Shown here: one piece after another, positions 1 through 64,000 of the stretch
Layout of the letters: every line of letters starts with the position of its first letter
How positions within the stretch are numbered: the first letter of the stretch is position 1
Virus record (IMG/VR): IMGVR_UViG_3300042522_000315
Span: 1-64,000 of that record
Length of the DNA stretch: 64,000 nt
Reading direction: 5' to 3' (one strand)
Source of the DNA: a virus
Made by a program: the position numbers and the translations under genes
Notes under the pieces: generated by a model
Databases searched by the model: none
Seen by the model: only the letters and a program-made list of their open reading frames with translations
What the model was told of the DNA's origin: nothing

Positions 1-2
1 AA

Positions 3-338
3 CCAATTCGATTCAATAGACACACAGACAAGCTATATCTTGATTGGAACTGGGCTATGGCAAATGTAGGAGAGTACTTGATTGTTGAAGGATTTATCAT
101 AGTTGATCCAAGTTCATATGCTGATGTATGGAATGATCGTATGTTGAAGAGATTGACAACAGCACATATCAAGAGAATTTGGGGTAACAACATGAAGAAG
201 TTTGCTGGTATGCAGTTACCTGGTGGTGTGACAATGAACGGTCAACAAATCTACAATGAAGCAGATGCTGAAGTCAAAGAGATAGAACAGTTGATACGAG
301 ATACCTACGAAGAACCTCCAAATTTCATAATGGGGTAA
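3..338 (+). CDS. gp13: neck protein gp13, C-terminal part (5' truncated by window edge)
   Basis: Frame is open from position 3 (PIRFNRHTDKLYLDW...). C-terminal KRIWGNNMKKFAGMQLPGGVTMNGQQIY is typical of gp13, and it lies upstream of gp14. Confidence 0.9.
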   Translation, partial: PIRFNRHTDKLYLDWNWAMANVGEYLIVEGFIIVDPSSYADVWNDRMLKRLTTAHIKRIWGNNMKKFAGMQLPGGVTMNGQQIYNEADAEVKEIEQLIRDTYEEPPNFIMG

Positions 339-1214
339 ATGATGGCAACTTCCGTATACTTCAATAATTTTTCACCTTCTGATATCAATGAAAATTTTCT
401 TCTTGAAGATTTGATAATCGAATCAATTCAAATCATGGGTCATGATGTCAAGTATCTACCAAGAGAAGTTTATGATTCCGCTGATGATGTTCTTGGTGAA
501 AGCGTAAATTCAAAGTTCAGCAGAGCATATACCATAGAAATGTATCTGGCTAACGTAGAAGGTTACGAAGGTGATGGTGACTTCTTTTCTAAGTTTGGTC
601 TTGAAATTCGAGACACATCAAACTTTGTTGTATCAAGAAGATCATTTGAAAAATATGTACCTTCAAATACAGCAATCAGACCAAGAGAAGGTGATCTGTT
701 GTATGTTCCTTTGTTAAACAAGATATTTGAAATCAAGTTCGTAGAAGAAGAATTGATGTTCTTCTCGCTTGGTAAAAGAAAACCATATATGTATGAATTG
801 CGTTGTGAAACATTCCGTTACAGCAATGAAAACTTTGATACTGGTGTTGCAGAAGTTGATGATATTGAACATGTGGTATCTTATTCTATTGAGATGAACT
901 TAGGCACAGGTTCTGGTAATTTCATACAAGATGAAATTGTGTATCAAGGTGCTAATCTTGCATATGCTTCAGCAACGGCAGAAGTGAAGAACTGGAATCC
1001 TGGAACAAAGATATTGCAGATTATCAATATTGCAGGCAATATAAGATCATCAATAAACGTTATTGGTGTAAGTTCAAATACAAGATACAATGTCATATCG
1101 TTTGATGACATGTCTGATCTCATTGAATACGATGATTCTGATAATCGCGTTATACAAAACGAAGCTAATACATTCATTGATCTATCAGAGATCAATCCAT
1201 TCGGGATGCCGTAA
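339..1214 (+). CDS. gp14: neck protein gp14
   Basis: ESIQIMGHDVKYLPRE, FSKFGLEIRD, RPREGDLLY and terminal SEINPFG; synteny. Confidence 0.92.
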   Translation: MMATSVYFNNFSPSDINENFLLEDLIIESIQIMGHDVKYLPREVYDSADDVLGESVNSKFSRAYTIEMYLANVEGYEGDGDFFSKFGLEIRDTSNFVVSRRSFEKYVPSNTAIRPREGDLLYVPLLNKIFEIKFVEEELMFFSLGKRKPYMYELRCETFRYSNENFDTGVAEVDDIEHVVSYSIEMNLGTGSGNFIQDEIVYQGANLAYASATAEVKNWNPGTKILQIINIAGNIRSSINVIGVSSNTRYNVISFDDMSDLIEYDDSDNRVIQNEANTFIDLSEINPFGMP

Positions 1215-1216
1215 AA

Positions 1217-2227
1217 ATGTTATCTAATGCTTACTTTTATCATCAATTAACTCGCAAATATGTAATATTGTTTGGTAATATGTTCAACAATATTACTGTG
1301 AAGCGCATTAACAAGAATTCAGAAGTTGAAATTGAACGTTTCAAAGTGCCTGTTGTCTATGCACCAAAAGAAAAGTATTACTCAAGACTAAGAGCAGACC
1401 CAGACTTAGAGAGACCAGTACAGGTTGTTCTACCTAGAATGTCATTTGAATTGACTGGGTTTTCATATGATGCTTCTAGAAAACAAAATTCACTGCTAAA
1501 AAATCCTATTGCAAATACATCTTCACGTGGTGCATCTCAGTATATGGGTGTGCCGTATGACTTGAATTTCGATCTACAGATATACGCAAGAAACGTTGAT
1601 GATGGTACACATATTGTAGAACAAATTTTACCATATTTTAATCCTGACTACACAGTGACAATCGATTCTGTACCTACAATGGGATTTCTCAAAGACATTC
1701 CTATCATACTTAATCAAGTATCTAATGTGATTGAGCATGAAGGTAACTTTGATGCTGTAAGATATGTATCATGGACTCTTTCTTTCACGATGAAGGCATA
1801 CTATTACGGTCCAGTTTCTACAGGCAAGATCATTCGTCGTGTATTTGCTAATATCTACAATGATGAATCACTTAAAGCAGGTAATATCATCAAGATCAAT
1901 ACAACAGAACCTTTGGCAAATAGCAATTTCAAAGTAAATGATATCGTATATCAAGGTGCTAATTATCAAACTGCTACCGCATACGGATATGTTTTGAGTT
2001 GGCATGATGAAACCAACAGACTTGTTATTGGTGGTTCTCAAGGTCAGTTTAAAGTAAACAATACTATTAGAGCAGCATCAACGAATGCTGTCTGCAATAT
2101 AGCTAGTTTTGATATAACACCGATAAAGCTTGCTCAGATACAGATTGATCCAAATCCAATTGATGCTGAACCAGATGAAGATTTTGGATTTACTACAACA
2201 ATAACAGAATGGCCAGAAACTGAATGA
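1217..2227 (+). CDS. gp15: tail sheath stabilizer / tail completion protein gp15
   Basis: YFYHQLTRKYVILFGNMFNNI, VPVVYAPKEK, LPRMSFE, EQILPYFNPDY. Confidence 0.92.
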   Translation: MLSNAYFYHQLTRKYVILFGNMFNNITVKRINKNSEVEIERFKVPVVYAPKEKYYSRLRADPDLERPVQVVLPRMSFELTGFSYDASRKQNSLLKNPIANTSSRGASQYMGVPYDLNFDLQIYARNVDDGTHIVEQILPYFNPDYTVTIDSVPTMGFLKDIPIILNQVSNVIEHEGNFDAVRYVSWTLSFTMKAYYYGPVSTGKIIRRVFANIYNDESLKAGNIIKINTTEPLANSNFKVNDIVYQGANYQTATAYGYVLSWHDETNRLVIGGSQGQFKVNNTIRAASTNAVCNIASFDITPIKLAQIQIDPNPIDAEPDEDFGFTTTITEWPETE

Positions 2228-2649
2228 GTGAAAAATCAAATGATATAATCTCAAGTTCTCTTGGTATCGGCAATGAAGTCGAAATCATAGAACCTAAGAG
2301 AGAAGTGATAATTAATACTCCACATGAATTCAATGATGCTGATGCTGACTACAATCTATCAAGACGCACATTTCGATCTCTCATAGAGAAAGGTAATGCT
2401 GCGATGGAAAACTTGACTGATTTGGCCAAAGAATCCGAATCTCCTAGAGCATATGAAGTATTAGCAACAACAATGAAGACTATCGCAGATATTACTAAAG
2501 ACCTGTATGATCTACAGAAGAAAAATCAAGACTTACGTGGTACAAAGAAAGAAGATAAAACAAATGTTACAGTAGAAAAAGCAGTATTTGTAGGAACTAC
2601 TGCCGATCTACTTAAACAGATGAAAGAAAAGAAGAATGAAAACATTTAA
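2224..2649 (+). CDS. gp16: terminase small subunit gp16
   Basis: DYNLSRRTFRSLIEKG, ESESPRAYEV, AVFVGTTADLLK. Confidence 0.92.
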   Translation: MSEKSNDIISSSLGIGNEVEIIEPKREVIINTPHEFNDADADYNLSRRTFRSLIEKGNAAMENLTDLAKESESPRAYEVLATTMKTIADITKDLYDLQKKNQDLRGTKKEDKTNVTVEKAVFVGTTADLLKQMKEKKNENI

Positions 2650-3097
2650 GCAATTTGTAACAGAACTATTTGATACTAAATTACCATATCAAAGTAAAGG
2701 TATATTAAATACTAAAAGAGGGCCTCATGATAGTGAGATCCACGGATACTCATTTACTGTTCCTAGTAAAAAAGATGAAAAACCTACAAACATTGATGTA
2801 CACATTCACCATGATAGAAATAAAGTTGGTCGTGTGGTATTTTACGACAGAGGTTCTACAGAAAAAACTGGTAAAATGGGAACAAGATCGCCTCAAGTTA
2901 TTGCTGCTGTGGCTAATATAGCTAGAGAACATGCAGATAAACATAAACTAAGCGGAATTAGTTATTCATCATCAAGAGAAGATACTAGCAGAGATAGTCT
3001 CTATAATGCTTTAGCTAGAAAACATGGTGGTGGTGAAGCCCCACCTAATGAACAAGGTATTACTCAAAAATTTTATAAGATACCTAGGAAACCTTAA
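2636..3097 (+). CDS. putative internal head protein with capsid-targeting N-terminus
   Basis: N-terminus MKTFKQFVTE resembles the T4 internal-protein capsid targeting sequence (IPIII MKTYQEFIAE). Confidence 0.6.
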   Translation: MKTFKQFVTELFDTKLPYQSKGILNTKRGPHDSEIHGYSFTVPSKKDEKPTNIDVHIHHDRNKVGRVVFYDRGSTEKTGKMGTRSPQVIAAVANIAREHADKHKLSGISYSSSREDTSRDSLYNALARKHGGGEAPPNEQGITQKFYKIPRKP

Positions 3098-3099
3098 AT

Positions 3100-4191
3100 A
3101 TGAAAACACTTAAGCAGTTTTTAAAAGAATCTGAAGAATATAAAGGTGAACATCAAGCTCCTGGTCCTGATAGTGGTGCACCTATGCACGATGTCACATC
3201 AAATGGTGTTTATCCATCAGACTTTTATAGCAACAATGGATTCAAATATTACTCTGATTATGGCAATGAATATGACAAAGAAAACCATGATAAGATTGTG
3301 CGATTTAGAGATAAACCTGATGAAAAAGTTGCTATTCATCGTGCTGTACCTGTAGAAGTGTATAATAAAGCATTGAAAAGTGATAATCCTTTGAGAGAAA
3401 TGATAAGACCTGGTGATTGGGTTACAACATCTAAGGCTTATGCAAAAGAACATGGAGAAGCCAATTTAAATGGCAAATACAAGATTGCTACAATGAGAGT
3501 TCCTGCAAAACATTTACATACAAATGGTGATTCTCATCTTGAGTGGGGATATAATCCAGAAGAGATCAAAGAATCATGGCGTTCATTAGAAGCTCCGCAA
3601 CAATCTAGAGAATTCTCTAGAGAGTTTGATACTAGAGGAGGCGAAATTGCAAGTCAGCTTATTCATGATAAAACAGCAAAGTTCTTGCATCCTGCTATCC
3701 GTAAAGCAATGCAAAATCTTGTCAATAGACCTGATATGATACGCAAGCAACTTAAAAAACCAAGAGAACTTTATGGTAAAGATACTCTCAAACAACGAAA
3801 TGTACAAAACACTACAGGTACAGAAGATTGGGATACAGCTAAATCTCAGCTAACACCTGAAAGAGTTGCAAGAGCAGAGAAAAGCAGAAGCAAAGTTCAA
3901 ACATCACCTACAATACTTAGAGTTAAAGATCCTCTTTCAGGCAAAACTATAGAACATAATGTTGGTGGTAATACCAGATTGACATCAATGAACAGAAGAG
4001 GAAGAACAGCGGCTGTCCATGTAATCAAAGGTACAGTAAAAGAAGCATATGGCAAAAGTTATGTGTCACCACTAGCCAAGATTGAAAAAGCTCTTGGTAG
4101 AAAATTGATCGACAGTGATGAGTTTCGTAAAAAGATGAAAGAGCTGAATGATCGTTATGAAGAAATCAAAAAGAACGATAGAAAAGACTGA
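3100..4191 (+). CDS. putative internal head polyprotein: ART-like domain plus ParB-like domain
   Basis: Leader MKTLKQFLKE; IHRAV...PGDWVTTSKAYA...EWGY (ART-like R/S/E pattern); PTILRV...VGGNTRL (ParB/Srx-like). Confidence 0.55.
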   Translation: MKTLKQFLKESEEYKGEHQAPGPDSGAPMHDVTSNGVYPSDFYSNNGFKYYSDYGNEYDKENHDKIVRFRDKPDEKVAIHRAVPVEVYNKALKSDNPLREMIRPGDWVTTSKAYAKEHGEANLNGKYKIATMRVPAKHLHTNGDSHLEWGYNPEEIKESWRSLEAPQQSREFSREFDTRGGEIASQLIHDKTAKFLHPAIRKAMQNLVNRPDMIRKQLKKPRELYGKDTLKQRNVQNTTGTEDWDTAKSQLTPERVARAEKSRSKVQTSPTILRVKDPLSGKTIEHNVGGNTRLTSMNRRGRTAAVHVIKGTVKEAYGKSYVSPLAKIEKALGRKLIDSDEFRKKMKELNDRYEEIKKNDRKD

Positions 4192-4196
4192 CACAG

Positions 4197-5861
4197 ATGT
4201 TTAATAATGGTTACAAAGGTAATCCTAATTTACCAAAAGAAGATTACCAACATGCTTTTACACAGATTGAGCGTGATGAGTTTGCCAAGTGCATGGAAGA
4301 TCCTGTTTACTTTGCTACCAAGTACATGCGTATTATCAACGTCGATCATGGTCTTATGCCATTCCGCATGTGGGACTTTCAGAAAGAAATGCTCACAACA
4401 TTCCATGAGAACCGATTTTCTATCTGTAAGTTGCCTAGACAGGTAGGTAAGACTACAACATCTGTTGCATTTCTGCTACACTACATTCTGTTCAATGAAA
4501 ACGTCAATATAGCTATTCTTGCTAACAAGTCTTCAACTGCTCGTGAAATTATGGGCAGACTTCAGCTTGCCTTTGAATATCTTCCTCGCTTTCTACAGCA
4601 AGGCGTCAAAGAATGGAACAAAGGTTCTATTGAGTTGGCTAATGGTTCACGCGCAATTGCTGATTCAACATCTGGTTCATCTGTTCGTGGTAGATCATTC
4701 AATGTTATCTTCTTAGACGAGTTTGCATTCGTTCCAAACAACATTGCTGAAGCATTCTTCATGTCTACGTATCCTACCATTTCATCTGGTAACACAACAA
4801 AAGTTATCATTGTTTCTACACCAAACGGTCTGAACTTGTTCTATCGTATGTGGGTAGAAGCAACTGAGAAGAGAAGTGATTATATACCTATTGAAATTCA
4901 CTGGAGTATGGTGCCAGGTCGTGACCAAGCATGGAAAGAACTGACAATCCGTAACACTTCAGCCGATCAGTTCAGACAAGAATTTGAGTGTGAATTTATT
5001 GGTTCTACAAATACACTCATTCATCCTAGCAAGCTAAGAACACTTGCTTTTAAGAATCCTATACGTAAAGAAGGGTTTCTGGATATCTATGAAGAACCTA
5101 TCAAAGATCATACATATACCATGACTGTAGATGTTGCTGAAGGTTTGAACTTGGACAACTCAACATTTTCAATCATAGACGTTACTGAGATACCGTACCG
5201 ACAGGTTGCCAAATATCGAAACAACAAGATATCACCTATGCTTTATCCTGCTGTCATTGTAAATCATGCAAGATACTACAATGAAGCATTTGTACTGGTA
5301 GAGATCAATAGCATAGGACTACAAGTTTCTGAAATTCTACACCATGAAATTGCATATGAAAATCTCATCAAGATTGAAGTCAAAGGCAAACAAGGTCAGC
5401 AGCAAACACCAGGTTTTAAAAAGAGAATTGCTTATGGTATCAGAACCTCACAACAGACAAAGAATATCGGTTGTGCTAATCTAAAAACTTTGGTTGAGAG
5501 CGATAAACTCATCATTCATGATGCTGAGACGATCATGGAATTAACTACATTCTCAGCAGACAAGAAGACATTCAAAGCAGAAGAAGGAAACAACGACGAT
5601 CTTGCCATGACTTTAGTGCATTTTGGCTGGTTGACCGCCCAGAGATACTTTAAAGAAAACATCAAGAACGATATCCGTCGAACTCTGCAAGAAGAACAAT
5701 TGCAGTTGATGGATTCCGATTTGACTCCTTTGCCGATCATAGATGATGGACTTGATAGATATACTCCTAAAATGGAAGTGGATGAAAAAGGTACAGTATG
5801 GTTTGAAGACATCGACAAGAGATATCCTTGGAGCGATTTAAACTGGTCAGATAGACTATAA
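4197..5861 (+). CDS. gp17: terminase large subunit gp17
   Basis: Walker A PRQVGKTT, Walker B IFLDEFAF, STPNG, nuclease motifs VDVAEG and DDLAM. Confidence 0.97.
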   Translation: MFNNGYKGNPNLPKEDYQHAFTQIERDEFAKCMEDPVYFATKYMRIINVDHGLMPFRMWDFQKEMLTTFHENRFSICKLPRQVGKTTTSVAFLLHYILFNENVNIAILANKSSTAREIMGRLQLAFEYLPRFLQQGVKEWNKGSIELANGSRAIADSTSGSSVRGRSFNVIFLDEFAFVPNNIAEAFFMSTYPTISSGNTTKVIIVSTPNGLNLFYRMWVEATEKRSDYIPIEIHWSMVPGRDQAWKELTIRNTSADQFRQEFECEFIGSTNTLIHPSKLRTLAFKNPIRKEGFLDIYEEPIKDHTYTMTVDVAEGLNLDNSTFSIIDVTEIPYRQVAKYRNNKISPMLYPAVIVNHARYYNEAFVLVEINSIGLQVSEILHHEIAYENLIKIEVKGKQGQQQTPGFKKRIAYGIRTSQQTKNIGCANLKTLVESDKLIIHDAETIMELTTFSADKKTFKAEEGNNDDLAMTLVHFGWLTAQRYFKENIKNDIRRTLQEEQLQLMDSDLTPLPIIDDGLDRYTPKMEVDEKGTVWFEDIDKRYPWSDLNWSDRL

Positions 5862-5919
5862 ATCGTCATTTTTCTAAATAATATAAAGAATAATAATCCA
5901 CTTTTAAAGGAGAGACAAT

Positions 5920-7638
5920 ATGGCATTTCAACTGTCACCAGGTGTAAATGTAACTGAATTTGACCTTACAACTATAGTTCCGTCAGTTGGAACTACGCAA
6001 GGTGCAATTGCAGCAAGATTTGCATGGGGCCCTTCAAATACAATCGTTACTATTTCTAATGAAAATGAACTTGTAGAGACTTTCGGTAAGCCTACAGGAG
6101 ACGCAAATGCTATCGCAACATGGTTTACCGCAGCTAACTTTTTGGCATACGGTCGTGATCTTAAGGTCGTTCGTACTTCTAATACAGTATCAGATAGAAA
6201 TTCTACTAGCGGCAATACAGGTGTGTTAATTGCAAATGAAGAAGATTATAATGCAAACTGGAATTATCCTTTTACAACCCTCTCAAACGCCGGAATCAAT
6301 GTGATCACTGCACGTTATGCTGGTGATGCAGGTAACGGTCTAAGAATTGAAATTTTTGCTAATGGCGCAAATGCGAACGCATTTACAATATGGGGTTCAA
6401 ACACATCAATAAACTTTGCAAACCAATTTGATTCTATTCCATTAACATCAGGTTACGCAAATACTCGCGGCGGCCGTTGGGACGAAATGCACATACTTGT
6501 CATTGATCAAAAAGGCACTTTTGCTGCTCCAAATACTGTTCTTGAAAAGTATTCATATGTTTCTAAAGCTGTTGATGCAAAGAACGATGATGGTTCATCT
6601 AACTATTACGTAAATGTGATTAACGATAAATCAAGATATATTTACATAACTAATCATGCAGAAACTTCTGTTGGTTGGGGTAATACAGCTCAAAACACAA
6701 CATTTACTTCAAGTGCAATATATTCATATACGTTGCAAAATGGTGCATCAGTAAACACAACAGATGCTGATTTAATTATAGGTTATGATCGTTTTAAGAA
6801 CGCTGAAGAAACAGATATTTCTCTCATCATAACAGGTGCAGCATCAAATACAGTTTCTAGACATGTTATTGATAACATTGTTGAAACACGTAAAGACTGC
6901 GTAGCGTTTATTTCACCACCATATACATCTGTCGTTAATAGGTATGGTCGTGAAGCTGATTTATCTGTAGCATTTAGAAATGATTTACCTTCAACATCAT
7001 ATGCTGTAATGGATTCAGGTTGGAAGTATCAGTTTGACAAGTACAGTAATGTGTATCGTTGGGTGCCACTTAATGGTGACATCGCTGGTCTATGTGTAAG
7101 AACAGATCAAGATCGTGATCCATGGTATTCACCAGCAGGTTTCAATCGCGGTCAAATCAAGAACGTAGTAAAGCTTGCATGGAATCCAGATAAGACTGAT
7201 CGTGACACACTATATAAGAGCGGTATCAATCCTGTCGTTTCATTCCCAGGCGAAGGCACAGTTCTTTATGGTGATAAGACAATGCTTACTCGTCCATCAG
7301 CATTTGATCGTATCAACGTTCGTCGCTTGTTTATTGTACTTGAAAAAGCAATTGCAAGAGCAGCCAAGTATAGCTTGTTCGAATTCAACGATGAGTTCAC
7401 ACGCTCACAGTTCATTGGTCTTGTAGAACCATATCTACGTGACGTTCAAGGTCGTCGTGGTATCTATGCATACAGAGTAGTTTGCGATACTACAAATAAT
7501 ACTCCTGAAGTTATCGATAGAAACGAGTTTATCGGTGATATTTACATTAAGCCAGCTAGAAGCATCAACTTTATTCAGCTTAACTTCGTAGCTGTTAGAA
7601 CTGGTGTTGCCTTCGAAGAAATCGTAGGTAGATTCTAA
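5920..7638 (+). CDS. gp18: tail sheath protein gp18
   Basis: MAFQLSPGVNVTEFD, PWYSPAGFNRG, AFDRINVRRLF, KPARSINFIQLNF. Confidence 0.97.
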   Translation: MAFQLSPGVNVTEFDLTTIVPSVGTTQGAIAARFAWGPSNTIVTISNENELVETFGKPTGDANAIATWFTAANFLAYGRDLKVVRTSNTVSDRNSTSGNTGVLIANEEDYNANWNYPFTTLSNAGINVITARYAGDAGNGLRIEIFANGANANAFTIWGSNTSINFANQFDSIPLTSGYANTRGGRWDEMHILVIDQKGTFAAPNTVLEKYSYVSKAVDAKNDDGSSNYYVNVINDKSRYIYITNHAETSVGWGNTAQNTTFTSSAIYSYTLQNGASVNTTDADLIIGYDRFKNAEETDISLIITGAASNTVSRHVIDNIVETRKDCVAFISPPYTSVVNRYGREADLSVAFRNDLPSTSYAVMDSGWKYQFDKYSNVYRWVPLNGDIAGLCVRTDQDRDPWYSPAGFNRGQIKNVVKLAWNPDKTDRDTLYKSGINPVVSFPGEGTVLYGDKTMLTRPSAFDRINVRRLFIVLEKAIARAAKYSLFEFNDEFTRSQFIGLVEPYLRDVQGRRGIYAYRVVCDTTNNTPEVIDRNEFIGDIYIKPARSINFIQLNFVAVRTGVAFEEIVGRF

Positions 7639-7680
7639 TATGACAAAAATGAACATAAATAAAGAAAAGGAGTAATTTAA

Positions 7681-8283
7681 ATGGCTTTTAATGTTTCAGA
7701 TTTTAGATCACAAATGGTTGGTGACGGCGCTCGTCCTAATCTATTTCAATGTAGAATTGAAGGCTTGCCTGTTACTGTAGGAACAAAATTTTCGTTTATG
7801 TGTAGAGCCGCTCAGTTACCTGGTTCAACTGTAAATCAGATTCCTGTTAACTATTTTGGTCGTGAACTGAAGTTTGCAGGTAATAGAACATTTACTGAAT
7901 GGACAGTAACTATTATCAATGATGAAGATTTTATTGTACGCAATTCCATGGAAAAGTGGATGAGCGACCTAAACTCTCACGTTGGTAATATTCGTAATCC
8001 TAATCGTGTAAGTCCTGCTTCATATCAATCTATCGCATATATTACTCAGTATGGTAAAGCTAATGCTGATAGACCAGAAGTTGGAAAAAAGAGTTACAAA
8101 TTTGTTGGTATATTCCCAATTGATTTAAGTCCTATTGAAATGGATTGGGGCGCAAACGATACAATTGAAGAGTTTGCTGTCACATTTGCATATCAGTGGT
8201 GGGAAGATTATCCAGCAAATACAACTGATAATGATCAACCACAAGTACCAGCCGCAACCGCACCAGTTGGTTTTGTTGCTTAA
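7681..8283 (+). CDS. gp19: tail tube protein gp19
   Basis: GARPNLF, AAQLPGS, KFAGNRTF, IEEFAVTFAYQWW. Confidence 0.95.
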   Translation: MAFNVSDFRSQMVGDGARPNLFQCRIEGLPVTVGTKFSFMCRAAQLPGSTVNQIPVNYFGRELKFAGNRTFTEWTVTIINDEDFIVRNSMEKWMSDLNSHVGNIRNPNRVSPASYQSIAYITQYGKANADRPEVGKKSYKFVGIFPIDLSPIEMDWGANDTIEEFAVTFAYQWWEDYPANTTDNDQPQVPAATAPVGFVA

Positions 8284-8299
8284 TTATATTATTAACAAA

Positions 8300-8327
8300 G
8301 GCGGGGAGAAATCCCCGCCGCTTTCTC
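8300..8327 (+). terminator. GC-rich hairpin, probable intrinsic terminator after gp19
   Basis: GGCGGGGA-GAAA-TCCCCGCC followed by a weak GCTTTCT tail. Confidence 0.6.
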
Positions 8328-8337
8328 GGAGTGAATA

Positions 8338-10026
8338 ATGGCCGTAAACTTTTTCGGTTTTGAAATAAGCCGTAAGAAAAATCAACAAGAAGACGAACGT
8401 AACAAATCGTTTGCTATTCCAACAACCGACGATGGTGCCGTAACCATTCAGTCGGGTGCTTACTATGGCACATATGTTGATCTAGATGGCGTTGTTCGTA
8501 ATGAAATCGAACTCATCACAAGATACCGTGAAATGTCTATGCAGCCAGAACTTGAAACTGCTATAGACGAAATTGTCAATGAAGCTATTGTCAATGACGA
8601 TGAAGAACGCGGTGTTGAACTTAACACAGATGAAATAAAAGAATCCAATGCTATCAAGAAAAAAATCAGAGATGAATTTGATCAGATTCTGAAGCTACTT
8701 GATTTTGGTAATATGGGTCATGATATTTTTCGTAGATGGTACATTGACGGTAGAATATTCTATCATATCGTCATTGATGACAAGTCGCCACAGAAGGGCA
8801 TTCAAGAAATCAGGTACATTGACCCTCGCAGAATTCGCAAAATTCGTGAAGTACAGAAGACAAAAGATCCAAACAGTGGAATGGAAGTTATCAAGCAGAT
8901 CAAAGAGTATTACCTCTATAATGAAAGAGGTATGATCGGCGCCCATTCACAACTTGGCACAAAGATCACATTAGATGCTATTGTAAATGTCAATTCAGGA
9001 CTGATGGATTCAAAGAGAGCTATGGTTCTCTCTTATCTACACAAGGCTATCAAACCTCTCAATCAGCTTCGCATGGTCGAAGACGCAACAGTTATCTACA
9101 GACTTTCTCGCGCACCTGAGCGCAGAGTATTCTATATTGATGTTGGTAACATGCCAACAATCAAAGCTGAACAATACTTACGTGATGTTATGGTCAAGTA
9201 TCGTAACAAGCTAGTATATGATTCCAGCACAGGTGAAATCAAAGACGACCGCAAACATCTCTCAATGCTTGAAGATTTTTGGTTGCCACGTAGAGAAGGT
9301 GGTAAAGGTACGGAAATCACAACACTTCCTGGTGGTATGAACCTTGGTGAATTAGAAGACGTTAAGTACTTTGAAAAGAAGCTATATAAGGCTCTTGGTG
9401 TTCCTATCTCAAGACTTGAACAGCAACAAGGATTTTCACTAGGTCGCACGACAGAAATTACTAGAGACGAATTGAAATTTACCAAATTTGTCAATCGTCT
9501 TCGTAGCAAGTTCTCTACTCTATTTGATGATCTTCTTAGAGTGCAGTGCATTCTCAAGAAGATTTGTACCGAAGATGAGTGGAAAGAATTCAAAGAAGAA
9601 CTATGGTACGACTTCAAGAAAGATAACAACTTTACAGAACTGAAAGAAGCAGAGCTTCTTCAAAATCGTGTTCAAACACTACAGCTTATTGATCCATATG
9701 TAGGACGTTACTACTCTATGGAATGGGTTCGCAGAAACATCCTTCAGATGGATGATGAAGAAATTGAAGAGATGCAAGAGCAAATCAATCAAGAAGCATC
9801 TCAAAATATGCCAACAGATGAGTTTGGTAATACTATGCCTGGCGCTGGTGGAGTTCCAGCAAATGTTCCGCCACCTACACCTGCTGAAAGTCTAAAAGCA
9901 GCAAGTGCTGGTGTTGCACCAGAACAGCAAACAGGTATGGGTAAAAACCAAACAAATCCATTGGCACAACCCAGTAAGAAACGTTTTGTGAATGATACGA
10001 TGGAGCCTGCGAATGCTCAAGTATGA
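8338..10026 (+). CDS. gp20: portal protein gp20
   Basis: FRRWYIDGR, SYLHKAIKPLNQLRMVEDA, RAPERRVFYIDVGN, EDFWLPRREGGKGTEITTLPGG. Confidence 0.97.
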   Translation: MAVNFFGFEISRKKNQQEDERNKSFAIPTTDDGAVTIQSGAYYGTYVDLDGVVRNEIELITRYREMSMQPELETAIDEIVNEAIVNDDEERGVELNTDEIKESNAIKKKIRDEFDQILKLLDFGNMGHDIFRRWYIDGRIFYHIVIDDKSPQKGIQEIRYIDPRRIRKIREVQKTKDPNSGMEVIKQIKEYYLYNERGMIGAHSQLGTKITLDAIVNVNSGLMDSKRAMVLSYLHKAIKPLNQLRMVEDATVIYRLSRAPERRVFYIDVGNMPTIKAEQYLRDVMVKYRNKLVYDSSTGEIKDDRKHLSMLEDFWLPRREGGKGTEITTLPGGMNLGELEDVKYFEKKLYKALGVPISRLEQQQGFSLGRTTEITRDELKFTKFVNRLRSKFSTLFDDLLRVQCILKKICTEDEWKEFKEELWYDFKKDNNFTELKEAELLQNRVQTLQLIDPYVGRYYSMEWVRRNILQMDDEEIEEMQEQINQEASQNMPTDEFGNTMPGAGGVPANVPPPTPAESLKAASAGVAPEQQTGMGKNQTNPLAQPSKKRFVNDTMEPANAQV

Positions 10027-10936
10027 TGAGTTCTTAAAAGAATCTTTAGCATCACAGATACTAGATCAACCTAAATCTAAAGCAATGTCACAAGCTCAGA
10101 AGATGGGTTTGACATATGTTGGATTTGGTCGATTTGCTGATAATCAAGGATCAATAGCATATCTTCTTGATGGTGATAATCTTGTTTCTTTCACTAATCA
10201 GCAAGACATGTATGCAAATTACTATAAAGCTTCAGTAAGCGGTAAGAACGAAAAGACTGACGAACTAAAAAAACAAGCTGATCAATATACAAACACAGTC
10301 TACAAAAGAACTCAAAATGACCAAAAAATTCTTAGTGATGAGAGTAATATGGTCATGCAAGTTGATCAAGCTCTAAAAGAGTTTTACAACGATTCAATGT
10401 ATGATTCGATGGAAATAAATACTCTTATCGATTTTGTTTCTTCTGACTTTGAAGTTGTTAACACATATCTATATCAAGGTTTTGATCCTAGTACAGATGA
10501 AGAGTTAGCAGGATTTGTTACTCAGATGGTAGATGAAATTGATGTGCTGTTTGAAGACAGTCAAGCACCTTTCAATTACTCAGTTTATACTTGTTTGAGT
10601 GGTAGATATAATCCTTCTCAGATAGAAATGAACAGTGAATATGTCTTCAGAGGATATGTTTCAACATCTCTTGATTACAATGTATGTATCGAATCTGCAA
10701 CAGAAGAAGCACAGATGTCTTCTGTTACTTTATTGCAAATTGATATAGGGCAAGGACAGAAGTCGATCTATACAGAAGCCTTCACACAGTCTGGTGAAAT
10801 GGAAACTATGTTACCAAGAGGATCAAAGATTGTAGTTGTATCAGGGCCTCACTCATTGCCTAGCGATGTACTCTTAGGATCAGGATCACAATTGCCTATT
10901 ACACTGTTTTATTGTCAGCTAGTAGAAGAAATATAA
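10013..10936 (+). CDS. Alt-like ADP-ribosyltransferase (VIP2/exoenzyme fold), probable internal protein
   Basis: Leader MLKYDEFLKE; GYVSTSLD (STS motif) and GEMETMLPRGSK (ExE motif); VYT stands where VYR is canonical. Confidence 0.7.
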   Translation: MLKYDEFLKESLASQILDQPKSKAMSQAQKMGLTYVGFGRFADNQGSIAYLLDGDNLVSFTNQQDMYANYYKASVSGKNEKTDELKKQADQYTNTVYKRTQNDQKILSDESNMVMQVDQALKEFYNDSMYDSMEINTLIDFVSSDFEVVNTYLYQGFDPSTDEELAGFVTQMVDEIDVLFEDSQAPFNYSVYTCLSGRYNPSQIEMNSEYVFRGYVSTSLDYNVCIESATEEAQMSSVTLLQIDIGQGQKSIYTEAFTQSGEMETMLPRGSKIVVVSGPHSLPSDVLLGSGSQLPITLFYCQLVEEI

Positions 10937-10939
10937 ATA
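10932..10939 (+). promoter_or_regulatory. T4-type late promoter TATAAATA
   Basis: Exact consensus upstream of the gp67-like gene; gp55 is encoded in the window. Confidence 0.75.
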
Positions 10940-10965
10940 TTTCAAAGTCTATTTCGGAGAAGAAA

Positions 10966-11529
10966 ATGAATAACATCAAACAAGCATTATCAAATATCAT
11001 AACAGGTAATCTTGATGAAATGCGCCAAAATTTCACAAGTGCCTTGATGGAAAAAGCAGTTCAGAAGCTAGAAGAAAAAAAGATTGATATTGCTCAGTCT
11101 TACTTTGCACAGCTAGATGAACAGCAACTATCACCAGTTCAGGCATCACAATTATCTCAGGGTATTGGTGCAATGGAAAAGAGACCATTTGGTCGTCCTG
11201 GTTTTAACATGGGCGGCAGAAGCGCACAAACTGGTACAGTATCCGGTACTGTTCCTGGTTATGGAAGTGGAAAAATGGTAGCAAGCACCGTAAATGAACC
11301 AAAAACAGGTTATGGTCAGTCTACGGTATCTATATCAAGACTTGGTTCTGGTGCACCTATCGGAACAGCAAAGATAGATGATCAAGGTGCTAGAATGACT
11401 CAGATCGGTGCAAAAAGAGTGTATGAAGATAAAGATATGGAAGATGATGATAAAAACGAACGTGAAATGAGCGGACCAGCAATAATACCAAAAAAGAAGA
11501 TGGTTGCTCGTAAGATGAAGAAGGACTAA
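10966..11529 (+). CDS. gp67-like prohead core protein with C-terminal extension
   Basis: N-terminal NIITGNLDEMRQNFTSALMEKAVQKLEEKKIDIAQSYF resembles T4 gp67; lies after the portal gene. Confidence 0.6.
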   Translation: MNNIKQALSNIITGNLDEMRQNFTSALMEKAVQKLEEKKIDIAQSYFAQLDEQQLSPVQASQLSQGIGAMEKRPFGRPGFNMGGRSAQTGTVSGTVPGYGSGKMVASTVNEPKTGYGQSTVSISRLGSGAPIGTAKIDDQGARMTQIGAKRVYEDKDMEDDDKNEREMSGPAIIPKKKMVARKMKKD

Positions 11530-11535
11530 TACACT

Positions 11536-13854
11536 ATGAAAAATCTCAAACAAATCAGAGAATCATACGATTTTATTACTGATAAGTCACATAGAGACCA
11601 ACGCAATCTTGATGCGTTGGTTGAAGCTGGTTTGTTTGAAGAAAGAAAACTTCCTGTACTTAAAAAGATACTTGAAAGTTCTGCTGACAAGATGAGTGGT
11701 TCTGAAAAAAGATTTATAACAAATCTTTTAGAGTCACTCATCGTTCAGTTCTCAAATGATCAGTTATCGGAAGCAAAAGAAGATTATCTTTCAAAGTATG
11801 ATCCAAGAGGTAAAAAAGATCAACCATCAGATTCTGAACTTCCTCCAGTAATCATATTGAAGCGTAAGGCTATTCGAGTGTATCCAGATCATCAAAAAGT
11901 TGCATTATATTATGCTCAATCAATAGATAGATATGTCTCTATACCGTATGGCGGTAATCATGTAATGGCTGTCAATGAAGAAATGTCAGATGATGATAAG
12001 AGAAGACCTGCATCTCAAAGAAGAAAAGAAATTCCTATCAGTAAGAGAAAAGATTTGACTATGGCAGATTTGCCAGAGATCAAAAAATATTTGCTAAGAA
12101 GTACTTTTGCTTCTAAAAATCCATTGAGCGCAGCTTTGATAAACTTAGGAACATACTCAGGTATAAAGTCACGTTTAAAGAAAGCTGCCGCCGTAAAGAA
12201 ACCAAAGATAGAACCAAAGTTCTCTGATATACCTAAAGTACAAGCACCAAAGAAAACAACTGCTCCAACAAGTTTTTCACCAACGGCTGATGCTGCAAGT
12301 GGTGTATGGAAACAAAGAAGACTCGAAGAGAGTTTTAAAAATCGTGTAGAAGTTCTAAGAGAACAAGCAGCATTGAAGTATGATTTTTCTGATAACCAAC
12401 AAAGAAATATCAATACAAATAATATTACAAAAAAATCGGCTACTATTCTTCAATTCCCACAAGAAAAAAACGTATTCAAGAAGAAACCTAGTGTTCGTAA
12501 AGAACTGAAAAATCTTCAACAAAAGATAGACAGAACAAAAAGAGTTTCGCCTGTAGATGCTAAAGAAAAACCAGCTAGATCAGACAATAGAAGAGAACAA
12601 TATAAAAAAGCAGCGCAAGAAAGAATAGCTCGTAAGAATGCTGAAGTGAAACCTGATAAGGTAAAAGGTAAATCAGGTGTACCTTCTATCTTGAAAAGAG
12701 TTGGTCCTGAAATAGGAAAACTTTTCAAGTTCGGTATCAACAGAAATCCATTAATTGGTGCTATCTCTGATGCTACACCTGCAAATGCTCCAGAAGTTCA
12801 ATGGTTGAAAGACAAAGAAGCAACAAAGAGAATTACTGCAAGAGAACCTGGTGGCAATCAAGATTTAGCAAAGCAAATAAAAAAGCGCGATGCTGCTGCC
12901 GCGGCAACCATGTTTAAAGATGCGGGAGTTAGAAGACCAACAACATCTTTCTTGAATGCACCAGATAGACCAGTGCCGCAAATATCTACGACAAAAGAAC
13001 CAGTTGTTTCTACACAAGTTGGTCCTTTGTCAAGACAGTTGAGCGCACAGCAGTCTGCCCAAGTACAAGCACAAGCTAATGCACAGGCCCCCGCGCAGGC
13101 TCTTGCACAGGCTACTGCACAAGCTAATGCACAGCAGTCGTCTAAAACACAAAAACAAGATGATAAGAAACAAAGAGATGCTGATAAGAGAAGATCATCT
13201 GGACCTAAAAATCGTAGAACAGGTAGATCAAGAGGTGGTAGATTGCGTATGCCTGATATCTCTTTACCTTCTTTACCGCCAGGTCCAAAAGAACCAGGTC
13301 CAAACTATCAGTTTGGTTTGAAGCCGTCTGTCTCTGTACCTACAGCAGTAACTAATCGTGCTGCTATAGACACATGGAGCCGTATTATTGATCGTAAAGC
13401 TAACCAAGCAATGCTTAGAGAGTTCACTTCAAGAAATGAAGATGATGAAGATGTTGGTTCAGCTATGACCACACAAGATAATAGTGGAAATGCTAAACCA
13501 GTATATAACTTCAGAAGAAGACCTAGAGTAAGTGTATCTAAAGCAAGTTCTGCTGATGCTGCCGTTCAAAGATGGCTGGAAAGAATTGGTCGTCAGGCAA
13601 ATCAAGCAATGCTTAGACAACAAGATCAACAAGAATCTGTTTATCACACTATTCAAAACATGTTAGAAAACAATATAACAGAGAAAGAAATTGTAATTGG
13701 TGAGCAGGCAATTACGATAAATAACACTGTAGCAAAAAAGATTGTTTCATTACATGAGTCTATGAACAAGAAGAACAAGAAAAAGATGGAAGAAATGTTA
13801 AACGAAAGTGCAACTTCTTTCAATAAAGTTTTAACATTTGCGGTAAGGCACTAA
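11536..13854 (+). CDS. large low-complexity prohead core / internal protein
   Basis: Leader MKNLKQIRE; many L/I-x-E sites; K/R-rich and Q/A-rich segments; located in the head module. Confidence 0.6.
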   Translation: MKNLKQIRESYDFITDKSHRDQRNLDALVEAGLFEERKLPVLKKILESSADKMSGSEKRFITNLLESLIVQFSNDQLSEAKEDYLSKYDPRGKKDQPSDSELPPVIILKRKAIRVYPDHQKVALYYAQSIDRYVSIPYGGNHVMAVNEEMSDDDKRRPASQRRKEIPISKRKDLTMADLPEIKKYLLRSTFASKNPLSAALINLGTYSGIKSRLKKAAAVKKPKIEPKFSDIPKVQAPKKTTAPTSFSPTADAASGVWKQRRLEESFKNRVEVLREQAALKYDFSDNQQRNINTNNITKKSATILQFPQEKNVFKKKPSVRKELKNLQQKIDRTKRVSPVDAKEKPARSDNRREQYKKAAQERIARKNAEVKPDKVKGKSGVPSILKRVGPEIGKLFKFGINRNPLIGAISDATPANAPEVQWLKDKEATKRITAREPGGNQDLAKQIKKRDAAAAATMFKDAGVRRPTTSFLNAPDRPVPQISTTKEPVVSTQVGPLSRQLSAQQSAQVQAQANAQAPAQALAQATAQANAQQSSKTQKQDDKKQRDADKRRSSGPKNRRTGRSRGGRLRMPDISLPSLPPGPKEPGPNYQFGLKPSVSVPTAVTNRAAIDTWSRIIDRKANQAMLREFTSRNEDDEDVGSAMTTQDNSGNAKPVYNFRRRPRVSVSKASSADAAVQRWLERIGRQANQAMLRQQDQQESVYHTIQNMLENNITEKEIVIGEQAITINNTVAKKIVSLHESMNKKNKKKMEEMLNESATSFNKVLTFAVRH

Positions 13855-13857
13855 GAG

Positions 13858-14346
13858 ATGGCAAACATAATAAGAGAACAAAAGCTAATTGATTCTAATA
13901 AAAGAGCTTTAATTAAGTACATCATTCTATCAGATGGTACACAAGAAGCAAATACTCGATTAGTTGATGCATCTAACCTTGCGTTTTCTTTAAATGCAAA
14001 TGGATACATTATGTCTTCTAATACACACGCAAAATCAAATTACAGAACTACCATAAAGAAGATCAAAGCATATAGTAGAACTAGTGGTTCTATTCGTTTG
14101 AAATGGGAAGGCGACGGAAATTCAGAAATCATCGTGTTTGGATCAACTTCTGTTGATTTCAACTTTGAAAATGATGGCGCGGTAATCTCTAACCCAGAAG
14201 CAAATGCTACAGGTGATATTTTAATTAGCACTGCTAATGTTGTGTTTGGTGATGCCATCACAATTTTCCTTGATCTAAAGAAAGACAGTCGTGATTATGA
14301 TGCAGGTCAAACTGCTGACCCATATGCATTCAATAGAGTATCATAA
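13858..14346 (+). CDS. hypothetical virion structural protein
   Basis: 162-aa beta-rich ORF in the head module. Confidence 0.55.
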   Translation: MANIIREQKLIDSNKRALIKYIILSDGTQEANTRLVDASNLAFSLNANGYIMSSNTHAKSNYRTTIKKIKAYSRTSGSIRLKWEGDGNSEIIVFGSTSVDFNFENDGAVISNPEANATGDILISTANVVFGDAITIFLDLKKDSRDYDAGQTADPYAFNRVS

Positions 14347-14347
14347 C

Positions 14348-15115
14348 ATGAGTGGTATCATCTCAAATATCAAGAATAGAAACTATGATGCTGCAAACGA
14401 AATTCTCTCAGAGAATATCACACTTATCATGGAAAAGAAACTGTTTGAGATGAAGAAATCTGTGGCAGCAAAGATGTCTGAACAGATGGGAATAATTGGT
14501 CCATCTCGTGCTGAGAAGCTTCGTTCTGATGTTCTTGAAGAAGATGGTATCGATGAAGCTGTAGATCCAAAAGAAGATAGTTTGTCTGTTGAAAGAGGTT
14601 TACCAAAACAGAAACCTGGTAGCACTCACTACAAGACAACACCAAGCAATGAAACAATTGTGCCTAAGAACAACTTGAAAGAAGAAGAATCTGGTGAAGA
14701 GAGTTCTATGGCTCGTTCAGAACTAAATGCCATAACAAAAGATGCTAAAAGCATTATGTCAAAAGTTAAAGGTAACAAAGAACTTGAAGCTTGGACGCAA
14801 TCAAAAATTACAAAAGCTGCTGACTACTTAAACTCCGTTGCTGATTATATGGACGGTGAAGAAAAACTAGACGAAGCAAGAGTAAAGATCATAAAAGCAC
14901 GTATTCGCGGTGGTAAAATTCAACGCCGCAAGAAAGTATCTAATGTTGAAGGATACAAAGTATCAGGTGGACAGTTACAAAGAATGTCACCTGCTGAAAG
15001 ACGAAATAGAAAATTAGGTCAACGCCGTGGTAAAATCAAGCGCAGATCAAAGATGACAAGAACTCTTATGAAGAGACAAAAATCAATACGCAAAAGAGCA
15101 TCACTGGGACTGTAA
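14348..15115 (+). CDS. gp68: gp68-like prohead core protein (with gp67-like N-terminus)
   Basis: Basic C-terminus RIRGGKIQRRKK...MSPAERRNRK...KRQKSIRKRASLGL, directly upstream of gp21. Confidence 0.75.
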   Translation: MSGIISNIKNRNYDAANEILSENITLIMEKKLFEMKKSVAAKMSEQMGIIGPSRAEKLRSDVLEEDGIDEAVDPKEDSLSVERGLPKQKPGSTHYKTTPSNETIVPKNNLKEEESGEESSMARSELNAITKDAKSIMSKVKGNKELEAWTQSKITKAADYLNSVADYMDGEEKLDEARVKIIKARIRGGKIQRRKKVSNVEGYKVSGGQLQRMSPAERRNRKLGQRRGKIKRRSKMTRTLMKRQKSIRKRASLGL

Positions 15116-15118
15116 CAG

Positions 15119-15763
15119 ATGAAACTGATCAAAGAAGAAGTGCTGAATGTTCAGTACATAACAGAAGAAGTAAACGGTAAAAAAGAAGCTTTTATTCAAG
15201 GCATCTTTATGCAAGCTGAAAAGCAAAACCGTAATGGTCGTGTATATCCACGCCATGTATTAACAAAAGAAGTTGATAGATATAATCAAAACTATGTAAT
15301 GAAGAATAGAGCTTTTGGTGAACTAGGTCATCCTGACTCACCAACAATTAACTTGGATCGTGTATCACACATGATCACAAGTCTTATGCCAGATGGTAAC
15401 AACTTTATCGGTAAGGCAAAAATCTTAGATACTCCTAATGGAAAAATTGTGAAGAGTTTGCTTGATGGTGGAGCAAGTCTAGGTGTCTCAACAAGAGGCG
15501 TAGGGTCTCTTAAGCCATCCAACGGCTTTCAACTCGTTCAAGACGATTTTCATCTTGCCACAGCGGCAGATATCGTCGCAGATCCTTCTGCACCAGATGC
15601 TTTTGTACAAGGTATTATGGAAGGAGCTGAATGGATTTTAACTAATCAAGGATGGAAGGCAGTTCATCAAGAACGCGCTCAAAAACTACTTCGTGAATCA
15701 TCTAGACATGATATTGAAGATGTAGCATTGAAAGTGTTTAAGAATTATCTTTCAAAACTTTAA
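15119..15763 (+). CDS. gp21: prohead protease gp21
   Basis: IQGIFMQAE, NRNGRVYP, GELGHP, GVSTRGVGSL, DIVADPSAPDAFV. Confidence 0.97.
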   Translation: MKLIKEEVLNVQYITEEVNGKKEAFIQGIFMQAEKQNRNGRVYPRHVLTKEVDRYNQNYVMKNRAFGELGHPDSPTINLDRVSHMITSLMPDGNNFIGKAKILDTPNGKIVKSLLDGGASLGVSTRGVGSLKPSNGFQLVQDDFHLATAADIVADPSAPDAFVQGIMEGAEWILTNQGWKAVHQERAQKLLRESSRHDIEDVALKVFKNYLSKL

Positions 15764-15767
15764 AAAT

Positions 15768-15775
15768 TATAAATA
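15768..15775 (+). promoter_or_regulatory. late promoter TATAAATA
   Basis: Exact consensus upstream of gp22. Confidence 0.8.
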
Positions 15776-15799
15776 TATTAAAACAAGGAGTAATCTAAT

Positions 15800-17278
15800 A
15801 TGGGTAAGTCACTTACTGAAACAGCAAAGGCAATTCTTATGAATGAGAATACTGCTCTTGCTGCAACTTTAAGACCAGGTTCAGCATATTCTGATCCAGC
15901 ACAGTCTTTAGGTTCTGCACAGTTTGTTGCAGATGCACCTAAGTCTGCTGGCGAAGGTTCAAATGTTGGTGCTGCTGCCTCTGGCGCTGTCAAAAAAGAT
16001 AAGAGTCAACCAACTTCAGGTGCAAGACCAGCAGAACCAATGGGTTCAATTGCTGAAGAGCTTGATGAAGATGGTGATACACTAGAAGAAGGTAAAGCAC
16101 AAGAACGTGAAGAAGGTGAAAAGGCAACGGCTGCATTTAAAGCAGCAGGAAGAAAAGTGACATATTTACCATCAGGTAAAGCAAAAGGTTCTTCAGGAAC
16201 ATTTAAGAGCAAAGGTGCTGTTGGTGATATTGGTCGTAAAGCAGTATCAACAAATCGTAATCGTAAGCTTGAAGAAATGAAGGGTGGCGGTGAAATTAGT
16301 GCCGTATCTCAAGCTCTTGGACCAGAAATGGCAAGAAAAGAAAGAGCCATGCAAGCTAAAGCTGGTAGAGTTGCTTTAAAAGAAGATGATGAAATTGAAA
16401 TCTCAGAAGAGCTAGAATCATTCATTGATGCTCTTGTTGCTGAAGGTTATGATGAAGATCAGATCGCAGAAGCAATTGAAGAAAACTTTGAACTTGTATC
16501 AGAAGAATTTGAAGATGATATTTCTGAAGAACTTGAAGACTACGAAATTGACATGCAAGAAGCAATGGATGCATTGTTTGCTGGCGAAGAACTTTCAGAA
16601 GAATTCAAAGAAAAAGCTGCAACAATCTTCGAAGCTGCCGTAAAGCTAAAGCTTGCTGAAGAACTTGCAGTTCTTGAAGAAGCATATGCTGCCGCTCTTG
16701 CCGAAGAAGTTCAGTCACTTGAAGAAGGTCTAACATCAAATGTTGATGACTATCTCAACTATGTTGTTGAACAGTGGACATCTGACAACGAAATTGCTAT
16801 TGAAGCAGGTCTTCGTACAGAACTAACAGAAGATTTTATCTCAGGTCTTCGTAATCTATTCACTGAAAATTATATCGACATTCCAGAAGATAAGATCAAT
16901 GTTCTTGAAGAAATGGGTAATCAGGTCGAAGAGTTGACTGATAAACTCAATGAAGAAATTGAACGCAATGTTGCTCTAAGCAAGATGCTTAATGAGTCAA
17001 AGACAAACGAAATTTTAGTTGATGTGTGTGAAGATTTAACAGTTACACAAGCAGACAAGCTTAAGACATTGGCTGAAGGCATTGAATATTCTAGTGTGAA
17101 TGAATATGCACAGAAATTGAATATTCTAAAAGAAAACTATTTCTCTTCATCTGTAAAGTCAGACAGAGTTCTTGATTCTGTTGAATCGGTATCAGATGGT
17201 AGAAACATGATTAATGAAGAACTATCAGGTCCTATGGCAAAGTACGTACAAACACTTGGTAGAACTCTTCCTAAGTAA
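15800..17278 (+). CDS. gp22: prohead core scaffold protein gp22
   Basis: ELSEEFKEKAATIFEAAV, VDDYLNYVVEQW, LFTENYIDIPEDK; lies between gp21 and gp23. Confidence 0.92.
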   Translation: MGKSLTETAKAILMNENTALAATLRPGSAYSDPAQSLGSAQFVADAPKSAGEGSNVGAAASGAVKKDKSQPTSGARPAEPMGSIAEELDEDGDTLEEGKAQEREEGEKATAAFKAAGRKVTYLPSGKAKGSSGTFKSKGAVGDIGRKAVSTNRNRKLEEMKGGGEISAVSQALGPEMARKERAMQAKAGRVALKEDDEIEISEELESFIDALVAEGYDEDQIAEAIEENFELVSEEFEDDISEELEDYEIDMQEAMDALFAGEELSEEFKEKAATIFEAAVKLKLAEELAVLEEAYAAALAEEVQSLEEGLTSNVDDYLNYVVEQWTSDNEIAIEAGLRTELTEDFISGLRNLFTENYIDIPEDKINVLEEMGNQVEELTDKLNEEIERNVALSKMLNESKTNEILVDVCEDLTVTQADKLKTLAEGIEYSSVNEYAQKLNILKENYFSSSVKSDRVLDSVESVSDGRNMINEELSGPMAKYVQTLGRTLPK

Positions 17279-17286
17279 TAAAGAAT

Positions 17287-17294
17287 TATAAATA
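17287..17294 (+). promoter_or_regulatory. late promoter TATAAATA
   Basis: Exact consensus upstream of gp23. Confidence 0.8.
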
Positions 17295-17326
17295 TAATAA
17301 AAGAAAGATTAAAGGAGATAACAAAA

Positions 17327-18676
17327 ATGTATCTTTCAGAAAATTTAGAACATAAGTGGTCACCAGTTCTTGATCACGAAGGTGCCGGTAAGATTAAAGA
17401 TCCTTATCGTCGTGCCGTAACTGCTATGATCTTGGAAAACCAAGAACGTGCAATGGCAGAAGAAAGCCGTGTATTAAATGAAGCTGCTCCAACTAACTAC
17501 GGTGGTGGTCTCGGTAATGCATCTGGTGGTAACTCTGCTATCGCCGCATACGATCCAATTCTTATCAGCTTGGTTCGCCGTGCTCTTCCTAACTTGATTG
17601 CTTATGATATCGCAGGTGTTCAGCCAATGACAGGTCCAACAGGACTTATCTTTGCTATGCGCTCACGTTATACAAATCAGTCAGGCGCTGAAACATTCTT
17701 CAATGAAGTAGATACTGCATTCTCATCACAGAACGCATCTTCAGGTCTATCAGGTACAGGCGGTCATGTTGGTACAAACCCAGTTGCAAACACAGCAAAT
17801 ACTGGTGCATACACAACAGCTAAGGGTATGTCAACAACTCAAGCTGAAGCTCTAGGTGATGGCGTATCAGGTAACGCTTTTGCTGAAATGGCTTTCAGCA
17901 TTGAAAAGGTAACAGTCACAGCACGTTCACGCGCTCTAAAGGCTGAATACACAATGGAACTTGCACAGGATCTTAAGGCTGTTCACGGTCTTGATGCTGA
18001 AACAGAGCTTGCAAACATTCTTTCAACAGAAATTCTTGCTGAAATCAATCGTGAAGTTGTAAGAACTGTTTACACATCTGCTGTTGTAGGTGCCCAGTAC
18101 GGTGTAACAACCGCCGGTACATTCGATCTTGATACTGACTCAAACGGCCGTTGGTCTGTTGAAAAGTTCAAGGGTCTTGTGTTCCAGATCGAACGTGAAT
18201 GTAACGCTATCGCAAAGGCAACAAGACGTGGTAAGGGTAACATCCTTCTAGTATCTTCTGACGTTGCTTCTGCTCTTGCTATGGCTGGCGTTCTTGACTA
18301 CACACCTGCTCTAAACGTTAATCTACAGGTTGATGATACAGGTAACACATTCGCTGGTACAATGCACGGTCGTGTGAAGGTCTACATCGATCCTTACTTC
18401 GGTGGTTCTTCATCTGGTGACGAACTTGCTTGCGTTGGTTATAAGGGTACTTCTCCTTATGACGCTGGTCTATTCTACTGCCCATACGTTCCTCTACAGA
18501 TGGTTCGTGCTATTGGTCAGGATACATTCCAGCCAAAGATCGGCTTCAAGACACGTTACGGCATGGTAGCAAATCCATTTGCACGTGGTTACGACTACGC
18601 TTCACCTGGTCTTGGTGTCATCGCTGATCGTACAAATCAGTACTACAGACTATTCAGAGTTCGCAATCTTACCTAA
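17327..18676 (+). CDS. gp23: major capsid protein gp23
   Basis: LVRRALPNLIAYDIAGVQPMTGPTGLIFAMR, ELAQDLKAVHGLDAE, QPKIGFKTRYG. Confidence 0.98.
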   Translation: MYLSENLEHKWSPVLDHEGAGKIKDPYRRAVTAMILENQERAMAEESRVLNEAAPTNYGGGLGNASGGNSAIAAYDPILISLVRRALPNLIAYDIAGVQPMTGPTGLIFAMRSRYTNQSGAETFFNEVDTAFSSQNASSGLSGTGGHVGTNPVANTANTGAYTTAKGMSTTQAEALGDGVSGNAFAEMAFSIEKVTVTARSRALKAEYTMELAQDLKAVHGLDAETELANILSTEILAEINREVVRTVYTSAVVGAQYGVTTAGTFDLDTDSNGRWSVEKFKGLVFQIERECNAIAKATRRGKGNILLVSSDVASALAMAGVLDYTPALNVNLQVDDTGNTFAGTMHGRVKVYIDPYFGGSSSGDELACVGYKGTSPYDAGLFYCPYVPLQMVRAIGQDTFQPKIGFKTRYGMVANPFARGYDYASPGLGVIADRTNQYYRLFRVRNLT

Positions 18677-18704
18677 TAAGAAGCAAGAACAAAGAGTACA
18701 AACT

Positions 18705-18731
18705 GGGCAGCAGCAATGCTGCCCTTTTTTT
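18705..18731 (+). terminator. intrinsic terminator after gp23
   Basis: GGGCAGCA-GCAA-TGCTGCCC followed by T7. Confidence 0.9.
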
Positions 18732-18732
18732 A

Positions 18733-18740
18733 TATAAATA
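18733..18740 (+). promoter_or_regulatory. late promoter TATAAATA
   Basis: Exact consensus immediately after the terminator. Confidence 0.75.
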
Positions 18741-18765
18741 GAATAAACAACTCAGGACTCATCAT

Positions 18766-19647
18766 ATGTTATCATTTTTAGAATATATGCTAATAGCCGA
18801 AGCTGGAGAAAATCTACATCCAGGTCAAAGATGGCATGAACAGCACCCAGTAGATTTTATGAACATCGTCAATCACTATGATCAAGCATCAAAGGCTGAA
18901 TTGCATAATGGTAAAAATTGGTACAAAAATGCACAAGAGTATACAGCATCGGTATCTAAGACAACAGGAGTTCCTCATCACACTGTTGCTGGCTTAACAT
19001 CTGTCTATTCTCCTCAGAGAGACTGGCACAATAATATGATTGATGCTTCTAGAGTTGCAAGACGCAAGACAGCCCTCGGTGGTAAGAAGCAGAAGCCATA
19101 CTACAAGTACGGAAGAACTTTTGCTGGTGATCTACAAAGACAAGCGGCAGAACGTTTGTTGAGTGGTGAGCATTACAACAAAGTTATCAAAGGACAGAAA
19201 ACCCTAGCCTTCGCTCATCTAATCGATCATGGAGGAGATAAAGACCCAAGCGATCCTCAAGTTGTTATCGATAGACACGCACACTCAGTTGCATCAGGTG
19301 CAAGAATTACTGACGCAGCTTTTGGTGCAGCAGGACTGAAGACAAAGAAGAAGTACAACAGAGTGAAGCAAGCTTATATTCAAGCTGCCGATCATGTTAA
19401 TCAGAGAAACGGTGCGAAGCTTGGTGATGCTAACTACTTACATCCGCATCAACTACAAGCAGTAACATGGTTAGTGCGTCAACGTCTCAACAATGATGAA
19501 GATGTTAAACTAGGTAAAAAAGATCCAAAAGATATCGTGAAGGCAGCAAAGTCTCGTGATAAAGCCAAACAGAAGTGGAAATCATACTCTGGTACTTGGC
19601 ATCCTGGTGCATCTCATCTATTTGTTAAAGAAGATAATGACGAATGA
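18766..19647 (+). CDS. HhH-glycosylase-like (DUF7178-like) protein with capsid-targeting-like leader
   Basis: Leader MLSFLEYMLIAE; NWY..A, SVYSPQRDW, GQKTLAF, VVIDRHA, HQLQAVTW. Confidence 0.5.
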   Translation: MLSFLEYMLIAEAGENLHPGQRWHEQHPVDFMNIVNHYDQASKAELHNGKNWYKNAQEYTASVSKTTGVPHHTVAGLTSVYSPQRDWHNNMIDASRVARRKTALGGKKQKPYYKYGRTFAGDLQRQAAERLLSGEHYNKVIKGQKTLAFAHLIDHGGDKDPSDPQVVIDRHAHSVASGARITDAAFGAAGLKTKKKYNRVKQAYIQAADHVNQRNGAKLGDANYLHPHQLQAVTWLVRQRLNNDEDVKLGKKDPKDIVKAAKSRDKAKQKWKSYSGTWHPGASHLFVKEDNDE

Positions 19648-20162
19648 CAAAAGATAACATAGTAATGAGAACGCCAGAAAACACAAGTTTTCTGCAACCA
19701 ACAAAGTATACGTTTGTCATACCTAACTTATCTTTTGCAAGATACTTCTGTCAGACTGTTACCATGCCGAGCGTTTCAGTTTCTGCTATAACTCAATTGA
19801 ATCCATTCTCAGACATCTATCGTCACGGATTGAAACTAGACTATGATCAGTTAACAATGTCATTTCTTGTTGATGAAGACTTGAGAGTATGGGAAGAAAC
19901 ATATAACTGGCTTCGCAGCGTTGCTATACCTACCAAGTTTGAAGAGTATGCTAAACACTACAATCCAGATAATCCTTTATACTATGATGGTATTCTCACT
20001 ATCAATACAAATGCTAATATACCAAATGTTCGTTTCAAGTTTCGTAACTGCCATCCAGTATCTCTAAGTGGTGTTACTTTTAGTACATCTGAAACGGCAG
20101 ATAATGTCATCACATCTGAACTAGGTATTCGATACGATTACTTTGAAATCGAAAGAATATGA
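19644..20162 (+). CDS. gp3: tail tube terminator / tail completion protein gp3
   Basis: SFLQPTKY, YFCQTVTMP, FLVDEDL..W.E.YNW, F.NCHPVSLS. Confidence 0.85.
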   Translation: MTKDNIVMRTPENTSFLQPTKYTFVIPNLSFARYFCQTVTMPSVSVSAITQLNPFSDIYRHGLKLDYDQLTMSFLVDEDLRVWEETYNWLRSVAIPTKFEEYAKHYNPDNPLYYDGILTINTNANIPNVRFKFRNCHPVSLSGVTFSTSETADNVITSELGIRYDYFEIERI

Positions 20163-20191
20163 TTGACATAAACTGAGTTCTATCTTAGAAT
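20163..20191 (+). promoter_or_regulatory. sigma70-type promoter for uvsY
   Basis: TTGACA-17 bp-TAGAAT. Confidence 0.75.
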
Positions 20192-20217
20192 TTGGTTTAT
20201 TTAATTGGAGTTATATT

Positions 20218-20667
20218 ATGAAGCCCCCAGTGAACATTGATGTCTTGATGGATGAATGGTCAAAAGATAGTTCTATTGATCTGACTGAACCTAGCAAAGA
20301 ACTGCAAAAAATTCCTTCTCTTCATTCAAAGTATCTTCGCATTATGACACACCATAATCTTGTTGTGAAAAAGATGATGTCTGAGTATCAGGAATTGAGA
20401 AGAGTGAAGTTTAGTTACTATTCTGGTGATCTAAATAATCCAGAAGACCTTCAAAAGTATGGTTATGAGCCTATGACGAAAAAGATATTGAGAGCAGATA
20501 TATCCGTATATCTAGATTCAGATAAAGAGCTGAACAACATACTACTGAAAAAGTCTCTTCATGAAGAGATTACAGATTTCTGCAAATCGGTACTCAAAGA
20601 ACTGAACAACAGAACTTTTCAAGTTCGATCAATCATTGACTGGGAGAAGTATGTCGGAGGAAATTGA
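20218..20667 (+). CDS. uvsY: recombination mediator UvsY
   Basis: W.KDS.ID, IPSLHSKYL, YYSG, RTFQVRSIIDW. Confidence 0.9.
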   Translation: MKPPVNIDVLMDEWSKDSSIDLTEPSKELQKIPSLHSKYLRIMTHHNLVVKKMMSEYQELRRVKFSYYSGDLNNPEDLQKYGYEPMTKKILRADISVYLDSDKELNNILLKKSLHEEITDFCKSVLKELNNRTFQVRSIIDWEKYVGGN

Positions 20668-21200
20668 TGAAACATATACACCACATCATACCGAAACATA
20701 TGGGAGGTACTGATGAAAAAAACAACCTAATTGAAGTGACAATAGAAGAACACGCCGAACTTCACAGGCAACTATGGAAAGAATTTGCTCATTGGGAAGA
20801 TGAACTTGCTTGGAAAGGATTATCTAAAATGATATCCAAACAAGAAATCATATCAAAAGTTATCAGTGAGACACATAAAGGAAAGAAAGTGTCTGAAGAC
20901 ACTAGAAAAAAGATGAGTGAAGCTTCACCTTGGAAAGGTAAGAAGAGATCAAAAGATACGATACAAAAGATGAGCGAAGCCCGCAAAGGTAAAAAACTGT
21001 CGGCTGATCACGTAGAGAAGATGAAAGAAATTTTTTCGGGTGAAGGTAATCCAATGTATGGTAGAACACATAGCGAAGATTCCAGAAGAAAGATAAGTAT
21101 GGCTAGACAGAGAACTAAAGGTAAGAAGAGAGGTCCTTACAAGGGTAAAAAGAATTACTCCGACAGCCATATGAAAGTTTTGAAACGTAATGGACAGTAA
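20667..21200 (+). mobile_element. free-standing HNH homing endonuclease with NUMOD3-like repeats
   Basis: HIHHIIPKHMGGTD..NL..VT.EEHAELH; repeats KGKKVSEDTRKKMSEA, KGKKRSKDTIQKMSEA and NPMYGRTHSEDSRRKIS. Confidence 0.85.
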
Positions 21201-22665
21201 AATTATTATTCATAACAAGGACGAAGCTTTCGTTCGTGTTGAATGTACAGAAGGAGTATCCTACGAACTGAGAGAACATTTCACTTTCATGGTTCCAGGA
21301 TATCAATTCACACCACAATATAGAGCAAAGTTGTGGGACGGTAAAATCAGGTTGTTTGATACAAGACAGAGACAAGTATATCGTGGACTTGTTCCTGAGA
21401 TTGCAAAGTTTTGTGAAGAACGTGGTTATGATTGGAACTATGAAAATGAAGACTATGATGAAGAGTTTTCGTTAACAGAAGCAAAAGAGTTTGTAGAACA
21501 GTTAAGGCCGAAACATGCTCCAAGAGATTACCAGTTGGATGCATTCGTTCACGCAATTCGTACAAGGAGAGCTTTACTACTTAGCCCCACTGCAAGTGGT
21601 AAGTCTCTTATTATCTATCTTCTGGCTCGTTTTTTGGAACATAAAGGACTGAAACGAGGTTTGATTATCGTACCAACTGTTTCTCTCGTAGAACAGTTGA
21701 CAAGCGATTTCAAAGACTACAGTGAGACGAATGGCTGGAACGTAAGTGACAACATACATAAAATCTATCAGGGTCAAGAAAAGTCTAGCGACAAGTTTCT
21801 GACTATTTCAACTTGGCAGTCTATCTATCAGATGCCGAAGAAGTACTTTGCTGACTTTGATTTTGTGATCGGTGATGAAGCGCATCTGTTCAAAGCTAAA
21901 TCTCTTATAGATATTATGACAGGATTGACAAATGCAAAGTATAGAATTGGAACTACAGGTACCCTTGATGGAACAAAGACTCACAAGCTTGTACTTGAAG
22001 GGTTATTTGGAACCGTTCGCAAAGTCATCACAACGAAAGAACTTATGGATGCAAAGCACTTGGCTGAGTTCCAAATCAAGTGTCTTCTTCTTAGACATAA
22101 TGAGTCAATCTGCCAAGCAGCAAAGAACTTTACATACCAACAGGAGATTGAGTACCTTGTCCTTAACGATGCCAGAAACCGGTTCATCTCTAATCTTGCC
22201 GTCTCACTTGAAGGAAACACGCTCGTTCTCTTCCAGTACGTTGACAAACACGGTCGTATTCTACACAAACTCATTTCAGACAGAGTGGGAGTGGACAGAA
22301 AGGTATTTTTCGTAAGTGGAGAAACAGATGTGGATATACGCGAAGGGATTCGTAAGATCGTTGAATCGGAAACGCAGGCTATTATTGTTGCTAGTTTTGG
22401 TACTTTTAGTACTGGCATCAATATTAGAAATCTTCACAACATTATATTTGCTAGTCCATCTAAGTCACGCATAAGAAACTTGCAATCTATTGGTCGAGGT
22501 CTACGTAAGAGTGACACAAAAGATGCAGCAACTCTGTTTGATATCGCAGATGATATGAGACATAAAAAACATGAGAACTATACATTAAAGCATTTTGCCG
22601 AAAGGATCAAATTATATGGCGAAGAAAAGTTCAAGTTCAAAGTCTACAAAATCGAACTCAAGTGA
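21190..22665 (+). CDS. uvsW: SF2 DNA helicase UvsW
   Basis: WDGKIRLF, SPTASGKS, DEAH, QSIGRGLR. Confidence 0.96.
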   Translation: MDSKIIIHNKDEAFVRVECTEGVSYELREHFTFMVPGYQFTPQYRAKLWDGKIRLFDTRQRQVYRGLVPEIAKFCEERGYDWNYENEDYDEEFSLTEAKEFVEQLRPKHAPRDYQLDAFVHAIRTRRALLLSPTASGKSLIIYLLARFLEHKGLKRGLIIVPTVSLVEQLTSDFKDYSETNGWNVSDNIHKIYQGQEKSSDKFLTISTWQSIYQMPKKYFADFDFVIGDEAHLFKAKSLIDIMTGLTNAKYRIGTTGTLDGTKTHKLVLEGLFGTVRKVITTKELMDAKHLAEFQIKCLLLRHNESICQAAKNFTYQQEIEYLVLNDARNRFISNLAVSLEGNTLVLFQYVDKHGRILHKLISDRVGVDRKVFFVSGETDVDIREGIRKIVESETQAIIVASFGTFSTGINIRNLHNIIFASPSKSRIRNLQSIGRGLRKSDTKDAATLFDIADDMRHKKHENYTLKHFAERIKLYGEEKFKFKVYKIELK

Positions 22666-23077
22666 TGTGCTTTTTTTTCGCTTAAAAAGCGGTGAAGACA
22701 TCATATCGGAAGTAAAAGAGACTGAGTTTGGTTATGTACTAAGCAATCCTTGCAAAATCATGTACCTATCTTCAGGCAAACCTGGATATCTGTCAATCTC
22801 ATTGATGCAGTGGGTATTCTCTCGCATATGCGCTCAACAGAAGTTTGAGATTCCAAAATCAGAAGTGCTTTTCATATCACCACCTAGTGAAATGCTTTCT
22901 GGTCACTATGAAGATTCCATTATACACTTCTTTAGTAAAGAAGACAAACAAAAGCTTGAATTTGATAGTATTATGACAGATGATGATTTTGGTTATGAAG
23001 ATGATGGTAATGCAATGGATATGCTGAAAGAATTCTTAGAACAACTAAACAAGACCGATAAAGGGAAATTACACTGA
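22616..23077 (+). CDS. conserved T4-like hypothetical protein (Sm-like fold)
   Basis: FRLKSGEDIISEV motif; position after uvsW. Confidence 0.55.
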   Translation: MAKKSSSSKSTKSNSSDVLFFRLKSGEDIISEVKETEFGYVLSNPCKIMYLSSGKPGYLSISLMQWVFSRICAQQKFEIPKSEVLFISPPSEMLSGHYEDSIIHFFSKEDKQKLEFDSIMTDDDFGYEDDGNAMDMLKEFLEQLNKTDKGKLH

Positions 23078-23355
23078 TGTCTAACAAGAACTCATATCTT
23101 GAACTTGCTGATAGTGATGATTTTGGTTTTACATTCTCTCATGAAGATGAACTCATTGAGAATAATCACAACTATTCTTCTCTTCAAGCTGAAGTAGATG
23201 ATCTTAAGAAGAGATTGACTGCTTTGAATAAAATCTTCTTACCTCTGTTAGAGAACTTAGCTAAGGATCCAGATAAGCCAATGATCAAGTGGCCTAACAG
23301 GAAAGAGATGATTGATAAGCAGATTCAGAAGTTAAAGACATTAACCAAGGTATAA
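23077..23355 (+). CDS. hypothetical protein
   Basis: DDFGFT and PLLENLAKDPDKPMIKWPNR; translationally coupled ORF. Confidence 0.6.
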   Translation: MSNKNSYLELADSDDFGFTFSHEDELIENNHNYSSLQAEVDDLKKRLTALNKIFLPLLENLAKDPDKPMIKWPNRKEMIDKQIQKLKTLTKV

Positions 23356-23387
23356 TTAAAGTTATTCATATCATGGATGGCATAGCC

Positions 23388-23416
23388 ATTATGAGTGCAT
23401 GTCAAGAGATTGTCAA
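23388..23416 (-). promoter_or_regulatory. antisense sigma70-type promoter
   Basis: Minus strand reads TTGACA-17 bp-CATAAT, with a second TTGACA nested in the spacer. Confidence 0.6.
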
Positions 23417-23429
23417 TAAGAAAGTGATC

Positions 23430-23942
23430 ATGATGAAAAAGAATAGTGAGAGTGTAGTGTATGTTGATATGGATGGTGTCTTGGCAGACCTGTTCAATCA
23501 CGTAGCTGTGATACATGATGTAGAACACTACAATGAGATGACAGAAGAAGATTGGGAATCATTCTTCAAGAGTACAGATGCGTATCATCTCTTCAAAGAT
23601 TTGCCTGCTTTTCCTAATGCAAACAAGCTATTGGAAATGGTTAAGTCTATGGCAGGTGGCTATAAGATATTATCTAGTCCACTGAACTATGATTTAAACG
23701 GTAGCATTGAAGGAAAGAAAGAATGGCTTTCAAAGTTCATATCTGTTCCTGCTGATGAGATTATCTTTGAAAGAGAGAAGCACAAGTATGCTGTGACTAA
23801 CGGCACACCGAACATTTTGATCGATGACTTTCGAAAAAACATCACATCATGGAACAATGCAGGTGGAATTGGTATAAAGTATCAAGCAGATGAGAATAGC
23901 CTAGAAGAATTGAAAGTCAGTCTAGAGAGAGTATTAGAATGA
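23430..23942 (+). CDS. 5'(3')-deoxyribonucleotidase (HAD, NT5C-like)
   Basis: VDMDGVLAD, ILSSP, GKKEW, ILIDD. Confidence 0.85.
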   Translation: MMKKNSESVVYVDMDGVLADLFNHVAVIHDVEHYNEMTEEDWESFFKSTDAYHLFKDLPAFPNANKLLEMVKSMAGGYKILSSPLNYDLNGSIEGKKEWLSKFISVPADEIIFEREKHKYAVTNGTPNILIDDFRKNITSWNNAGGIGIKYQADENSLEELKVSLERVLE

Positions 23943-24520
23943 AAAATGAAAAGAAGCCGCACTATGTTGATAACAAGAAGTTCTATGAAGAAATTGTGAA
24001 GCATAAAGAAAGAGTAAAGATTGCAAAAGAAAATGGTCTTGAAGAGCCACGACTTCCTAATTACATAGGCGAGTGCATTTACAAGATTTCAAACAAGCTT
24101 TCCAATAAGCCATGTTTCATCAACTATTCTTTTAGAGAAGAGATGGTATCTGATGGTATTGAGAACTGTATTCTTTACTTCAATGACTACAATCCTGATC
24201 TTGGAAAGAATCCTTTCGCATACTTCACACAGGTGATATACTACGCTTTCCTAAGACGCATCAACAAGGAAGAAAAGAACAGATACATCATCTACAAGAA
24301 CTTTCAGGAAACAATCATCAATAATGGACATGCAGCGTTGTTAACTGATAGTGACAACAATCATTTGCTTTCGGCTCCCATATACGATAATATTAACGAG
24401 TTTATGGAAAGATATGAAAGAAAAGAAGAAATCAAGAAAGAGAAAAGAAAGACTGCAAAAGAAGGTCTAACAAAGTTTTACGAGGAAGAAGATGAACAAC
24501 GAAGTGCCATTTCAAATTGA
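23939..24520 (+). CDS. gp55: late sigma factor gp55
   Basis: HYVDNKKF, YIGECI, FINYSFREEMVSDGIENC, NPFAYFTQ..YYAFLRRI. Confidence 0.96.
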   Translation: MKNEKKPHYVDNKKFYEEIVKHKERVKIAKENGLEEPRLPNYIGECIYKISNKLSNKPCFINYSFREEMVSDGIENCILYFNDYNPDLGKNPFAYFTQVIYYAFLRRINKEEKNRYIIYKNFQETIINNGHAALLTDSDNNHLLSAPIYDNINEFMERYERKEEIKKEKRKTAKEGLTKFYEEEDEQRSAISN

Positions 24521-24677
24521 GCATTTGATTAACAATCTCTTGAATCAAAAAGAGAGTGTGCATATCAGACAAAACTATCGCCAGAGACTAGAAACAATCA
24601 GAGATGTAATTGAGAAGTCTGTAAGAAAGTTTGATAATGAACTCTACATGTCCAATACTAGGAAAAAGAGAGCGTGA
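24492..24677 (+). CDS. hypothetical protein
   Basis: 61-aa ORF overlapping the gp55 end. Confidence 0.55.
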   Translation: MNNEVPFQIEHLINNLLNQKESVHIRQNYRQRLETIRDVIEKSVRKFDNELYMSNTRKKRA

Positions 24678-24796
24678 AAAGATCAAATAATACCTATTGC
24701 CCAGGGTGCAAAAGATATTTGAACGAGATAAAGAAAGATGGATGCGGTTCACAGCGTTGTCCAGACTTAACACAAGGACCATCTAAGGATGACTAA
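24674..24796 (+). CDS. small Cys-rich hypothetical protein (not in the supplied ORF track)
   Basis: GTG start overlaps the previous stop; VKRSNNTYCPGCKRYLNEIKKDGCGSQRCPDLTQGPSKDD fills the gap to gp47. Confidence 0.45.
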   Translation: MKRSNNTYCPGCKRYLNEIKKDGCGSQRCPDLTQGPSKDD

Positions 24797-25868
24797 AGTT
24801 CTGATCATTACTGATACTCACTGGGGAGTTAGAAATGACTCTCCAGTTTTTCTTGATTACTTTAAGAGGTGCGTAGATGAATTTCTCATTCCATTTATCA
24901 AGGCGAATGGCATTAAGCATATCATTCATCTTGGCGATCTCGTTGACCGCAGGAAGTATATTAACGTTCTTACACATTCTAGGCTGAGAACAGACTTTCT
25001 TGAACCGTTGAATGAACTATGTGAAGTACACATCATTGCAGGTAATCATGATGAGTACTTCAAGGACACATATAAAGTCAATGCTCTTGAAGAGTTTGTA
25101 GGTAAGAGATATGAAAACATACACATCTATTCGACAGCAACTCATCTGATGATTGATTCATGTTCTTTTCTTTTGCTTCCTTGGATCAACAGTGCAAACG
25201 AGAAAGAATCACTTGATGCTATTGAGTTAACCACTGCCAGTATTTGCTGCGCTCATTTAGAATTGAATGGATTTGAAATGCAGAAGGGAATGATATCAGA
25301 GCATGGATACAATCACAAAATTTTTAGCCGTTTTCATAGTGTCTTTACTGGTCATTACCATCATCGTAGCTTTCGGGACAATATTCACTATCTGGGTGCT
25401 TTTTCTGAGCATATTTGGTCTGACTATAACGATCCTCGCGGCTTCACAATCCTTGATACAGACACACTGGAAAAAGATTTTATTCGTAATCCTTTCCGTA
25501 TTTTCCATATGGTGGCTTACGATGATGTAAAGAATCCTGATATCATAGAGACAATCAATGCTACAGACTACAGCAAATATAAAGATTGCTATGTGAAGAT
25601 CGTCGTTGTGAGTAAGACAAATCCATATGCATTTGATATGCTAGTTGATAAACTATATAAAGAACAAGTTGCTGACATTACGATTGTTGAAGATGTCAGC
25701 AACTTCATAGATACAAAAGAAGATGAGAAGATTGATGAAGCTCAAGATACACTTACCATTCTTGATGGTTATATTTCTGGATTGACATTACCTGTTGAAG
25801 CAGATAAGATGAAACATTATATGCGTGAAATCTATTCCGAAGCATTATCGTTGGAGACTATTGAATGA
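24789..25868 (+). CDS. gp47: recombination endonuclease subunit gp47 (Mre11/SbcD-like)
   Basis: TDTHWG, HLGDLVDRRK, GNHD, GHYH. Confidence 0.95.
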   Translation: MTKVLIITDTHWGVRNDSPVFLDYFKRCVDEFLIPFIKANGIKHIIHLGDLVDRRKYINVLTHSRLRTDFLEPLNELCEVHIIAGNHDEYFKDTYKVNALEEFVGKRYENIHIYSTATHLMIDSCSFLLLPWINSANEKESLDAIELTTASICCAHLELNGFEMQKGMISEHGYNHKIFSRFHSVFTGHYHHRSFRDNIHYLGAFSEHIWSDYNDPRGFTILDTDTLEKDFIRNPFRIFHMVAYDDVKNPDIIETINATDYSKYKDCYVKIVVVSKTNPYAFDMLVDKLYKEQVADITIVEDVSNFIDTKEDEKIDEAQDTLTILDGYISGLTLPVEADKMKHYMREIYSEALSLETIE

Positions 25869-26230
25869 AGTATAATATTGGTGATAAGTTCTGGCAGGTT
25901 AGAAAAATTTTCAGTGCTTTAGATCGTAATAAAATAAAGATGACTGATGCTGATGGTGTTGAATGGTATCGTTATGATAAGCAAAACGTTGAATTTGAAC
26001 TCACACAAGCTGAAATTGTAGGTAAATACAATGCTATTGTCGAAGGTCACAATATGTGGTATGAAGATGAGTATTGTGATAGATATGCTATGAAGATCAG
26101 CGATCATTATGATGAAGTGTGGGAAGATGAACTTGATGGTGAACATCGTGGTCACTATGTTGCATACTTTCAAACAAAAGAAGATGCTGAAGAATATATC
26201 AAGCAGCAGCATGAGTATCATAATAGATGA
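25865..26230 (+). CDS. hypothetical protein
   Basis: 121-aa coupled ORF between gp47 and gp46. Confidence 0.55.
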   Translation: MKYNIGDKFWQVRKIFSALDRNKIKMTDADGVEWYRYDKQNVEFELTQAEIVGKYNAIVEGHNMWYEDEYCDRYAMKISDHYDEVWEDELDGEHRGHYVAYFQTKEDAEEYIKQQHEYHNR

Positions 26231-26415
26231 GCCGTAAAAAGAAAACAAATAAGAAAAAGCTCAAATCATTTGATAAGATGTCATTTGAGAAACGCGAACG
26301 GTTGCGATCTAACCTTAAGAAAGAGCGAGTAAATACAAGAAGCTTTCGTACTCCTCAGTCTTTTGGTCCTGCCAGTGATTGTATTTTAATAAAGTCAAAA
26401 GATGATAACATTTGA
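26227..26415 (+). CDS. small basic hypothetical protein
   Basis: 62-aa coupled ORF. Confidence 0.45.
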   Translation: MSRKKKTNKKKLKSFDKMSFEKRERLRSNLKKERVNTRSFRTPQSFGPASDCILIKSKDDNI

Positions 26416-28114
26416 AGTGATTCGATGGAAGAATTTTCTGTCTACTGGAAACATGTGGACAGAGATTTATCTCAATACACATAAGACAAACTTAATCGTA
26501 GGCGCGAACGGGCATGGCAAATCAACCATTCTCGACGCGCTTACTTTTGTTTTGTTTGGTAAGCCGTTTCGTAAGATCAATAAGCCTTTGTTAGTCAATA
26601 GCGTAAACGGTAAAGATTGTCTTGTTGAGATAACATTCAAGGCTTACGGTAAAGACTATAAGATCGTGCGTGGTATCAAACCGAATATCTTTGAGATTTG
26701 GGTTGATGGTTCTTTACTTAATCAGGATTCAGCATCTAAAGATTATCAAGAATACTTAGAAAAGTTCATTCTCAAGATGAACATGAAGTCTTTCTGTCAG
26801 ATTGTCATTCTTGGTTCTGCATCATTTACTCCGTTTATGCAGCTAACTCCTGCTGACCGTAGAACAATCATTGAAGACCTGCTAGACATTCAAATCTTCT
26901 CAGTGATGAACTTGCTTGTGAAACAGCGGTTTCAAGAAAACAAAGAAAGTGTTGAAAAGAACCGTATGATCCTGAAGTCTGCACAAGACAAGAAAGATTA
27001 TGTTGAGAAGACGCTGAACACTCTTCGTCAAAACAATGATGACAAGCTTACAAAACTTGAAAAGCAGCTTGCAGATTTCACACAACAAAAAGAAGACTTG
27101 CTTGCTAAGGTAAAAATTCTTTTGAATGAAAAAGATGCTCTGGTTTCAGATGCTGATAACCTTACAGATGTGCGTAATGAGTATGCAAACTCTATTATAT
27201 CTCTCACAAACCAAGAATCAAAAGTTCAAAGATATGGTAAAGAGATTGAGTTTCTTACAGAGCATGATGAATGTCCAACATGCAAACAGCATATTGATGT
27301 ATACTTCAGAGAAAGAAGAAAGAATGAGCTACACAACGATGTTTCAGAAACGCAAAAATATATTGATCTAATGAAAAGAAGCATTGATGATCTTCTCATG
27401 AAGATTAACAATCTTGAAAATAAATCTAAAAGAACTCATTCTATCTCCGCTGAAATCAAATCCAGTAAGCAGACCATGATGCATATCGTATCTATGATGA
27501 ATGACATTGAAGATAACATGAGCAAGATTAGAAATTCTGATAAGCTTGTGATTGATAGTGAGACTGATCTAAAGAGTGCAATCGAAGAAATTCGCAGAAT
27601 GGAAGGATCTGTTCAGCATCGCTTGAATGAAAGAACAATGATTGAGACTGCAATTGCACTGCTGAAAGATGGTGGTGTAAAAACAAAGATCATCAAGCAG
27701 TATGTTCCTATCATCAACAAGCATGTAAACAAGTATTTGGACAAGATGGGTTTCTTTGTCAAATTCAACATTGATGAAAACTTCAATGAAGTCATCAAGT
27801 CCAGATATCGTGATGAGTTTGCATACTCAAGTTTTTCTGAAGGTGAAAAGACACGTATTGATCTGGCGCTCATGTTTACATGGAGAGCAATCGCCAAGAT
27901 GAAGAACAGCATCAATACAAATCTGCTGATACTAGATGAAATTCTAGACGGAAGTCTTGATGCAAATGGTACTGATGAATTCCTCAATATCATTAAAACT
28001 TTGACAGATGATACTAACATCTATATAATTTCACACAAACAGGATCAACTGTTAGATAAGTTCGATAAAGTCTATCGTTTTGAAAAGCACAAAAATTTTA
28101 GCAGGTTAGCATGA
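26402..28114 (+). CDS. gp46: recombination ATPase subunit gp46 (Rad50/SbcC-like)
   Basis: GANGHGKST, CPTC zinc hook, FSEGEK signature, LILDE. Confidence 0.96.
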   Translation: MITFEVIRWKNFLSTGNMWTEIYLNTHKTNLIVGANGHGKSTILDALTFVLFGKPFRKINKPLLVNSVNGKDCLVEITFKAYGKDYKIVRGIKPNIFEIWVDGSLLNQDSASKDYQEYLEKFILKMNMKSFCQIVILGSASFTPFMQLTPADRRTIIEDLLDIQIFSVMNLLVKQRFQENKESVEKNRMILKSAQDKKDYVEKTLNTLRQNNDDKLTKLEKQLADFTQQKEDLLAKVKILLNEKDALVSDADNLTDVRNEYANSIISLTNQESKVQRYGKEIEFLTEHDECPTCKQHIDVYFRERRKNELHNDVSETQKYIDLMKRSIDDLLMKINNLENKSKRTHSISAEIKSSKQTMMHIVSMMNDIEDNMSKIRNSDKLVIDSETDLKSAIEEIRRMEGSVQHRLNERTMIETAIALLKDGGVKTKIIKQYVPIINKHVNKYLDKMGFFVKFNIDENFNEVIKSRYRDEFAYSSFSEGEKTRIDLALMFTWRAIAKMKNSINTNLLILDEILDGSLDANGTDEFLNIIKTLTDDTNIYIISHKQDQLLDKFDKVYRFEKHKNFSRLA

Positions 28115-29412
28115 CGGATGAAATTGTGATTAAAGAAGAAGCTAAGACTGTAGACCCATTGCTTGAAGCTCAATGGGATGAGTGGATTGCAAGTAATGAT
28201 ACTAGCGAAATTGAATGTCTAGGAGACGATGAGCTAAAACAGAAGCTGATTTCAGAGCTTTCTGAAGTGTCTCAGATGACAGTTGGTGAGTACACCCTTT
28301 ATCAGAAGTGGTGTGAATTCCAACGAGAGTATCCTTCTCATGAAGTTTCAACTCTTTTTGGTGTTGAAAAGCAACTCGTCAATATTGATGATGAGCAATA
28401 CATCAAGAATATCAAGAACAATATCTGGAGACCTGAAACGACAGAAGACTACATGAAGCTTGAACCAGTCTTGGTTTATACAGGCAAGAATCCTGAGCTA
28501 TCTCGCGTATGGAATACTATCAGAACATTCACTTCGACAATGAAGAACTCTTCTAACATTGGTCGTAATCTGAATTACATTGTTCAGGATAATGTAACAG
28601 GTAAGTATCTTGGTGTCATCTGCGTGTCTTCAGACTATCTTGATCTGACTCCTAGAGACCAGTTCATTGGTTGGTCGAGAGAGAAGAAGACACAAGGTCA
28701 TATGATTAACTTCACAGCAGTAGGTTCTACACTAGTACCATTGCAGCCGCTTGGCTTCAATGCTGTTGGTGGAAAACTTATGGCTCTTCTTTCTATTTCA
28801 GATGAAGTGCAGAATAGATGGAAAGAACTCTATGGTGACAGACTAGTAGGTGTCTCTACCACATCACTCTATGGTAAAGACAAGCTTGGTGGTCTAAGTC
28901 AGTATGATAATTTGAAGCACTGGAAGAAGATGGGTTATTCTGCTGGGTCAATTTCATATGAAGTTACAAAAGATACGGAGAAGCTTCTACTCGACTGGCT
29001 GAAGAAGAATTATACGCGCAAGTATTTTGAATGGTACATCGCAAAGAATCCATCAGGTCAGCCTTACAAGAGAGACCATAGAAATAGATCTAGAGTGTTT
29101 GCATATTCAAAACTCTCTATTCCTAAAGATGTGGTTTCTACGGCGCATCAGAGAGGTATTTACTTCTCATTGCTCTATGAGAATGGTTGTGAGTTTTTGA
29201 GGGGTGATATCAAAGAGAGTGAACTGAAGAAGTCTTTTGATACATCATATGAATATCTGACCAAACTTTGGAAAGAGAAGTATGCAGCAAAGAGGCTTCG
29301 CTCTTTAATCGAACAAAATCGTATGACCAACGAGACTTTGTTCTATGACGACCTAAGCTACATTTCTTGGGAAGAGACAAAAGAACGCTATCTGAACCAA
29401 GTTGGTCGATAA
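28111..29412 (+). CDS. DUF4338 / Druantia DruA-like domain protein
   Basis: GRNLNYIV.D..TGKYLGVI, L.PRD.FIGW, PLGFN..GGKLMALL, TTSLYG...SQY. Confidence 0.7.
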   Translation: MTDEIVIKEEAKTVDPLLEAQWDEWIASNDTSEIECLGDDELKQKLISELSEVSQMTVGEYTLYQKWCEFQREYPSHEVSTLFGVEKQLVNIDDEQYIKNIKNNIWRPETTEDYMKLEPVLVYTGKNPELSRVWNTIRTFTSTMKNSSNIGRNLNYIVQDNVTGKYLGVICVSSDYLDLTPRDQFIGWSREKKTQGHMINFTAVGSTLVPLQPLGFNAVGGKLMALLSISDEVQNRWKELYGDRLVGVSTTSLYGKDKLGGLSQYDNLKHWKKMGYSAGSISYEVTKDTEKLLLDWLKKNYTRKYFEWYIAKNPSGQPYKRDHRNRSRVFAYSKLSIPKDVVSTAHQRGIYFSLLYENGCEFLRGDIKESELKKSFDTSYEYLTKLWKEKYAAKRLRSLIEQNRMTNETLFYDDLSYISWEETKERYLNQVGR

Positions 29413-29485
29413 AAAACTACAACTTCCAGTCATATTACGTGCTAAACCACTGTAATCCAACATAAAACTTTTTTTTGGAAATGGC

Positions 29486-29513
29486 TTGCAATACGAACCA
29501 ACTCCTGTATATT
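29486..29513 (+). promoter_or_regulatory. sigma70-type early promoter
   Basis: TTGCAA-16 bp-TATATT, ending 7 nt before the ATG at 29521. Confidence 0.6.
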
Positions 29514-29520
29514 CACTCAC

Positions 29521-31698
29521 ATGACAAACACTCTTGCACATACAGTATCTCACGAAGCCCAGAGCCAGCTTGCAAAGCTGCTGGCCATGGAAAACATCAC
29601 TGTTCAGCATCAAGCATCTGCAAAGACTGCGATGTTTGATGTTAAGAACCGCGTTCTTATTCTGCCCGTCTGGCGCGAAATGTCTAAGCCTCTCTATGAC
29701 ATGCTTGTCATTCATGAGGTCGGACATGCTCTCGACACTCCTATGTTTCTTGATGACATTGAAGCTATCTCTAAGAAGCTTAATGCTCGTGTCGCTGTTG
29801 TCAAAGATTTCTTCAACGTTATTGAAGATGCTCGAATTGACAAGCGTCAGAAGCGCCGCTATCCCGGCTCTCGCCGCGACTACATCAAGGGTTATGCTGA
29901 ACTGATCGAAAAAGATTTTTTCGGTACTGCTTCGCGTGACGTTAATTCGATGACTTTCATTGATCGTATCAACATCTACTTCAAGGGTGGTGCGCTCTCT
30001 GGTATTCGGTTTTCGAATGAAGAGAAGGCTTTCATCTCTCGCATTGAAAATGCTGAGACTGTTGAAGAAGTCTACACTCTTGTTGAAGATGTATATAACT
30101 TCAGCAAAACTTCTCAGTCTGAAAATCAGGAAGAACCTGGTGATGCTGATGCTGATGTTGAAATTGAAATTGACTTTGACGAAGATTTCGAAGGTAATTT
30201 CAGCAGCGGTTCTGATACTGATGAAGATGAAGAAGCTTATTCTTCGAATGGTGCTTCTGATGAAGAAGCTGATGATGATGAAGATTCCGATGAGGATGCA
30301 TCTCCAGATGCATTCGGTGACACTGATGGTGACATTAATGCTGGCTCTTCGAAAGAGAGCTACGTTGATGAAGTCGAATCTCCTGAGACTGAAAAAGCTT
30401 GGCAGAAGAAGCAGGAAGAACTTCTTGCAAATTCTAATATCAACTACGTTTATGTGACTATTCCTCGTCCGAGCAATATCAATGACATTGTTGATGACTA
30501 CAAGATTGTTCACAAGCAGATGAGTTCATCTCTTGCTGCTTGTGCAGGTTCTGCTTGGTTGATGTCAGTGCGTGAAGAACTGAATGCTTTCCGTGTTTCT
30601 GAAAATGCGACCATCTCTTACATGGTCAAAGAATTTGAAATGCGTAAGTCTGCCGATGAATATCGCCGCACTGCTACTGGTAAGACTGGTGCCATTGATA
30701 TGAACAAGCTTCACTCTTACAAGTATAACGACGATCTCTTCCGCCGTATCACCACTGTATCAGAAGGTAAAAATCACGGCTTCGTGATGTTTGTTGATTG
30801 GTCTGGTTCTATGGAACATCATCTTAAGAATACTTTGAAGCAGATGTTCTCACTGGTTTGGTTCTGCAAGCGAGTGCAGATTCCTTTTGAAGTCTACTCG
30901 TTCCGTTCGATCAATCAGTCTGATAACTTCAATAAGAACTTTTGTGTATACAAAAAGACCGATCTTGACTTGCGTCCGTTCAAGCTTCGCAACATTCTTT
31001 CTTCTCGGATGAATTCTGCTGAAATGAACACCGCGTTTTTCAATCTCTGGTCTTTCGCTTGTGGTGCTCATATTCGTACCGATTCATTGGGTTCTACTCC
31101 TTTGAATGATGCGATTATGGTTGCTGATCTTGTAGTGAATGCTTTCAAGAACCGCACCAAAGTTCAGGTTGTTAATACGGTCTTTCTTACTGATGGTGAG
31201 TCCGATGGTTGTTCTTTGCATAATCAACCTCATTTCAGCCCCAAGACTAGCAAGTTCATTCTTCAAGATGAAATTACCAAGAAAGATTTCAATCTTGGTT
31301 CATCTTATGGTGGTAGTTTTTATTCAACGAAAGAAACCACTGCTACATTGCTTCGTGTACTGAAAGAACGTACCAACTGCAATCTGATTGGCTTCTATGT
31401 CTATGGTGAAGGTTTCCGTACTATGATGCACAGCTTCTACGGCTACAACTATGATGACAAGTTTGCCAAAGAAGCGAAGAAGAGTTTTGAAGAACTTGGT
31501 TTTGTCACAGTCACGAATTCCGGCTACGATGAATACTACATTCTTCGTGCTGGTAGCTTGAACATCAAGACCAACAATCTGGTCATTGACAAGGGCATGA
31601 GCAAGGCGAAGATTGCCAAAGCTTTTCTGTCTTTCGCAGAAAAGAAGTCGGTAAATCGTGTTCTTCTTCAGCGGTTCATCAAGAAAATCGCTGCTTGA
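29521..31698 (+). CDS. metallopeptidase-like plus vWA domain protein (CobT-like partner of a MoxR ATPase)
   Basis: HEVGH zinc motif, FNVIEDARI, acidic linker, MIDAS elements FVDWSGSM, STPLN and FLTDGE. Confidence 0.85.
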   Translation: MTNTLAHTVSHEAQSQLAKLLAMENITVQHQASAKTAMFDVKNRVLILPVWREMSKPLYDMLVIHEVGHALDTPMFLDDIEAISKKLNARVAVVKDFFNVIEDARIDKRQKRRYPGSRRDYIKGYAELIEKDFFGTASRDVNSMTFIDRINIYFKGGALSGIRFSNEEKAFISRIENAETVEEVYTLVEDVYNFSKTSQSENQEEPGDADADVEIEIDFDEDFEGNFSSGSDTDEDEEAYSSNGASDEEADDDEDSDEDASPDAFGDTDGDINAGSSKESYVDEVESPETEKAWQKKQEELLANSNINYVYVTIPRPSNINDIVDDYKIVHKQMSSSLAACAGSAWLMSVREELNAFRVSENATISYMVKEFEMRKSADEYRRTATGKTGAIDMNKLHSYKYNDDLFRRITTVSEGKNHGFVMFVDWSGSMEHHLKNTLKQMFSLVWFCKRVQIPFEVYSFRSINQSDNFNKNFCVYKKTDLDLRPFKLRNILSSRMNSAEMNTAFFNLWSFACGAHIRTDSLGSTPLNDAIMVADLVVNAFKNRTKVQVVNTVFLTDGESDGCSLHNQPHFSPKTSKFILQDEITKKDFNLGSSYGGSFYSTKETTATLLRVLKERTNCNLIGFYVYGEGFRTMMHSFYGYNYDDKFAKEAKKSFEELGFVTVTNSGYDEYYILRAGSLNIKTNNLVIDKGMSKAKIAKAFLSFAEKKSVNRVLLQRFIKKIAA

Positions 31699-31723
31699 CA
31701 TTAACCCCTACTTCCTGTATTAT
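31695..31723 (+). promoter_or_regulatory. sigma70-type early promoter
   Basis: TTGACA-17 bp-TATTAT. Confidence 0.75.
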
Positions 31724-31753
31724 CTCTTTGTAACTGAGAAAGGAACATCTCTT

Positions 31754-32935
31754 ATGTCTCGTACTTCTGATCGTAGTGCTTTTCTGAATGCAGTCGAAAC
31801 GATGTTTGGTGAACTTAACACAATCACTCGCGCACAGATTGTAGAAGTCTGTGAGAAGAATGATATAAAGTGGCCCGGTTGGCTCGTTTGCGACAAGTCT
31901 CTCCGCGTTGACCGTGGTGTCTACTCTCTGTCTGGTGCAGTTTCGTCCAAACCTGCTGACGCTGTTGGAAAGTCTTCTTCCATTCCTGTTGTGTCCAATG
32001 TTGAAGAGATGACTATCGCTAATCTTCACTCTACAACTGCAAACATCAATCTTGTGCCGGCGAAGGCGACTGGTTACGTTCCGTTTGGTCACTTCAATGA
32101 CATTCGTTCGATCATTCGCTCTAAGCGGTTCTATCCGACTTATGTGACTGGTCTTTCTGGCAACGGTAAGACGATGATGATTGAACAGATTTGCGCCAAT
32201 GAAGGTCGTGAATTGGTTCGCGCCAATATCACGAAAGAGACCGATGAAGATGATCTGATCGGTGGTTTCCGTCTTCTTGAAGGTAAGACTGTCTGGCAGA
32301 ATGGTCCGGTTCTTGTTGCGATGGAACGTGGCTCTGTTCTTCTTCTTGATGAAGTCGATCTTGGTGATGCGAAACTTATGTGTCTTCAGCCGATCCTTGA
32401 AGGTAAGTCTGTCTACGTCAAGAAGATCAACAAGGTCGTGTTTCCTGCTGTTGGCTTCACGATTGTCGCCACTGCGAACACGAAGGGTAAGGGTTCTGAT
32501 GATGGTCGCTTCATCGGTACCAACGTGATGAACGAAGCTTTTCTTGAGCGTTTCTCTATCACGTTTGAGCAAGAGTATCCCGCTCTCAAGGTCGAACAGA
32601 AGATCATCAACAATGTCTTCGCTGAGAATGGTATTGAAGCCAAAGATTTTGCTGACAAGTTGGTGCAGTGGGCTGATGTAATTCGCAAGAGCTTCTACGA
32701 AGGCGCTGTGTCTGATATCATCTCTACTCGCCGTCTGGTTCATATCGCTCAAGCTTACACCATCTTCGGTCAAGATCGTGAGAAGTCAATCAAGTTGTGT
32801 CTGAACCGCTTCGACATTGATACCAAGAACTCGTTTCTTGATCTTTACATGAAGCTTGATGACACTCTTGCTCCCAAGACTGAAGCGGCAGAAAAAGAAG
32901 CTGAAAAGCTCGCCGATCAAGAAATTGCTTTCTAA
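31754..32935 (+). CDS. cobS: CobS/MoxR-like AAA+ ATPase
   Basis: GLSGNGKT, LLLDEVD, ATANTKGKGSDDGRFIGTNVMNEAFLERF, ISTRRL. Confidence 0.9.
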   Translation: MSRTSDRSAFLNAVETMFGELNTITRAQIVEVCEKNDIKWPGWLVCDKSLRVDRGVYSLSGAVSSKPADAVGKSSSIPVVSNVEEMTIANLHSTTANINLVPAKATGYVPFGHFNDIRSIIRSKRFYPTYVTGLSGNGKTMMIEQICANEGRELVRANITKETDEDDLIGGFRLLEGKTVWQNGPVLVAMERGSVLLLDEVDLGDAKLMCLQPILEGKSVYVKKINKVVFPAVGFTIVATANTKGKGSDDGRFIGTNVMNEAFLERFSITFEQEYPALKVEQKIINNVFAENGIEAKDFADKLVQWADVIRKSFYEGAVSDIISTRRLVHIAQAYTIFGQDREKSIKLCLNRFDIDTKNSFLDLYMKLDDTLAPKTEAAEKEAEKLADQEIAF

Positions 32936-32944
32936 GTTCTAAAA

Positions 32945-32998
32945 ACTGGTGAGACGTAATGCTACCGCGTCTCACCAGTCTAATATCACGGTAGCGTT
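32945..32998 (+). ncRNA. predicted H-type RNA pseudoknot in the 5' leader of the HTH gene
   Basis: Stem 1 ACTGGTGAGACG/CGTCTCACCAGT is a perfect 12 bp; loop GCTACCG pairs with downstream CGGTAGC. Confidence 0.65.
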
Positions 32999-33016
32999 TA
33001 TTATGGAGAAAATTGA

Positions 33017-33229
33017 ATGTCTCAGATTTCTAAGGTTGCTAAGTATCTTCTTACCAATGCCAAGCGCAATGGTCTTACTGCTTCAATGATTGCTCGTGGT
33101 ACTGGTGTTCCTCGTACCAACGTCATGAAGCGCATTCATGATCTTCGTGTTAACGAAGGTTTTGATATCGTGGCTGACCGCCGTCAGGTCAATGGTAAGA
33201 GCAAGGTTTATTATCGCTTCGCAGCCTAA
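33017..33229 (+). CDS. small winged-HTH protein
   Basis: GLTASMIARGTGVPRTNVMKRIHDLR..G, C-terminal YYR; GGAG Shine-Dalgarno. Confidence 0.7.
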   Translation: MSQISKVAKYLLTNAKRNGLTASMIARGTGVPRTNVMKRIHDLRVNEGFDIVADRRQVNGKSKVYYRFAA

Positions 33230-33247
33230 TAATATGTGAAGTCTATC

Positions 33248-33278
33248 AAAGGGACGCTATATACTAGCGTCCCTTTTT
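33248..33278 (+). terminator. intrinsic terminator hairpin
   Basis: AAAGGGACGCTA-TATAC-TAGCGTCCCTTTTT. Confidence 0.75.
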
Positions 33279-33294
33279 ACTATGGAGTTTTCTT

Positions 33295-34188
33295 ATGGAA
33301 TTGACTATTAAGCTTGAAGATTTGAGAAAGGCAAAGTTGTTTGTTGCCACACCAATGTATGGTGGACAGAACAACGGACTCTACATGAAGGCTTGTCTTG
33401 ACTTACAGGGCATCTGTATGCAGAACGGCATTGAGATCCGCTTCTCTTTTCTGTTCAATGAATCCCTGATCACCCGCGCTCGAAACTACCTTGTAGATGA
33501 ATTCTTGCGTTCTGGGTACACTCATCTACTTTTTATCGACTCTGACATTCACTTCGATCCGCAAGATATTCTTGCTCTGATTGCACTGAATAAGGACATA
33601 ATTGGAGCGCCGTACCCTAAGAAGTCTATCAACTGGAAGAACATAGCAGCGGCTATGGTAAAAGACCCCACCGTTGCTCCTGGTGTCTTGGACATGCTGG
33701 TAGGTGACTATGTGTTCAATCCCGTGCCTGGCACCAAGCAGTTCAGAGTTACAGAGCCTCTTGAGGTCATGGAGATTGGTACTGGCTTCATGATGGTGAA
33801 GAGAGAAGTCTTTGATAAGTTCAAGGATGCTTATCCAAAGCAGAACTACAAGCCAGACCACGTTGGACAGGCAAACTTTGACGGTTCTAGGTACATTCAT
33901 GCGTACTTTGATACTGTGATCGACAACGGCTACACCTACGATGATCTATATGCACTCATTGTCAGGTCTTCTGCTGGAGAAAATGTATCAGAAGACGCCA
34001 AGAAGATGATTGAGATTGAAAAGACCGCTTCACACCGCTATCTATCAGAAGATTATATGTTCTGTCAGTATGCAAGACGAATTGGACTTCAGGTCTGGTT
34101 GTGTCCTTGGATGAAGACGCAGCACATCGGTACGTTTGCTTTCACTGGTAACATGCAGGCAATTGCTCAACATACAGGAAACCTCTAA
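33295..34188 (+). CDS. GT-A-fold glycosyltransferase-like protein
   Basis: ATPMYGG, NESLITRARN, LLFIDSD (DxD), GTGFMMVKR, LSEDY.FC. Confidence 0.7.
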   Translation: MELTIKLEDLRKAKLFVATPMYGGQNNGLYMKACLDLQGICMQNGIEIRFSFLFNESLITRARNYLVDEFLRSGYTHLLFIDSDIHFDPQDILALIALNKDIIGAPYPKKSINWKNIAAAMVKDPTVAPGVLDMLVGDYVFNPVPGTKQFRVTEPLEVMEIGTGFMMVKREVFDKFKDAYPKQNYKPDHVGQANFDGSRYIHAYFDTVIDNGYTYDDLYALIVRSSAGENVSEDAKKMIEIEKTASHRYLSEDYMFCQYARRIGLQVWLCPWMKTQHIGTFAFTGNMQAIAQHTGNL

Positions 34189-34829
34189 TGATTATTGGTG
34201 TAGTTGGATTTATTGGTTCAGGTAAGGGTACTGTTGCAGATGTACTTGTGAACAAATATTCTTTTCACAAGCTCTCTTTTGCTGACACTGTAAAGGATGC
34301 TACAGCGGCCATCTTCGGATGGCCGCGTGGTCTTCTAGAAGGTGATACAGATGAAAGTCGTGCATGGCGAGAAATTCCAGATGAATGGTGGTCAAAGAGA
34401 TTTGGTTACAACATTTCTCCTCGTCTTGCTCTACAGATGATGGGCACTGAAGCAGGTCGTGATGTCTTCCATAAAGACTTGTGGGTCTATTCACTTGAAC
34501 GTAAGATGGAACTATATCCTAATGTAGTTATTGCTGACGTTCGTTTTCCAAACGAAATCAAGTTCATTCAAGATAAGGGTGGCTTTGTAATTCGTGTGAA
34601 GCGCGGCCTTGACCCTGAGTGGTATGATGTTGCTTATCATGCCAACAAAGAAGGTAATACTGATCTGATGATTGATTATCCAATTCACTATTCTGAGTGG
34701 GCATGGATTGGTTCAATCATGGATCATGAACTGCATAACACAGGAACTGTTTCCATGCTTGAAGGTGATGTGGCTCACATGCTAAAAGTCTTTACAGGTC
34801 CACGAAATCCTGCTAACATTGCAGCTTAA
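34188..34829 (+). CDS. deoxynucleoside monophosphate kinase (gp1-like)
   Basis: GFIGSGKGT, SFAD.VK, R.ALQ.MGTE.GR, DVRFPNE. Confidence 0.9.
   Translation: MIIGVVGFIGSGKGTVADVLVNKYSFHKLSFADTVKDATAAIFGWPRGLLEGDTDESRAWREIPDEWWSKRFGYNISPRLALQMMGTEAGRDVFHKDLWVYSLERKMELYPNVVIADVRFPNEIKFIQDKGGFVIRVKRGLDPEWYDVAYHANKEGNTDLMIDYPIHYSEWAWIGSIMDHELHNTGTVSMLEGDVAHMLKVFTGPRNPANIAA
34791..34819 (+). promoter_or_regulatory. sigma70-type promoter upstream of gp45
   Basis: TTTACA-17 bp-TAACAT with an extended TG. Confidence 0.5.
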
Positions 34830-34846
34830 CTATAAGGAGTTATATT

Positions 34847-35512
34847 ATGAAGTTTAGTGAAGACACTCTTGTTGTTCTAAAGAATTTTGCTTCAATCAAT
34901 TCAGGTCTTGTCCTCAATAAAGGAAATGTACAGAGAACGATTTCTTCTGAGAAGTCGGTTCTTGCTGAAGCAACTTTTGAAGAATCTATTCCGTTTCAGC
35001 TTGGCATCTATGATTTCAACCAGTTCTTAGGTAACGTCTCAGCACTGGGTGATGCCGAACTGACTTTTTATGATAATCGAATTGTGATGAGTGACGGTGA
35101 AATCGAATTGAATTATTACTCATCGCCGACTAGCAACATCATCAGTCCGCCAGATAAGGAACTGAAGATGAAGAAGGTTGATGCTTCGTTCGTATTGACC
35201 AATAATGTTTTACAGAAGTTTCTTCGTCTTGCTGCAATGAATAATTTCAGCAACATCTCTTTGATTGGTAAAGATGGTGAAATCAGACTGCACACACATA
35301 TCAAGAATGTTGATACATCAAACTATGCGTCAATCAAGTTGAATGATTATAACGGTGAAGATTTCGCTGCCACATTCAAGGTTGAGAACATCAAGCTTCT
35401 TCCTGCTGATTATGATGTAGAGATTGAGTTTGGTGCGTTTGCAAAGTTCACTTGCAGAAGTGGCATCTTTAAGGACAAGATCAGGTATTTCATCGCATTG
35501 GAGGCAAAGTAA
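34847..35512 (+). CDS. gp45: sliding clamp gp45
   Basis: MKFSEDTLVVLKNFASIN, GIYDFNQFL, Y.IALE. Confidence 0.93.
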   Translation: MKFSEDTLVVLKNFASINSGLVLNKGNVQRTISSEKSVLAEATFEESIPFQLGIYDFNQFLGNVSALGDAELTFYDNRIVMSDGEIELNYYSSPTSNIISPPDKELKMKKVDASFVLTNNVLQKFLRLAAMNNFSNISLIGKDGEIRLHTHIKNVDTSNYASIKLNDYNGEDFAATFKVENIKLLPADYDVEIEFGAFAKFTCRSGIFKDKIRYFIALEAK

Positions 35513-35799
35513 TGAGCGGTATTGGACACAATCAGCAGAACTATGTTAGCATTTCATCTCTCACGAATGAACAGAAGGATCGCCTTCGCAATTCAATCCG
35601 TGAATTGAATGATAGTATGACACGGATTGCATCTGAGAGAGATTTCCAGAAGACAGCTATTGATGATGTCTCTGAAAAGACTGGTGTTGATAAGAAGACT
35701 ATTCGTCGCATGGCTAAGGTCTACTTCAAGGCAAACTATGCACAAGAGCAAGAAGATCAGCGCCGCTTCGAAGAGTTCTATGATGGAGTCATGAAGTAA
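35512..35799 (+). CDS. DsbA/GapR-like dsDNA-binding protein
   Basis: SMTRIASERDFQK...VDKKTIRRMAKVYFK...FEEFY. Confidence 0.7.
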   Translation: MSGIGHNQQNYVSISSLTNEQKDRLRNSIRELNDSMTRIASERDFQKTAIDDVSEKTGVDKKTIRRMAKVYFKANYAQEQEDQRRFEEFYDGVMK

Positions 35800-36284
35800 T
35801 GCCAACTGACTTGTATGGTGACACATACATGAGTTACCGAGATGTGGCCAGGAAACTGGTCACACTTGGTATCAGAAAGCCATTTTATCAGATGCATATT
35901 GATGCTGATAACATCATCTCATACAGCGTTGCTGGTAATAATCAAAAAGTATCTTTGAACCACGCTGGAATTTATGTGATCTACAGAAAGCTTGATAACA
36001 AGCTAGAAGCACTGTACACTGGACATTCAAACAACAGCATTGCCCAGCGCATCTATAGATTTATCAAAGAACTTCAAGATAGATCACGAGATGATGAAGA
36101 TCACTATGCAGCAAAGAAAGCGAGACAACATGGTGTGAAATCGACCGACACTTTCATGATTAAAGTTTTACACAGAGATGAAATTCCAACATTTGAGAAT
36201 TTCAAATATGATATGAATAGAGTTGATGAGTGTGTCGCAGCATTGCTAAAAACACGCTATAATGAAAGATTGATCTATGACTGA
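35799..36284 (+). CDS. GIY-YIG-like nuclease
   Basis: AGIYVIY...LYTGHS...I.QRI.RF. Confidence 0.55.
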   Translation: MPTDLYGDTYMSYRDVARKLVTLGIRKPFYQMHIDADNIISYSVAGNNQKVSLNHAGIYVIYRKLDNKLEALYTGHSNNSIAQRIYRFIKELQDRSRDDEDHYAAKKARQHGVKSTDTFMIKVLHRDEIPTFENFKYDMNRVDECVAALLKTRYNERLIYD

Positions 36285-36534
36285 AGAAGAGAAAAGAAAA
36301 CAGACTGTAGAACGTATGGCTGAACTCATGGTGCCAATTGACAATGCAATCATGATGAGCGATAATGTTCTAGATGTCCTAATGCTTGCATCAAACATGC
36401 TAGTGACCGCCAAAGAAATCTACATTCAAAATATTGGTGGTGCTGGTGCCAAAGAACTCTTTCAGAACATGACGGATAAAATTGATGAACGAATCCTTCC
36501 TATGGGTCGAAAAGTATCGCCCTCAAAAGATTAA
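36277..36534 (+). CDS. hypothetical protein
   Basis: 85-aa helical ORF coupled to its neighbours. Confidence 0.55.
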   Translation: MTEEEKRKQTVERMAELMVPIDNAIMMSDNVLDVLMLASNMLVTAKEIYIQNIGGAGAKELFQNMTDKIDERILPMGRKVSPSKD

Positions 36535-37423
36535 TGACTGTATTCTTCCTGAGAGATTGAAGAACGTCTTTCAAGAATTTGTGAACAAGAAAGAGATACC
36601 AAATCTCATGCTGACTGGTTCTGCTGGTGTCGGTAAGACAACAGTAGCCAGAGCAATGTGTGATGAAATTGGTATCAACCATCTGTACATTAACGCATCA
36701 GAAAGTCGTGGTATTGATATGCTACGAACAACTATTCGTGGCTATGCATCTACGATATCTCTCACTTCAGGTAAGAAGGTCATCATACTAGATGAAGCCG
36801 ACTATCTGACTGGTGAGGCACAAGCCGCAATGCGCGGCACCATCGAAGAGTTTTCCAATAACTGTACGTTCATTTTAACATGCAACTACAAAGCAAAGCT
36901 GATTGATGCTATTCACTCGCGTTGCTCTGTCATTGAATTTGCTCTTAAGAATGAAGAGAAGAAAGAAATGGCGTCTCAACTATTCAAGAGACTTCAATTC
37001 ATTCTTACCGAAGAAGGTGTGACATATGATAAGACAGTTCTTGTTAAGATTATCGAAAAGTATTTCCCTGACTATCGCCGTACTCTTAATGAATTACAGC
37101 GTTATAGTTCTTCTGGTTCTCTTGATGCTGGGATTGTTGCTCAACTGTCCGATGTTCGTAAGATTGGTGAACTGGTTAAATACCTAAAAGAAAAGAACTT
37201 CGGTGAAATGCGAAAGTGGGTTGTCATGAACTCTGACATTGATCCAGCAAGAGTGTTTCGTAAAATCTACGATAGCTTGTCAGAAAGCATCAAGCCTGAG
37301 TTCATACCTCAAGCTGTCATCGTCATTGCCAAGTATCAGTATCAGTCGGCTTTCGTTGCAGATCAAGAGATCAATCTTGTTGCATGTCTGACTGAGATGA
37401 TGGTAGAATGTGAATATGTTTGA
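36485..37423 (+). CDS. gp44: clamp loader large subunit gp44
   Basis: LWVEKYRP, GSAGVGKTT, ILDEAD, SRC, FPDYRR.LNELQ. Confidence 0.96.
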   Translation: MNESFLWVEKYRPQKINDCILPERLKNVFQEFVNKKEIPNLMLTGSAGVGKTTVARAMCDEIGINHLYINASESRGIDMLRTTIRGYASTISLTSGKKVIILDEADYLTGEAQAAMRGTIEEFSNNCTFILTCNYKAKLIDAIHSRCSVIEFALKNEEKKEMASQLFKRLQFILTEEGVTYDKTVLVKIIEKYFPDYRRTLNELQRYSSSGSLDAGIVAQLSDVRKIGELVKYLKEKNFGEMRKWVVMNSDIDPARVFRKIYDSLSESIKPEFIPQAVIVIAKYQYQSAFVADQEINLVACLTEMMVECEYV

Positions 37424-37874
37424 CAGCGATAGTCTACAGGCAAAGCTAGGTCGCGCTGGTGAGACAATAGTCCTCAACTACTTCAGTCGAAAGGGTGTTG
37501 TAGTTGAGGCATCTATTGATCAGTATGACAGTCAGAAAGACATGATTGTAAAGAACAAGAAGATTGAGGTCAAAACTCAGGTGCCCTTTGTCAGCAAGGA
37601 TTCATTTTCGTTCAAGCAAAACCAGCTTAAGAAGTGTCTCAATGCTGACTGGGTATTCTTTGTTTCAATACCAACAAAAAAGAGAGAGCATTTCAGCACT
37701 GGTAAAGTCTATGCCATTGAGTCAAAGAAGATGCAGTATAGTGGCTATCAGACGAAAGATGGTAGAGATATGATACTCATACCTATCAAGCAAGAAAGCA
37801 TGAAAGAACTCTTTTCTATGACTGAAGAAGAGTGTAAGATACTTCAAAGATACTCAGTTTCGGAGTGGAATTAA
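37410..37874 (+). CDS. PD-(D/E)xK nuclease-like protein
   Basis: LGRAGETIV...KD.IV...IEVKT. Confidence 0.55.
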   Translation: MNMFDSDSLQAKLGRAGETIVLNYFSRKGVVVEASIDQYDSQKDMIVKNKKIEVKTQVPFVSKDSFSFKQNQLKKCLNADWVFFVSIPTKKREHFSTGKVYAIESKKMQYSGYQTKDGRDMILIPIKQESMKELFSMTEEECKILQRYSVSEWN

Positions 37875-38293
37875 TGACTGATCTATTCAAAGAAGTTGTG
37901 CCTGCAATACTGCAAACAAAGAAGAACGTCATAACGGTTGATAATGAAAAAGAATACAATCCATTCATTATCAACCGTGCTTTGTCATATCATTATGACT
38001 GCATTCTGTTCTCAAATGAGATGAACAAGATGCCAAATACAGATAAGCTTCTTCAATTTCACTATCTGCTAAATACTATCAGGTCATATAAAAGACCTTT
38101 TCAGAAATGGCATAAAAAAGATAGTGCTGATGACATAGAAGTTATCAAAGAGTACTACCAGTACTCTGATGAAAAGGCAAAGGAAGCTATGAAAATTCTT
38201 TCAAATGACCAGATAAATGAGATAAGAAAAAGAATAGATAAAGGTGGTTTGAATGATAAATCTAAGCGAACTCGTGGAGGTAACGCTAAATGA
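37874..38293 (+). CDS. gp62: clamp loader small subunit gp62
   Basis: YNPFIINRALS, NEMN, KEYYQYSDEKAKEA, KGG. Confidence 0.93.
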   Translation: MTDLFKEVVPAILQTKKNVITVDNEKEYNPFIINRALSYHYDCILFSNEMNKMPNTDKLLQFHYLLNTIRSYKRPFQKWHKKDSADDIEVIKEYYQYSDEKAKEAMKILSNDQINEIRKRIDKGGLNDKSKRTRGGNAK

Positions 38294-38657
38294 ACCAGAT
38301 GACTTCTTAAAGATTAAAGAAACGCTTTCGCGCATCGGTGTAGCCTCAAAAAAAGAAAAGACACTATATCAATCCTGTCATATTCTCCACAAGCAGGGTA
38401 AGTACTACATAGTACACTTCAAACAGCTATTCATATTGGATGGTAAACAATCAGACTTTTCGGATGAAGATCGTGGTCGATTGAATACGATTGCTAATCT
38501 GCTTCATGAATGGAATCTAGCAAATCTTGTAGATGAAGAAAAGTCCAAAGATCCTGTCTCACCGCTAAGTCAAATCAAGATCATTTCACATAAAGAAAAG
38601 TCCGAGTGGAATCTTGTAGCTAAATATAATATAGGCAAGAAACGCAAGGAAGAATAG
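38253..38657 (+). CDS. regA: translational repressor RegA
   Basis: PDDFLKIKETLSRIGVAS, LYQSCHILHKQGKYYIVHFK. Confidence 0.96.
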   Translation: MINLSELVEVTLNEPDDFLKIKETLSRIGVASKKEKTLYQSCHILHKQGKYYIVHFKQLFILDGKQSDFSDEDRGRLNTIANLLHEWNLANLVDEEKSKDPVSPLSQIKIISHKEKSEWNLVAKYNIGKKRKEE

Positions 38658-38658
38658 T

Positions 38659-39975
38659 ATGGCACAGTTCCGTAAAGATACTCACAAGTATCTACCACAA
38701 GAGACTACAATCTTTGAAGTCATGATGTTAGCCGATCAATACGGCAATCTTGTTGGTCCAGCTAATCCGTCTGGTATGTCCGTAGACGCATTTGGTCGTT
38801 CTAGAGTTTCTATGCCATTAACCCTATTCGATTCATCTCACAGATATAGAGACAACGGACTTTGGGTACAGTCTAATAGTTCTGGTACCACAATCACATT
38901 CTCTCCTAACGAAGGTCTAATCAATCTCTCTGTTGGTACAACTAGCAGTCAAGAAATTATCCGTGAGACAACCAAAGTCTTCTCATATCAACCTGGTAAA
39001 TCATTACAGGTAATGAATACGTTTGTAATGGCCAATGCTCAGACAAATCTAATACAACGTGTCGGATACTTTGGTGCAAACAACGGCATCTACCTAGAAC
39101 AGGCCAACAACGATATCTATTTTGTTGAAAGAAGTTTATCATCTGGCGTAGTGACTGAAAATAGAGTTGCACAAGCAGATTGGAATATAGACACACTTCT
39201 TGGTGCAGTAGAGGGTAGCCCATCTCAGAGAACTTTAGACTTGAGTAAAGCACAAATTCTCTTTACAGATATTGAATGGTTAGGTCTTGGTTCTGTTCGT
39301 TGTGGATTTGTAATCGACGGTCAACTAATTCACTGCCACTCTTTTCATCACGCCAATCGCATCACTTCTACATATATGACTACTGCATCTCTGCCTCTGA
39401 GATATGAGATTAGGAATGTTGGTACTACAGGCAACAATAGCATATTGAAGCAGGTGTGTTCTACTGTCATCTCAGAAGGTGGTTACGAACTCAGAGGATT
39501 CCAGCAGGCTATTGGTACAGAAATAAAAACACCTAGAAACTTGCCTATTGCTGGTACAGACTATGTTGTTGCATCAATACGATTGAAAGCTGACAGAAAA
39601 GATGCTATAGTTATTCTTACTGCATTATCAGTAATGGGTATTGGTAATAACGGTAAGTTTTTATGGAAAGTCATTCGTAACGGAACATTGGCTAATAACA
39701 CGTTTACATCTGCTGGTACAGATTCGGCTGTTGAATATAACATGGTAGCAAACAATGTTGTAACTGGTGGCGTAGTAATGGCTCAAGGATATATGGCATC
39801 AGATACTCAGAGTTCCGTGCCGACCGATATTCTAAAAGAAGCACTATTTAAGTTCCAGTTAGAAAGAGATTCTTTGAATGGTACAGCTGGTTATCCTCTA
39901 ACTCTCTCAGTTACAGGAGTGACTGATGGTTTAGAAGTTCATGGTTCCATGGATTGGGAAGAAATTTCAAGATAA
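38659..39975 (+). CDS. putative virion structural protein (beta-sandwich)
   Basis: DAFGRSRVS.P.TLFDS, YQPGKS, EWLGLGSVRCGF; preceded by a late-like CTAAATA box. Confidence 0.55.
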   Translation: MAQFRKDTHKYLPQETTIFEVMMLADQYGNLVGPANPSGMSVDAFGRSRVSMPLTLFDSSHRYRDNGLWVQSNSSGTTITFSPNEGLINLSVGTTSSQEIIRETTKVFSYQPGKSLQVMNTFVMANAQTNLIQRVGYFGANNGIYLEQANNDIYFVERSLSSGVVTENRVAQADWNIDTLLGAVEGSPSQRTLDLSKAQILFTDIEWLGLGSVRCGFVIDGQLIHCHSFHHANRITSTYMTTASLPLRYEIRNVGTTGNNSILKQVCSTVISEGGYELRGFQQAIGTEIKTPRNLPIAGTDYVVASIRLKADRKDAIVILTALSVMGIGNNGKFLWKVIRNGTLANNTFTSAGTDSAVEYNMVANNVVTGGVVMAQGYMASDTQSSVPTDILKEALFKFQLERDSLNGTAGYPLTLSVTGVTDGLEVHGSMDWEEISR

Positions 39976-39995
39976 TAATGACAACGGAGTATATT

Positions 39996-40568
39996 ATGAA
40001 TAGATTGAGCGTTTACAAGACACATCCTAATATCGTATTACCAAAGTTCGCAACAAGGCAGTCGGCTTGTTTTGATATCTCATTTCAGAGTGCTGGTAAA
40101 TTTGAATTCAAAGGATACAATCAATACAATGCACCTTACACACGACAAATGAGTAATGGTAAAGCTCGTATCATGCCTGGTGATCGTGCTATGTTGCCTA
40201 CTGGATTGATCTTTGATATCCCAAAGGGATACTCTGTTCGTATTCATCCAAGATCAGGTCTATCTTTAAAGCAGGGTCTTGTTCTTGCAAATATGGAAGC
40301 CGTGATTGATTCAGATTATGTTGAAGAAACATTCATTCTCATAGCAAACTTGTCAGATGTAGATTATTCAATTCTTGATGGTGATCGTATCGCACAAGCA
40401 GAATTAATCAAGCAAGAAGAGTATGTTCTATGGGAAATTTTTGATGCGCCAAATAAGAAGACAGATAGAGTTGGTGGTCTAGGTTCAACTGGTGTCTCTC
40501 TTTCAGGTGATTTAGAAATTGTTCTACCGATTAAGCGCGGCAGAGGAAGACCAAGAAAGGTAGTGTAA
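39996..40568 (+). CDS. dut: dUTPase
   Basis: SACFD, PTGL, PRSGLS, VIDSDY, GDRIAQ, R.GG.GSTG. Confidence 0.92.
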   Translation: MNRLSVYKTHPNIVLPKFATRQSACFDISFQSAGKFEFKGYNQYNAPYTRQMSNGKARIMPGDRAMLPTGLIFDIPKGYSVRIHPRSGLSLKQGLVLANMEAVIDSDYVEETFILIANLSDVDYSILDGDRIAQAELIKQEEYVLWEIFDAPNKKTDRVGGLGSTGVSLSGDLEIVLPIKRGRGRPRKVV

Positions 40569-40939
40569 TGCCAGGACTAGCACGTAAGGGTGGTATAGAT
40601 ACTGTAGCAGCACCAGACGGTACACCAGGTACAATATGTCCGAGTGGTTTACCAAGGTGTGATAATCCATCAACTCAAGCTACAGATGAAGGATCATCTA
40701 CGGTCTTTGTAGGTAATCCGCCTTATGGTGTAGTTAGATTTGGTGATAAGATGACTGGTCACACTACAATTCCTTGCGGTTGTCCCGTGCATATACCTCC
40801 TATGGTAGTGTGCTCATCATTTGTCTATGTAGAAGGTAAAAGATTAGCTCGTCAAGATGATGAATATGTTGCTGATGGTATATATCATCCAATCTCTTCT
40901 TCTGAAGAAACTGTAGTTGATGGTAGTCCAAAATCTTAA
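40568..40939 (+). CDS. PAAR-like spike tip protein (gp5.4-like)
   Basis: MPGLARKG, GSSTVFV, VVRFGD, C..H, VYVEGK.LAR.DD. Confidence 0.75.
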   Translation: MPGLARKGGIDTVAAPDGTPGTICPSGLPRCDNPSTQATDEGSSTVFVGNPPYGVVRFGDKMTGHTTIPCGCPVHIPPMVVCSSFVYVEGKRLARQDDEYVADGIYHPISSSEETVVDGSPKS

Positions 40940-41000
40940 AATTGTCTAAAATGTTGTCTATATATTGATGTGAGAATGAAGTAATGCGTATCTCACTTAT

Positions 41001-41070
41001 GCGGGGTAGTTTAATGAAAACGGTTGGTTCCAATCAAACGATGTGAGTGTCAAGTCTTACCCCCGCTCCA
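41001..41070 (+). pseudogene. degenerate tRNA-Gly-like element
   Basis: GCGGGG...CCCCGC-T-CCA ends and a TTCCAA loop; 6-bp acceptor stem, no D-loop GG, non-canonical T-loop. Confidence 0.55.
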
Positions 41071-41123
41071 GCTTCGCCTAATGGGAAGCTATAACTAAAC
41101 AACTTGCTTAATAGGAGTTACAA
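41070..41123 (+). promoter_or_regulatory. ROSE-like RNA thermometer in the hsp20 leader
   Basis: AACTTGCT-TAAT-AGGAGTT: TTGCT pairs with the SD leaving a bulged G; upstream hairpin AGCTTC/GAAGCT. Confidence 0.7.
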
Positions 41124-41618
41124 ATGCACAAGTTAATCTACGATCCTTTTTCTTTTTCTAAGCAATTCAACACAACAATTGGTTTTGAACCTATTCTCAA
41201 GCGTCTTGCTGAGATGAGTGAAGCCATGCCTAAGATTCCAACTTATCCTCCATATAACATCAAGAAGGTTGATGAAAATAAGTATGTGATTGAGTTGGCT
41301 GTGGCCGGTTTCGGTAAGCAGGATCTTGAACTTGAACTGCAAGATGGTACACTTACCATCAAGGGTAATGTCTCATCAGAAGATGCTGACTATATCTACA
41401 AGGGTATTGCAGAACGAGCATTCACTCGACAGTTCACACTTGCAGATACAGTTGAAGTCAAGAATGCAGACTTGATCAACGGTATGCTCAAGATTTGGCT
41501 TGAACGCTTCATTCCTGAAGAGAAGAAGCCAAAGAAGATCAACATTGGTGAAAAAGAAGATTCACATAATGGTGAAGCGACAAAGCAGTTCTTATCAGAA
41601 AAGTATGGCGACAAGTAA
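41124..41618 (+). CDS. hsp20: small heat shock protein Hsp20 (IbpA-like)
   Basis: YPPYNI, IELAVAGF, YKGIAERAF.R.F.LAD, NGML.I.LER.IPE. Confidence 0.95.
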   Translation: MHKLIYDPFSFSKQFNTTIGFEPILKRLAEMSEAMPKIPTYPPYNIKKVDENKYVIELAVAGFGKQDLELELQDGTLTIKGNVSSEDADYIYKGIAERAFTRQFTLADTVEVKNADLINGMLKIWLERFIPEEKKPKKINIGEKEDSHNGEATKQFLSEKYGDK

Positions 41619-41767
41619 TGGTCAAATACTTAAAGAAATTGTTTTCTGTTCGCAGTCAACAAGAACGTATGCATGACTTTCTAAGTCAAGCTACAGATCA
41701 AGTACATCTTGAATACCTTCAGCGTGAATGGGACCGAATGTCTCATGCACAAAGAAGTAACTGGTAA
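41618..41767 (+). CDS. small DUF3563-like protein (not in the supplied ORF track)
   Basis: MVKYLKKLFSVRSQQERMHDFLSQATDQVHLEYLQREWDR...; TAATG coupling to hsp20. Confidence 0.6.
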   Translation: MVKYLKKLFSVRSQQERMHDFLSQATDQVHLEYLQREWDRMSHAQRSNW

Positions 41768-41778
41768 CTAAACTACAT

Positions 41779-41807
41779 ACTGAGGGGGAATGGTCTCCCT
41801 CAGTTTT
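41779..41807 (+). terminator. intrinsic terminator
   Basis: ACTGAGGGGGA-ATGG-TCTCCCTCAGT-TTT. Confidence 0.7.
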
Positions 41808-41822
41808 ATTATGGAGAAATGT

Positions 41823-42791
41823 ATGAAGAATAATATGATTATTTTGGCTGTTGCTCTTATTGCTTTTGGTACTAGCGCAGCATATGCGTCCCGTGACACT
41901 ATTCGCATTGTGGGTTCTTCCACAGTTTATCCTTTCACAACTGCTGTAGCAGAACAGTTCGGTAAGACATCTGGAGCACCAACTCCTGTTGTTGAGTCTA
42001 CTGGTACAGGCGGTGGCATTAAGTTGTTTTGCGCTGGTGTTGGTGACGAACATCCTGACGCAGTGAACGCATCTCGCCCTATGAAGGACAGCGAAGCTGA
42101 AACTTGTAAGTCAAACGGTGTAACTACAACCGAAGTCAAGATTGGTTATGATGCTATCGTTATTGCTATGGCAAAAGAACATGAAGATATGAACTTAACC
42201 AAAGATGATATCTATCGTGCATTAGCTAAGTTTGTAATCATTGATGGTGAAGTTGTTGAGAATCCATATAAGACATGGAAGGACGTAAATCCTGCATTGC
42301 CTGATGGTAAGATTGAAGTGCTTGGTCCTCCGCCTACTTCTGGTACACGCGACTCGTTTGTAGAACTTGTGATGGAAAAGGCATGTAAGGCTGCTATTAA
42401 GGCCAACGAATTGACTGTTACCGAAGATGAAGAAAAGTCTATGTGTAAGTCTATGCGTGAAGATGGTGCATTCATTGAAGCTGGTGAGAATGACACTCTA
42501 ATCATTCAGAAGCTACAGAATAATCCAAATGCTCTTGGTATCTTCGGCTATTCGTTCCTTGAAGAAAGTTCATCTACTGTAAAGGGCGCTACAGTTGATG
42601 GTATTGCTCCTGAGTATGATGCAATCAAGGCAGGTAAGTATACTATCTCTCGCCCATTGTTTGTGTATTTCAAGAACGAACACTTTGATGTTATTCCAAA
42701 CTTGAAAGAATTTATGGAAGAGTATCAGAGTGAAGACGCAATCGGTGAAGAAGGTTACTTGACTGAAAAAGGTCTTATCTCACTCAACTAA
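41823..42791 (+). CDS. pstS: phosphate-binding protein PstS (auxiliary metabolic gene)
   Basis: Signal peptide, IVGSSTVYPF, ESTGTGGG, NASR, GPPPTSGTRDSF, SRPLF.Y. Confidence 0.92.
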   Translation: MKNNMIILAVALIAFGTSAAYASRDTIRIVGSSTVYPFTTAVAEQFGKTSGAPTPVVESTGTGGGIKLFCAGVGDEHPDAVNASRPMKDSEAETCKSNGVTTTEVKIGYDAIVIAMAKEHEDMNLTKDDIYRALAKFVIIDGEVVENPYKTWKDVNPALPDGKIEVLGPPPTSGTRDSFVELVMEKACKAAIKANELTVTEDEEKSMCKSMREDGAFIEAGENDTLIIQKLQNNPNALGIFGYSFLEESSSTVKGATVDGIAPEYDAIKAGKYTISRPLFVYFKNEHFDVIPNLKEFMEEYQSEDAIGEEGYLTEKGLISLN

Positions 42792-42835
42792 TTGACAATA
42801 GAAGAGAGATGCTATATACTAGTGTCTCTCTTTTC
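42792..42835 (+). promoter_or_regulatory. sigma70 promoter overlapping a terminator hairpin
   Basis: TTGACA-17 bp-TATACT, with the -10 box in the loop of AAGAGAGATGCTA-TATAC-TAGTGTCTCTCTTTT. Confidence 0.7.
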
Positions 42836-42849
42836 ACTATAGGTATATC

Positions 42850-43602
42850 ATGAAACTCATTATTGAAAAATCTGTGACTGTGATCACACCAACTATTGGC
42901 TCACCAAAACTCACTGACGCATTAAAGAGCGTTGCCAATCAAACATACAAAAATATCAAACATCTTGTCGTTGTTGACGGTCCTGAGCATTTCAGTCCAG
43001 TCATGGATCAGATTCCAAACACTCTTCATTACGATGAGGTGCTTCAAGACAATGTGACTGTTGCATATACACCTTATAATACTGGTGCAAACGGTTTCAA
43101 TGGTCAACGCATCTACGCTTCTTTTCCACATCTCATTGATTCAGATTATATCTTCTTTCTTGATGAAGATAACTGGTATGAACCTGATCATGTGTCAACT
43201 CTTGTTCAAACAATTGAAAAGAACAATCTTGATTGGGCGTATTCGCTTCGCAAGATTTATACTCCAGACAAGCAGTATATTGTCGATGATAACTGTGAGA
43301 GCTTGGGTCGCTGGCCTATCTACTTCACTCACGACAATCCTCAGTATCTTGTAGATACATCTGCTTTTGCTTTCAAGCGCGAGTTTATTCAATTGACTTG
43401 TCATCTCTGGCATTCTGGTGCATGGGGTGAAGATCGCAGATATCTCTATAAGATTAGAGAGATGAGCAAGTGGGACACGAATGGTAAGCATACACTATGC
43501 TATCGTGTAGACAACAATCCACAATCTGTTAATGGAAACTTCTTCATTGAAGGTAACAAGAAACAACTTGAGCATTACAAAGGTCAACTTCCATGGATTT
43601 GA
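42850..43602 (+). CDS. GT2-family glycosyltransferase
   Basis: VTVITPT, SVANQTY, VVVDG, FLDED, GED. Confidence 0.85.
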   Translation: MKLIIEKSVTVITPTIGSPKLTDALKSVANQTYKNIKHLVVVDGPEHFSPVMDQIPNTLHYDEVLQDNVTVAYTPYNTGANGFNGQRIYASFPHLIDSDYIFFLDEDNWYEPDHVSTLVQTIEKNNLDWAYSLRKIYTPDKQYIVDDNCESLGRWPIYFTHDNPQYLVDTSAFAFKREFIQLTCHLWHSGAWGEDRRYLYKIREMSKWDTNGKHTLCYRVDNNPQSVNGNFFIEGNKKQLEHYKGQLPWI

Positions 43603-44315
43603 TAAATTTTTTATACACTGTAAAACAAGATGAAGTCAAAAAGAATGAGAGCATAAAGTTTTTAGGTCATTGTCTATCTCTATGTAACGAATCAACTTCA
43701 CAAAATTTTCAAGATGTGTGGGCACTATACGAAAGCGGATTCAAAAGAGATGGTTTCTATGTCGAGTTTGGTGCCACCGATGGTGTAGATGGAAGTAATA
43801 CATATCTGCTGTCGAAAGATTATAACTGGAAAGGTATTCTAGCAGAACCTAATCCTGTTTGGCATACAAGTCTAAAGCAAAACAGAGATGACGAAAACAC
43901 AGACATATCATTTGATTGTGTCTATACTGAAACGAACAAGACTTTAGATTTTCTTGCTGTTGATGATGCATGTCTGTCCACTATACAAGGTTTTGGTGAT
44001 GACGATGAACACCGAATGAAGAGAAAAGAAAACTCTCTGATCAGCGTTAAGACTGTAAGTCTCGTTGATTTACTTGATAGACACTCAGCACCTTATATTA
44101 TCGATTACATTTCTGTTGATACCGAAGGTAGTGAGTATGATATTCTAGAATCGTTTTTTTCTGCAAACGAATCTTATGACGTTAGAACTTTTACTGTTGA
44201 ACATAACTTCAATGTAGAGTTCAGAGATAGAATTTACCAACTGATGATGAAAAATGGTTATGAGAGAAAGTTCATTGAGTTCTCAAGATGGGATGATTTT
44301 TATTTTAAAGTATGA
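43593..44315 (+). CDS. FkbM-family methyltransferase
   Basis: YVEFGATDG..SNT, WKGILAEPN, IDYISVDTEGSE. Confidence 0.85.
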   Translation: MDLINFLYTVKQDEVKKNESIKFLGHCLSLCNESTSQNFQDVWALYESGFKRDGFYVEFGATDGVDGSNTYLLSKDYNWKGILAEPNPVWHTSLKQNRDDENTDISFDCVYTETNKTLDFLAVDDACLSTIQGFGDDDEHRMKRKENSLISVKTVSLVDLLDRHSAPYIIDYISVDTEGSEYDILESFFSANESYDVRTFTVEHNFNVEFRDRIYQLMMKNGYERKFIEFSRWDDFYFKV

Positions 44316-44324
44316 TGGAGAGTT

Positions 44325-45224
44325 ATGATGAATAAAGATTTGATCATAGGTGGCGCTTCTAACTATGGATGGGACGATCTTAAGTATTGGGTCAATTCGA
44401 TCAAGAAGTCTGGTTTCTCAGGAGATATAGTTCTCGTTGCAACAAATACCACAAAAGAAACAATAGATAAACTCCGCAGTGAGGGTGTTAAAGTTGAGTT
44501 GTATGGTAGACAAGATCAAAATGGTAATGTTGTCGCCAATGTTACTACAGCACCACATGTAGAAAGATTTTTTCATATTTGGAACTATCTCAGAATCAAT
44601 TCTGATAAGTATAACTTTGTTATTACGACTGATACCAGAGATGTTGTATTTCAATCTAATCCTATAGACTATATCAGAAAGACTTTTGAGAATAGAGATG
44701 TTGGGTTGATTGCAGCAGGTGAAGGACTTAGATATAAGGATGAATCTTGGAATCACAATAACTTCTTGTCTTCATTTGATCCTGTAGTCTATGATAAGAT
44801 CCAATACAATGAGATTTTTAATGTTGGTGTCATAGCTGGAACACAAGCTCTGGTGCAAGACTTGCTGTTGCTTCTGTATCAATTGAGTATAAACAGACGT
44901 ATAAATATCGTTGATCAGGCAGTATATAATTTCATTATTCAGTTGCAGTTCTGCTCACAGAATGTTACGCTATTGTCTAATGATTCCGGGTGGACAACAA
45001 ACTTAGCTACGACTATTCATGCAATAAGGTCTGGCTCAGGTGATATTGGTCAAAAAAATGATCCTACTTCCATAATTTTATATGGAACGAAGTACATGGT
45101 AAATCAACCAGATATCATAGATGGTGTGGTTTATACTCATAGTACTGGATTACCTTCTGTCATTGTTCATCAATATGATAGAGTGAACGGGCTTGCAGAA
45201 GCCATATATAAAAAATATAATTAA
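44325..45224 (+). CDS. putative glycosyltransferase (GT-A-like)
   Basis: TTDTRDVVFQSNP, FNVGVIAG, DQAVYN, VHQYDR. Confidence 0.6.
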   Translation: MMNKDLIIGGASNYGWDDLKYWVNSIKKSGFSGDIVLVATNTTKETIDKLRSEGVKVELYGRQDQNGNVVANVTTAPHVERFFHIWNYLRINSDKYNFVITTDTRDVVFQSNPIDYIRKTFENRDVGLIAAGEGLRYKDESWNHNNFLSSFDPVVYDKIQYNEIFNVGVIAGTQALVQDLLLLLYQLSINRRINIVDQAVYNFIIQLQFCSQNVTLLSNDSGWTTNLATTIHAIRSGSGDIGQKNDPTSIILYGTKYMVNQPDIIDGVVYTHSTGLPSVIVHQYDRVNGLAEAIYKKYN

Positions 45225-45238
45225 TACGTGAGGATTAA

Positions 45239-46270
45239 ATGACAAAGACAGTTCTTATTACAGGCGGTGCAGGTTTCATTGCACATCATGTTATCGATAC
45301 AATTCTAAGAGAAACAGATTGGAAGATTGTCAGTCTTGATAGATTAGACTTCTCTGGAAATCTGAATAGGCTTTACGATATACTTCAGTCATATGACCAG
45401 TCTGTCAAGTCAAGAGTGAAGATTGTGTATCACGACTTGAGAGCCGAAATCAATCCGCTTATCAATTCTCTGCTTGGTGATGTTAACATTGTGCTACACA
45501 TGGCAGCAGGATCACATGTTGATCGTTCGATTGAATATCCTGTTGAGTTTTTGATGGACAATACACTTGGCACTGTGAACCTATTGCAGTATGCCAGAAC
45601 TCTTAAGAATCTTGAAAGTTTTGTATACTTCTCTACCGATGAAGTATTTGGTCCTGCACCTTTCGGTGTTAACTATAAAGAATTTGATAGGTACAATTCA
45701 ACTAATCCTTATTCAGCATCAAAGGCTGCCGCTGAAGAGTTTTGTGTTGCATATGAAAATACATACAAGCTTCCTATCTACATCACACATACTATGAATG
45801 TTTTTGGAGAGCGTCAGCATCCTGAAAAGTTTATTCCTATGGTCATTAGAAGAGCCAATACTGGTGAGAAGGTTTACATTCACTCAGACAAGACTAAAAC
45901 AATTCCAGGTTCAAGACATTACATTCATGCCAAGGATGTTGCGTCTGCTCTCATGTTTATTCTAAACCTTGATAGAAACTCTATTCACATTGATGACTAT
46001 GGTGGTGCTAAGTGCCCTAAGTTCAATATTGTTGGTGCTGAAGAAATCAATAACCTAGATTTGGCTCTAATGATTGCAAAGTCTCAAGGTAAAGAATTGA
46101 ATTATGAATTGATAGATTTCCATTCATCTAGACCTGGACACGATCTTCGTTATGCTTTATCTGGTGAGTATATGAGAAATCTTGGTTGGTATCCAAAGAT
46201 TGCTTTGTCTGATCGAATCAGTGAAGTCGTTAACTGGACACTCGCTAATGAGAAGTGGCTGAAGATATGA
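45239..46270 (+). CDS. dTDP-glucose 4,6-dehydratase-like (RmlB/RfbB)
   Basis: TGGAGFI, SHVDRSI, STDEVFG, YSASK, QHPEKFIP, RPGHD.RY. Confidence 0.88.
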   Translation: MTKTVLITGGAGFIAHHVIDTILRETDWKIVSLDRLDFSGNLNRLYDILQSYDQSVKSRVKIVYHDLRAEINPLINSLLGDVNIVLHMAAGSHVDRSIEYPVEFLMDNTLGTVNLLQYARTLKNLESFVYFSTDEVFGPAPFGVNYKEFDRYNSTNPYSASKAAAEEFCVAYENTYKLPIYITHTMNVFGERQHPEKFIPMVIRRANTGEKVYIHSDKTKTIPGSRHYIHAKDVASALMFILNLDRNSIHIDDYGGAKCPKFNIVGAEEINNLDLALMIAKSQGKELNYELIDFHSSRPGHDLRYALSGEYMRNLGWYPKIALSDRISEVVNWTLANEKWLKI

Positions 46271-46953
46271 ACGATGCCATCTTTGTGATAAGCAGTGCGC
46301 TTGTTTGTCCAAATCATCTTTCAATTTACTCAACAGAAGACCGTTTTAATCAAACGATTGAGACTTTGAATTCAATTGACAAGTATATGCCTAACAATCA
46401 AAAGATTTTGTTTGATGCGTCTTCTGTTGAACCAGAAAGTAAATATTTTGATGAACTAGTAAAGAGAAACACGGTTGTTCTTTTTACAGGCAGAGATGAA
46501 AACGTCAAAAAATTTTCAGAAGCGGGCGTAAAAAGTGCTGCTGAATCCATTTCTTTTATGATGTCGTTGAATTGGATTCGTGAGAATGAAATAAAAACAA
46601 AGAGAATATATAAGATATCAGGTAGATATCAACTAACTGATAACTTTGTTCCTGGTCTAGAACATGTAGGTAAGTATGTGTTTACTGTTCCTACTAAAAC
46701 TTGGATGCCAAAAGAACAATCAGATTATATTGGCGTAGATCATGTATATCAATCAAGACTTTTTCATTTTGATTATGATCTATTAGATCAGACGATAGAA
46801 AAGCTGAAATATGTTATCCGCGATTGTCTTACATTGCCGATGGACATAGAACATGCTTATTACAAATATTTTAATGCCTTTGCTCCTATTGAAATGGAAA
46901 AAATAGGACTATGCGGCAACTTAGCACCAAATGGAGAACGTATAGATGAGTGA
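46267..46953 (+). CDS. hypothetical protein of the glycosylation island
   Basis: RFNQTIETL.SI, IYKISGRY, DIEH. Confidence 0.55.
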   Translation: MNDAIFVISSALVCPNHLSIYSTEDRFNQTIETLNSIDKYMPNNQKILFDASSVEPESKYFDELVKRNTVVLFTGRDENVKKFSEAGVKSAAESISFMMSLNWIRENEIKTKRIYKISGRYQLTDNFVPGLEHVGKYVFTVPTKTWMPKEQSDYIGVDHVYQSRLFHFDYDLLDQTIEKLKYVIRDCLTLPMDIEHAYYKYFNAFAPIEMEKIGLCGNLAPNGERIDE

Positions 46954-47509
46954 TTCTTTTTATTATAACTCTACTGGTAATTTTGGAATAACACCAAAGT
47001 TTAAGTGTTCTGGTTACGGACTTGGTAAGATGATTGAAGGATTAGAAAATCCTGTAGGTGTTGAAATTGGTCTGGCTGAAGGATTCACTACAAGATTTTT
47101 GATGGAATCAAATAAAAATCTTACTCTATATTGCATTGATCCTTACATTAACTACATTGATTGGAATGGTACAAATCTAAACGAAAGAGAAAACATATAT
47201 CAGCAGTTTCTAGATAACACAAAGGTGTTTGGTGATAGAATTAAGTTTCTCAGAAAGTATTCAGATGATGCTGTCTCTAATATCGAAGATAACTCTCTAG
47301 ACTTTGTATTTATTGACGGTCTACATACGTTTGAGCAAGTTACTAAAGACATGACGAATTACTATCCTAAGCTTAAAGATGGTGGTATATTTTCAGGTCA
47401 TGATTTTAGAGTGATCAAGTGCATCAACGAGGCAGTGATAGAGTTTGCTTCTTCTAAGAATAAGACTATCTTAGAGACAGAGTGTGACGTTTGGTATTGG
47501 TATAAGTGA
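46946..47509 (+). CDS. class I SAM methyltransferase (Methyltransf_24-like)
   Basis: GVEIG..EG, IDPY, DFVFIDGLH, GG..SGHDF. Confidence 0.85.
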   Translation: MSDSFYYNSTGNFGITPKFKCSGYGLGKMIEGLENPVGVEIGLAEGFTTRFLMESNKNLTLYCIDPYINYIDWNGTNLNERENIYQQFLDNTKVFGDRIKFLRKYSDDAVSNIEDNSLDFVFIDGLHTFEQVTKDMTNYYPKLKDGGIFSGHDFRVIKCINEAVIEFASSKNKTILETECDVWYWYK

Positions 47510-47518
47510 GGTTTATTT

Positions 47519-48292
47519 ATGGGTACTACAAGAGAAGATGTATTGAACATGATGGATCTACACAGAAATGGAATCTTAGATTTCTCTAAAAAGCTTTCTG
47601 TTGCAGACATAGGAGCTTCACAACTTCATTATCATGTTTCAGGAATATCAGGTAAGATAGTCAATAATGAATTTGTGCCTAATGAGAAAACATATCCTGA
47701 CAGTAAAGATTTTCTAAAAGAAGTTTTTGAACTGTTTGGTAAGAATGCGTCTTTTGATGATTATTCTTCTGGAATGTTAGCACAAAGGTTCTACAAAGAT
47801 TTAGAGTTTGACTATCTCGCTATTGACTTAGACACATATAATGATCTTGATTATGTGTTAAAACTAGACTTGAATGTAGATCGTTGTCCTGATGACAAGA
47901 AAGGTCAATATGATCTTGTTGTCAATAATGGAACAACAGAACATCTGATAAACCAGACAAATGCATTCAATGTCATGCACGACCTATGTAAAGTTGGTGG
48001 TGTAATGTTATCTACTGTTCCTTGTTTTGATATCAATCACGGGTTCTTTAACTATTCTCCCATCTTCTTCAAGCAACTGGCAAAAGCAAATGGATATGAA
48101 ATAATCAGTGTTCACCTCCAGTTTGTAAATAGTGGTAATAATCTACTGAACATCTATGTTTATTCCATTACAAGAAAGCTTAATGATGCAGAGTTTATAC
48201 AGCCATGCCAAATTTTTGACAATGGTAATTTTGACTCTAACATCATGTATAATGCTTCATATCAGAAGAACGATATCTGCATAGTCATTTAA
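47519..48292 (+). CDS. putative SAM-dependent methyltransferase
   Basis: DIGASQ, YLAIDL, YDLVVNNGTTEH, HDLCKVGG, HGFFNY.P. Confidence 0.65.
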   Translation: MGTTREDVLNMMDLHRNGILDFSKKLSVADIGASQLHYHVSGISGKIVNNEFVPNEKTYPDSKDFLKEVFELFGKNASFDDYSSGMLAQRFYKDLEFDYLAIDLDTYNDLDYVLKLDLNVDRCPDDKKGQYDLVVNNGTTEHLINQTNAFNVMHDLCKVGGVMLSTVPCFDINHGFFNYSPIFFKQLAKANGYEIISVHLQFVNSGNNLLNIYVYSITRKLNDAEFIQPCQIFDNGNFDSNIMYNASYQKNDICIVI

Positions 48293-48302
48293 AGGATAGA
48301 TT

Positions 48303-49163
48303 ATGAAAAAGAAAATTAGAGTAGGTTTCGCAGATTTTGGAATGAGTCCAGATTGGTTCATTTCTATTTTATCTCAGAAGTATGATGTTGTTCGTGACGA
48401 CAATGATCCTCATATATTGATTTTTGGTGATGAAAATTTTGGTAACAAAAATGAATCGTATGACTCAGCAAAAGTCTTCAAGGTCTTCTTTACTGGTGAG
48501 AACAGAAGATTTTGGAACTATAAGTGTCATGCTGCTATAACGTTCGACCACATAGATGAACCGTATCATTTCAGATTACCTCTTTATGTTCATGAGATAA
48601 ACAGTCTCGTAAATGAACAAGGGTTTTCTACACCATTTAATCTTTCTGAACCAGCAGAAAAGACAGGCTTTGCTTCTTTTGTCGTAAGTAATCCAAATAG
48701 TGAAAAGAGAAACCAACTGTTCAATCTGCTTAACAACTATAAGAAAGTTGACAGTGCTGGACCTTTGTTCAATAACATTGGTTATGTTATTCCTAGACCA
48801 ACTTCTGCAAAGATAGATTTTCTTAGAACAAGAAAGTTTCATTTAGCTTTTGAGAACAGCAGTTATCCTGGATACATCACAGAAAAGATTATCCAAGCTG
48901 CTTATGCTAGAACTGTTCCTATCTATTGGGGAAGCACAACTCTTGAAATGGATTTCAATCCAGAAGCTGTGATAAACTGGCATGATTACAGAGACGATCA
49001 CTTGTTCTTAAAGCGAGTGATTGAAGTTGACAGCAATGATGATCTATACTATCATATGCTAAATCAACCTTTGTTTAGAGGTAATAAACCTAACAAGTTT
49101 ATGGATATGGAAGTATTTTTAACATGGTGGGATTCCATGATAATGACGAGGATAAATTTATGA
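48303..49163 (+). CDS. GT10 alpha-1,3-fucosyltransferase-like protein
   Basis: FTGEN, FVVSNP...R, KVDSAG, KFHLAFENSSYPGYITEKI, VPIYWG. Confidence 0.88.
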   Translation: MKKKIRVGFADFGMSPDWFISILSQKYDVVRDDNDPHILIFGDENFGNKNESYDSAKVFKVFFTGENRRFWNYKCHAAITFDHIDEPYHFRLPLYVHEINSLVNEQGFSTPFNLSEPAEKTGFASFVVSNPNSEKRNQLFNLLNNYKKVDSAGPLFNNIGYVIPRPTSAKIDFLRTRKFHLAFENSSYPGYITEKIIQAAYARTVPIYWGSTTLEMDFNPEAVINWHDYRDDHLFLKRVIEVDSNDDLYYHMLNQPLFRGNKPNKFMDMEVFLTWWDSMIMTRINL

Positions 49164-49990
49164 GTAACATTACTGTAGTCACAGCCTTCTTTGATATTGG
49201 CAGGAGCAATTGGAATAAAACTTCACATGGTATCGATACACCACATTATATTCCAAGATCAACTGAAAGTTATTTCAGCTACTTTGAAAATCTAGCCAAG
49301 ATTAGAAACGATATGATTATATACTGTTCAGAAGAACACGCTGAAATCATCTCTAAGATAAGAGAGAAGCAGTCTCCAGGTTCTAGAACAGTTGTTGTTC
49401 CTCTTGACTTTAGTGAAATAGTAAAGAGTGCTAAGCCTGTGATTGAAAGAATTCAGAGTCGCAGAGAGTACATTGAGTTTGTAAATGATCCAAGAATGCC
49501 AGAATATTGGAATGCAGATTATGTGTTGGTAAACTATCTAAAGACTGATTTTGTTGTTGGTGCATATGAAAGAGACCAAATCAAAACAAATATTGCTGCA
49601 TGGTTAGACTTTGGATATGTTAGAAGTGAAAAGACTTTACCTAAGTCTAACATATGGGATTATGACTTTGATCCTAACAAGATGCACTACTTCAATAAAA
49701 AAGACATTGACTTTGGCAGACCAATCTTCGATATCATAAGACATAATGATGTATACATCATGGGATGTCATTTAGTTGGTGGTAAAGAGGCGTGGTTCAG
49801 ACAATTATCATATAACAAGCAATCTTTATCGTCCATGATTAATTGCGGCTTGATTGATGATGATCAAACAGTATTGTTGATGAACTACAAGATGAATCCA
49901 AATGATTTTGAACTTCATCCAATTAACGTCAAACGTGAAGAGTGGGATGAATGGAATATCGCAATGCTTAAGTTTAATAAGGAAACTTGA
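49160..49990 (+). CDS. HtrL/YibB (WlaTC)-family protein
   Basis: ITVVTAFFDIGR..W, PEYWNADY, AWLDFG, DDDQ. Confidence 0.8.
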   Translation: MSNITVVTAFFDIGRSNWNKTSHGIDTPHYIPRSTESYFSYFENLAKIRNDMIIYCSEEHAEIISKIREKQSPGSRTVVVPLDFSEIVKSAKPVIERIQSRREYIEFVNDPRMPEYWNADYVLVNYLKTDFVVGAYERDQIKTNIAAWLDFGYVRSEKTLPKSNIWDYDFDPNKMHYFNKKDIDFGRPIFDIIRHNDVYIMGCHLVGGKEAWFRQLSYNKQSLSSMINCGLIDDDQTVLLMNYKMNPNDFELHPINVKREEWDEWNIAMLKFNKET

Positions 49991-49991
49991 G

Positions 49992-51215
49992 ATGGTTAAA
50001 AAAGTAGCCGTTATTGGTGCCGCGGGTCACGTAGGTTTCCCATTCAGCCTTGTATTGGCTGATGCTGGACATAATGTCATAGGCATTGATAGAAATCCTG
50101 CCGCATGTATGCAACTATTAGGCGGCTTTGTACCTCATAAAGAAGAGGGAGCAAAAGACTTGCTAATGAGCTTGCTCAGTACAGATCGTTTGACTTATAC
50201 AACAAACACAGAACTCTTAGTAGAATGTGATGCTGTTGCAATCATGATTGGTACTCCTGTTGATGGTGAAGGTAATCCTAGAGTTGATGATATCATTGAC
50301 TTCGTGAAGTATGATCTTGCTCCTAATCTCAAAGAAAACGCAGTCGTAATACTGAGAAGCACAGTTGCTCCTGGAACTACTGATCTTCTAGAAAGTATTT
50401 TGTTTGATGAAACTGATGTTCCTTTTCATATTGTATTCGCGCCTGAGCGTGTAGCACAAGGTGTAGGTATTGTTGAAAGTAAGAAGTTTCCTCAGTTGAT
50501 TGGTGCAAGAACGAAAGAAGCTTTTGATGCTGCAAAAGAAATCTTTACATTCGTAGAAGAGTGCATTCATCTAACTCCTCGTGAAGCTGAATTTGGTAAG
50601 CTTATTACAAATATGTATCGTTATGTGACATTTGCTCTCGCAAACGAATTCTACATGATTGGCACAGAACAAGGATTAGATGTTCATAAGGTTATTGATT
50701 CTGTAAACAAGAACTATTCTCGTATGGCATTACCTAAACCTGGCCCAAATGTAGGTGGTCCGTGTTTATTTAAAGACGGTAAGTTTTTACTTGAAAATGT
50801 TCCTTATCCAGAACTGATTCAAGCATCATTCCTCATCAATGAAGGAATGCCTCAATATATGTTCAACGCGATAATGAAAGAAAAACCTGAAACGAAGAGA
50901 ATTGGTATACTTGGTGCAACATTTAAAGCAGATTGTGATGATGCACGTAATAGTCTTAGCTTCAAGTTTGCGAAGATTTGTAAGAGACATGGTATTGCGT
51001 ATGCATTCTTTGATCCATATATCGCACATCCCGACAATGTATGGCCGACCCATGATATAAATGATTATGATGCCTTCGTTGTGATGACTCCTCACAACCA
51101 GTTTAAGAAGTTTTACGATGAACACATTTCAAAGAAGACAAACATTCTCATTGCAGATGCATGGAAATTTTTAGACGAAAGCAAGAAAACAAAGAGTGGA
51201 ATATTTTACACATGA
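49992..51215 (+). CDS. nucleotide-sugar dehydrogenase (UDP-glucose/GDP-mannose family)
   Basis: IGAAGHVG, GTP, LRSTV.PGTT, PER, VGGPCL.KD, FK...DD.RNS. Confidence 0.9.
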   Translation: MVKKVAVIGAAGHVGFPFSLVLADAGHNVIGIDRNPAACMQLLGGFVPHKEEGAKDLLMSLLSTDRLTYTTNTELLVECDAVAIMIGTPVDGEGNPRVDDIIDFVKYDLAPNLKENAVVILRSTVAPGTTDLLESILFDETDVPFHIVFAPERVAQGVGIVESKKFPQLIGARTKEAFDAAKEIFTFVEECIHLTPREAEFGKLITNMYRYVTFALANEFYMIGTEQGLDVHKVIDSVNKNYSRMALPKPGPNVGGPCLFKDGKFLLENVPYPELIQASFLINEGMPQYMFNAIMKEKPETKRIGILGATFKADCDDARNSLSFKFAKICKRHGIAYAFFDPYIAHPDNVWPTHDINDYDAFVVMTPHNQFKKFYDEHISKKTNILIADAWKFLDESKKTKSGIFYT

Positions 51216-52201
51216 GCAAGATTTTAGTAACAGGATCTGAAGGTAGTCTGATGCAGGCTGTCATTCCTTATCTATTAGATCAAGGACATGAAGTCATTGG
51301 TGTTGACAATTTATTCAGATACAATGAACGATTGAATATCGCAAAGGGTTATCTATTCGAGAATTTAGATTTGACAAATGCGTATGATGTTCACTCTCTA
51401 ATAGGTAAATACAAACCAGATTATATCATTCAAGCAGCGGCAAGGATATTCGGCGTTGGTGGCTTCAACAAGTATTGTGCAGACATTCTTTATAATGATG
51501 TGACTTTACATGGTAATATTTTAGAGTCTGCATATAATTGGAAAGTGAAGAGAGTCGTTTACATCTCTTCAAGCATGGTATATGAAAATTGTCCTCAAGA
51601 TGTTTTTAGACCTGTTTATGAAGATCAAGTAGATGTTTTTCCTGCACCGCACACCGAATACGGAATGTCTAAGTTTATAGGTGAGAGACTATCACGTGCA
51701 TACAAAAAGCAATATGATCTTGATTATACGATTTGGCGTCCGTTCAATATCATAACTCCTTATGAGAAGTCTGAAGGTGATGTAGGCATATCTCATGTCT
51801 TTGCAGACTATATCAAAAATATCGTAATAGAAAAGAAACAAGTTTTACCTATCATTGGAGACGGCAAGCAAATTCGTTGCTTCACGTGGATTGATGATGT
51901 TGCAAGAGCAATTGCACAACATTCTTTCTCTGAAACAACGAAGAACGAAATCTTCAATTTAGGAAATAAAGAACCAATTTCAATGTCTGAACTTGCTCTT
52001 ACTATTCGTGATATTGCTGTTGAAAAGGGTATGATTGAAGATAATGCTCTTGTGTTTGACAGCATTGCAGAATATGAGAATGATGTGCGTGTTCGTGTTC
52101 CTGATGTCACAAAGGTCAAGCAGATGTTAGGATGGGAAGCCAAGATTAAAGTGGATGAAAGTATTGATCGCTGTTTAGAAAAGATAAAAGTGCATGTCTA
52201 A
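51212..52201 (+). CDS. NAD-dependent epimerase/dehydratase
   Basis: ILVTGSEG, SSS.VYE, YGMSK, RPFN, GDGKQ.RCFT. Confidence 0.88.
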   Translation: MSKILVTGSEGSLMQAVIPYLLDQGHEVIGVDNLFRYNERLNIAKGYLFENLDLTNAYDVHSLIGKYKPDYIIQAAARIFGVGGFNKYCADILYNDVTLHGNILESAYNWKVKRVVYISSSMVYENCPQDVFRPVYEDQVDVFPAPHTEYGMSKFIGERLSRAYKKQYDLDYTIWRPFNIITPYEKSEGDVGISHVFADYIKNIVIEKKQVLPIIGDGKQIRCFTWIDDVARAIAQHSFSETTKNEIFNLGNKEPISMSELALTIRDIAVEKGMIEDNALVFDSIAEYENDVRVRVPDVTKVKQMLGWEAKIKVDESIDRCLEKIKVHV

Positions 52202-52406
52202 TAATTCTATTTGTACGAAGGTGTGTGAATATGAAGACACTAAAAGAATATGCCGAGGATGCGGCAGGACGGCTGAAGAAATCGAAGAATGGTTCTACGC
52301 CAACAAAGAAAGAAAAATCGAAATCGCCAAAGTCGCCAGGAAACGCACCAAAGATCGCAAAGAAGCCGAGAAGCAAAGGAAAGTGATTTCTGTTGACTTG
52401 ATCTGA
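52194..52406 (+). CDS. DUF1289-like small Cys-rich protein
   Basis: SICTKVC......CRGCGRT.EEI..W. Confidence 0.75.
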   Translation: MSNNSICTKVCEYEDTKRICRGCGRTAEEIEEWFYANKERKIEIAKVARKRTKDRKEAEKQRKVISVDLI

Positions 52407-52421
52407 TTCCTATAGTATATT
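52393..52421 (+). promoter_or_regulatory. sigma70-type promoter
   Basis: TTGACT-17 bp-TATATT. Confidence 0.65.
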
Positions 52422-52451
52422 GTTATAACTCAAACACACATAGAGGAAGTT

Positions 52452-52682
52452 ATGGCTAGCACCAAGTATTTTACGGAACACGTTGAGATTGATGTTGATC
52501 TTTCTGAATGGACAGATTCCGAACTAATCGAAGAAGTCAAGTCTCGCGGCTACAATGTAGAACAAGAGCCTGACCTCATTGAAGCTGAATACTATTGGAA
52601 TCGTGGAAATAAAAAGGAAGCACTTATTCTTGTGGAAAGAGAATATAAGTGGCTTCGTGGAATTGCTAATCTAGCTAACTAA
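52452..52682 (+). CDS. hypothetical protein
   Basis: VDLSEW.D.EL.EE...RG; GAGG Shine-Dalgarno. Confidence 0.6.
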   Translation: MASTKYFTEHVEIDVDLSEWTDSELIEEVKSRGYNVEQEPDLIEAEYYWNRGNKKEALILVEREYKWLRGIANLAN

Positions 52683-52694
52683 ATACTATCAATC

Positions 52695-52768
52695 GCGGGG
52701 TTGGTATATGGGTTGTGCCCCAGCCTTCCAAGCTGTAGAAGCGGGTTCGAGTCCCGCACCTCGCTCCA
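52695..52768 (+). tRNA. tRNA-Gly(TCC)
   Basis: Acceptor GCGGGGT/ACCTCGC, loop CTTCCAA, GGTTCGAG T-loop, encoded CCA. Confidence 0.9.
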
Positions 52769-52790
52769 ATTTAAATAATGAGGCATAGAC

Positions 52791-53030
52791 ATGATTTGGT
52801 TTATCGTTTTGAATGTTGTAATGAACAATGGTGATGTTTACACTGATGTTCATTATCCTAACTCTCCCTTATACAACAATGAGCAAGAATGCAATGCTGC
52901 TGGTCGTGAACTCGTAGACCAAAAGCAGATTGAAGTTGGCACAAACTCAGGCCGCACATATTATACTTGTATGGTAATCACTCCTGAGCAAATCAGAACT
53001 GCAACAGGAAAGTCTGGTAGCAATTCATGA
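52791..53030 (+). CDS. hypothetical small, possibly exported protein
   Basis: Hydrophobic N-terminus, two Cys. Confidence 0.55.
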   Translation: MIWFIVLNVVMNNGDVYTDVHYPNSPLYNNEQECNAAGRELVDQKQIEVGTNSGRTYYTCMVITPEQIRTATGKSGSNS

Positions 53031-53710
53031 ACTACGTTTTTGATGTAGACGGGACTCTTACTCCGTCTAGAGGTCTGATCGACTCTGAGTTTGAATCATT
53101 CTTTCTAAACTTCTGTAGGACACATCCCGTCTACATTGTTACTGGTTCAGACTACAAGAAAACCGAAGAGCAATTGGGTTCTGATATCTGCTATGCAGTA
53201 GAAGGAATCTTCAATTGCTCTGGTAATCTCTTGGTCAAGAGAGGACTGATAATTCAACAGTATCACTTTAAGCTTACTGAACAAGAAAGAGAAGCACTTG
53301 AAAATGAAGCAATGATTTCAGGCTTCTCTGTTCGTACTGGTAATCATATTGAAGAACGTATTGGCACTGTCAACTTTTCTATAGTAGGACGTAATGCAAA
53401 CAAAGTGCAGAGACATCAGTACATAGAATGGGACAATGCTACAAACGAACGTAAAATTATATGTCAGAGACTGAACAGTATGTTCCCACGACTCGATTGT
53501 GTAGTTGGTGGTGAGACTGGTATTGATATCTTTTTGAAGGGCAAAGATAAGTCTCAGATTGCAAAGTATGTATATCCCTTCACGTTCTTTGGTGATAAGT
53601 GTGAAGTGGGTGGCAACGATCATACAATCTATCTATTAGCTGATCACGCGCATTGGGTAAGAGACTGGCAAGACACATATCAAATTTTAAAGGACATTGT
53701 AGAACAATGA
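53027..53710 (+). CDS. HAD-IIB phosphomannomutase-like enzyme (eukaryote-type PMM)
   Basis: FDVDGTLT, VTGSD, HIEER.G.VNFS..GR, GGETGIDI...G.DK, FFGD....GND. Confidence 0.85.
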   Translation: MNYVFDVDGTLTPSRGLIDSEFESFFLNFCRTHPVYIVTGSDYKKTEEQLGSDICYAVEGIFNCSGNLLVKRGLIIQQYHFKLTEQEREALENEAMISGFSVRTGNHIEERIGTVNFSIVGRNANKVQRHQYIEWDNATNERKIICQRLNSMFPRLDCVVGGETGIDIFLKGKDKSQIAKYVYPFTFFGDKCEVGGNDHTIYLLADHAHWVRDWQDTYQILKDIVEQ

Positions 53711-54444
53711 AAGTGTATATTGGACCACATGTAGGCAATCGTTACGTTGCTGATTTCCATTACAAGCATATGAACAAGAAATATGGATATGAGTGGGAAG
53801 AAAGCACCACTCGTTTTGACAAGTTTCTTGAAAAGCTTGAAAGCTGGTGTCAGACTGTTTTAGATGCAACAATCAACAAGCTTGTCAGTAATCGTAAGCG
53901 TAAGATCAATGTTCGCATTGATAACTATGACACTTGGTCAATGGATCACACGCTGGCACATATCACTCTTCCTATGTTGAAGCAGCTTAGGGATACCAAG
54001 CATGGCAGTCCTTTTGTAGATAAAGAAGATTTGCCTGAACATCTTCGTTTCTCTGAAAGAGAGAAAGCAGTCTTTGATTATGGTTGTTTTGATCATAGTT
54101 TGAATGCCACTGAAGAAGAACTTGAAGCGGTGGACAAAAAGTTTCAATCTCAGTGGCTTTGGGTTATTGACCAGATGATTTGGAGCTTTGAGCAGGAGCT
54201 TGATGAGTATGAAAGCGATAAGAATTTCTATGATCCTTATGCTCCTGATGAAGCGATTGAACCTCGTACTTACAGTGTTTTGAAAGCTGATGGCACTGTG
54301 GTTGAAAAAGAAGAATTATGTTGGTCTGAAAAGCGTGAGCGTGAACGCGGCAAGTTCAACAAAGAAAAGTTTGATGCTTATCATAAGCGCAAGCAGAACG
54401 GATTTATTCTCTTCGGTAAATACTATCAGAATCTGTGGGACTGA
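53707..54444 (+). CDS. hypothetical protein
   Basis: MKVYIG, IDNYDTWSMD.TLA.I..PML.QL, LFGKYY..LWD. Confidence 0.65.
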   Translation: MKVYIGPHVGNRYVADFHYKHMNKKYGYEWEESTTRFDKFLEKLESWCQTVLDATINKLVSNRKRKINVRIDNYDTWSMDHTLAHITLPMLKQLRDTKHGSPFVDKEDLPEHLRFSEREKAVFDYGCFDHSLNATEEELEAVDKKFQSQWLWVIDQMIWSFEQELDEYESDKNFYDPYAPDEAIEPRTYSVLKADGTVVEKEELCWSEKRERERGKFNKEKFDAYHKRKQNGFILFGKYYQNLWD

Positions 54445-54446
54445 TT

Positions 54447-54707
54447 ATGAAGTGTAACACATGCAATACTGAGTATAAAGCTATGCCATATCTTGATGAA
54501 ACAGAGCAAGCAAATGGTTGTGCTGCAACTCTCTATCTGCATAGTGGCACACACTACATTCTTGCTCATTACGGTTCACGATACGATATGCAACGGTACG
54601 CTCTTAAGCGCGGACCATTTTATGATACAGGTAACATCTGCGATAACTGTATAAATAATCTTATCAATGAAGGCAGAGCAGGCCTAATTGAAGACGGAGT
54701 TTGGTAA
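54447..54707 (+). CDS. hypothetical Cys-rich protein
   Basis: CxxC...CxxC. Confidence 0.55.
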   Translation: MKCNTCNTEYKAMPYLDETEQANGCAATLYLHSGTHYILAHYGSRYDMQRYALKRGPFYDTGNICDNCINNLINEGRAGLIEDGVW

Positions 54708-54728
54708 CTCTCTAGAAGGAATAGAACT

Positions 54729-54929
54729 ATGACATACAAGACTATTTCCGAAGAAATTCTAAAACAAGCCGCAGAGATTATGGGTCCCGATAGCAACTTT
54801 CACACAGCACTGAAATGGGGCGATGACTATAGACAAGCAGGTATGAACCCAGTATACTATACTAATGATGAAGAACGTATGGTGTATGTGACTACCGAAG
54901 AAAAGATGAGTGGAACTAAGTTCAATTAA
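54729..54929 (+). CDS. hypothetical protein
   Basis: 66-aa ORF with AGGA Shine-Dalgarno. Confidence 0.5.
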   Translation: MTYKTISEEILKQAAEIMGPDSNFHTALKWGDDYRQAGMNPVYYTNDEERMVYVTTEEKMSGTKFN

Positions 54930-54938
54930 GGAGATACT

Positions 54939-55121
54939 ATGAATATTCTCGAAACACAATGGAAGCAACGTGAGTATGACGGCAAGTGGGAGAAGCTTGC
55001 TAAAATTATGGATTATGACAACAAGTATGTCTATAAGACCGAAAGTGGATCTAGAATGACATATACCCCAGAGAAGTGGACAACAGTTGGTGTTTTTGAT
55101 TACGTAGGAGAAATTGAATAA
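54939..55121 (+). CDS. hypothetical protein
   Basis: 60-aa ORF with AGGAG Shine-Dalgarno. Confidence 0.5.
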   Translation: MNILETQWKQREYDGKWEKLAKIMDYDNKYVYKTESGSRMTYTPEKWTTVGVFDYVGEIE

Positions 55122-55438
55122 TGGCAGGCAATGTAAAACTTATTAAGCTAACTAATCGTGATGAAATTCTGGCAGAAGTTCTTCACTTTGACAGAGACAA
55201 TTTGGTGATGAAGAATCCTGTCCGCATTGTGGTACTTGGCACATCTAAGGTCGATCCAAACACACCAAATGTTGGTATTGCACCATGGGCAGAATTCTCT
55301 GAAGATAAAGACTTCACGATTGACAGGGTACATGTTCTCTGTATAATGAACCCTGTATCTGATTTCCTTAATCAGTACAATTCTATTTTTGGTGGCATCA
55401 TTGCACCTTCGAGTAAACTCATTCTTCCTGGAGCATAA
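55121..55438 (+). CDS. conserved T4-like hypothetical protein (Sm-like) upstream of the DNA polymerase
   Basis: VKLIKL...DEILAE, NPV, PW..FS, NQYNSIFG. Confidence 0.65.
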   Translation: MAGNVKLIKLTNRDEILAEVLHFDRDNLVMKNPVRIVVLGTSKVDPNTPNVGIAPWAEFSEDKDFTIDRVHVLCIMNPVSDFLNQYNSIFGGIIAPSSKLILPGA

Positions 55439-58002
55439 TGACAAATTCATTCTATACTAATGTGCAGGTATACGGCTCACGTATCCTGTATCGTGGCATC
55501 GAAAACGGATTTCGTATAACAAAGAAAATCGATTATAACCCAACCCTGTATGTGTCTTCAAAAACCCATACAGGGTTTCACACTATTCATGGTGAATTTG
55601 TTTCTGAAATCAAGCCAGGTAACATTCGTGACTGTCGTGATTTCATCAAGCAATATGAGGGTGTAGAAGGTTTTAAAATCTTCGGTAATCAGCGTTATGA
55701 ATATTCGTTCATTGCTGATAACTTTGATGAACATATCGATTGGGACATTGCAGATATAAACGTAGCAAACATCGATATTGAGGTGGGCAGTGAGAACGGC
55801 TTTCCAGAACCTGATGTTGCTAATGAACCAATCACTGCTATTACCATCAAGACAAAACTTGGCTTTCACGTTTTCGGTTGCGGTGATTTCATCAACAACC
55901 GCGAAGACGTTACATATGTGAAGTGTAGAGATGAATTTGATCTGATCTATAAGTTTCTAGATGTTTGGTCTAATAACAAGAATTATCCCGATATCATCAC
56001 TGGTTGGAATATCAAGTTCTTCGATATTCCATATCTTGTAAACCGTATTACGAAACTGTGTGGTGAAGCAACTGCAAAGAGACTTTCTCCTTGGGGTGTT
56101 ATCAACGAGAGACAAGTTAACTTTGGTCCAGGTCGTCAATTTAAGACATACTCTATTTTGGGTATAGCATCTCTTGACTATATTGATCTGTATCAGCGTT
56201 ATGCTCCTAATGGTAAGTCGCAAGAGTCATATAAACTTGATGCGATTGCTAATGTAGAATTGGGTGAACGTAAGCTTTCATATGAAGAGTATGGTAATCT
56301 TCACTCACTATATCGTGACAATTTTCAGCTATTCATTGAGTATAACATTCGTGACGTTGAACTCATCGATAAGCTTGATGACAAGTTGAAGCTGATTGAA
56401 CTTGTTTTGACCTTGGCATATGACTCCAAAACAAATTATGAAGATGCGTTCACTCAGGTTCGCATGTGGGATATCATCATCTTCAATCATCTTCGAAAGA
56501 AGAAGATCGTTATTCCTCAGAACACCACACATCAGAAAGACAGTATGTATGAAGGTGCATTTGTTAAAAACCCTCTCATTGGTATGCATAAGTGGGTCGC
56601 AAGCTTCGATCTCAATTCTCTGTACCCTCATCTCATTATGCAGTGGAACATTAGCCCTGACACCATCATTGAGCCGGTGCATTATGATGGAACACTAAGA
56701 GAGTTTATCACTCGAAACACAGTAAACGTTGATAATCTTCTTGAGCAGAAGATTGAAACTAGTGTGCTTAAGACTGCTAATGTAACACTGACTCCGAATG
56801 GTCAGTTTTTCACAAAAGAACGACATGGTTTTTTACCTGAGCTTATGGAAACAATGTACAATGACCGTAGCGCATATAAAAAGAAAGCTATCGAAGCTAA
56901 GAAAGAACTTGAAAAAGAAACCGACTCCACAAAACGATATGACATTGAGAAACGCATTGCAAGGTATAATAATCTACAACTTGCGAAGAAGGTCTCTCTG
57001 AACTCAGCTTATGGTGCTTTAGGTAATGAGTTCTTTCGTTTCTTTGATGTGAGACAAGCGTCTGCTATTACTACAGCAGGTCAGTTGTCTATTCGCTGGA
57101 TTGAGAATAAGCTAAATGAGTATATGAACAAGCTACTCAAGACGGAGAAAGAAGATTATGTTATTGCATCAGATACGGATAGCATTTATCTGTCACTTGA
57201 TAAATTGGTCAGCAAGACTATTGTTGAGCAGAACCCAACTGCTGACACAAAGAAAATCATCAAGTTCATGGACAAGGTATGTGAAGATCGCATTCAACCG
57301 TTTATTGACAAAGCTTACTCTGAGCTTGCTGAGTATGTTAATGCCTACGAACAAAAGATGCAAATGAAGCGTGAAGCTCTTGCTGACAAAGGTATCTGGA
57401 CAGCCAAGAAGCGTTACATCATGAATGTCTATAACAACGAAGGTGTTGAGTATGCAAAGCCTAAGGTAAAGGTGATGGGTCTTGAGATGATCAAGTCTTC
57501 AACGCCAGCATACTGCCGCAAGATCATGTGGGAAGCTATTGATATTGTACTGAACAAGTCCGAAGATGATATGATTGATATGATTGAAACTTATCGACAA
57601 GAGTTTAGACGACAGTCAATATCTGATATTGCATTTCCTCGTGGTGTGAATGGACTTGGTAAGTTCGCTGATGCTAAATCTATCTTTGGTAAAGGCACAC
57701 CTATTCACGTTCGTGGTTCATTGATGTATAATGATCTGATCAAGCGCAAGAAACTAGACAAGAATTATCCGATGATCATGGAAGGTGAAAAGATCAAGTT
57801 TCTTTATCTTAAAGAACCAAACACAATTCAGTCTAATGTCATTTCGTTTCCTACGATTGTGCCAAAAGAGCTTGATATAGAGAAGTATGTAGACTATGAT
57901 TTACAATTTGAGAAATCATTTCTTGAACCTCTCAAAATCATTCTCGACAGTATCAATTGGAAAACAGAACATGTCAGTTCACTTGAAGATTTCTTCTCAT
58001 GA
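55438..58002 (+). CDS. gp43: B-family DNA polymerase gp43
   Basis: ExoI DIEV, GWN..FFDIPY, SFDLNSLYP, KVSLNSAYG, SDTDS, KKRY. Confidence 0.98.
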   Translation: MTNSFYTNVQVYGSRILYRGIENGFRITKKIDYNPTLYVSSKTHTGFHTIHGEFVSEIKPGNIRDCRDFIKQYEGVEGFKIFGNQRYEYSFIADNFDEHIDWDIADINVANIDIEVGSENGFPEPDVANEPITAITIKTKLGFHVFGCGDFINNREDVTYVKCRDEFDLIYKFLDVWSNNKNYPDIITGWNIKFFDIPYLVNRITKLCGEATAKRLSPWGVINERQVNFGPGRQFKTYSILGIASLDYIDLYQRYAPNGKSQESYKLDAIANVELGERKLSYEEYGNLHSLYRDNFQLFIEYNIRDVELIDKLDDKLKLIELVLTLAYDSKTNYEDAFTQVRMWDIIIFNHLRKKKIVIPQNTTHQKDSMYEGAFVKNPLIGMHKWVASFDLNSLYPHLIMQWNISPDTIIEPVHYDGTLREFITRNTVNVDNLLEQKIETSVLKTANVTLTPNGQFFTKERHGFLPELMETMYNDRSAYKKKAIEAKKELEKETDSTKRYDIEKRIARYNNLQLAKKVSLNSAYGALGNEFFRFFDVRQASAITTAGQLSIRWIENKLNEYMNKLLKTEKEDYVIASDTDSIYLSLDKLVSKTIVEQNPTADTKKIIKFMDKVCEDRIQPFIDKAYSELAEYVNAYEQKMQMKREALADKGIWTAKKRYIMNVYNNEGVEYAKPKVKVMGLEMIKSSTPAYCRKIMWEAIDIVLNKSEDDMIDMIETYRQEFRRQSISDIAFPRGVNGLGKFADAKSIFGKGTPIHVRGSLMYNDLIKRKKLDKNYPMIMEGEKIKFLYLKEPNTIQSNVISFPTIVPKELDIEKYVDYDLQFEKSFLEPLKIILDSINWKTEHVSSLEDFFS

Positions 58003-58538
58003 GTTTGGAACAATTTACAAGACTTGCTGGTTCAGGCAATCCTAACCGGAAGAAAGATGACTTCTACGCGACTCCAGATTGGGCTATTGATGCCCTTCTG
58101 GACCGCGAAAAGTTTTCTGGTGAGATTTGGGAACCAGCATGTGGTGATGGTGCCATCTGTAAGAGATTGCAGCGTTACGGATACAATCATATATACGCAA
58201 CGGATCTGATTGACCGAGGATATGGTGATGCACACTTTGATTTTATGTATAGTCATAGAAAAACTGACAACATCATTACCAATCCCCCTTTCAAGATCGG
58301 AACCAAGTTCACCCTTCATGCTTTAAACTTGGCTGAGAAGAAAGTTGCTATGTTCAACAAGCTAAGTTTTCTTGAAGGCAAAGAAAGACGAGATAGACTT
58401 TTCTCTTTGAATGTTTTAGAATATGTGTATGTATTCGGTAATCGTGTCGGATTTAATGGAGGTGGTGGGATGCTTGCCTTCGCATGGTTTGTTTTCAATA
58501 ATGAATATAAAGGTGAACCTAAATTGAGGTGGATATAA
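57999..58538 (+). CDS. DNA amino-methyltransferase (N6-A/N4-C type)
   Basis: DFYATP, WEPACGDG, IITNPPF. Confidence 0.8.
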   Translation: MSLEQFTRLAGSGNPNRKKDDFYATPDWAIDALLDREKFSGEIWEPACGDGAICKRLQRYGYNHIYATDLIDRGYGDAHFDFMYSHRKTDNIITNPPFKIGTKFTLHALNLAEKKVAMFNKLSFLEGKERRDRLFSLNVLEYVYVFGNRVGFNGGGGMLAFAWFVFNNEYKGEPKLRWI

Positions 58539-58996
58539 TGGCAAAATATGATCACGGTGGTGGATGCCCATGTGGATTATACAAAGAGTGTGATCCAGGA
58601 TGTAGAGAATATAAAGACAAAGACTTTGATAAAATAATGGAAAAGATTGCAGCAGAACGCAAAATGCCTTATGTTGAATCAGTAAAACGCCCGTGGGGTG
58701 AGTGGCAGGTACTTGATGTTGATCAGGGATACAAGGTCAAGCGTCTTGAGATTTTACCTGATCAAGCAATCTCACTTCAGTATCATAAGCATCGCTCAGA
58801 ACACTGGACAATTGTGCAGGGTGAAGGTAAAGTCATTGTTGATGGTAGCATCTTTACTGTGAAGAAGGGTGAATCATTTCATGTGCCAAAGCTTTCTCTT
58901 CATAAGATTGCTAATACTCACCTGAATGAAACACTCATTGCGATTGAAGTTCAGATGGGTGAGATATGCAGCGAAGACGATATCGTTCGCTGCTAA
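58538..58996 (+). CDS. cupin, mannose-6-phosphate isomerase type II C-terminal domain
   Basis: RPWG.W, KVKR, SLQYH.HRSEHW, IEVQ.G....EDDI.R. Confidence 0.85.
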   Translation: MAKYDHGGGCPCGLYKECDPGCREYKDKDFDKIMEKIAAERKMPYVESVKRPWGEWQVLDVDQGYKVKRLEILPDQAISLQYHKHRSEHWTIVQGEGKVIVDGSIFTVKKGESFHVPKLSLHKIANTHLNETLIAIEVQMGEICSEDDIVRC

Positions 58997-59046
58997 ATAC
59001 CTCGTCACGGAGAATCGTGACATCAACATAATATTGGAGAATCAAT

Positions 59047-60096
59047 ATGTCAAATATGTTTACATCCTTACTCAAGGAGATTGATAATGAATACGCTGGC
59101 ATCGCGGATGAAGGAGTCGAAGCTGGTGATGTTACTGGTTTTATTGGCACTGGCAGCTATAGTCTTAACGCTCTGCTATCTGGTAGCATCTATGGGGGTT
59201 TACCTGCTAACAAAGTCACAGCACTCGCTGGTGAACCGTCTACAGGAAAGACCTTTTACGCAATCAACATTGTCAGACAGTTCCTCAGAGAAAACGAAAC
59301 AGGATTCGTCTTCTACTTTGAATCCGAATCTGCTATATCTAAGCAAATGCTTACAGATAGAGGCATTGACACAAAGCGAGTTGCAGTTGTGCCAGTCGCA
59401 ACTATCCAAGAGTTCAGAACCCAAGCAGTAAAGATCCTCGACAAGTACATTGAAGACAAGACAAGCAAAGATCGTCCACCAATGATGTTTGTTCTCGACT
59501 CACTTGGTAATCTTTCAACCGATAAAGAAATGCAAGACATTGCAGATGGTAAAGACACACGAGACATGACCCGTGCTCAGTTGGTGCGTGGTGCATTCCG
59601 TGTTCTCACTTTGAAGCTTGGTAAGGCTAAGGTGCCTCTCATTGTGACCAATCACGTTTACGATGTTGTTGGTTCATATGTGCCGACAAAGAAGATGGGT
59701 GGTGGTTCTGGTCTTGAGTATGCTGCATCTACTATTCTGTTCTTGTCCAAGAAGAAAGACAAGGACAAGGATAATCAGATCACTGGTGCAATCATCACCG
59801 CAAATCTAAAGAAGGCTCGACTGACTATTGAAAATAAGAAAGTAGAGACACTACTCGACTATACAGATGGTCTTGATCCATATTATGGTCTTCTTGATCT
59901 TGCTGAGAAGTTTGACATCATCAAGAAGGTATCTACACGATATGAATTGCCAGATGGAACAAAAGCATTTGAATCTGCTATTCTAAATGATCCTGAGAAG
60001 TATTTTACGAAGGACATTCTTGATCGAATTGATGAAGCATGTAAGAATGAATTCTTGTATGGTAAGTCTAATGTTGCAGATGGAGAAGACGAATGA
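59047..60096 (+). CDS. uvsX: RecA-like recombinase UvsX
   Basis: [43 protein letters not shown]. Confidence 0.96.
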
Positions 60097-60416
60097 TTAT
60101 TGGTCAAGACTATAAGTTCCGTGATGATATGAAGGACTATGATACAGTCCCTATTGAAATCTTGATTGAGCCTTGGAATGGCGTTATACTTCGATACGTA
60201 CAAGTATCAGTTAAGGAACTGGAAAACGATAGTGCGGTTCTGCAATTCTCATATGATCTACTTGATATGGGTAATCATACAGAGACTAATCTCAGACGAA
60301 GCAAAAAGTTTGAAGAGTTTGCAGGATTGATTTTGAACCATATGATTTTGGAGGTTTCTGAGCATGTCGCAGCTAAGTCTGGAAAAGACGATATTGAAGA
60401 GTTTGTTGAGGAATGA
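60093..60416 (+). CDS. gp40-like head vertex assembly chaperone
   Basis: Position between uvsX and gp41; IEIL....GV..RY..V. Confidence 0.6.
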
Positions 60417-61746
60417 AAACTATTGCCGCAAAGTAATACCATTTCTCAAGAGTGAGTACTTTTCGAATGAAGACAAGGTTCTTTTTGAACAGATCAATGA
60501 CTTCATTCTGAAGTATAACAAACGACCTACTGCTGATGCTCTAGAAATTGAAATCAATTCTCTAGTTAAGATTACCGAAGAAGAAGTTAAGGCATGTAAG
60601 AGTGCCTTAACTTCCTTTGACGAATCCAAAGAAGAGACATCTGAAGAATGGCTGATTGATAAGACAGAGACGTTCTGTCAAGAGAAGGCAATCTATCAAG
60701 CAATGATGTTATCCATTGAAATCATGAATGGACAAAACAAGACACTTGGTAAAGGATCTATTCCTCATGTATTGACCGAAGCACTCTCAGTTTCATTTGA
60801 CCCAAATATCGGTCATGATTTCTTCCAAGATGTAGAAAAGCGATATGATTTCTATCATAGAGTAGAAGAACGTATTCCGTTTGATCTTGAGTTCTTCAAC
60901 AAGATCACCAAAGGTGGTTTGCCCAAGAAGACTTTGAATATCATTCTTGCCGGTACTGGTGTCGGTAAGTCTCTTGCTATGTGTCACTTTGCTGCTGCCA
61001 ATCTAACAATTGGTAAGAATGTTTTGTACATCACAATGGAAATGGCAGAAGAAAGAATTGCAGAACGTATTGATGCAAATCTTCTTAACACAGCAGTTGA
61101 CGATCTAGAGAAGATGCCAAAAGATTTGTATGAGAGAAAGGTTGCATCTCTCAAGAACAAGACCAATGGTAAGTTGATCATCAAAGAGTATCCTACTGCA
61201 TCTGCTTCGTCTCAGCATTTCAGAACTCTGCTAAATGAACTGAGATTGAAGAAGAGCTTCGAACCTGATATCATCTATATCGACTATCTTAACATTTGTT
61301 CCTCTGCTAGAATGAAAGCTGGACCTAATGTTAATTCTTATACGTTCATCAAAGCAATTGCAGAAGAACTAAGAGGTCTTGCAGTCGAGTTTGATGTTCC
61401 AATTATATCTGCTACACAAACTACAAGAGGCGGCTACTCAAATTCAGATGTTGGTCTTGAAGATACATCGGAATCATTTGGTCTGCCAGCGACTGCCGAT
61501 TTCATGTTTGCGTTGATCAGCACTGAGCAACTTGAAGACTTAGGTCAGATCATGGTGAAGCAATTGAAGAACCGATACAATGATCCGACAACTAACAAGA
61601 GATTTGTCATTGGTGTAGATAGACCTAAAATGAAACTGTATGATGCTGAAGCTTCTGCACAAAATGATATTGCAGACAGCGGTCAAATTCAAATGCCTAA
61701 CAAGACGAACGACAAGAGAGACAAATTCAAAGGTATCAAGGTTTAA
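60364..61746 (+). CDS. gp41: replicative DNA helicase gp41
   Basis: AGTGVGKS, TMEMAEE, IKEYPT, IDYLNI, SATQTTR, SESFGLPATAD, QLKNRY. Confidence 0.97.
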   Translation: MSQLSLEKTILKSLLRNENYCRKVIPFLKSEYFSNEDKVLFEQINDFILKYNKRPTADALEIEINSLVKITEEEVKACKSALTSFDESKEETSEEWLIDKTETFCQEKAIYQAMMLSIEIMNGQNKTLGKGSIPHVLTEALSVSFDPNIGHDFFQDVEKRYDFYHRVEERIPFDLEFFNKITKGGLPKKTLNIILAGTGVGKSLAMCHFAAANLTIGKNVLYITMEMAEERIAERIDANLLNTAVDDLEKMPKDLYERKVASLKNKTNGKLIIKEYPTASASSQHFRTLLNELRLKKSFEPDIIYIDYLNICSSARMKAGPNVNSYTFIKAIAEELRGLAVEFDVPIISATQTTRGGYSNSDVGLEDTSESFGLPATADFMFALISTEQLEDLGQIMVKQLKNRYNDPTTNKRFVIGVDRPKMKLYDAEASAQNDIADSGQIQMPNKTNDKRDKFKGIKV

Positions 61747-61757
61747 GGAGAGAAAAC

Positions 61758-61979
61758 ATGAAGAACTATGAAGTTGTACTTGATGACAATGACTATTCTT
61801 GGCTTGTATATGAAACTCATACGGATCAGATCATCAAAGCGTTTTTCTTTGAAGATGAAGCTTCAGAATACACTCAATTTCTGAACAAGGGTGGTGCGTT
61901 TGATGGTTGGACACCAAGATTTATGACCACAAAATCTCTCATTGATATCAATGACATATTTGATGCAGAATTCTCTTGA
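61758..61979 (+). CDS. hypothetical protein
   Basis: AGGAG Shine-Dalgarno; GGAFDGWTP.F motif. Confidence 0.6.
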   Translation: MKNYEVVLDDNDYSWLVYETHTDQIIKAFFFEDEASEYTQFLNKGGAFDGWTPRFMTTKSLIDINDIFDAEFS

Positions 61980-62003
61980 CGATGGCAACAGATATGCTAT
62001 TAT
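61976..62003 (+). promoter_or_regulatory. sigma70-type promoter
   Basis: TTGACG-16 bp-TATTAT with a TGn extension. Confidence 0.5.
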
Positions 62004-62030
62004 GTGTGCATAAAAGAGAGAGTTAATGAC

Positions 62031-62297
62031 ATGAGCAAGATTGCTTCTAGTTGTGAAAACTGTATCTGGGCCAAGAGATATCCTAAGGCTGAGAAGCCAA
62101 AGACTGCTGATGAAATCTGGTCACAGAAGACGTTTTGGCAGAAGTTCTTCGGTGACTTCATGATGCTTAGTTTTGAAGTTGAACTTATGGAAGCCAAATA
62201 TGATCGGCATATAAACTATCGCAAGTGTACTCGGTATCCTAAGATTATTGAAAAGAACAAGAATGATTTTTGTGGTGAGCATGTAAACAATGGTTAA
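62031..62297 (+). CDS. hypothetical Cys-containing protein
   Basis: CENC...C.RYP...D.CGEH. Confidence 0.55.
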   Translation: MSKIASSCENCIWAKRYPKAEKPKTADEIWSQKTFWQKFFGDFMMLSFEVELMEAKYDRHINYRKCTRYPKIIEKNKNDFCGEHVNNG

Positions 62298-62478
62298 GTC
62301 GTATGATGTAAGTTTTGAAATGGTTGACAACCGCGCAGGGTTCATGCTATATTGTTTCGAAGATGACGATTGTATCTGGGAACAGTTCTTCGTGAATAGC
62401 GATGATGCTCACATGATAGGTCAGAAATTTCTTGATGGTCTATATATCAGGGGTTTTCCTGTTGACGAATTTGTATAA
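62290..62478 (+). CDS. hypothetical protein
   Basis: 62-aa coupled ORF. Confidence 0.5.
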   Translation: MVKSYDVSFEMVDNRAGFMLYCFEDDDCIWEQFFVNSDDAHMIGQKFLDGLYIRGFPVDEFV

Positions 62479-62481
62479 ATA
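62474..62481 (+). promoter_or_regulatory. late promoter TATAAATA at the head of the tRNA region
   Basis: Exact consensus 11 nt before the tRNA-like RNA. Confidence 0.7.
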
Positions 62482-62492
62482 AATATTCAAAA

Positions 62493-62575
62493 GGCCACTT
62501 AGCCGAGGTCGGCTTCTACCCGACTAGACGTAACTGGAGCTGAAAATGGGGGTTCGAATCCCTCAGTGGTCGCCA
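62493..62575 (+). tRNA. non-canonical tRNA-Arg(TCT)-like RNA lacking a D-arm, with a 23-nt variable region
   Basis: Acceptor GGCCACT/AGTGGTC-G-CCA; GTCGG-CTTCTAC-CCGAC; GGGGG-TTCGAAT-CCCTC. Confidence 0.7.
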
Positions 62576-62597
62576 ATTTTTGTAATGGAGAAAGTAA

Positions 62598-62864
62598 ATG
62601 TCTGCACCGAAGTCTAAGTCTGCTTACACCTCTAAGGGTGAACGTGAAGCAAATCGTAGTCTGTCAAAGGCTATCAAGCGTGAACGTTCCGCTATTGATA
62701 AGTGGACACTCTTGCAGAAGGCATGGTTAAAGGGTAAGAACCCGTGGGTTACTGTGCCTAATCCTAATACAGCCGACACTCGCGCACGATATGTTCGTGT
62801 TCGTGCTGAGACTGAGTGGGGTGATCCTCGCAAGGGCTTCATGTTCGGCGCAATGAAGGACTAA
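62598..62864 (+). CDS. basic hypothetical protein
   Basis: GGAG Shine-Dalgarno; YTSKGER, AW.KGKNPW.T.PNPN. Confidence 0.6.
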   Translation: MSAPKSKSAYTSKGEREANRSLSKAIKRERSAIDKWTLLQKAWLKGKNPWVTVPNPNTADTRARYVRVRAETEWGDPRKGFMFGAMKD

Positions 62865-62871
62865 ACAATAC

Positions 62872-62947
62872 GCCCCTTTAGCCCAGCGGTAGAGGCAAGC
62901 GACTTAAAATCGCTCAAGGGACAGTTCGAATCTGTCAAGGGGCACCA
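62872..62947 (+). tRNA. tRNA-Leu(TAA), short variable loop
   Basis: GCCCCTT/AAGGGGC-A-CCA; AGCGA-CTTAAAA-TCGCT; TTCGAAT. Confidence 0.9.
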
Positions 62948-62951
62948 ATTC

Positions 62952-63027
62952 GCGCCTGTAGCATAGCGGTTAATGCTGACGGCTCATAACCGTCCGATCC
63001 TCAGTTCGAATCTGAGCGGGCGCACCA
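62952..63027 (+). tRNA. tRNA with CAT anticodon (elongator Met or Ile2)
   Basis: GCGCCTG/CGGGCGC-A-CCA; GACGG-CTCATAA-CCGTC. Confidence 0.9.
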
Positions 63028-63039
63028 AATGCGGAGTTG

Positions 63040-63186
63040 ATGATGACACACATTGACATGGACGGCAAACGCTGTAAGTCTTGTGAAAAAGGTCACTATA
63101 AAGAAACCTCTTTGTGGGATGACTGGGACGGCAAGCTGCATTGTTCTAAATGTGGTCATGAAACAAAACGATACGTAGAGAAATAA
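63040..63186 (+). CDS. small zinc-ribbon protein (not in the supplied ORF track)
   Basis: GGAG Shine-Dalgarno; CKSC...DDWDG.LHCSKC, 48 aa. Confidence 0.6.
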   Translation: MMTHIDMDGKRCKSCEKGHYKETSLWDDWDGKLHCSKCGHETKRYVEK

Positions 63187-63278
63187 CGGCGTGGGTGTTG
63201 GTACACGGGAGGGCCTTATAATCCCTTTAGCACTAGATGAGTGTTCTTGACTTGGTTCGAATCCAAGCACGCCGACCA
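63187..63278 (+). tRNA. tRNA-Ile(TAT) with long variable arm
   Basis: CGGCGTG/CACGCCG-A-CCA; loop CTTATAA; V-arm AGCACT-AGATG-AGTGTT; CTTGG-TTCGAAT-CCAAG. Confidence 0.8.
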
Positions 63279-63295
63279 ACCTTTGAGGATATATA

Positions 63296-63472
63296 ATGAA
63301 CGAATGGTTTGATAGAGGATGTTTCTGTGTTACATGGGTAGGTTTCATGTGGATTGTAGATATGCTGTTGAGTAACACTGGTGTTATCACATATAGTGCA
63401 TTGATGATTGGTGCTGTTACACTTGTTATCATAGGCCTAATCAGGCAATACTGGGCGAGAGTGACGGAATAG
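63296..63472 (+). CDS. small two-TM membrane protein (not in the supplied ORF track)
   Basis: GAGGA Shine-Dalgarno; 58 aa with two hydrophobic stretches; 3' end overlaps tRNA-Leu(CAA). Confidence 0.5.
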   Translation: MNEWFDRGCFCVTWVGFMWIVDMLLSNTGVITYSALMIGAVTLVIIGLIRQYWARVTE

Positions 63473-63531
63473 GTATACGTATCGGTCTCAAAAACCGAGT
63501 TCTGTGGGTTCGAGTCCCACCTTTCGCACCA
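63455..63531 (+). tRNA. tRNA-Leu(CAA), short variable loop
   Basis: GCGAGAG/CTTTCGC-A-CCA; TCGGT-CTCAAAA-ACCGA; GTTCGAG. Confidence 0.9.
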
Positions 63532-63539
63532 AAAAAAAG

Positions 63540-63580
63540 TTGACAACCTAATAAAATCCTGCTAGGATGTTGTATAAATA
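63540..63580 (+). promoter_or_regulatory. tandem sigma70-type and late promoters
   Basis: TTGACA-17 bp-TAGGAT followed by TATAAATA (63573-63580). Confidence 0.65.
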
Positions 63581-63604
63581 GAATACAGTTTAAGAAAGAC
63601 GAAA

Positions 63605-63685
63605 ATGAAACATTATTACCCATTCACGATTAATCAAGAGACACGCCAGCCAGCATGGGCAGGTGTGATGAGGGGTTCTATGTAG
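63605..63685 (+). CDS. putative attenuator leader peptide MKHYYPFTINQETRQPAWAGVMRGSM
   Basis: 26-codon ORF between the promoters and a terminator; its last codons contain GGGGTT, complementary to the terminator 5' arm. Confidence 0.55.
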   Translation: MKHYYPFTINQETRQPAWAGVMRGSM

Positions 63686-63712
63686 TTAAGTCATCGTAAA
63701 GACTTAGTTTTT

Positions 63713-63748
63713 AAAACCCCGAAGCGAAAGTTTCGGGGTTTTTCTTTT
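63713..63748 (+). terminator. intrinsic terminator (attenuator candidate)
   Basis: AAAACCCCGAAGC-GAAA-GTTTCGGGGTTTTTCTTTT. Confidence 0.9.
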
Positions 63749-63758
63749 AAAAAAGTGC

Positions 63759-63787
63759 TTGCAAAGACCGAATCAGTGTGATATATT
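63759..63787 (+). promoter_or_regulatory. sigma70-type early promoter
   Basis: TTGCAA-17 bp-TATATT with a TGn extension. Confidence 0.7.
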
Positions 63788-63815
63788 CTTTTTGTAACTG
63801 ATGAGGAGAAGCTGA

Positions 63816-64000
63816 ATGCTGAAGATCGAATTCGATACGACTGACTTCGAACTGGCTCACGGTCGCAAACCCCGCGGTATAGGCGGTTGGGCTTTTAGTG
63901 AAACGCGAAATCCAAAGTCTATGGAAGACGTAATCTGGATTCGTGGCACGTATACCGAAGCGAAGAAGCAGCTTATAAACAAGCTGAAGAGCGAAGGTGT
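63816..64000 (+). CDS. hypothetical protein (3' truncated by window edge)
   Basis: GAGGAG Shine-Dalgarno; MLKIEFDTTDFELAHGRKPRGIGGWAF..., open to the window end. Confidence 0.6.
   Translation, partial: MLKIEFDTTDFELAHGRKPRGIGGWAFSETRNPKSMEDVIWIRGTYTEAKKQLINKLKSEG

What the first reader, a model, noticed from the sequence alone, without database searches (positions are those of the whole stretch)
62493..62575. Rearranged tRNA-Arg(UCU)-like RNA: no D-arm, D-loop-like motif relocated 3' of the anticodon arm
Seen: an intact 7-bp acceptor with G73-CCA, a perfect anticodon arm (loop CUUCUAC) and a canonical T-arm. Only 8 nt (UAGCCGAG) lie where the D-arm belongs. The 23-nt variable region contains AACUGGAGC, which resembles a D-loop with GG followed by A, and its GCUG can pair with the 5' UAGC. 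Known: G18G19 dock on the T-loop, and A20 is a major ArgRS identity element. Inference: the L-shape may be rebuilt with swapped topology, giving a functional AGA decoder that evades host tRNases, or a decoy. The intact stems and the late promoter 11 nt upstream argue against simple decay.
Basis: partly seen in the sequence, partly recalled or inferred. Interest (0 to 1): 0.75.

Follow-up and report, generated by a model that had tools for sequence, protein, structure and literature searches.

The report
Rewired, non-cloverleaf phage arginine tRNA
This 83-base gene in a freshwater T4-like phage is very probably a working arginine tRNA (anticodon UCU) in which the D-loop and one D-stem strand lie after the anticodon arm instead of before it. 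Many phages share this layout, tRNA finders mostly miss it, and I found no paper that describes it.

Summary
Window 62493-62575 has a 7-bp acceptor stem with G73-CCA, a normal anticodon arm (UCU) and a normal T-arm. Only 8 nt lie where the D-arm belongs, and a 23-nt stretch with a D-loop-like UAACUGGA follows the anticodon arm.

It is neither decay nor an assembly error. Two independent metagenome assemblies reproduce it exactly. I collected 94 distinct relatives, 89 of them exactly 80 nt. All carry arginine anticodons (UCU, CCU, ACG, UCG, GCG).

Covariation supports five helices. Two are long-range: nt 8-11 with 47-50, and nt 12-14 with 36-38. Together they rebuild a D-stem around the anticodon arm.

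In syntenic relatives the same promoter-tRNA-ORF slot holds either this form or a canonical tRNA-Arg(UCU). This phage encodes about 30 tRNAs, and no canonical tRNA-Arg was found on the 84-kb contig, which is about half the genome. Its only arginine tRNAs are this gene and a second rewired one (ACG). AGA makes up 49% of its arginine codons.

Most likely it is a functional AGA decoder charged by host ArgRS. Nuclease evasion or a decoy role remains untested.

This scan has noted the same family before on other genomes. My literature searches found no description.

The parts
62474..62481 (+). T4-type late-promoter-like TATAAATA, 11 nt upstream of the tRNA 5' end
   Evidence: 8 copies in the window, all on the + strand, against 3.2 expected on both strands. 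[C/T]ATAAATA is conserved at the same place in syntenic loci. Promoter activity is inferred.
62493..62499 (+). Acceptor stem, 5' strand (nt 1-7, GGCCACU)
   Evidence: Pairs with 62565-62571. All 7 pairs covary across 89 sequences; 98.2% of cells are paired.
62500..62503 (+). Helix H1, 5' strand (U8 A9 G10 C11)
   Evidence: Pairs with 62539-62542. Pair 10-48: GC 46, AU 40, UA 2, CG 1, none unpaired. Pair 11-47: CG 65, AU 8, UA 8, UG 5, other 3. These rank 7 and 16 in a structure-blind MI scan.
62504..62506 (+). Helix H2, 5' strand (C12 G13 A14)
   Evidence: C12-G38 and G13-C37. In this gene A14 faces A36 and is unpaired. Compensatory variants exist: A13-U37 in L057 and C13-G37 with C14-G36 in Pseudomonas phage TC6. 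G14 always comes with C36, and U14 always with A or G at 36.
62508..62524 (+). Anticodon arm: stem GUCGG/CCGAC, loop CUUCUAC, anticodon UCU at 62515-62517
   Evidence: All 5 stem pairs covary. U33 and A37 equivalents are present. Every one of 94 distinct relatives has an Arg anticodon.
62525..62527 (+). Linker U33 A34 G35 (U and A conserved in at least 90% of sequences)
   Evidence: Alignment A2.
62528..62530 (+). Helix H2, 3' strand (A36 C37 G38)
   Evidence: See the H2 5' strand.
62531..62538 (+). D-loop-like 8-nt bulge UAACUGGA, with G44 G45 (G18/G19-like) and A46 (A20-like)
   Evidence: Same sequence as the D-loop AACUGGAUA of the syntenic canonical tRNA-Arg in L005. The base after GG is A in 16/16 model-found Arg genes. 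It is U in 8/9 Ile, 3/3 CAU and 1/1 CUU genes.
62539..62542 (+). Helix H1, 3' strand (G47 C48 U49 G50)
   Evidence: See the H1 5' strand. U8.G50 and A9-U49 are invariant in 89/89 sequences, although the scan pattern left these positions free.
62543..62547 (+). Linker AAAAU (nt 51-55) between H1 and the T stem
   Evidence: nAAAU in the family. It was partly fixed by my scan patterns. Model-found relatives also show AAAAC.
62548..62564 (+). T-arm: GGGGG / UUCGAAU / CCCUC
   Evidence: 4 of 5 pairs covary; 98.2% of cells are paired.
62565..62575 (+). Acceptor stem 3' strand (AGUGGUC), discriminator G, encoded CCA
   Evidence: Relatives have CCA encoded or not, as ordinary tRNA genes do.
62598..62864 (+). 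Context only: conserved 88-aa ORF (phrog_23239, unknown function) that marks the syntenic slot

Best explanation
The element is a functional elongator tRNA-Arg(UCU) with a rewired core.

Shown:
- It has standard acceptor, anticodon and T arms.
- Its D-stem is rebuilt from two long-range helices: H1 (nt 8-11 with 47-50) and H2 (nt 12-14 with 36-38). These enclose the anticodon arm.
- The D-loop sequence UAACUGGA emerges as an 8-nt bulge between H1 and H2.

Inferred:
- It is transcribed late from the TATAAATA promoter, probably together with the downstream ORF.
- Host RNase P trims its short 5' leader. The CCA end is encoded.
- Host ArgRS charges it, reading C35, U36, G73 and the A that follows GG in the relocated D-loop (the A20 equivalent).
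- G44 G45 dock on the T-loop, so an L-like shape is kept.
- It then decodes AGA, the phage's commonest arginine codon.

Why the core is rewired is unknown.
For: 1. Conservation with covariation.
- I found 94 distinct relatives, 89 of them exactly 80 nt.
- 96% of pair cells are paired, against 65.5% in shuffles and about 42% with slid partners.
- The top 18 pairs of a structure-blind MI scan are exactly the five helices.

2. Anticodons.
- They are only UCU (65), ACG (16), UCG (8), CCU (4) and GCG (1).
- The scan patterns did not include the anticodon.

3. Shared slot.
- The same slot (late promoter, tRNA, RBS, 88-aa ORF) holds this form or a canonical tRNA-Arg(UCU).
- L004 has a 99% identical ORF and carries the canonical gene.

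4. The phage's own tRNA set.
- The 84-kb contig has 29 ARAGORN-called tRNAs for nearly all amino acids.
- It has no canonical tRNA-Arg.
- Its only Arg genes are this one and a second rewired one (ACG) at G000 68440-68533.

5. Codon usage.
- AGA is 49% of Arg codons, and CGU/CGC/CGA together are 45%.
- The two rewired anticodons therefore cover about 94% of Arg codons, or 98% if UCU also reads AGG.

6. Identity nucleotide.
- The base after GG is A in all 16 model-found Arg-anticodon genes.
- It is U in 8/9 Ile, 3/3 CAU and 1/1 CUU genes.
- This matches the A20 (Arg) and U20 (Ile) determinants in PMC9976931 Table 1.

7. Isoacceptor sets.
- In 31 held loci a canonical Arg tRNA lies near a rewired gene.
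- In 23 of these the rewired gene supplies an anticodon that is otherwise missing.

8. Tolerance of the translation machinery. E. coli HisRS, EF-Tu and the ribosome accept a D-armless tRNA ab initio (PMC11551756).

9. Independent assemblies reproduce the element exactly.
Against: - There is no direct evidence of a mature, CCA-ended, charged RNA. The only RNA evidence is one 259-nt metatranscriptome contig covering 62512-62770, which could be DNA carry-over or an unprocessed co-transcript.
- The 3D fold is unknown. If H1 and H2 stack coaxially, simple geometry makes it hard for G44 G45 to reach the T-loop. The L-shape therefore needs a kink at the bulge (my reasoning, untested).
- The contig is only about 50% of the genome, so a canonical tRNA-Arg could lie elsewhere.
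- In 8 loci a canonical Arg tRNA with the same anticodon sits nearby. This could mean the rewired form does something else.
- The single-sequence fold is not unusually stable, z = -0.62.
Confidence: 0.8

Rival explanations
1. It is a tRNA-like decoy or sponge. It mimics the anticodon arm and identity features of tRNA-Arg to bind or absorb a host tRNA-Arg-directed nuclease or other defence factor, and it is not used in translation.
For: - Arg-restricted anticodon loops would also suit a decoy for an Arg-specific anticodon nuclease.
- In 8 held loci a canonical Arg tRNA with the same anticodon lies nearby, for example adjacent in L047. This hints at non-redundancy.
- Phages are known to counter tRNA-cleaving defences; tRNA-cleaving defence systems are described in PMC13056530.
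Against: - A decoy does not need an intact covarying acceptor stem, CCA, a discriminator, a T-arm and the synthetase identity base (A after GG for Arg, U for Ile).
- A decoy would not be expected to be the only Arg tRNA in a phage with about 30 tRNAs and 49% AGA usage.
- It swaps with a canonical tRNA-Arg at one slot between 99%-identical relatives.
Confidence: 0.1
2. It is a cis-acting tRNA-like processing or regulatory element in the 5' UTR of the 88-aa ORF, for example an RNase P entry site that matures or stabilises the late mRNA. It has no decoding role.
For: - It lies between a late-promoter-like motif and the ORF's RBS.
- One RNA-library contig spans its 3' part and the ORF.
Against: - Most family members lie inside tRNA arrays without this ORF.
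- Strict conservation of Arg anticodons and identity bases would be unnecessary for such a role.
- A canonical tRNA-Arg occupies the same slot in relatives.
Confidence: 0.05
3. It is a decaying pseudogene of a canonical tRNA-Arg (D-arm deletion plus insertion), or an assembly artefact.
For: - Gene finders reject it.
- Close relatives carry a normal tRNA-Arg here.
Against: - Identical copies occur in other contigs and in independent assemblies.
- There are 94 distinct relatives of constant length, with compensatory changes in all five helices.
- The family model scores it 91.4 bits.
Confidence: 0.01
4. It is an ordinary class II tRNA whose 23-nt region is a long variable arm. Alternatively, it folds with a local D hairpin GCCG-AGGU-CGGC.
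For: - The 23-nt region lies where a variable arm would lie.
- GCCG (nt 10-13) could pair with CGGC (nt 18-21) in this one sequence.
Against: - The 23-nt region does not self-pair. Instead it covaries with nt 8-14.
- Nt 16-20 covary with nt 28-32, not with 10-13.
- The local hairpin is absent in most relatives, for example UAGCCGAG-GGGAG.
Confidence: 0.01

Closest known systems
Canonical class I bacterial/phage tRNA-Arg(UCU) (Rfam RF00005). Examples: the syntenic genes in L004 and L005; from memory, E. coli argU and phage T4 tRNA-Arg.
   Same: Acceptor stem, discriminator and CCA. Anticodon arm with U33, UCU and A37. T-arm. D-loop sequence AACUGGA with GG then A. Genomic slot. A near-identical acceptor stem to L004 (GGCCACU against GGCCCCU).
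   Different: Order along the chain. The anticodon arm lies between the D-stem 5' strand and the D-loop. The D-stem strands pair with a common 5' strand (nt 8-14) and not with each other. There is no 8-9 linker, and nAAAU replaces the variable loop. The structure has a three-way and not a four-way junction.
D-armless mitochondrial tRNAs (for example metazoan mt-tRNA-Ser(AGY) and nematode mt-tRNAs; PMC7609411) and the engineered 'mini HisT' in E. coli (PMC11551756)
   Same: No local D hairpin between the acceptor and anticodon stems. Both show that translation can tolerate a non-cloverleaf core.
   Different: Those tRNAs lose the D-stem and D-loop outright and are shorter and floppier. This tRNA keeps both, relocated, at 80 nt. 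It has a fully canonical T-loop and works, if it works, with bacterial machinery.
Circularly permuted tRNA genes (Cyanidioschyzon merolae; recalled from memory)
   Same: tRNA parts appear in a non-standard order in the gene.
   Different: There the 3' half precedes the 5' half, and processing restores a normal cloverleaf. Here the ends are normal, and the mature RNA itself would have the altered topology.
allo-tRNAs with 8/4 or 9/3 acceptor/T branches (PMC5389517)
   Same: Non-canonical tRNA architectures found in metagenomes and phages that standard finders mishandle.
   Different: allo-tRNAs are still cloverleaves with a local D-arm. This gene has a 7/5 branch and a rewired D region.

Membership tests
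tRNA, canonical cloverleaf (Rfam RF00005) | 7-bp acceptor stem, discriminator, 3' CCA (encoded or added) | tested here: met
   7 bp, all pairs covary in the family; G73 and CCA are encoded.
tRNA, canonical cloverleaf (Rfam RF00005) | 5-bp anticodon stem, 7-nt loop with U33 and purine 37 | tested here: met
   GUCGG CUUCUAC CCGAC; 5/5 pairs covary.
tRNA, canonical cloverleaf (Rfam RF00005) | 5-bp T stem with UUCRANY loop | tested here: met
   GGGGG UUCGAAU CCCUC.
tRNA, canonical cloverleaf (Rfam RF00005) | Local D hairpin between nt 9 and 26 | tested here: not met
   Only 8 nt lie there. The Rfam alignment deletes the D-arm. Covariation places the partner strands at nt 36-38 and 47-50.
tRNA, canonical cloverleaf (Rfam RF00005) | Score at or above the gathering threshold; detection by tRNA finders | tested here: inconclusive
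   33.3 bits against GA 29, but only in the sensitive search. Not reported with default filters. ARAGORN misses it and misses 122 of 131 family instances. tRNAscan-SE was not available.
Rewired phage tRNA-Arg family as defined here (model R1) | 80 nt; H1 (8-11:47-50); H2 (12-14:36-38); bulge UAAnUGGA; linker nAAAU; Arg anticodon | tested here: met
   91.4 bits, E = 2.8e-20, full length. Canonical tRNAs of the same genome score 33.4 bits or less with R1.
Bacterial arginine identity set (PMC9976931 Table 1) | A/G73, C35, U/G36 | tested here: met
   G at 62572, C at 62516, U at 62517.
Bacterial arginine identity set (PMC9976931 Table 1) | A20 in the D-loop variable pocket | tested here: inconclusive
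   A46 follows G44 G45 as A20 follows G18 G19, and it tracks Arg anticodons. Whether it occupies the same place in space cannot be tested with these tools.
Class II tRNA (long variable arm) | Variable region forms its own hairpin | tested here: not met
   No self-pairing is conserved. The region pairs with nt 8-14.
D-armless (mitochondrial-type) tRNA | D-stem and D-loop absent, replaced by a short connector | tested here: not met
   The D-loop motif and D-stem-like helices are present but relocated.
Circularly permuted tRNA gene | 3' half encoded upstream of the 5' half; the termini lie inside the mature sequence | tested here: not met
   The acceptor 5' and 3' strands lie at the gene's two ends in normal order.

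The most novel reading that the evidence does not exclude
The rewired core is a counter-defence adaptation. It keeps everything that ArgRS, EF-Tu and the ribosome read. It also removes the canonical D-arm and core geometry that a host nuclease, a phage host-shutoff nuclease or a modification enzyme needs in order to attack tRNA-Arg (and tRNA-Ile). The phage could then keep decoding AGA and CGN when host arginine tRNAs are destroyed. This would be a natural, widespread, non-cloverleaf tRNA fold working on bacterial ribosomes and selected by an arms race.
Probability: 0.25. Interest if true: 0.92.

Novelty: new variant of a known kind. Interest (0 to 1): 0.8.

Why it matters
[quoted passage not shown] If this family is charged and used, that rule has a natural and abundant exception. 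It would be a tRNA whose D-stem strands and D-loop are threaded around the anticodon arm, working with ordinary bacterial ArgRS, EF-Tu and ribosomes.

- **Structure.** It would give structural biology a new solution to the L-shape problem.
- **Synthetic biology.** It would offer a possible orthogonal scaffold.
- **Annotation.** It would correct phage records. These genes are unannotated in GenBank entries such as Pseudomonas phage TC6, Microbacterium phage Pumpernickel and 286 Vibrio phage records that match.
- **Biology.** It opens a testable question: why are arginine tRNAs, and in sister subfamilies isoleucine tRNAs, the ones that get rewired?

Tried and rejected
- **DNA search of the region.** blastn of the 500-nt region against isolate phages found nothing. 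Only the 83-nt element itself finds matches.
- **Single-sequence folding.** The fold is uninformative, z = -0.62.
- **RNAalifold.** It recovers only the three standard arms and not H1 or H2. Those helices rest on pair counts and MI.
- **Local D hairpin.** The GCCG-AGGU-CGGC hairpin and a class II reading were rejected by covariation.
- **RNA evidence.**
  - All runs were available only as contigs. No ends, strand or level of an RNA can be read.
  - The X17 RNA contig matches only 37 conserved nt and belongs to another family member.
  - Shares of 0.05-0.08 in the other RNA runs were not used.
- **Neighbouring ORFs.** PHROG searches gave one family of unknown function.
- **MAG contigs.** PHROG hits on the seven MAG contigs that carry family members were too sparse to say whether they are phage DNA.
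- **Tertiary pairs.** The MI scan found no convincing tertiary pair beyond the helices.
- **Literature.** Seven full-text searches and three papers read gave no description of this layout.
- **Circularity caveat.**
  - My scan patterns fixed C37-A41, U43-A46, A52-U55 and part of the T-loop. Invariance there is partly by construction.

Full report
**Context**

The window is the first 64 kb of an 84,104-base IMG/VR virus record, about 50% complete. It encodes UvsX-like and gp41-like proteins. The gp41 homologue is 60-64% identical to those of T4-like cyanophages and of Methylophilales phage Melnitz. Fourteen lake and river DNA metagenome runs hold at least 74% of the sampled words of the 1.3-kb stretch around the element, so this is a freshwater phage. 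The genome is 38.8% G+C, and nearly all long ORFs lie on the + strand.

**The observation**

- A 7-bp acceptor stem, 62493-62499 with 62565-62571.
- G73 and CCA at 62572-62575.
- An anticodon arm GUCGG/CUUCUAC/CCGAC at 62508-62524.
- A T-arm GGGGG/UUCGAAU/CCCUC at 62548-62564.
- Only 8 nt where the D-arm belongs.
- 23 nt after the anticodon arm, containing GUAACUGGAGCUG.
- TATAAATA 11 nt upstream.

ARAGORN does not call it. Rfam's tRNA model misses it with default filters. In a sensitive search it scores 33.3 bits, by deleting the D-arm and inserting 20 nt in the variable region.

Contigs from two other samples cover the element without a single difference inside it. X3 spans the whole 1.3-kb stretch. 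X6 is a 20-kb contig ending at 62707. So it is not an assembly artefact.

**Relatives at the same slot**

Sixteen viral contigs encode homologues of the 88-aa ORF that starts 22 nt downstream. Just upstream of that ORF, behind a conserved [C/T]ATAAATA, the contigs differ.
- Eight carry a canonical 77-nt tRNA-Arg(UCU): L004, L005, L006, L007, L011, L012, L014, L015.
- Six carry the rearranged form: L002, L003, L008, L009, L010, L016.
- L013 has the rearranged form about 390 nt further upstream.
- L017, the most distant homologue (43% ORF identity), has no tRNA there.

The two forms are interleaved by ORF identity.
- 100%: rearranged.
- 99% (L004): canonical.
- About 82%: both kinds.
- 71-72%: canonical directly upstream in L014 and L015. 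L013 (72%) has no tRNA directly upstream and carries the rearranged form further upstream.
- 64%: rearranged.

The canonical D-loop in L005 reads AACUGGAUA. This is the motif that lies after the anticodon arm in the rearranged form. The acceptor stems of the window gene and of the L004 canonical gene differ by one compensated pair.

Normal tRNA-Arg genes do occupy this slot in close relatives, but the rearranged version is not unique.

**The family**

- Three pattern scans of IMG/VR, none of which specified the anticodon in the first two, gave first 31 and then 94 distinct sequences.
- 89 of the 94 are exactly 80 nt before the CCA position.
- One scan of 185,579 species genomes added seven members. 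All lie on MAG contigs and none on a complete chromosome.
- The anticodons are UCU 65, ACG 16, UCG 8, CCU 4 and GCG 1. All are arginine.
- A gapless alignment of 89 sequences (A2) was tested against a five-helix structure.
  - 96.0% of pair cells are standard pairs, against 65.5% in shuffles and 37-48% with slid partners.
  - The covariation score is 0.826, against 0.206 in shuffles.
- All acceptor and anticodon-stem pairs covary, and four of five T-stem pairs covary.
- The two long-range helices are the new feature.
  - H1 pairs nt 8-11 with 47-50. U8.G50 and A9-U49 are invariant, although the pattern left 47-51 free. Pair 10-48 is GC 46, AU 40, UA 2, CG 1 with none unpaired. Pair 11-47 is CG 65, AU 8, UA 8, UG 5 and 3 unpaired.
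  - H2 pairs C12-G38 and G13-C37, plus a semi-pair 14-36.
    - G14 always comes with C36, and U14 always with A or G at 36.
    - A14, as in this gene, is often unpaired.
    - H2 shows compensatory variants in L057 (A13-U37) and in Pseudomonas phage TC6 (C13-G37, C14-G36).
- A mutual-information scan that assumes no structure ranks exactly these helix pairs as its top 18, with 10-48 seventh and 11-47 sixteenth.
- RNAalifold recovers only the three standard arms.

**Resulting anatomy (nt 1-80, then CCA)**

| Nucleotides | Part |
|---|---|
| 1-7 | Acceptor stem, 5' strand |
| 8-11 | H1, 5' strand |
| 12-14 | H2, 5' strand |
| 15 | Single unpaired nucleotide |
| 16-32 | Anticodon arm |
| 33-35 | UAN linker |
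| 36-38 | H2, 3' strand |
| 39-46 | 8-nt bulge UAACUGGA |
| 47-50 | H1, 3' strand |
| 51-55 | nAAAU linker |
| 56-72 | T-arm |
| 73-79 | Acceptor stem, 3' strand |
| 80 | Discriminator |

The two strands that flank the D-loop do not pair with each other, as in a cloverleaf. They pair with one continuous 5' strand. The anticodon arm is nested inside the D-stem, and the molecule has a three-way and not a four-way junction.

**Evidence that it decodes arginine**

1. The rest of the contig adds 24 ARAGORN tRNAs to the five in the window. Together they cover nearly all amino acids, but there is no canonical tRNA-Arg.
2. The family model R1 scores the window gene 91.4 bits.
   - It also finds a second rewired gene with anticodon ACG at G000 68440-68533, 32.6 bits with R1 and 35.0 bits with Rfam tRNA.
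   - That gene belongs to a sister subtype in which a GAAA-capped hairpin replaces nAAAU.
   - The subtype is itself widespread, with 63 distinct sequences.
3. In the phage's long ORFs AGA is 49% of arginine codons and CGU+CGC+CGA 45%. These are what UCU and (I)CG anticodons read.
4. Close relatives with 19-22 tRNAs (L009, L022) likewise have no canonical tRNA-Arg in the part held.
5. Across the 94 distinct genes, a canonical tRNA-Arg lies in the same held locus in 31 cases.
   - In 23 of these the rewired gene supplies a different anticodon. In 8 the anticodon is the same.
   - Complete complementary sets occur. L094, for example, has canonical CCU and ACG and rewired UCU and UCG.
6. R1 also finds lower-scoring rewired genes that the patterns could not find.
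   - 13 have Arg anticodons, 9 have Ile anticodons (UAU, GAU), 3 have CAU and 1 has CUU.
   - The base after GG in the relocated D-loop is A in all 16 model-found genes with Arg anticodons. These are the 13 above plus the genes of Vibrio phage D419, Microbacterium phage Pumpernickel and G000 68440.
   - It is U in 8 of 9 Ile genes, 3 of 3 CAU genes and the CUU gene (three regex mis-parses corrected by eye).
   - A20 is the strongest arginine determinant for E. coli ArgRS, and U20 is among the isoleucine determinants (PMC9976931).
   - So the relocated loop carries the identity base that fits the anticodon. This is expected of a charged tRNA and not required of a decoy.
7. A D-armless tRNA is accepted ab initio by E. 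coli HisRS, EF-Tu and the ribosome (PMC11551756). A non-cloverleaf core is therefore not disqualifying.

**Expression**

- TATAAATA occurs eight times in the window, all on the + strand, against 3.2 expected on both strands. This fits a T4-type late promoter.
- The start site and a leader of about 6 nt removed by RNase P are inferred.
- One 259-nt contig from a 2017 freshwater metatranscriptome covers 62512-62770, the 3' part of the element plus the ORF. All seven of its differences lie in the ORF. This is weak evidence of co-transcription and says nothing about processing.

**What is not known**

The 3D fold is unknown.
- If H1 and H2 stack coaxially on the anticodon stem, the arm has about the canonical length. 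The bulge would then leave the helix four pairs below its top, and A46 alone could not bridge back from the T-loop.
- An L-shape with a G44 G45-to-T-loop contact therefore seems to need either a kink at the bulge or H1 packed alongside the T stem.
- This is my geometric reasoning and not a result.

No data here bear on why the core is rewired. The eight cases of a same-anticodon canonical neighbour are compatible with it but also with ordinary tRNA redundancy.

**Known or new**

- Seven full-text searches and three papers read turned up D-armless mitochondrial tRNAs, allo-tRNAs and engineered mini-tRNAs, but nothing with this topology.
- A 2024 paper states that all known bacterial tRNAs are cloverleaves.
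- In GenBank the family members I inspected are unannotated.
  - Vibrio phage D419 is one of 286 Vibrio phage records that match the element.
  - Microbacterium phage Pumpernickel and Pseudomonas phage TC6 are the other two inspected.
  - In the D419-type records listed, and in these two, the match lies in an unannotated gap.
- Earlier reports of this same scan describe the same family on other genomes and likewise found no paper.
  - I treated them as leads and re-derived the structure, the arginine restriction of the 80-nt subfamily and the isoleucine sister genes independently.
  - One of those notes says that part of the same claim fell on later checking, without saying which part.
  - I therefore keep 'phage-only' and 'undescribed' as statements about what my searches found, not as facts.

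**Verdict**

This is a real, conserved, rewired tRNA-Arg(UCU), most likely functional (0.8). It is a new variant of a known kind, and of high interest.

Noticed in passing
L076 4440-4533 (= G000 68440-68533, outside the window): A second rewired arginine tRNA in the same phage, anticodon ACG, 91 nt. It has the D-loop-like GGUAACUGGA after the anticodon arm, and a GAAA-capped hairpin where the first gene has AAAAU. ARAGORN misses it. A pattern scan found 63 distinct sequences of this subtype in viral contigs, with the linker varying from 5 to 21 nt.
   Followed up: partly
loci L101, L104, L105, L122, L125, L133, L155, L092, L109 (coordinates): Rewired tRNAs of the same topology with isoleucine anticodons (UAU, GAU), CAU and one CUU. 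They have GGU where the arginine genes have GGA in the relocated D-loop. The layout is therefore not strictly arginine-only.
   Followed up: partly
window 62872-62947 and 63455-63531: Two 76-77-nt tRNAs with leucine anticodons (UAA, CAA) and A73 but only a 5-nt variable loop. They are class I in size, whereas bacterial tRNA-Leu is class II. Relatives L008 and L009 have the same; L010 and L022 have 83-87-nt versions of the UAA gene only.
   Followed up: no
window 63187-63278: A 92-nt tRNA with anticodon UAU, a 4-bp D stem closed by a 4-nt loop UGGU, a long variable arm and A73. Its best Rfam match is tRNA-Sec at 27.9 bits, below threshold. It is conserved in L010, L016, L040 and L043. Which amino acid it carries is unclear.
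   Followed up: no
L076 2771-2852 and L076 8333-8406: An ARAGORN 'tRNA-???' with a 6- or 8-nt anticodon loop containing UCA, and a tRNA with anticodon CUA (amber-suppressor-like). TAG ends only 3 of 81 long ORFs. Possible stop-codon suppression or recoding in this phage.
   Followed up: no
L076 8049-8244: manA RNA motif (RF01745), 58.5 bits, above its gathering score of 55.2, inside the tRNA cluster.
   Followed up: no
L076 191-258: A degenerate tRNA-like element (RF00005, 33.3 bits; no U33), enclosed by a 16-nt inverted repeat (L076 150-165 with about 259-274).
   Followed up: no
L033 3354-3712, L040 10055-10437, L043 6124-6506: Permuted (two-piece) tmRNA genes called by ARAGORN directly next to the rewired tRNA-Arg in related phage contigs.
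   Followed up: no
L273 364-443 (Pseudomonas phage TC6, MG676466.1), L074 569-648 (Vibrio phage D419), L075 583-660 (Microbacterium phage Pumpernickel): Cultured phages carry unannotated family members (R1 88.7, 83.5 and 65.8 bits). The TC6 gene lies beside a homing endonuclease gene. Pumpernickel has a 78-nt variant with H1 cut to 2 bp.
   Followed up: partly

Follow-up and report, generated by a model that had tools for sequence, protein, structure and literature searches.

Large arrays of tRNA genes in phages are thought to offset a mismatch in codon usage with the host or the destruction of host tRNAs; to our knowledge, the control of their expression is largely unknown. The tRNA region of phage T4 also encodes stable small RNAs of unknown role (species 1 and 2, rnaC/rnaD). 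Among bacterial systems, the classical ribosome-mediated attenuators are known to fold to the terminator when the full-length leader is considered. In resistance leaders of the erm/cat type the mRNA is remodelled when a ribosome stalls on the leader (PMC5118997), and rnTrpL of Sinorhizobium meliloti is described as an attenuator RNA with an additional, trans-acting function as a small RNA (PMC6614838).

The DNA analysed here (the window, 64,000 nt in length) constitutes the initial 64 kb of a virus contig with a length of 84 kb (IMGVR_UViG_3300042522_000315). It encodes a gp41-type helicase at 60364-61746, whose nearest database matches are T4-like phages, and the DNA runs holding the stretch were sampled from lakes and one river; the source is an uncultured freshwater T4-like phage. 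Within its large tRNA cluster lies a leader module (63540-63748) which, from its sequence and modelled folding, we read with a probability of roughly 55% as a ribosome-mediated transcription attenuator of the leader-peptide type, situated before the main tRNA block of the phage. A full-text literature search and Rfam yielded no account of an attenuator in front of the tRNA genes of a phage. A translated leader with a choice between terminator and antiterminator in front of the array would provide a simple cis-acting link between translation performance and tRNA supply.

The tRNA genes located 5' of the module are Arg-like, Leu(UAA), Met, Ile(UAU) and Leu(CAA), with about 25 more located 3' of it, past the end of the window (including Asn, Lys, Asp, Pro, Trp and Ala). 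The identification of these downstream genes as the main tRNA block fits the idea, put forward in the initial annotation, that the module governs rescue genes. Other elements were also observed within the cluster. Two tiny ORFs lie between tRNA genes (window positions 63037-63186 and 63296-63472), both with a good Shine-Dalgarno sequence, unlike the leader ORF; one encodes a 49-aa, four-cysteine, zinc-ribbon-like protein (weak Pfam hit) and the other a 58-aa hydrophobic, membrane-like protein. A gene for a GIY-YIG homing endonuclease (SegE-like, phrog_314) is found between tRNA-Asp and tRNA-Pro (G000:C1:64579-65187; L001 4579-5187), an insertion resembling segB of the T4 tRNA region.

The module is arranged in the order of promoter, 26-codon ORF, covarying hairpin, GGGGUUCU, small hairpin and 13-bp terminator (Table 1), and direct inspection of the sequence located every previously annotated feature at its given position.

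Table 1. Features of the leader module and of the DNA which follows it (window coordinates).
Feature	Position	Strand	Remark
Sigma-70-type promoter: TTGACA (63540-45), 17-nt spacer, TAGGAT (63563-68) with TG upstream	63540-63568	+	10/12 match; -35 box and spacing conserved in relatives
T4-late-type promoter motif TATAAATA	63573-63580	+	Kept in 11/15 copies; CTAAATA in 4/15
Purine-rich 5' UTR (UAAGAAAGA...)	63591-63604	+	Weak Shine-Dalgarno at best
Leader ORF, 26 codons (MKHYYPFTINQETRQPAWAGVMRGSM); ATG at 63605, TAG stop at 63683-85	63605-63685	+	Open in all 15 relatives
Region 1 (CCC.UUCA), can pair with region 2	63619-63626	+	Helix 86.6% of cells paired; few double changes
ORF-internal hairpin, CACGCC (63642-47)/GGTGTG (63662-67) (CACGCC.GCC/GGC.GGUGUG)	63642-63667	+	Candidate pause or structural hairpin
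Region 2 (GGGGUUCU), last codons of the ORF, putative 5' strand of antiterminator	63672-63679	+	Always the best upstream partner of the terminator 5' arm
Nested small hairpin, UAAGUC (63687-92)/GACUUA (63701-06)	63687-63706	+	Between regions 2 and 3
Intrinsic terminator: region 3 (63713-25), GAAA loop, region 4 (63730-42)	63713-63742	+	13-bp stem
Terminator U tract	63743-63748	+	Sequence
Next promoter: TTGCAA, 17-nt spacer, TATATT with TG upstream	63759-63787	+	A promoter is present here in all close relatives
Start of 72-aa ORF, no known family	63816-64000	+	Runs to 64034, then tRNA block

Two promoters had been claimed for the module, one of sigma-70 type and one late. The former is present, and so is the TATAAATA motif on which the latter was based, but in the divergent relatives L108 and L109 a TTGACA-17 promoter, i.e., one of sigma-70 type, has this motif as its -10 box. 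Among loose ends of the DNA runs there are also relatives with TATAAAT as the -10 box of a TTGACA-17 or TTGATA-17 promoter. The window has a separate TAGGAT -10 box 4 nt upstream of TATAAATA. The weakness of the Shine-Dalgarno sequence of the leader, already pointed out earlier, was borne out: it consists of GGA or GAA at a distance of 2-3 nt from the ATG, and L089 and L096 lack it, with other genes of the same phage possessing GAGG-type sites. A distant copy (L111, see below) has a similar UUAAGAAAGA at the same spacing before the ATG.

The element was found to be conserved in approximately 23 contigs of IMG/VR and JGI, representing 15 distinct sequences, on the basis of six scans of IMG/VR (five by pattern, one anchored on a protein) and one JGI metagenome scan. 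Two independent patterns (one for the 3' part of the ORF, the other for the hairpin/terminator side) returned identical loci; a third independent pattern added the divergent members L108 and L109, and the JGI metagenome scan with a 5'-UTR pattern added one further close copy, L106. A pattern for the exact terminator gave zero matches in IMG/VR, and three pattern matches (L107, L110, and L113) were discarded as chance matches in coding DNA. The conserved unit extends from TATAAATA to the U tract (63573-63748), and the element is located between tRNA-Leu(CAA) and tRNA-Asn(GUU) in all 14 loci checked. Searches of the GenBank phage collection by blastn and megablast, using the region, 20 kb around it and two distant copies, returned only tRNA or gp41 matches, with no further similarity of the module region in that collection, the T4 small RNAs included; no cultured relative in it carries the element. 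A neighbouring 88-aa protein has 118 homologues, and a scan of GTDB genomes with this protein returned nothing. When a covariance model (R1) was run on 50 further gp41-relative records there was no match, all of these being fragments of ≤25% completeness without the tRNA cluster.

The leader ORF is open in each of the 15 distinct copies, with 26-28 codons, an invariant ATG and a stop codon (TAA, TAG, or TGA) whose position is kept within one codon. Its length is 78, 81, or 84 nt, i.e., the copies differ by whole codons only, while indels of 1, 2, and ~15 nt are found outside of it (in the UTR, the loops and the terminator). Variable stop codons number seven in the other two frames and none in the frame of the ORF, and in a column-permutation test all 15 ORFs were free of stops in 218 of 5000 permutations. 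An open frame maintained in this manner, in these 15 close copies and also in two distant ones, is a feature of leader-peptide attenuators. Conservation of the ORF had been suggested as a check on the initial reading; the frame is kept in all copies, with hardly any constraint on the peptide. Variable columns are distributed over the three codon positions as 13/10/12, without an excess at the third, and codon variants comprise 9 synonymous and 32 replacement changes. The pN/pS of the leader between clades is ~0.6-0.9; for the window compared with L012, pS is 0.38 and pN/pS 0.72 in the leader vs. 0.78 and 0.28, respectively, in gp41. The purifying selection of an ordinary micropeptide gene was not detected in these comparisons. 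It seems from the aligned copies that openness of the frame is selected and that the peptide sequence is hardly constrained, with selection seemingly acting on nucleotide blocks and on the open frame. Such a pattern would be expected of a regulatory leader ORF; it is at odds with a gene for a micropeptide and with an RNA that is purely non-coding. No run of a single regulatory codon, as is usual in amino acid attenuators, is found in the leader, which agrees with the earlier statement to that effect and extends it to 15 copies; its codons of note are a single invariant UGG and AAU-AAU or AUU-AAU.

These data bear on an alternative in which the module is a self-contained small gene with an ordinary terminator, its product being a structured RNA of ~110-170 nt (trans-acting or dual-function) or the 26-aa peptide, and any read-through being leakage. 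The conservation of nucleotide blocks, synonymous sites included, exceeds what a peptide would need and is in keeping with such a gene, as is covariation in the internal hairpin (see below). However, a plain peptide gene is disfavored by the pN/pS of ~0.7 and the lack of third-position excess, and a pure non-coding RNA by the fact that the frame is kept. We consider the small-gene explanation unlikely, although further evidence on both of its sides appears below.

Some other ideas on the leader were set aside. A type I toxin was dropped as the leader peptide is hydrophilic. A specific match between leader codons and the downstream tRNAs was dropped as trivially true, because that block holds nearly all tRNAs of the phage, and an enrichment of His, Tyr, Asn, and Asp codons was dropped since their share is approximately that usual for proteins (rough estimate). 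With regard to the stop codon, the copy of the window is the only one in the family which ends in TAG (63683-63685); were this codon read through, the leader ORF would be extended by 31 codons, across the terminator, to a TGA. Among + strand ORFs of ≥100 aa, TAG is used in 3 of 85, TAA in 44 and TGA in 38. A tRNA with anticodon CUA, of amber-suppressor type and with an encoded CCA end, is present beyond the window (G000:C1:72333-72406; L001 12333-12406), and no CUA tRNA was called among the relatives checked.

The central feature of the attenuator reading is that the ORF ends in codons complementary to the terminator 5' arm. Region 2 is the best upstream partner of that arm in 15/15 copies (-10.5 to -16.6 kcal/mol), the pairing being of 8-9 bp in 12 of these (-15.5 to -16.6 kcal/mol); in most copies GGGGUUCUA pairs with UAGAACCCC. 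Seven copies were subjected to a shuffle test. In four, all of the 8-9-bp type, 0/500 shuffles were as good; values for L108 and L109 were 11/500 (-13.1 kcal/mol) and 28/500 (~-12 kcal/mol), respectively. The pairing in the window (GGGGTT at 63672-77 with AACCCC at 63715-20) is the weakest of the family, with 6 bp, -10.5 kcal/mol and 20/500 shuffles as good, which is marginally above chance. The stop codon follows region 2 by 0-5 nt in the copies and overlaps it in L111.

On the window alone, such marginal complementarity would allow the terminator to be a plain one, ending the transcript of the first tRNA sub-cluster, with the ORF and the complementarity being present by chance. In the 18 kb examined there are two strong + strand terminators only, the other lying just past the last tRNA, and that of the module is the sole one across the run of tRNA genes, as might be expected of such a terminator. 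However, the ORF is separated from the upstream tRNA by a consensus promoter, conservation over all 175 nt of the unit is far higher than at gp41 synonymous sites, the ORF is retained, and in relatives the complementarity is matched by 0/500 shuffles, which makes coincidence very improbable. The small-gene explanation likewise leaves unaccounted for, in most copies, the 8-9 nt with which the ORF ends and which are complementary to the terminator 5' arm.

Covariation between the GGGGTT and AACCCC segments had been proposed as a further check, and its outcome is mixed. The pairing is kept or partly compensated in divergent relatives, but most of its pairs never vary and so neither support nor contradict the helix, and the covariation rests on very few events which are related and not independent. 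In favor of the helix, the ninth pair, which lies outside the terminator stem, is changed from A-U to G-C in L108 and L109; this compensated pair is another observation that a small gene with an ordinary terminator does not explain. Against the helix, the same two copies have an uncompensated mismatch at pair 6, and in the window a terminator pair changed from G-C to A-U is compensated in region 4 and not in region 2.

Folding was also compared between the two alternative structures. The antiterminator stem-loop (region 2, nested hairpin, and region 3), when folded alone, has -20 to -26 kcal/mol vs. -19 to -22 kcal/mol for the terminator in 13 of 14 close relatives; the respective values in the window are -15.5 and -19.8 kcal/mol. 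In transcripts cut before region 4, the minimum-energy fold contains the 2:3 pairing in 16/17 cases, and this pairing is lost from the folds of cut transcripts when a 28-nt ribosome footprint is imposed with the stop codon in the A site. In these models, the cut transcripts behave in line with the layout put forward in the initial annotation. The full-length minimum-energy fold contains the terminator in almost every tested case. The models thus contain an antiterminator which is exclusive with the terminator and could be masked by a ribosome, as in leader-peptide attenuators, the version in the window being the weakest.

The intrinsic terminator, a further component of leader-peptide attenuators, has in its stem 6 G-C pairs followed by UUUUUCUUUU. 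Three of its pairs are changed on both sides among relatives, and the nested hairpin has a conserved stem with one pair changed on both sides and a variable loop; alignments from the covariance model lean toward the model's own structure. Within the ORF-internal hairpin, two pairs covary through a series of C-G, U-G, and U-A. As these changes cause radical amino acid swaps (R to C, V to M), they point to selection at the RNA level. The RNA of 63576-63750 has a folding energy of -50.3 kcal/mol (z = -4.99). A further 5' helix, AUAGAA/UUCUAU, is doubtful since its bases form the promoter -10 region in several relatives and would be untranscribed there. A 151-nt contig from a freshwater metatranscriptome spans 63607-63757 with 4 differences and crosses the terminator; it was not used as evidence, as contigs cannot show transcript ends and the library may hold DNA.

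A switch between terminator and antiterminator could also be run by a factor other than the ribosome, the candidates being a protein (of phage or host), a tRNA or some other RNA which binds AAUAAUCAA/UCAUGGG or the internal hairpin, with the ORF being secondary. Such a factor would be compatible with the conservation of the alternative pairings, the weak Shine-Dalgarno sequence and the retention of the AAUAAU(CAA) and UCAUGGG motifs even in the distant copies L111 and L112, where they are kept at the nucleotide level and in the same codons. However, 17 copies, those with ORFs of 29 and 37 codons among them, retain the frame, the ATG and a stop directly behind region 2, features which a ribosome-independent switch would not need. 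Furthermore, the module has no match to any Rfam 15 family, T-box included; only tRNAs reach the thresholds, and the best overlapping hits are at chance level (Yfr10 with 27 bits where 43 are needed, rnk leader with 23 where 55 are needed). For the same reason a T-box or riboswitch was dropped. Control by a non-ribosomal factor appears improbable.

The attenuator reading also requires that genes downstream depend on read-through, and here the close relatives and the distant copies differ. The earlier remark that the next gene has its own promoter (63759) was found to be correct, and every close relative likewise has a promoter after the terminator. This conserved promoter renders the downstream genes independent of read-through, which in the clade of the window would only add transcription. 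The proposed layout is backed by comparison, in that the ORF is open, the stop is suitably placed and the pairing is kept, but dependence of the downstream genes on read-through does not hold in this clade. The unit after the terminator is also variable, with a 72-aa ORF in the window (no Pfam or PHROG match) and other sequence in L007, L008, and L012. A strong promoter and a terminator of its own, the promoter that follows in all close relatives and the varying neighbor are together what would be expected were the module a small gene in itself.

Some further conserved elements were seen in this region. In many relatives a palindrome, (G)CATAGCAG(C/A)TATGC, with an operator-like look, is found right after the terminator (L012 13540-13560; L108 ~1000-1020, minus strand; L109 9948-9968; L007 2490-2506; L008 5350-5366), ~30-40 nt ahead of the promoter that comes next (GACTTGCAGG or GACTTGAAA ... 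TATAGT or TATATT). It is absent from the window, which has the 72-aa ORF unit in its place. After the variable unit, as the first element before tRNA-Asn, there is a conserved stretch (G000:C1:64046-64290; L007 2620-2840; L008 5020-5250), which contains a perfect long inverted repeat (ATTCTACTTTCGTCAGTAGTCAC ... GTGACTACTGACGAAAGTAGAAT) around a tRNA-like cloverleaf.

An arrangement without an intervening promoter, which is absent in the window and its close relatives, was identified in the two distant copies. Model R1, run on five gp41-relative records, gave matches only in the two that are complete genomes (L111 and L112), with ~21 bits and E ~0.002; with such scores, homology rests partly on the reading of the layout. 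Both matches are situated within a tRNA cluster and share the layout. L111 has a perfect TTGACA-17-TATAAT promoter, a UUAAGAAAGA-type UTR and an ORF of 29 codons containing DNQSW. GGGGUUU is located near the stop, the long antiterminator stem takes in the stop codon, and the terminator is formed by AAACCCCUAG/CUAGGGGUUU. A tRNA-like gene begins 1 nt past the T tract, and tRNA-Ser and tRNA-Cys come after it, all three preceding the next promoter. L112 has a promoter and then an ORF of 37 codons containing NNGSW; its GGGGUCU pairs with GGACCCC, a pairing which reaches 2 bp beyond the terminator stem, and tRNA-Glu lies 90 nt after the terminator with no promoter detected between them. The tRNA genes behind these terminators could be transcribed only through the terminator, as an attenuator requires, and the small-gene explanation offers no reason for such promoterless tRNA genes. 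The tRNA-like gene of L111 (1633-1720, distant phage G001) has a long extra arm and scores 35.5 bits on the tRNA-Sec model; no call was made by ARAGORN.

On the attenuator reading, transcription would start at the 63540 promoter and/or at TATAAATA, giving a nascent RNA in which the last codons of the 26-codon ORF (GGGGUUCU, region 2) are complementary to region 3. When uncovered, region 2 would pair with region 3, the nested hairpin helping, and this antiterminator would block the terminator so that polymerase proceeds to the tRNA genes. A ribosome at the stop codon, 4 nt past region 2, would occlude region 2 and the 5' arm of the nested hairpin, upon which the 3:4 structure would form and transcription stop at 63748. 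A ribosome stalled earlier in the ORF would leave region 2 free, or free it from region 1, with read-through as the result. In this scheme, translation of the ORF, the conditional nature of termination and the identity of the signal are inferred. As to the signal, it is possible, though doubtful, that the leader acts as a general sensor of translation capacity, a mixed-codon ORF left unfinished giving read-through into the ~25 tRNA genes. Possible triggers would be the depletion of host tRNAs or their cleavage by anticodon nucleases or other defence systems, and the module would in that event form a feedback loop replacing the tRNA pool on demand. It would then be the first known case of attenuation of tRNA genes, and the first of a leader-peptide attenuator in a viral genome.

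When the locus is compared with the systems described, its location recalls T4 species 1 and 2, which are likewise small RNAs within a T4-type tRNA gene cluster. These are processed from a tRNA precursor and have no conserved ORF and no promoter and terminator pair of their own. As with rnTrpL, the terminated leader transcript of the module, which carries a small ORF, could have a function of its own as a small RNA, and this would fit the strong conservation at the nucleotide level and the promoter of its own; there is no sequence relation with rnTrpL and no target or seed region was identified in the module. The erm/cat leaders are similar in that the signal would be an unfinished short leader ORF, not a shortage of one amino acid, making for a general sensor of impaired translation. 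However, these leaders mostly unmask a ribosome-binding site (translational attenuation) and need a drug-specific arrest peptide, whereas the output of the module would be transcription termination and it has no known arrest motif.

The enterobacterial attenuators (the trpL, hisL, pheL, thrL, leuL, and ilv leaders) have no sequence similarity to the module, which differs from them in lacking a regulatory codon run, in having phage tRNA genes and not biosynthetic enzymes downstream, in the extra hairpin within the antiterminator and, in the clade of the window, in the promoter after the terminator. It resembles them in its leader ORF, in the 1:2, 2:3, and 3:4 pairings with 3:4 as terminator, and in the location of the stop codon, at which a terminating ribosome would mask segment 2. 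From the stop codon it is ~57 nt to the terminator end, and the trp leader has a similar spacing and similar helix energies.
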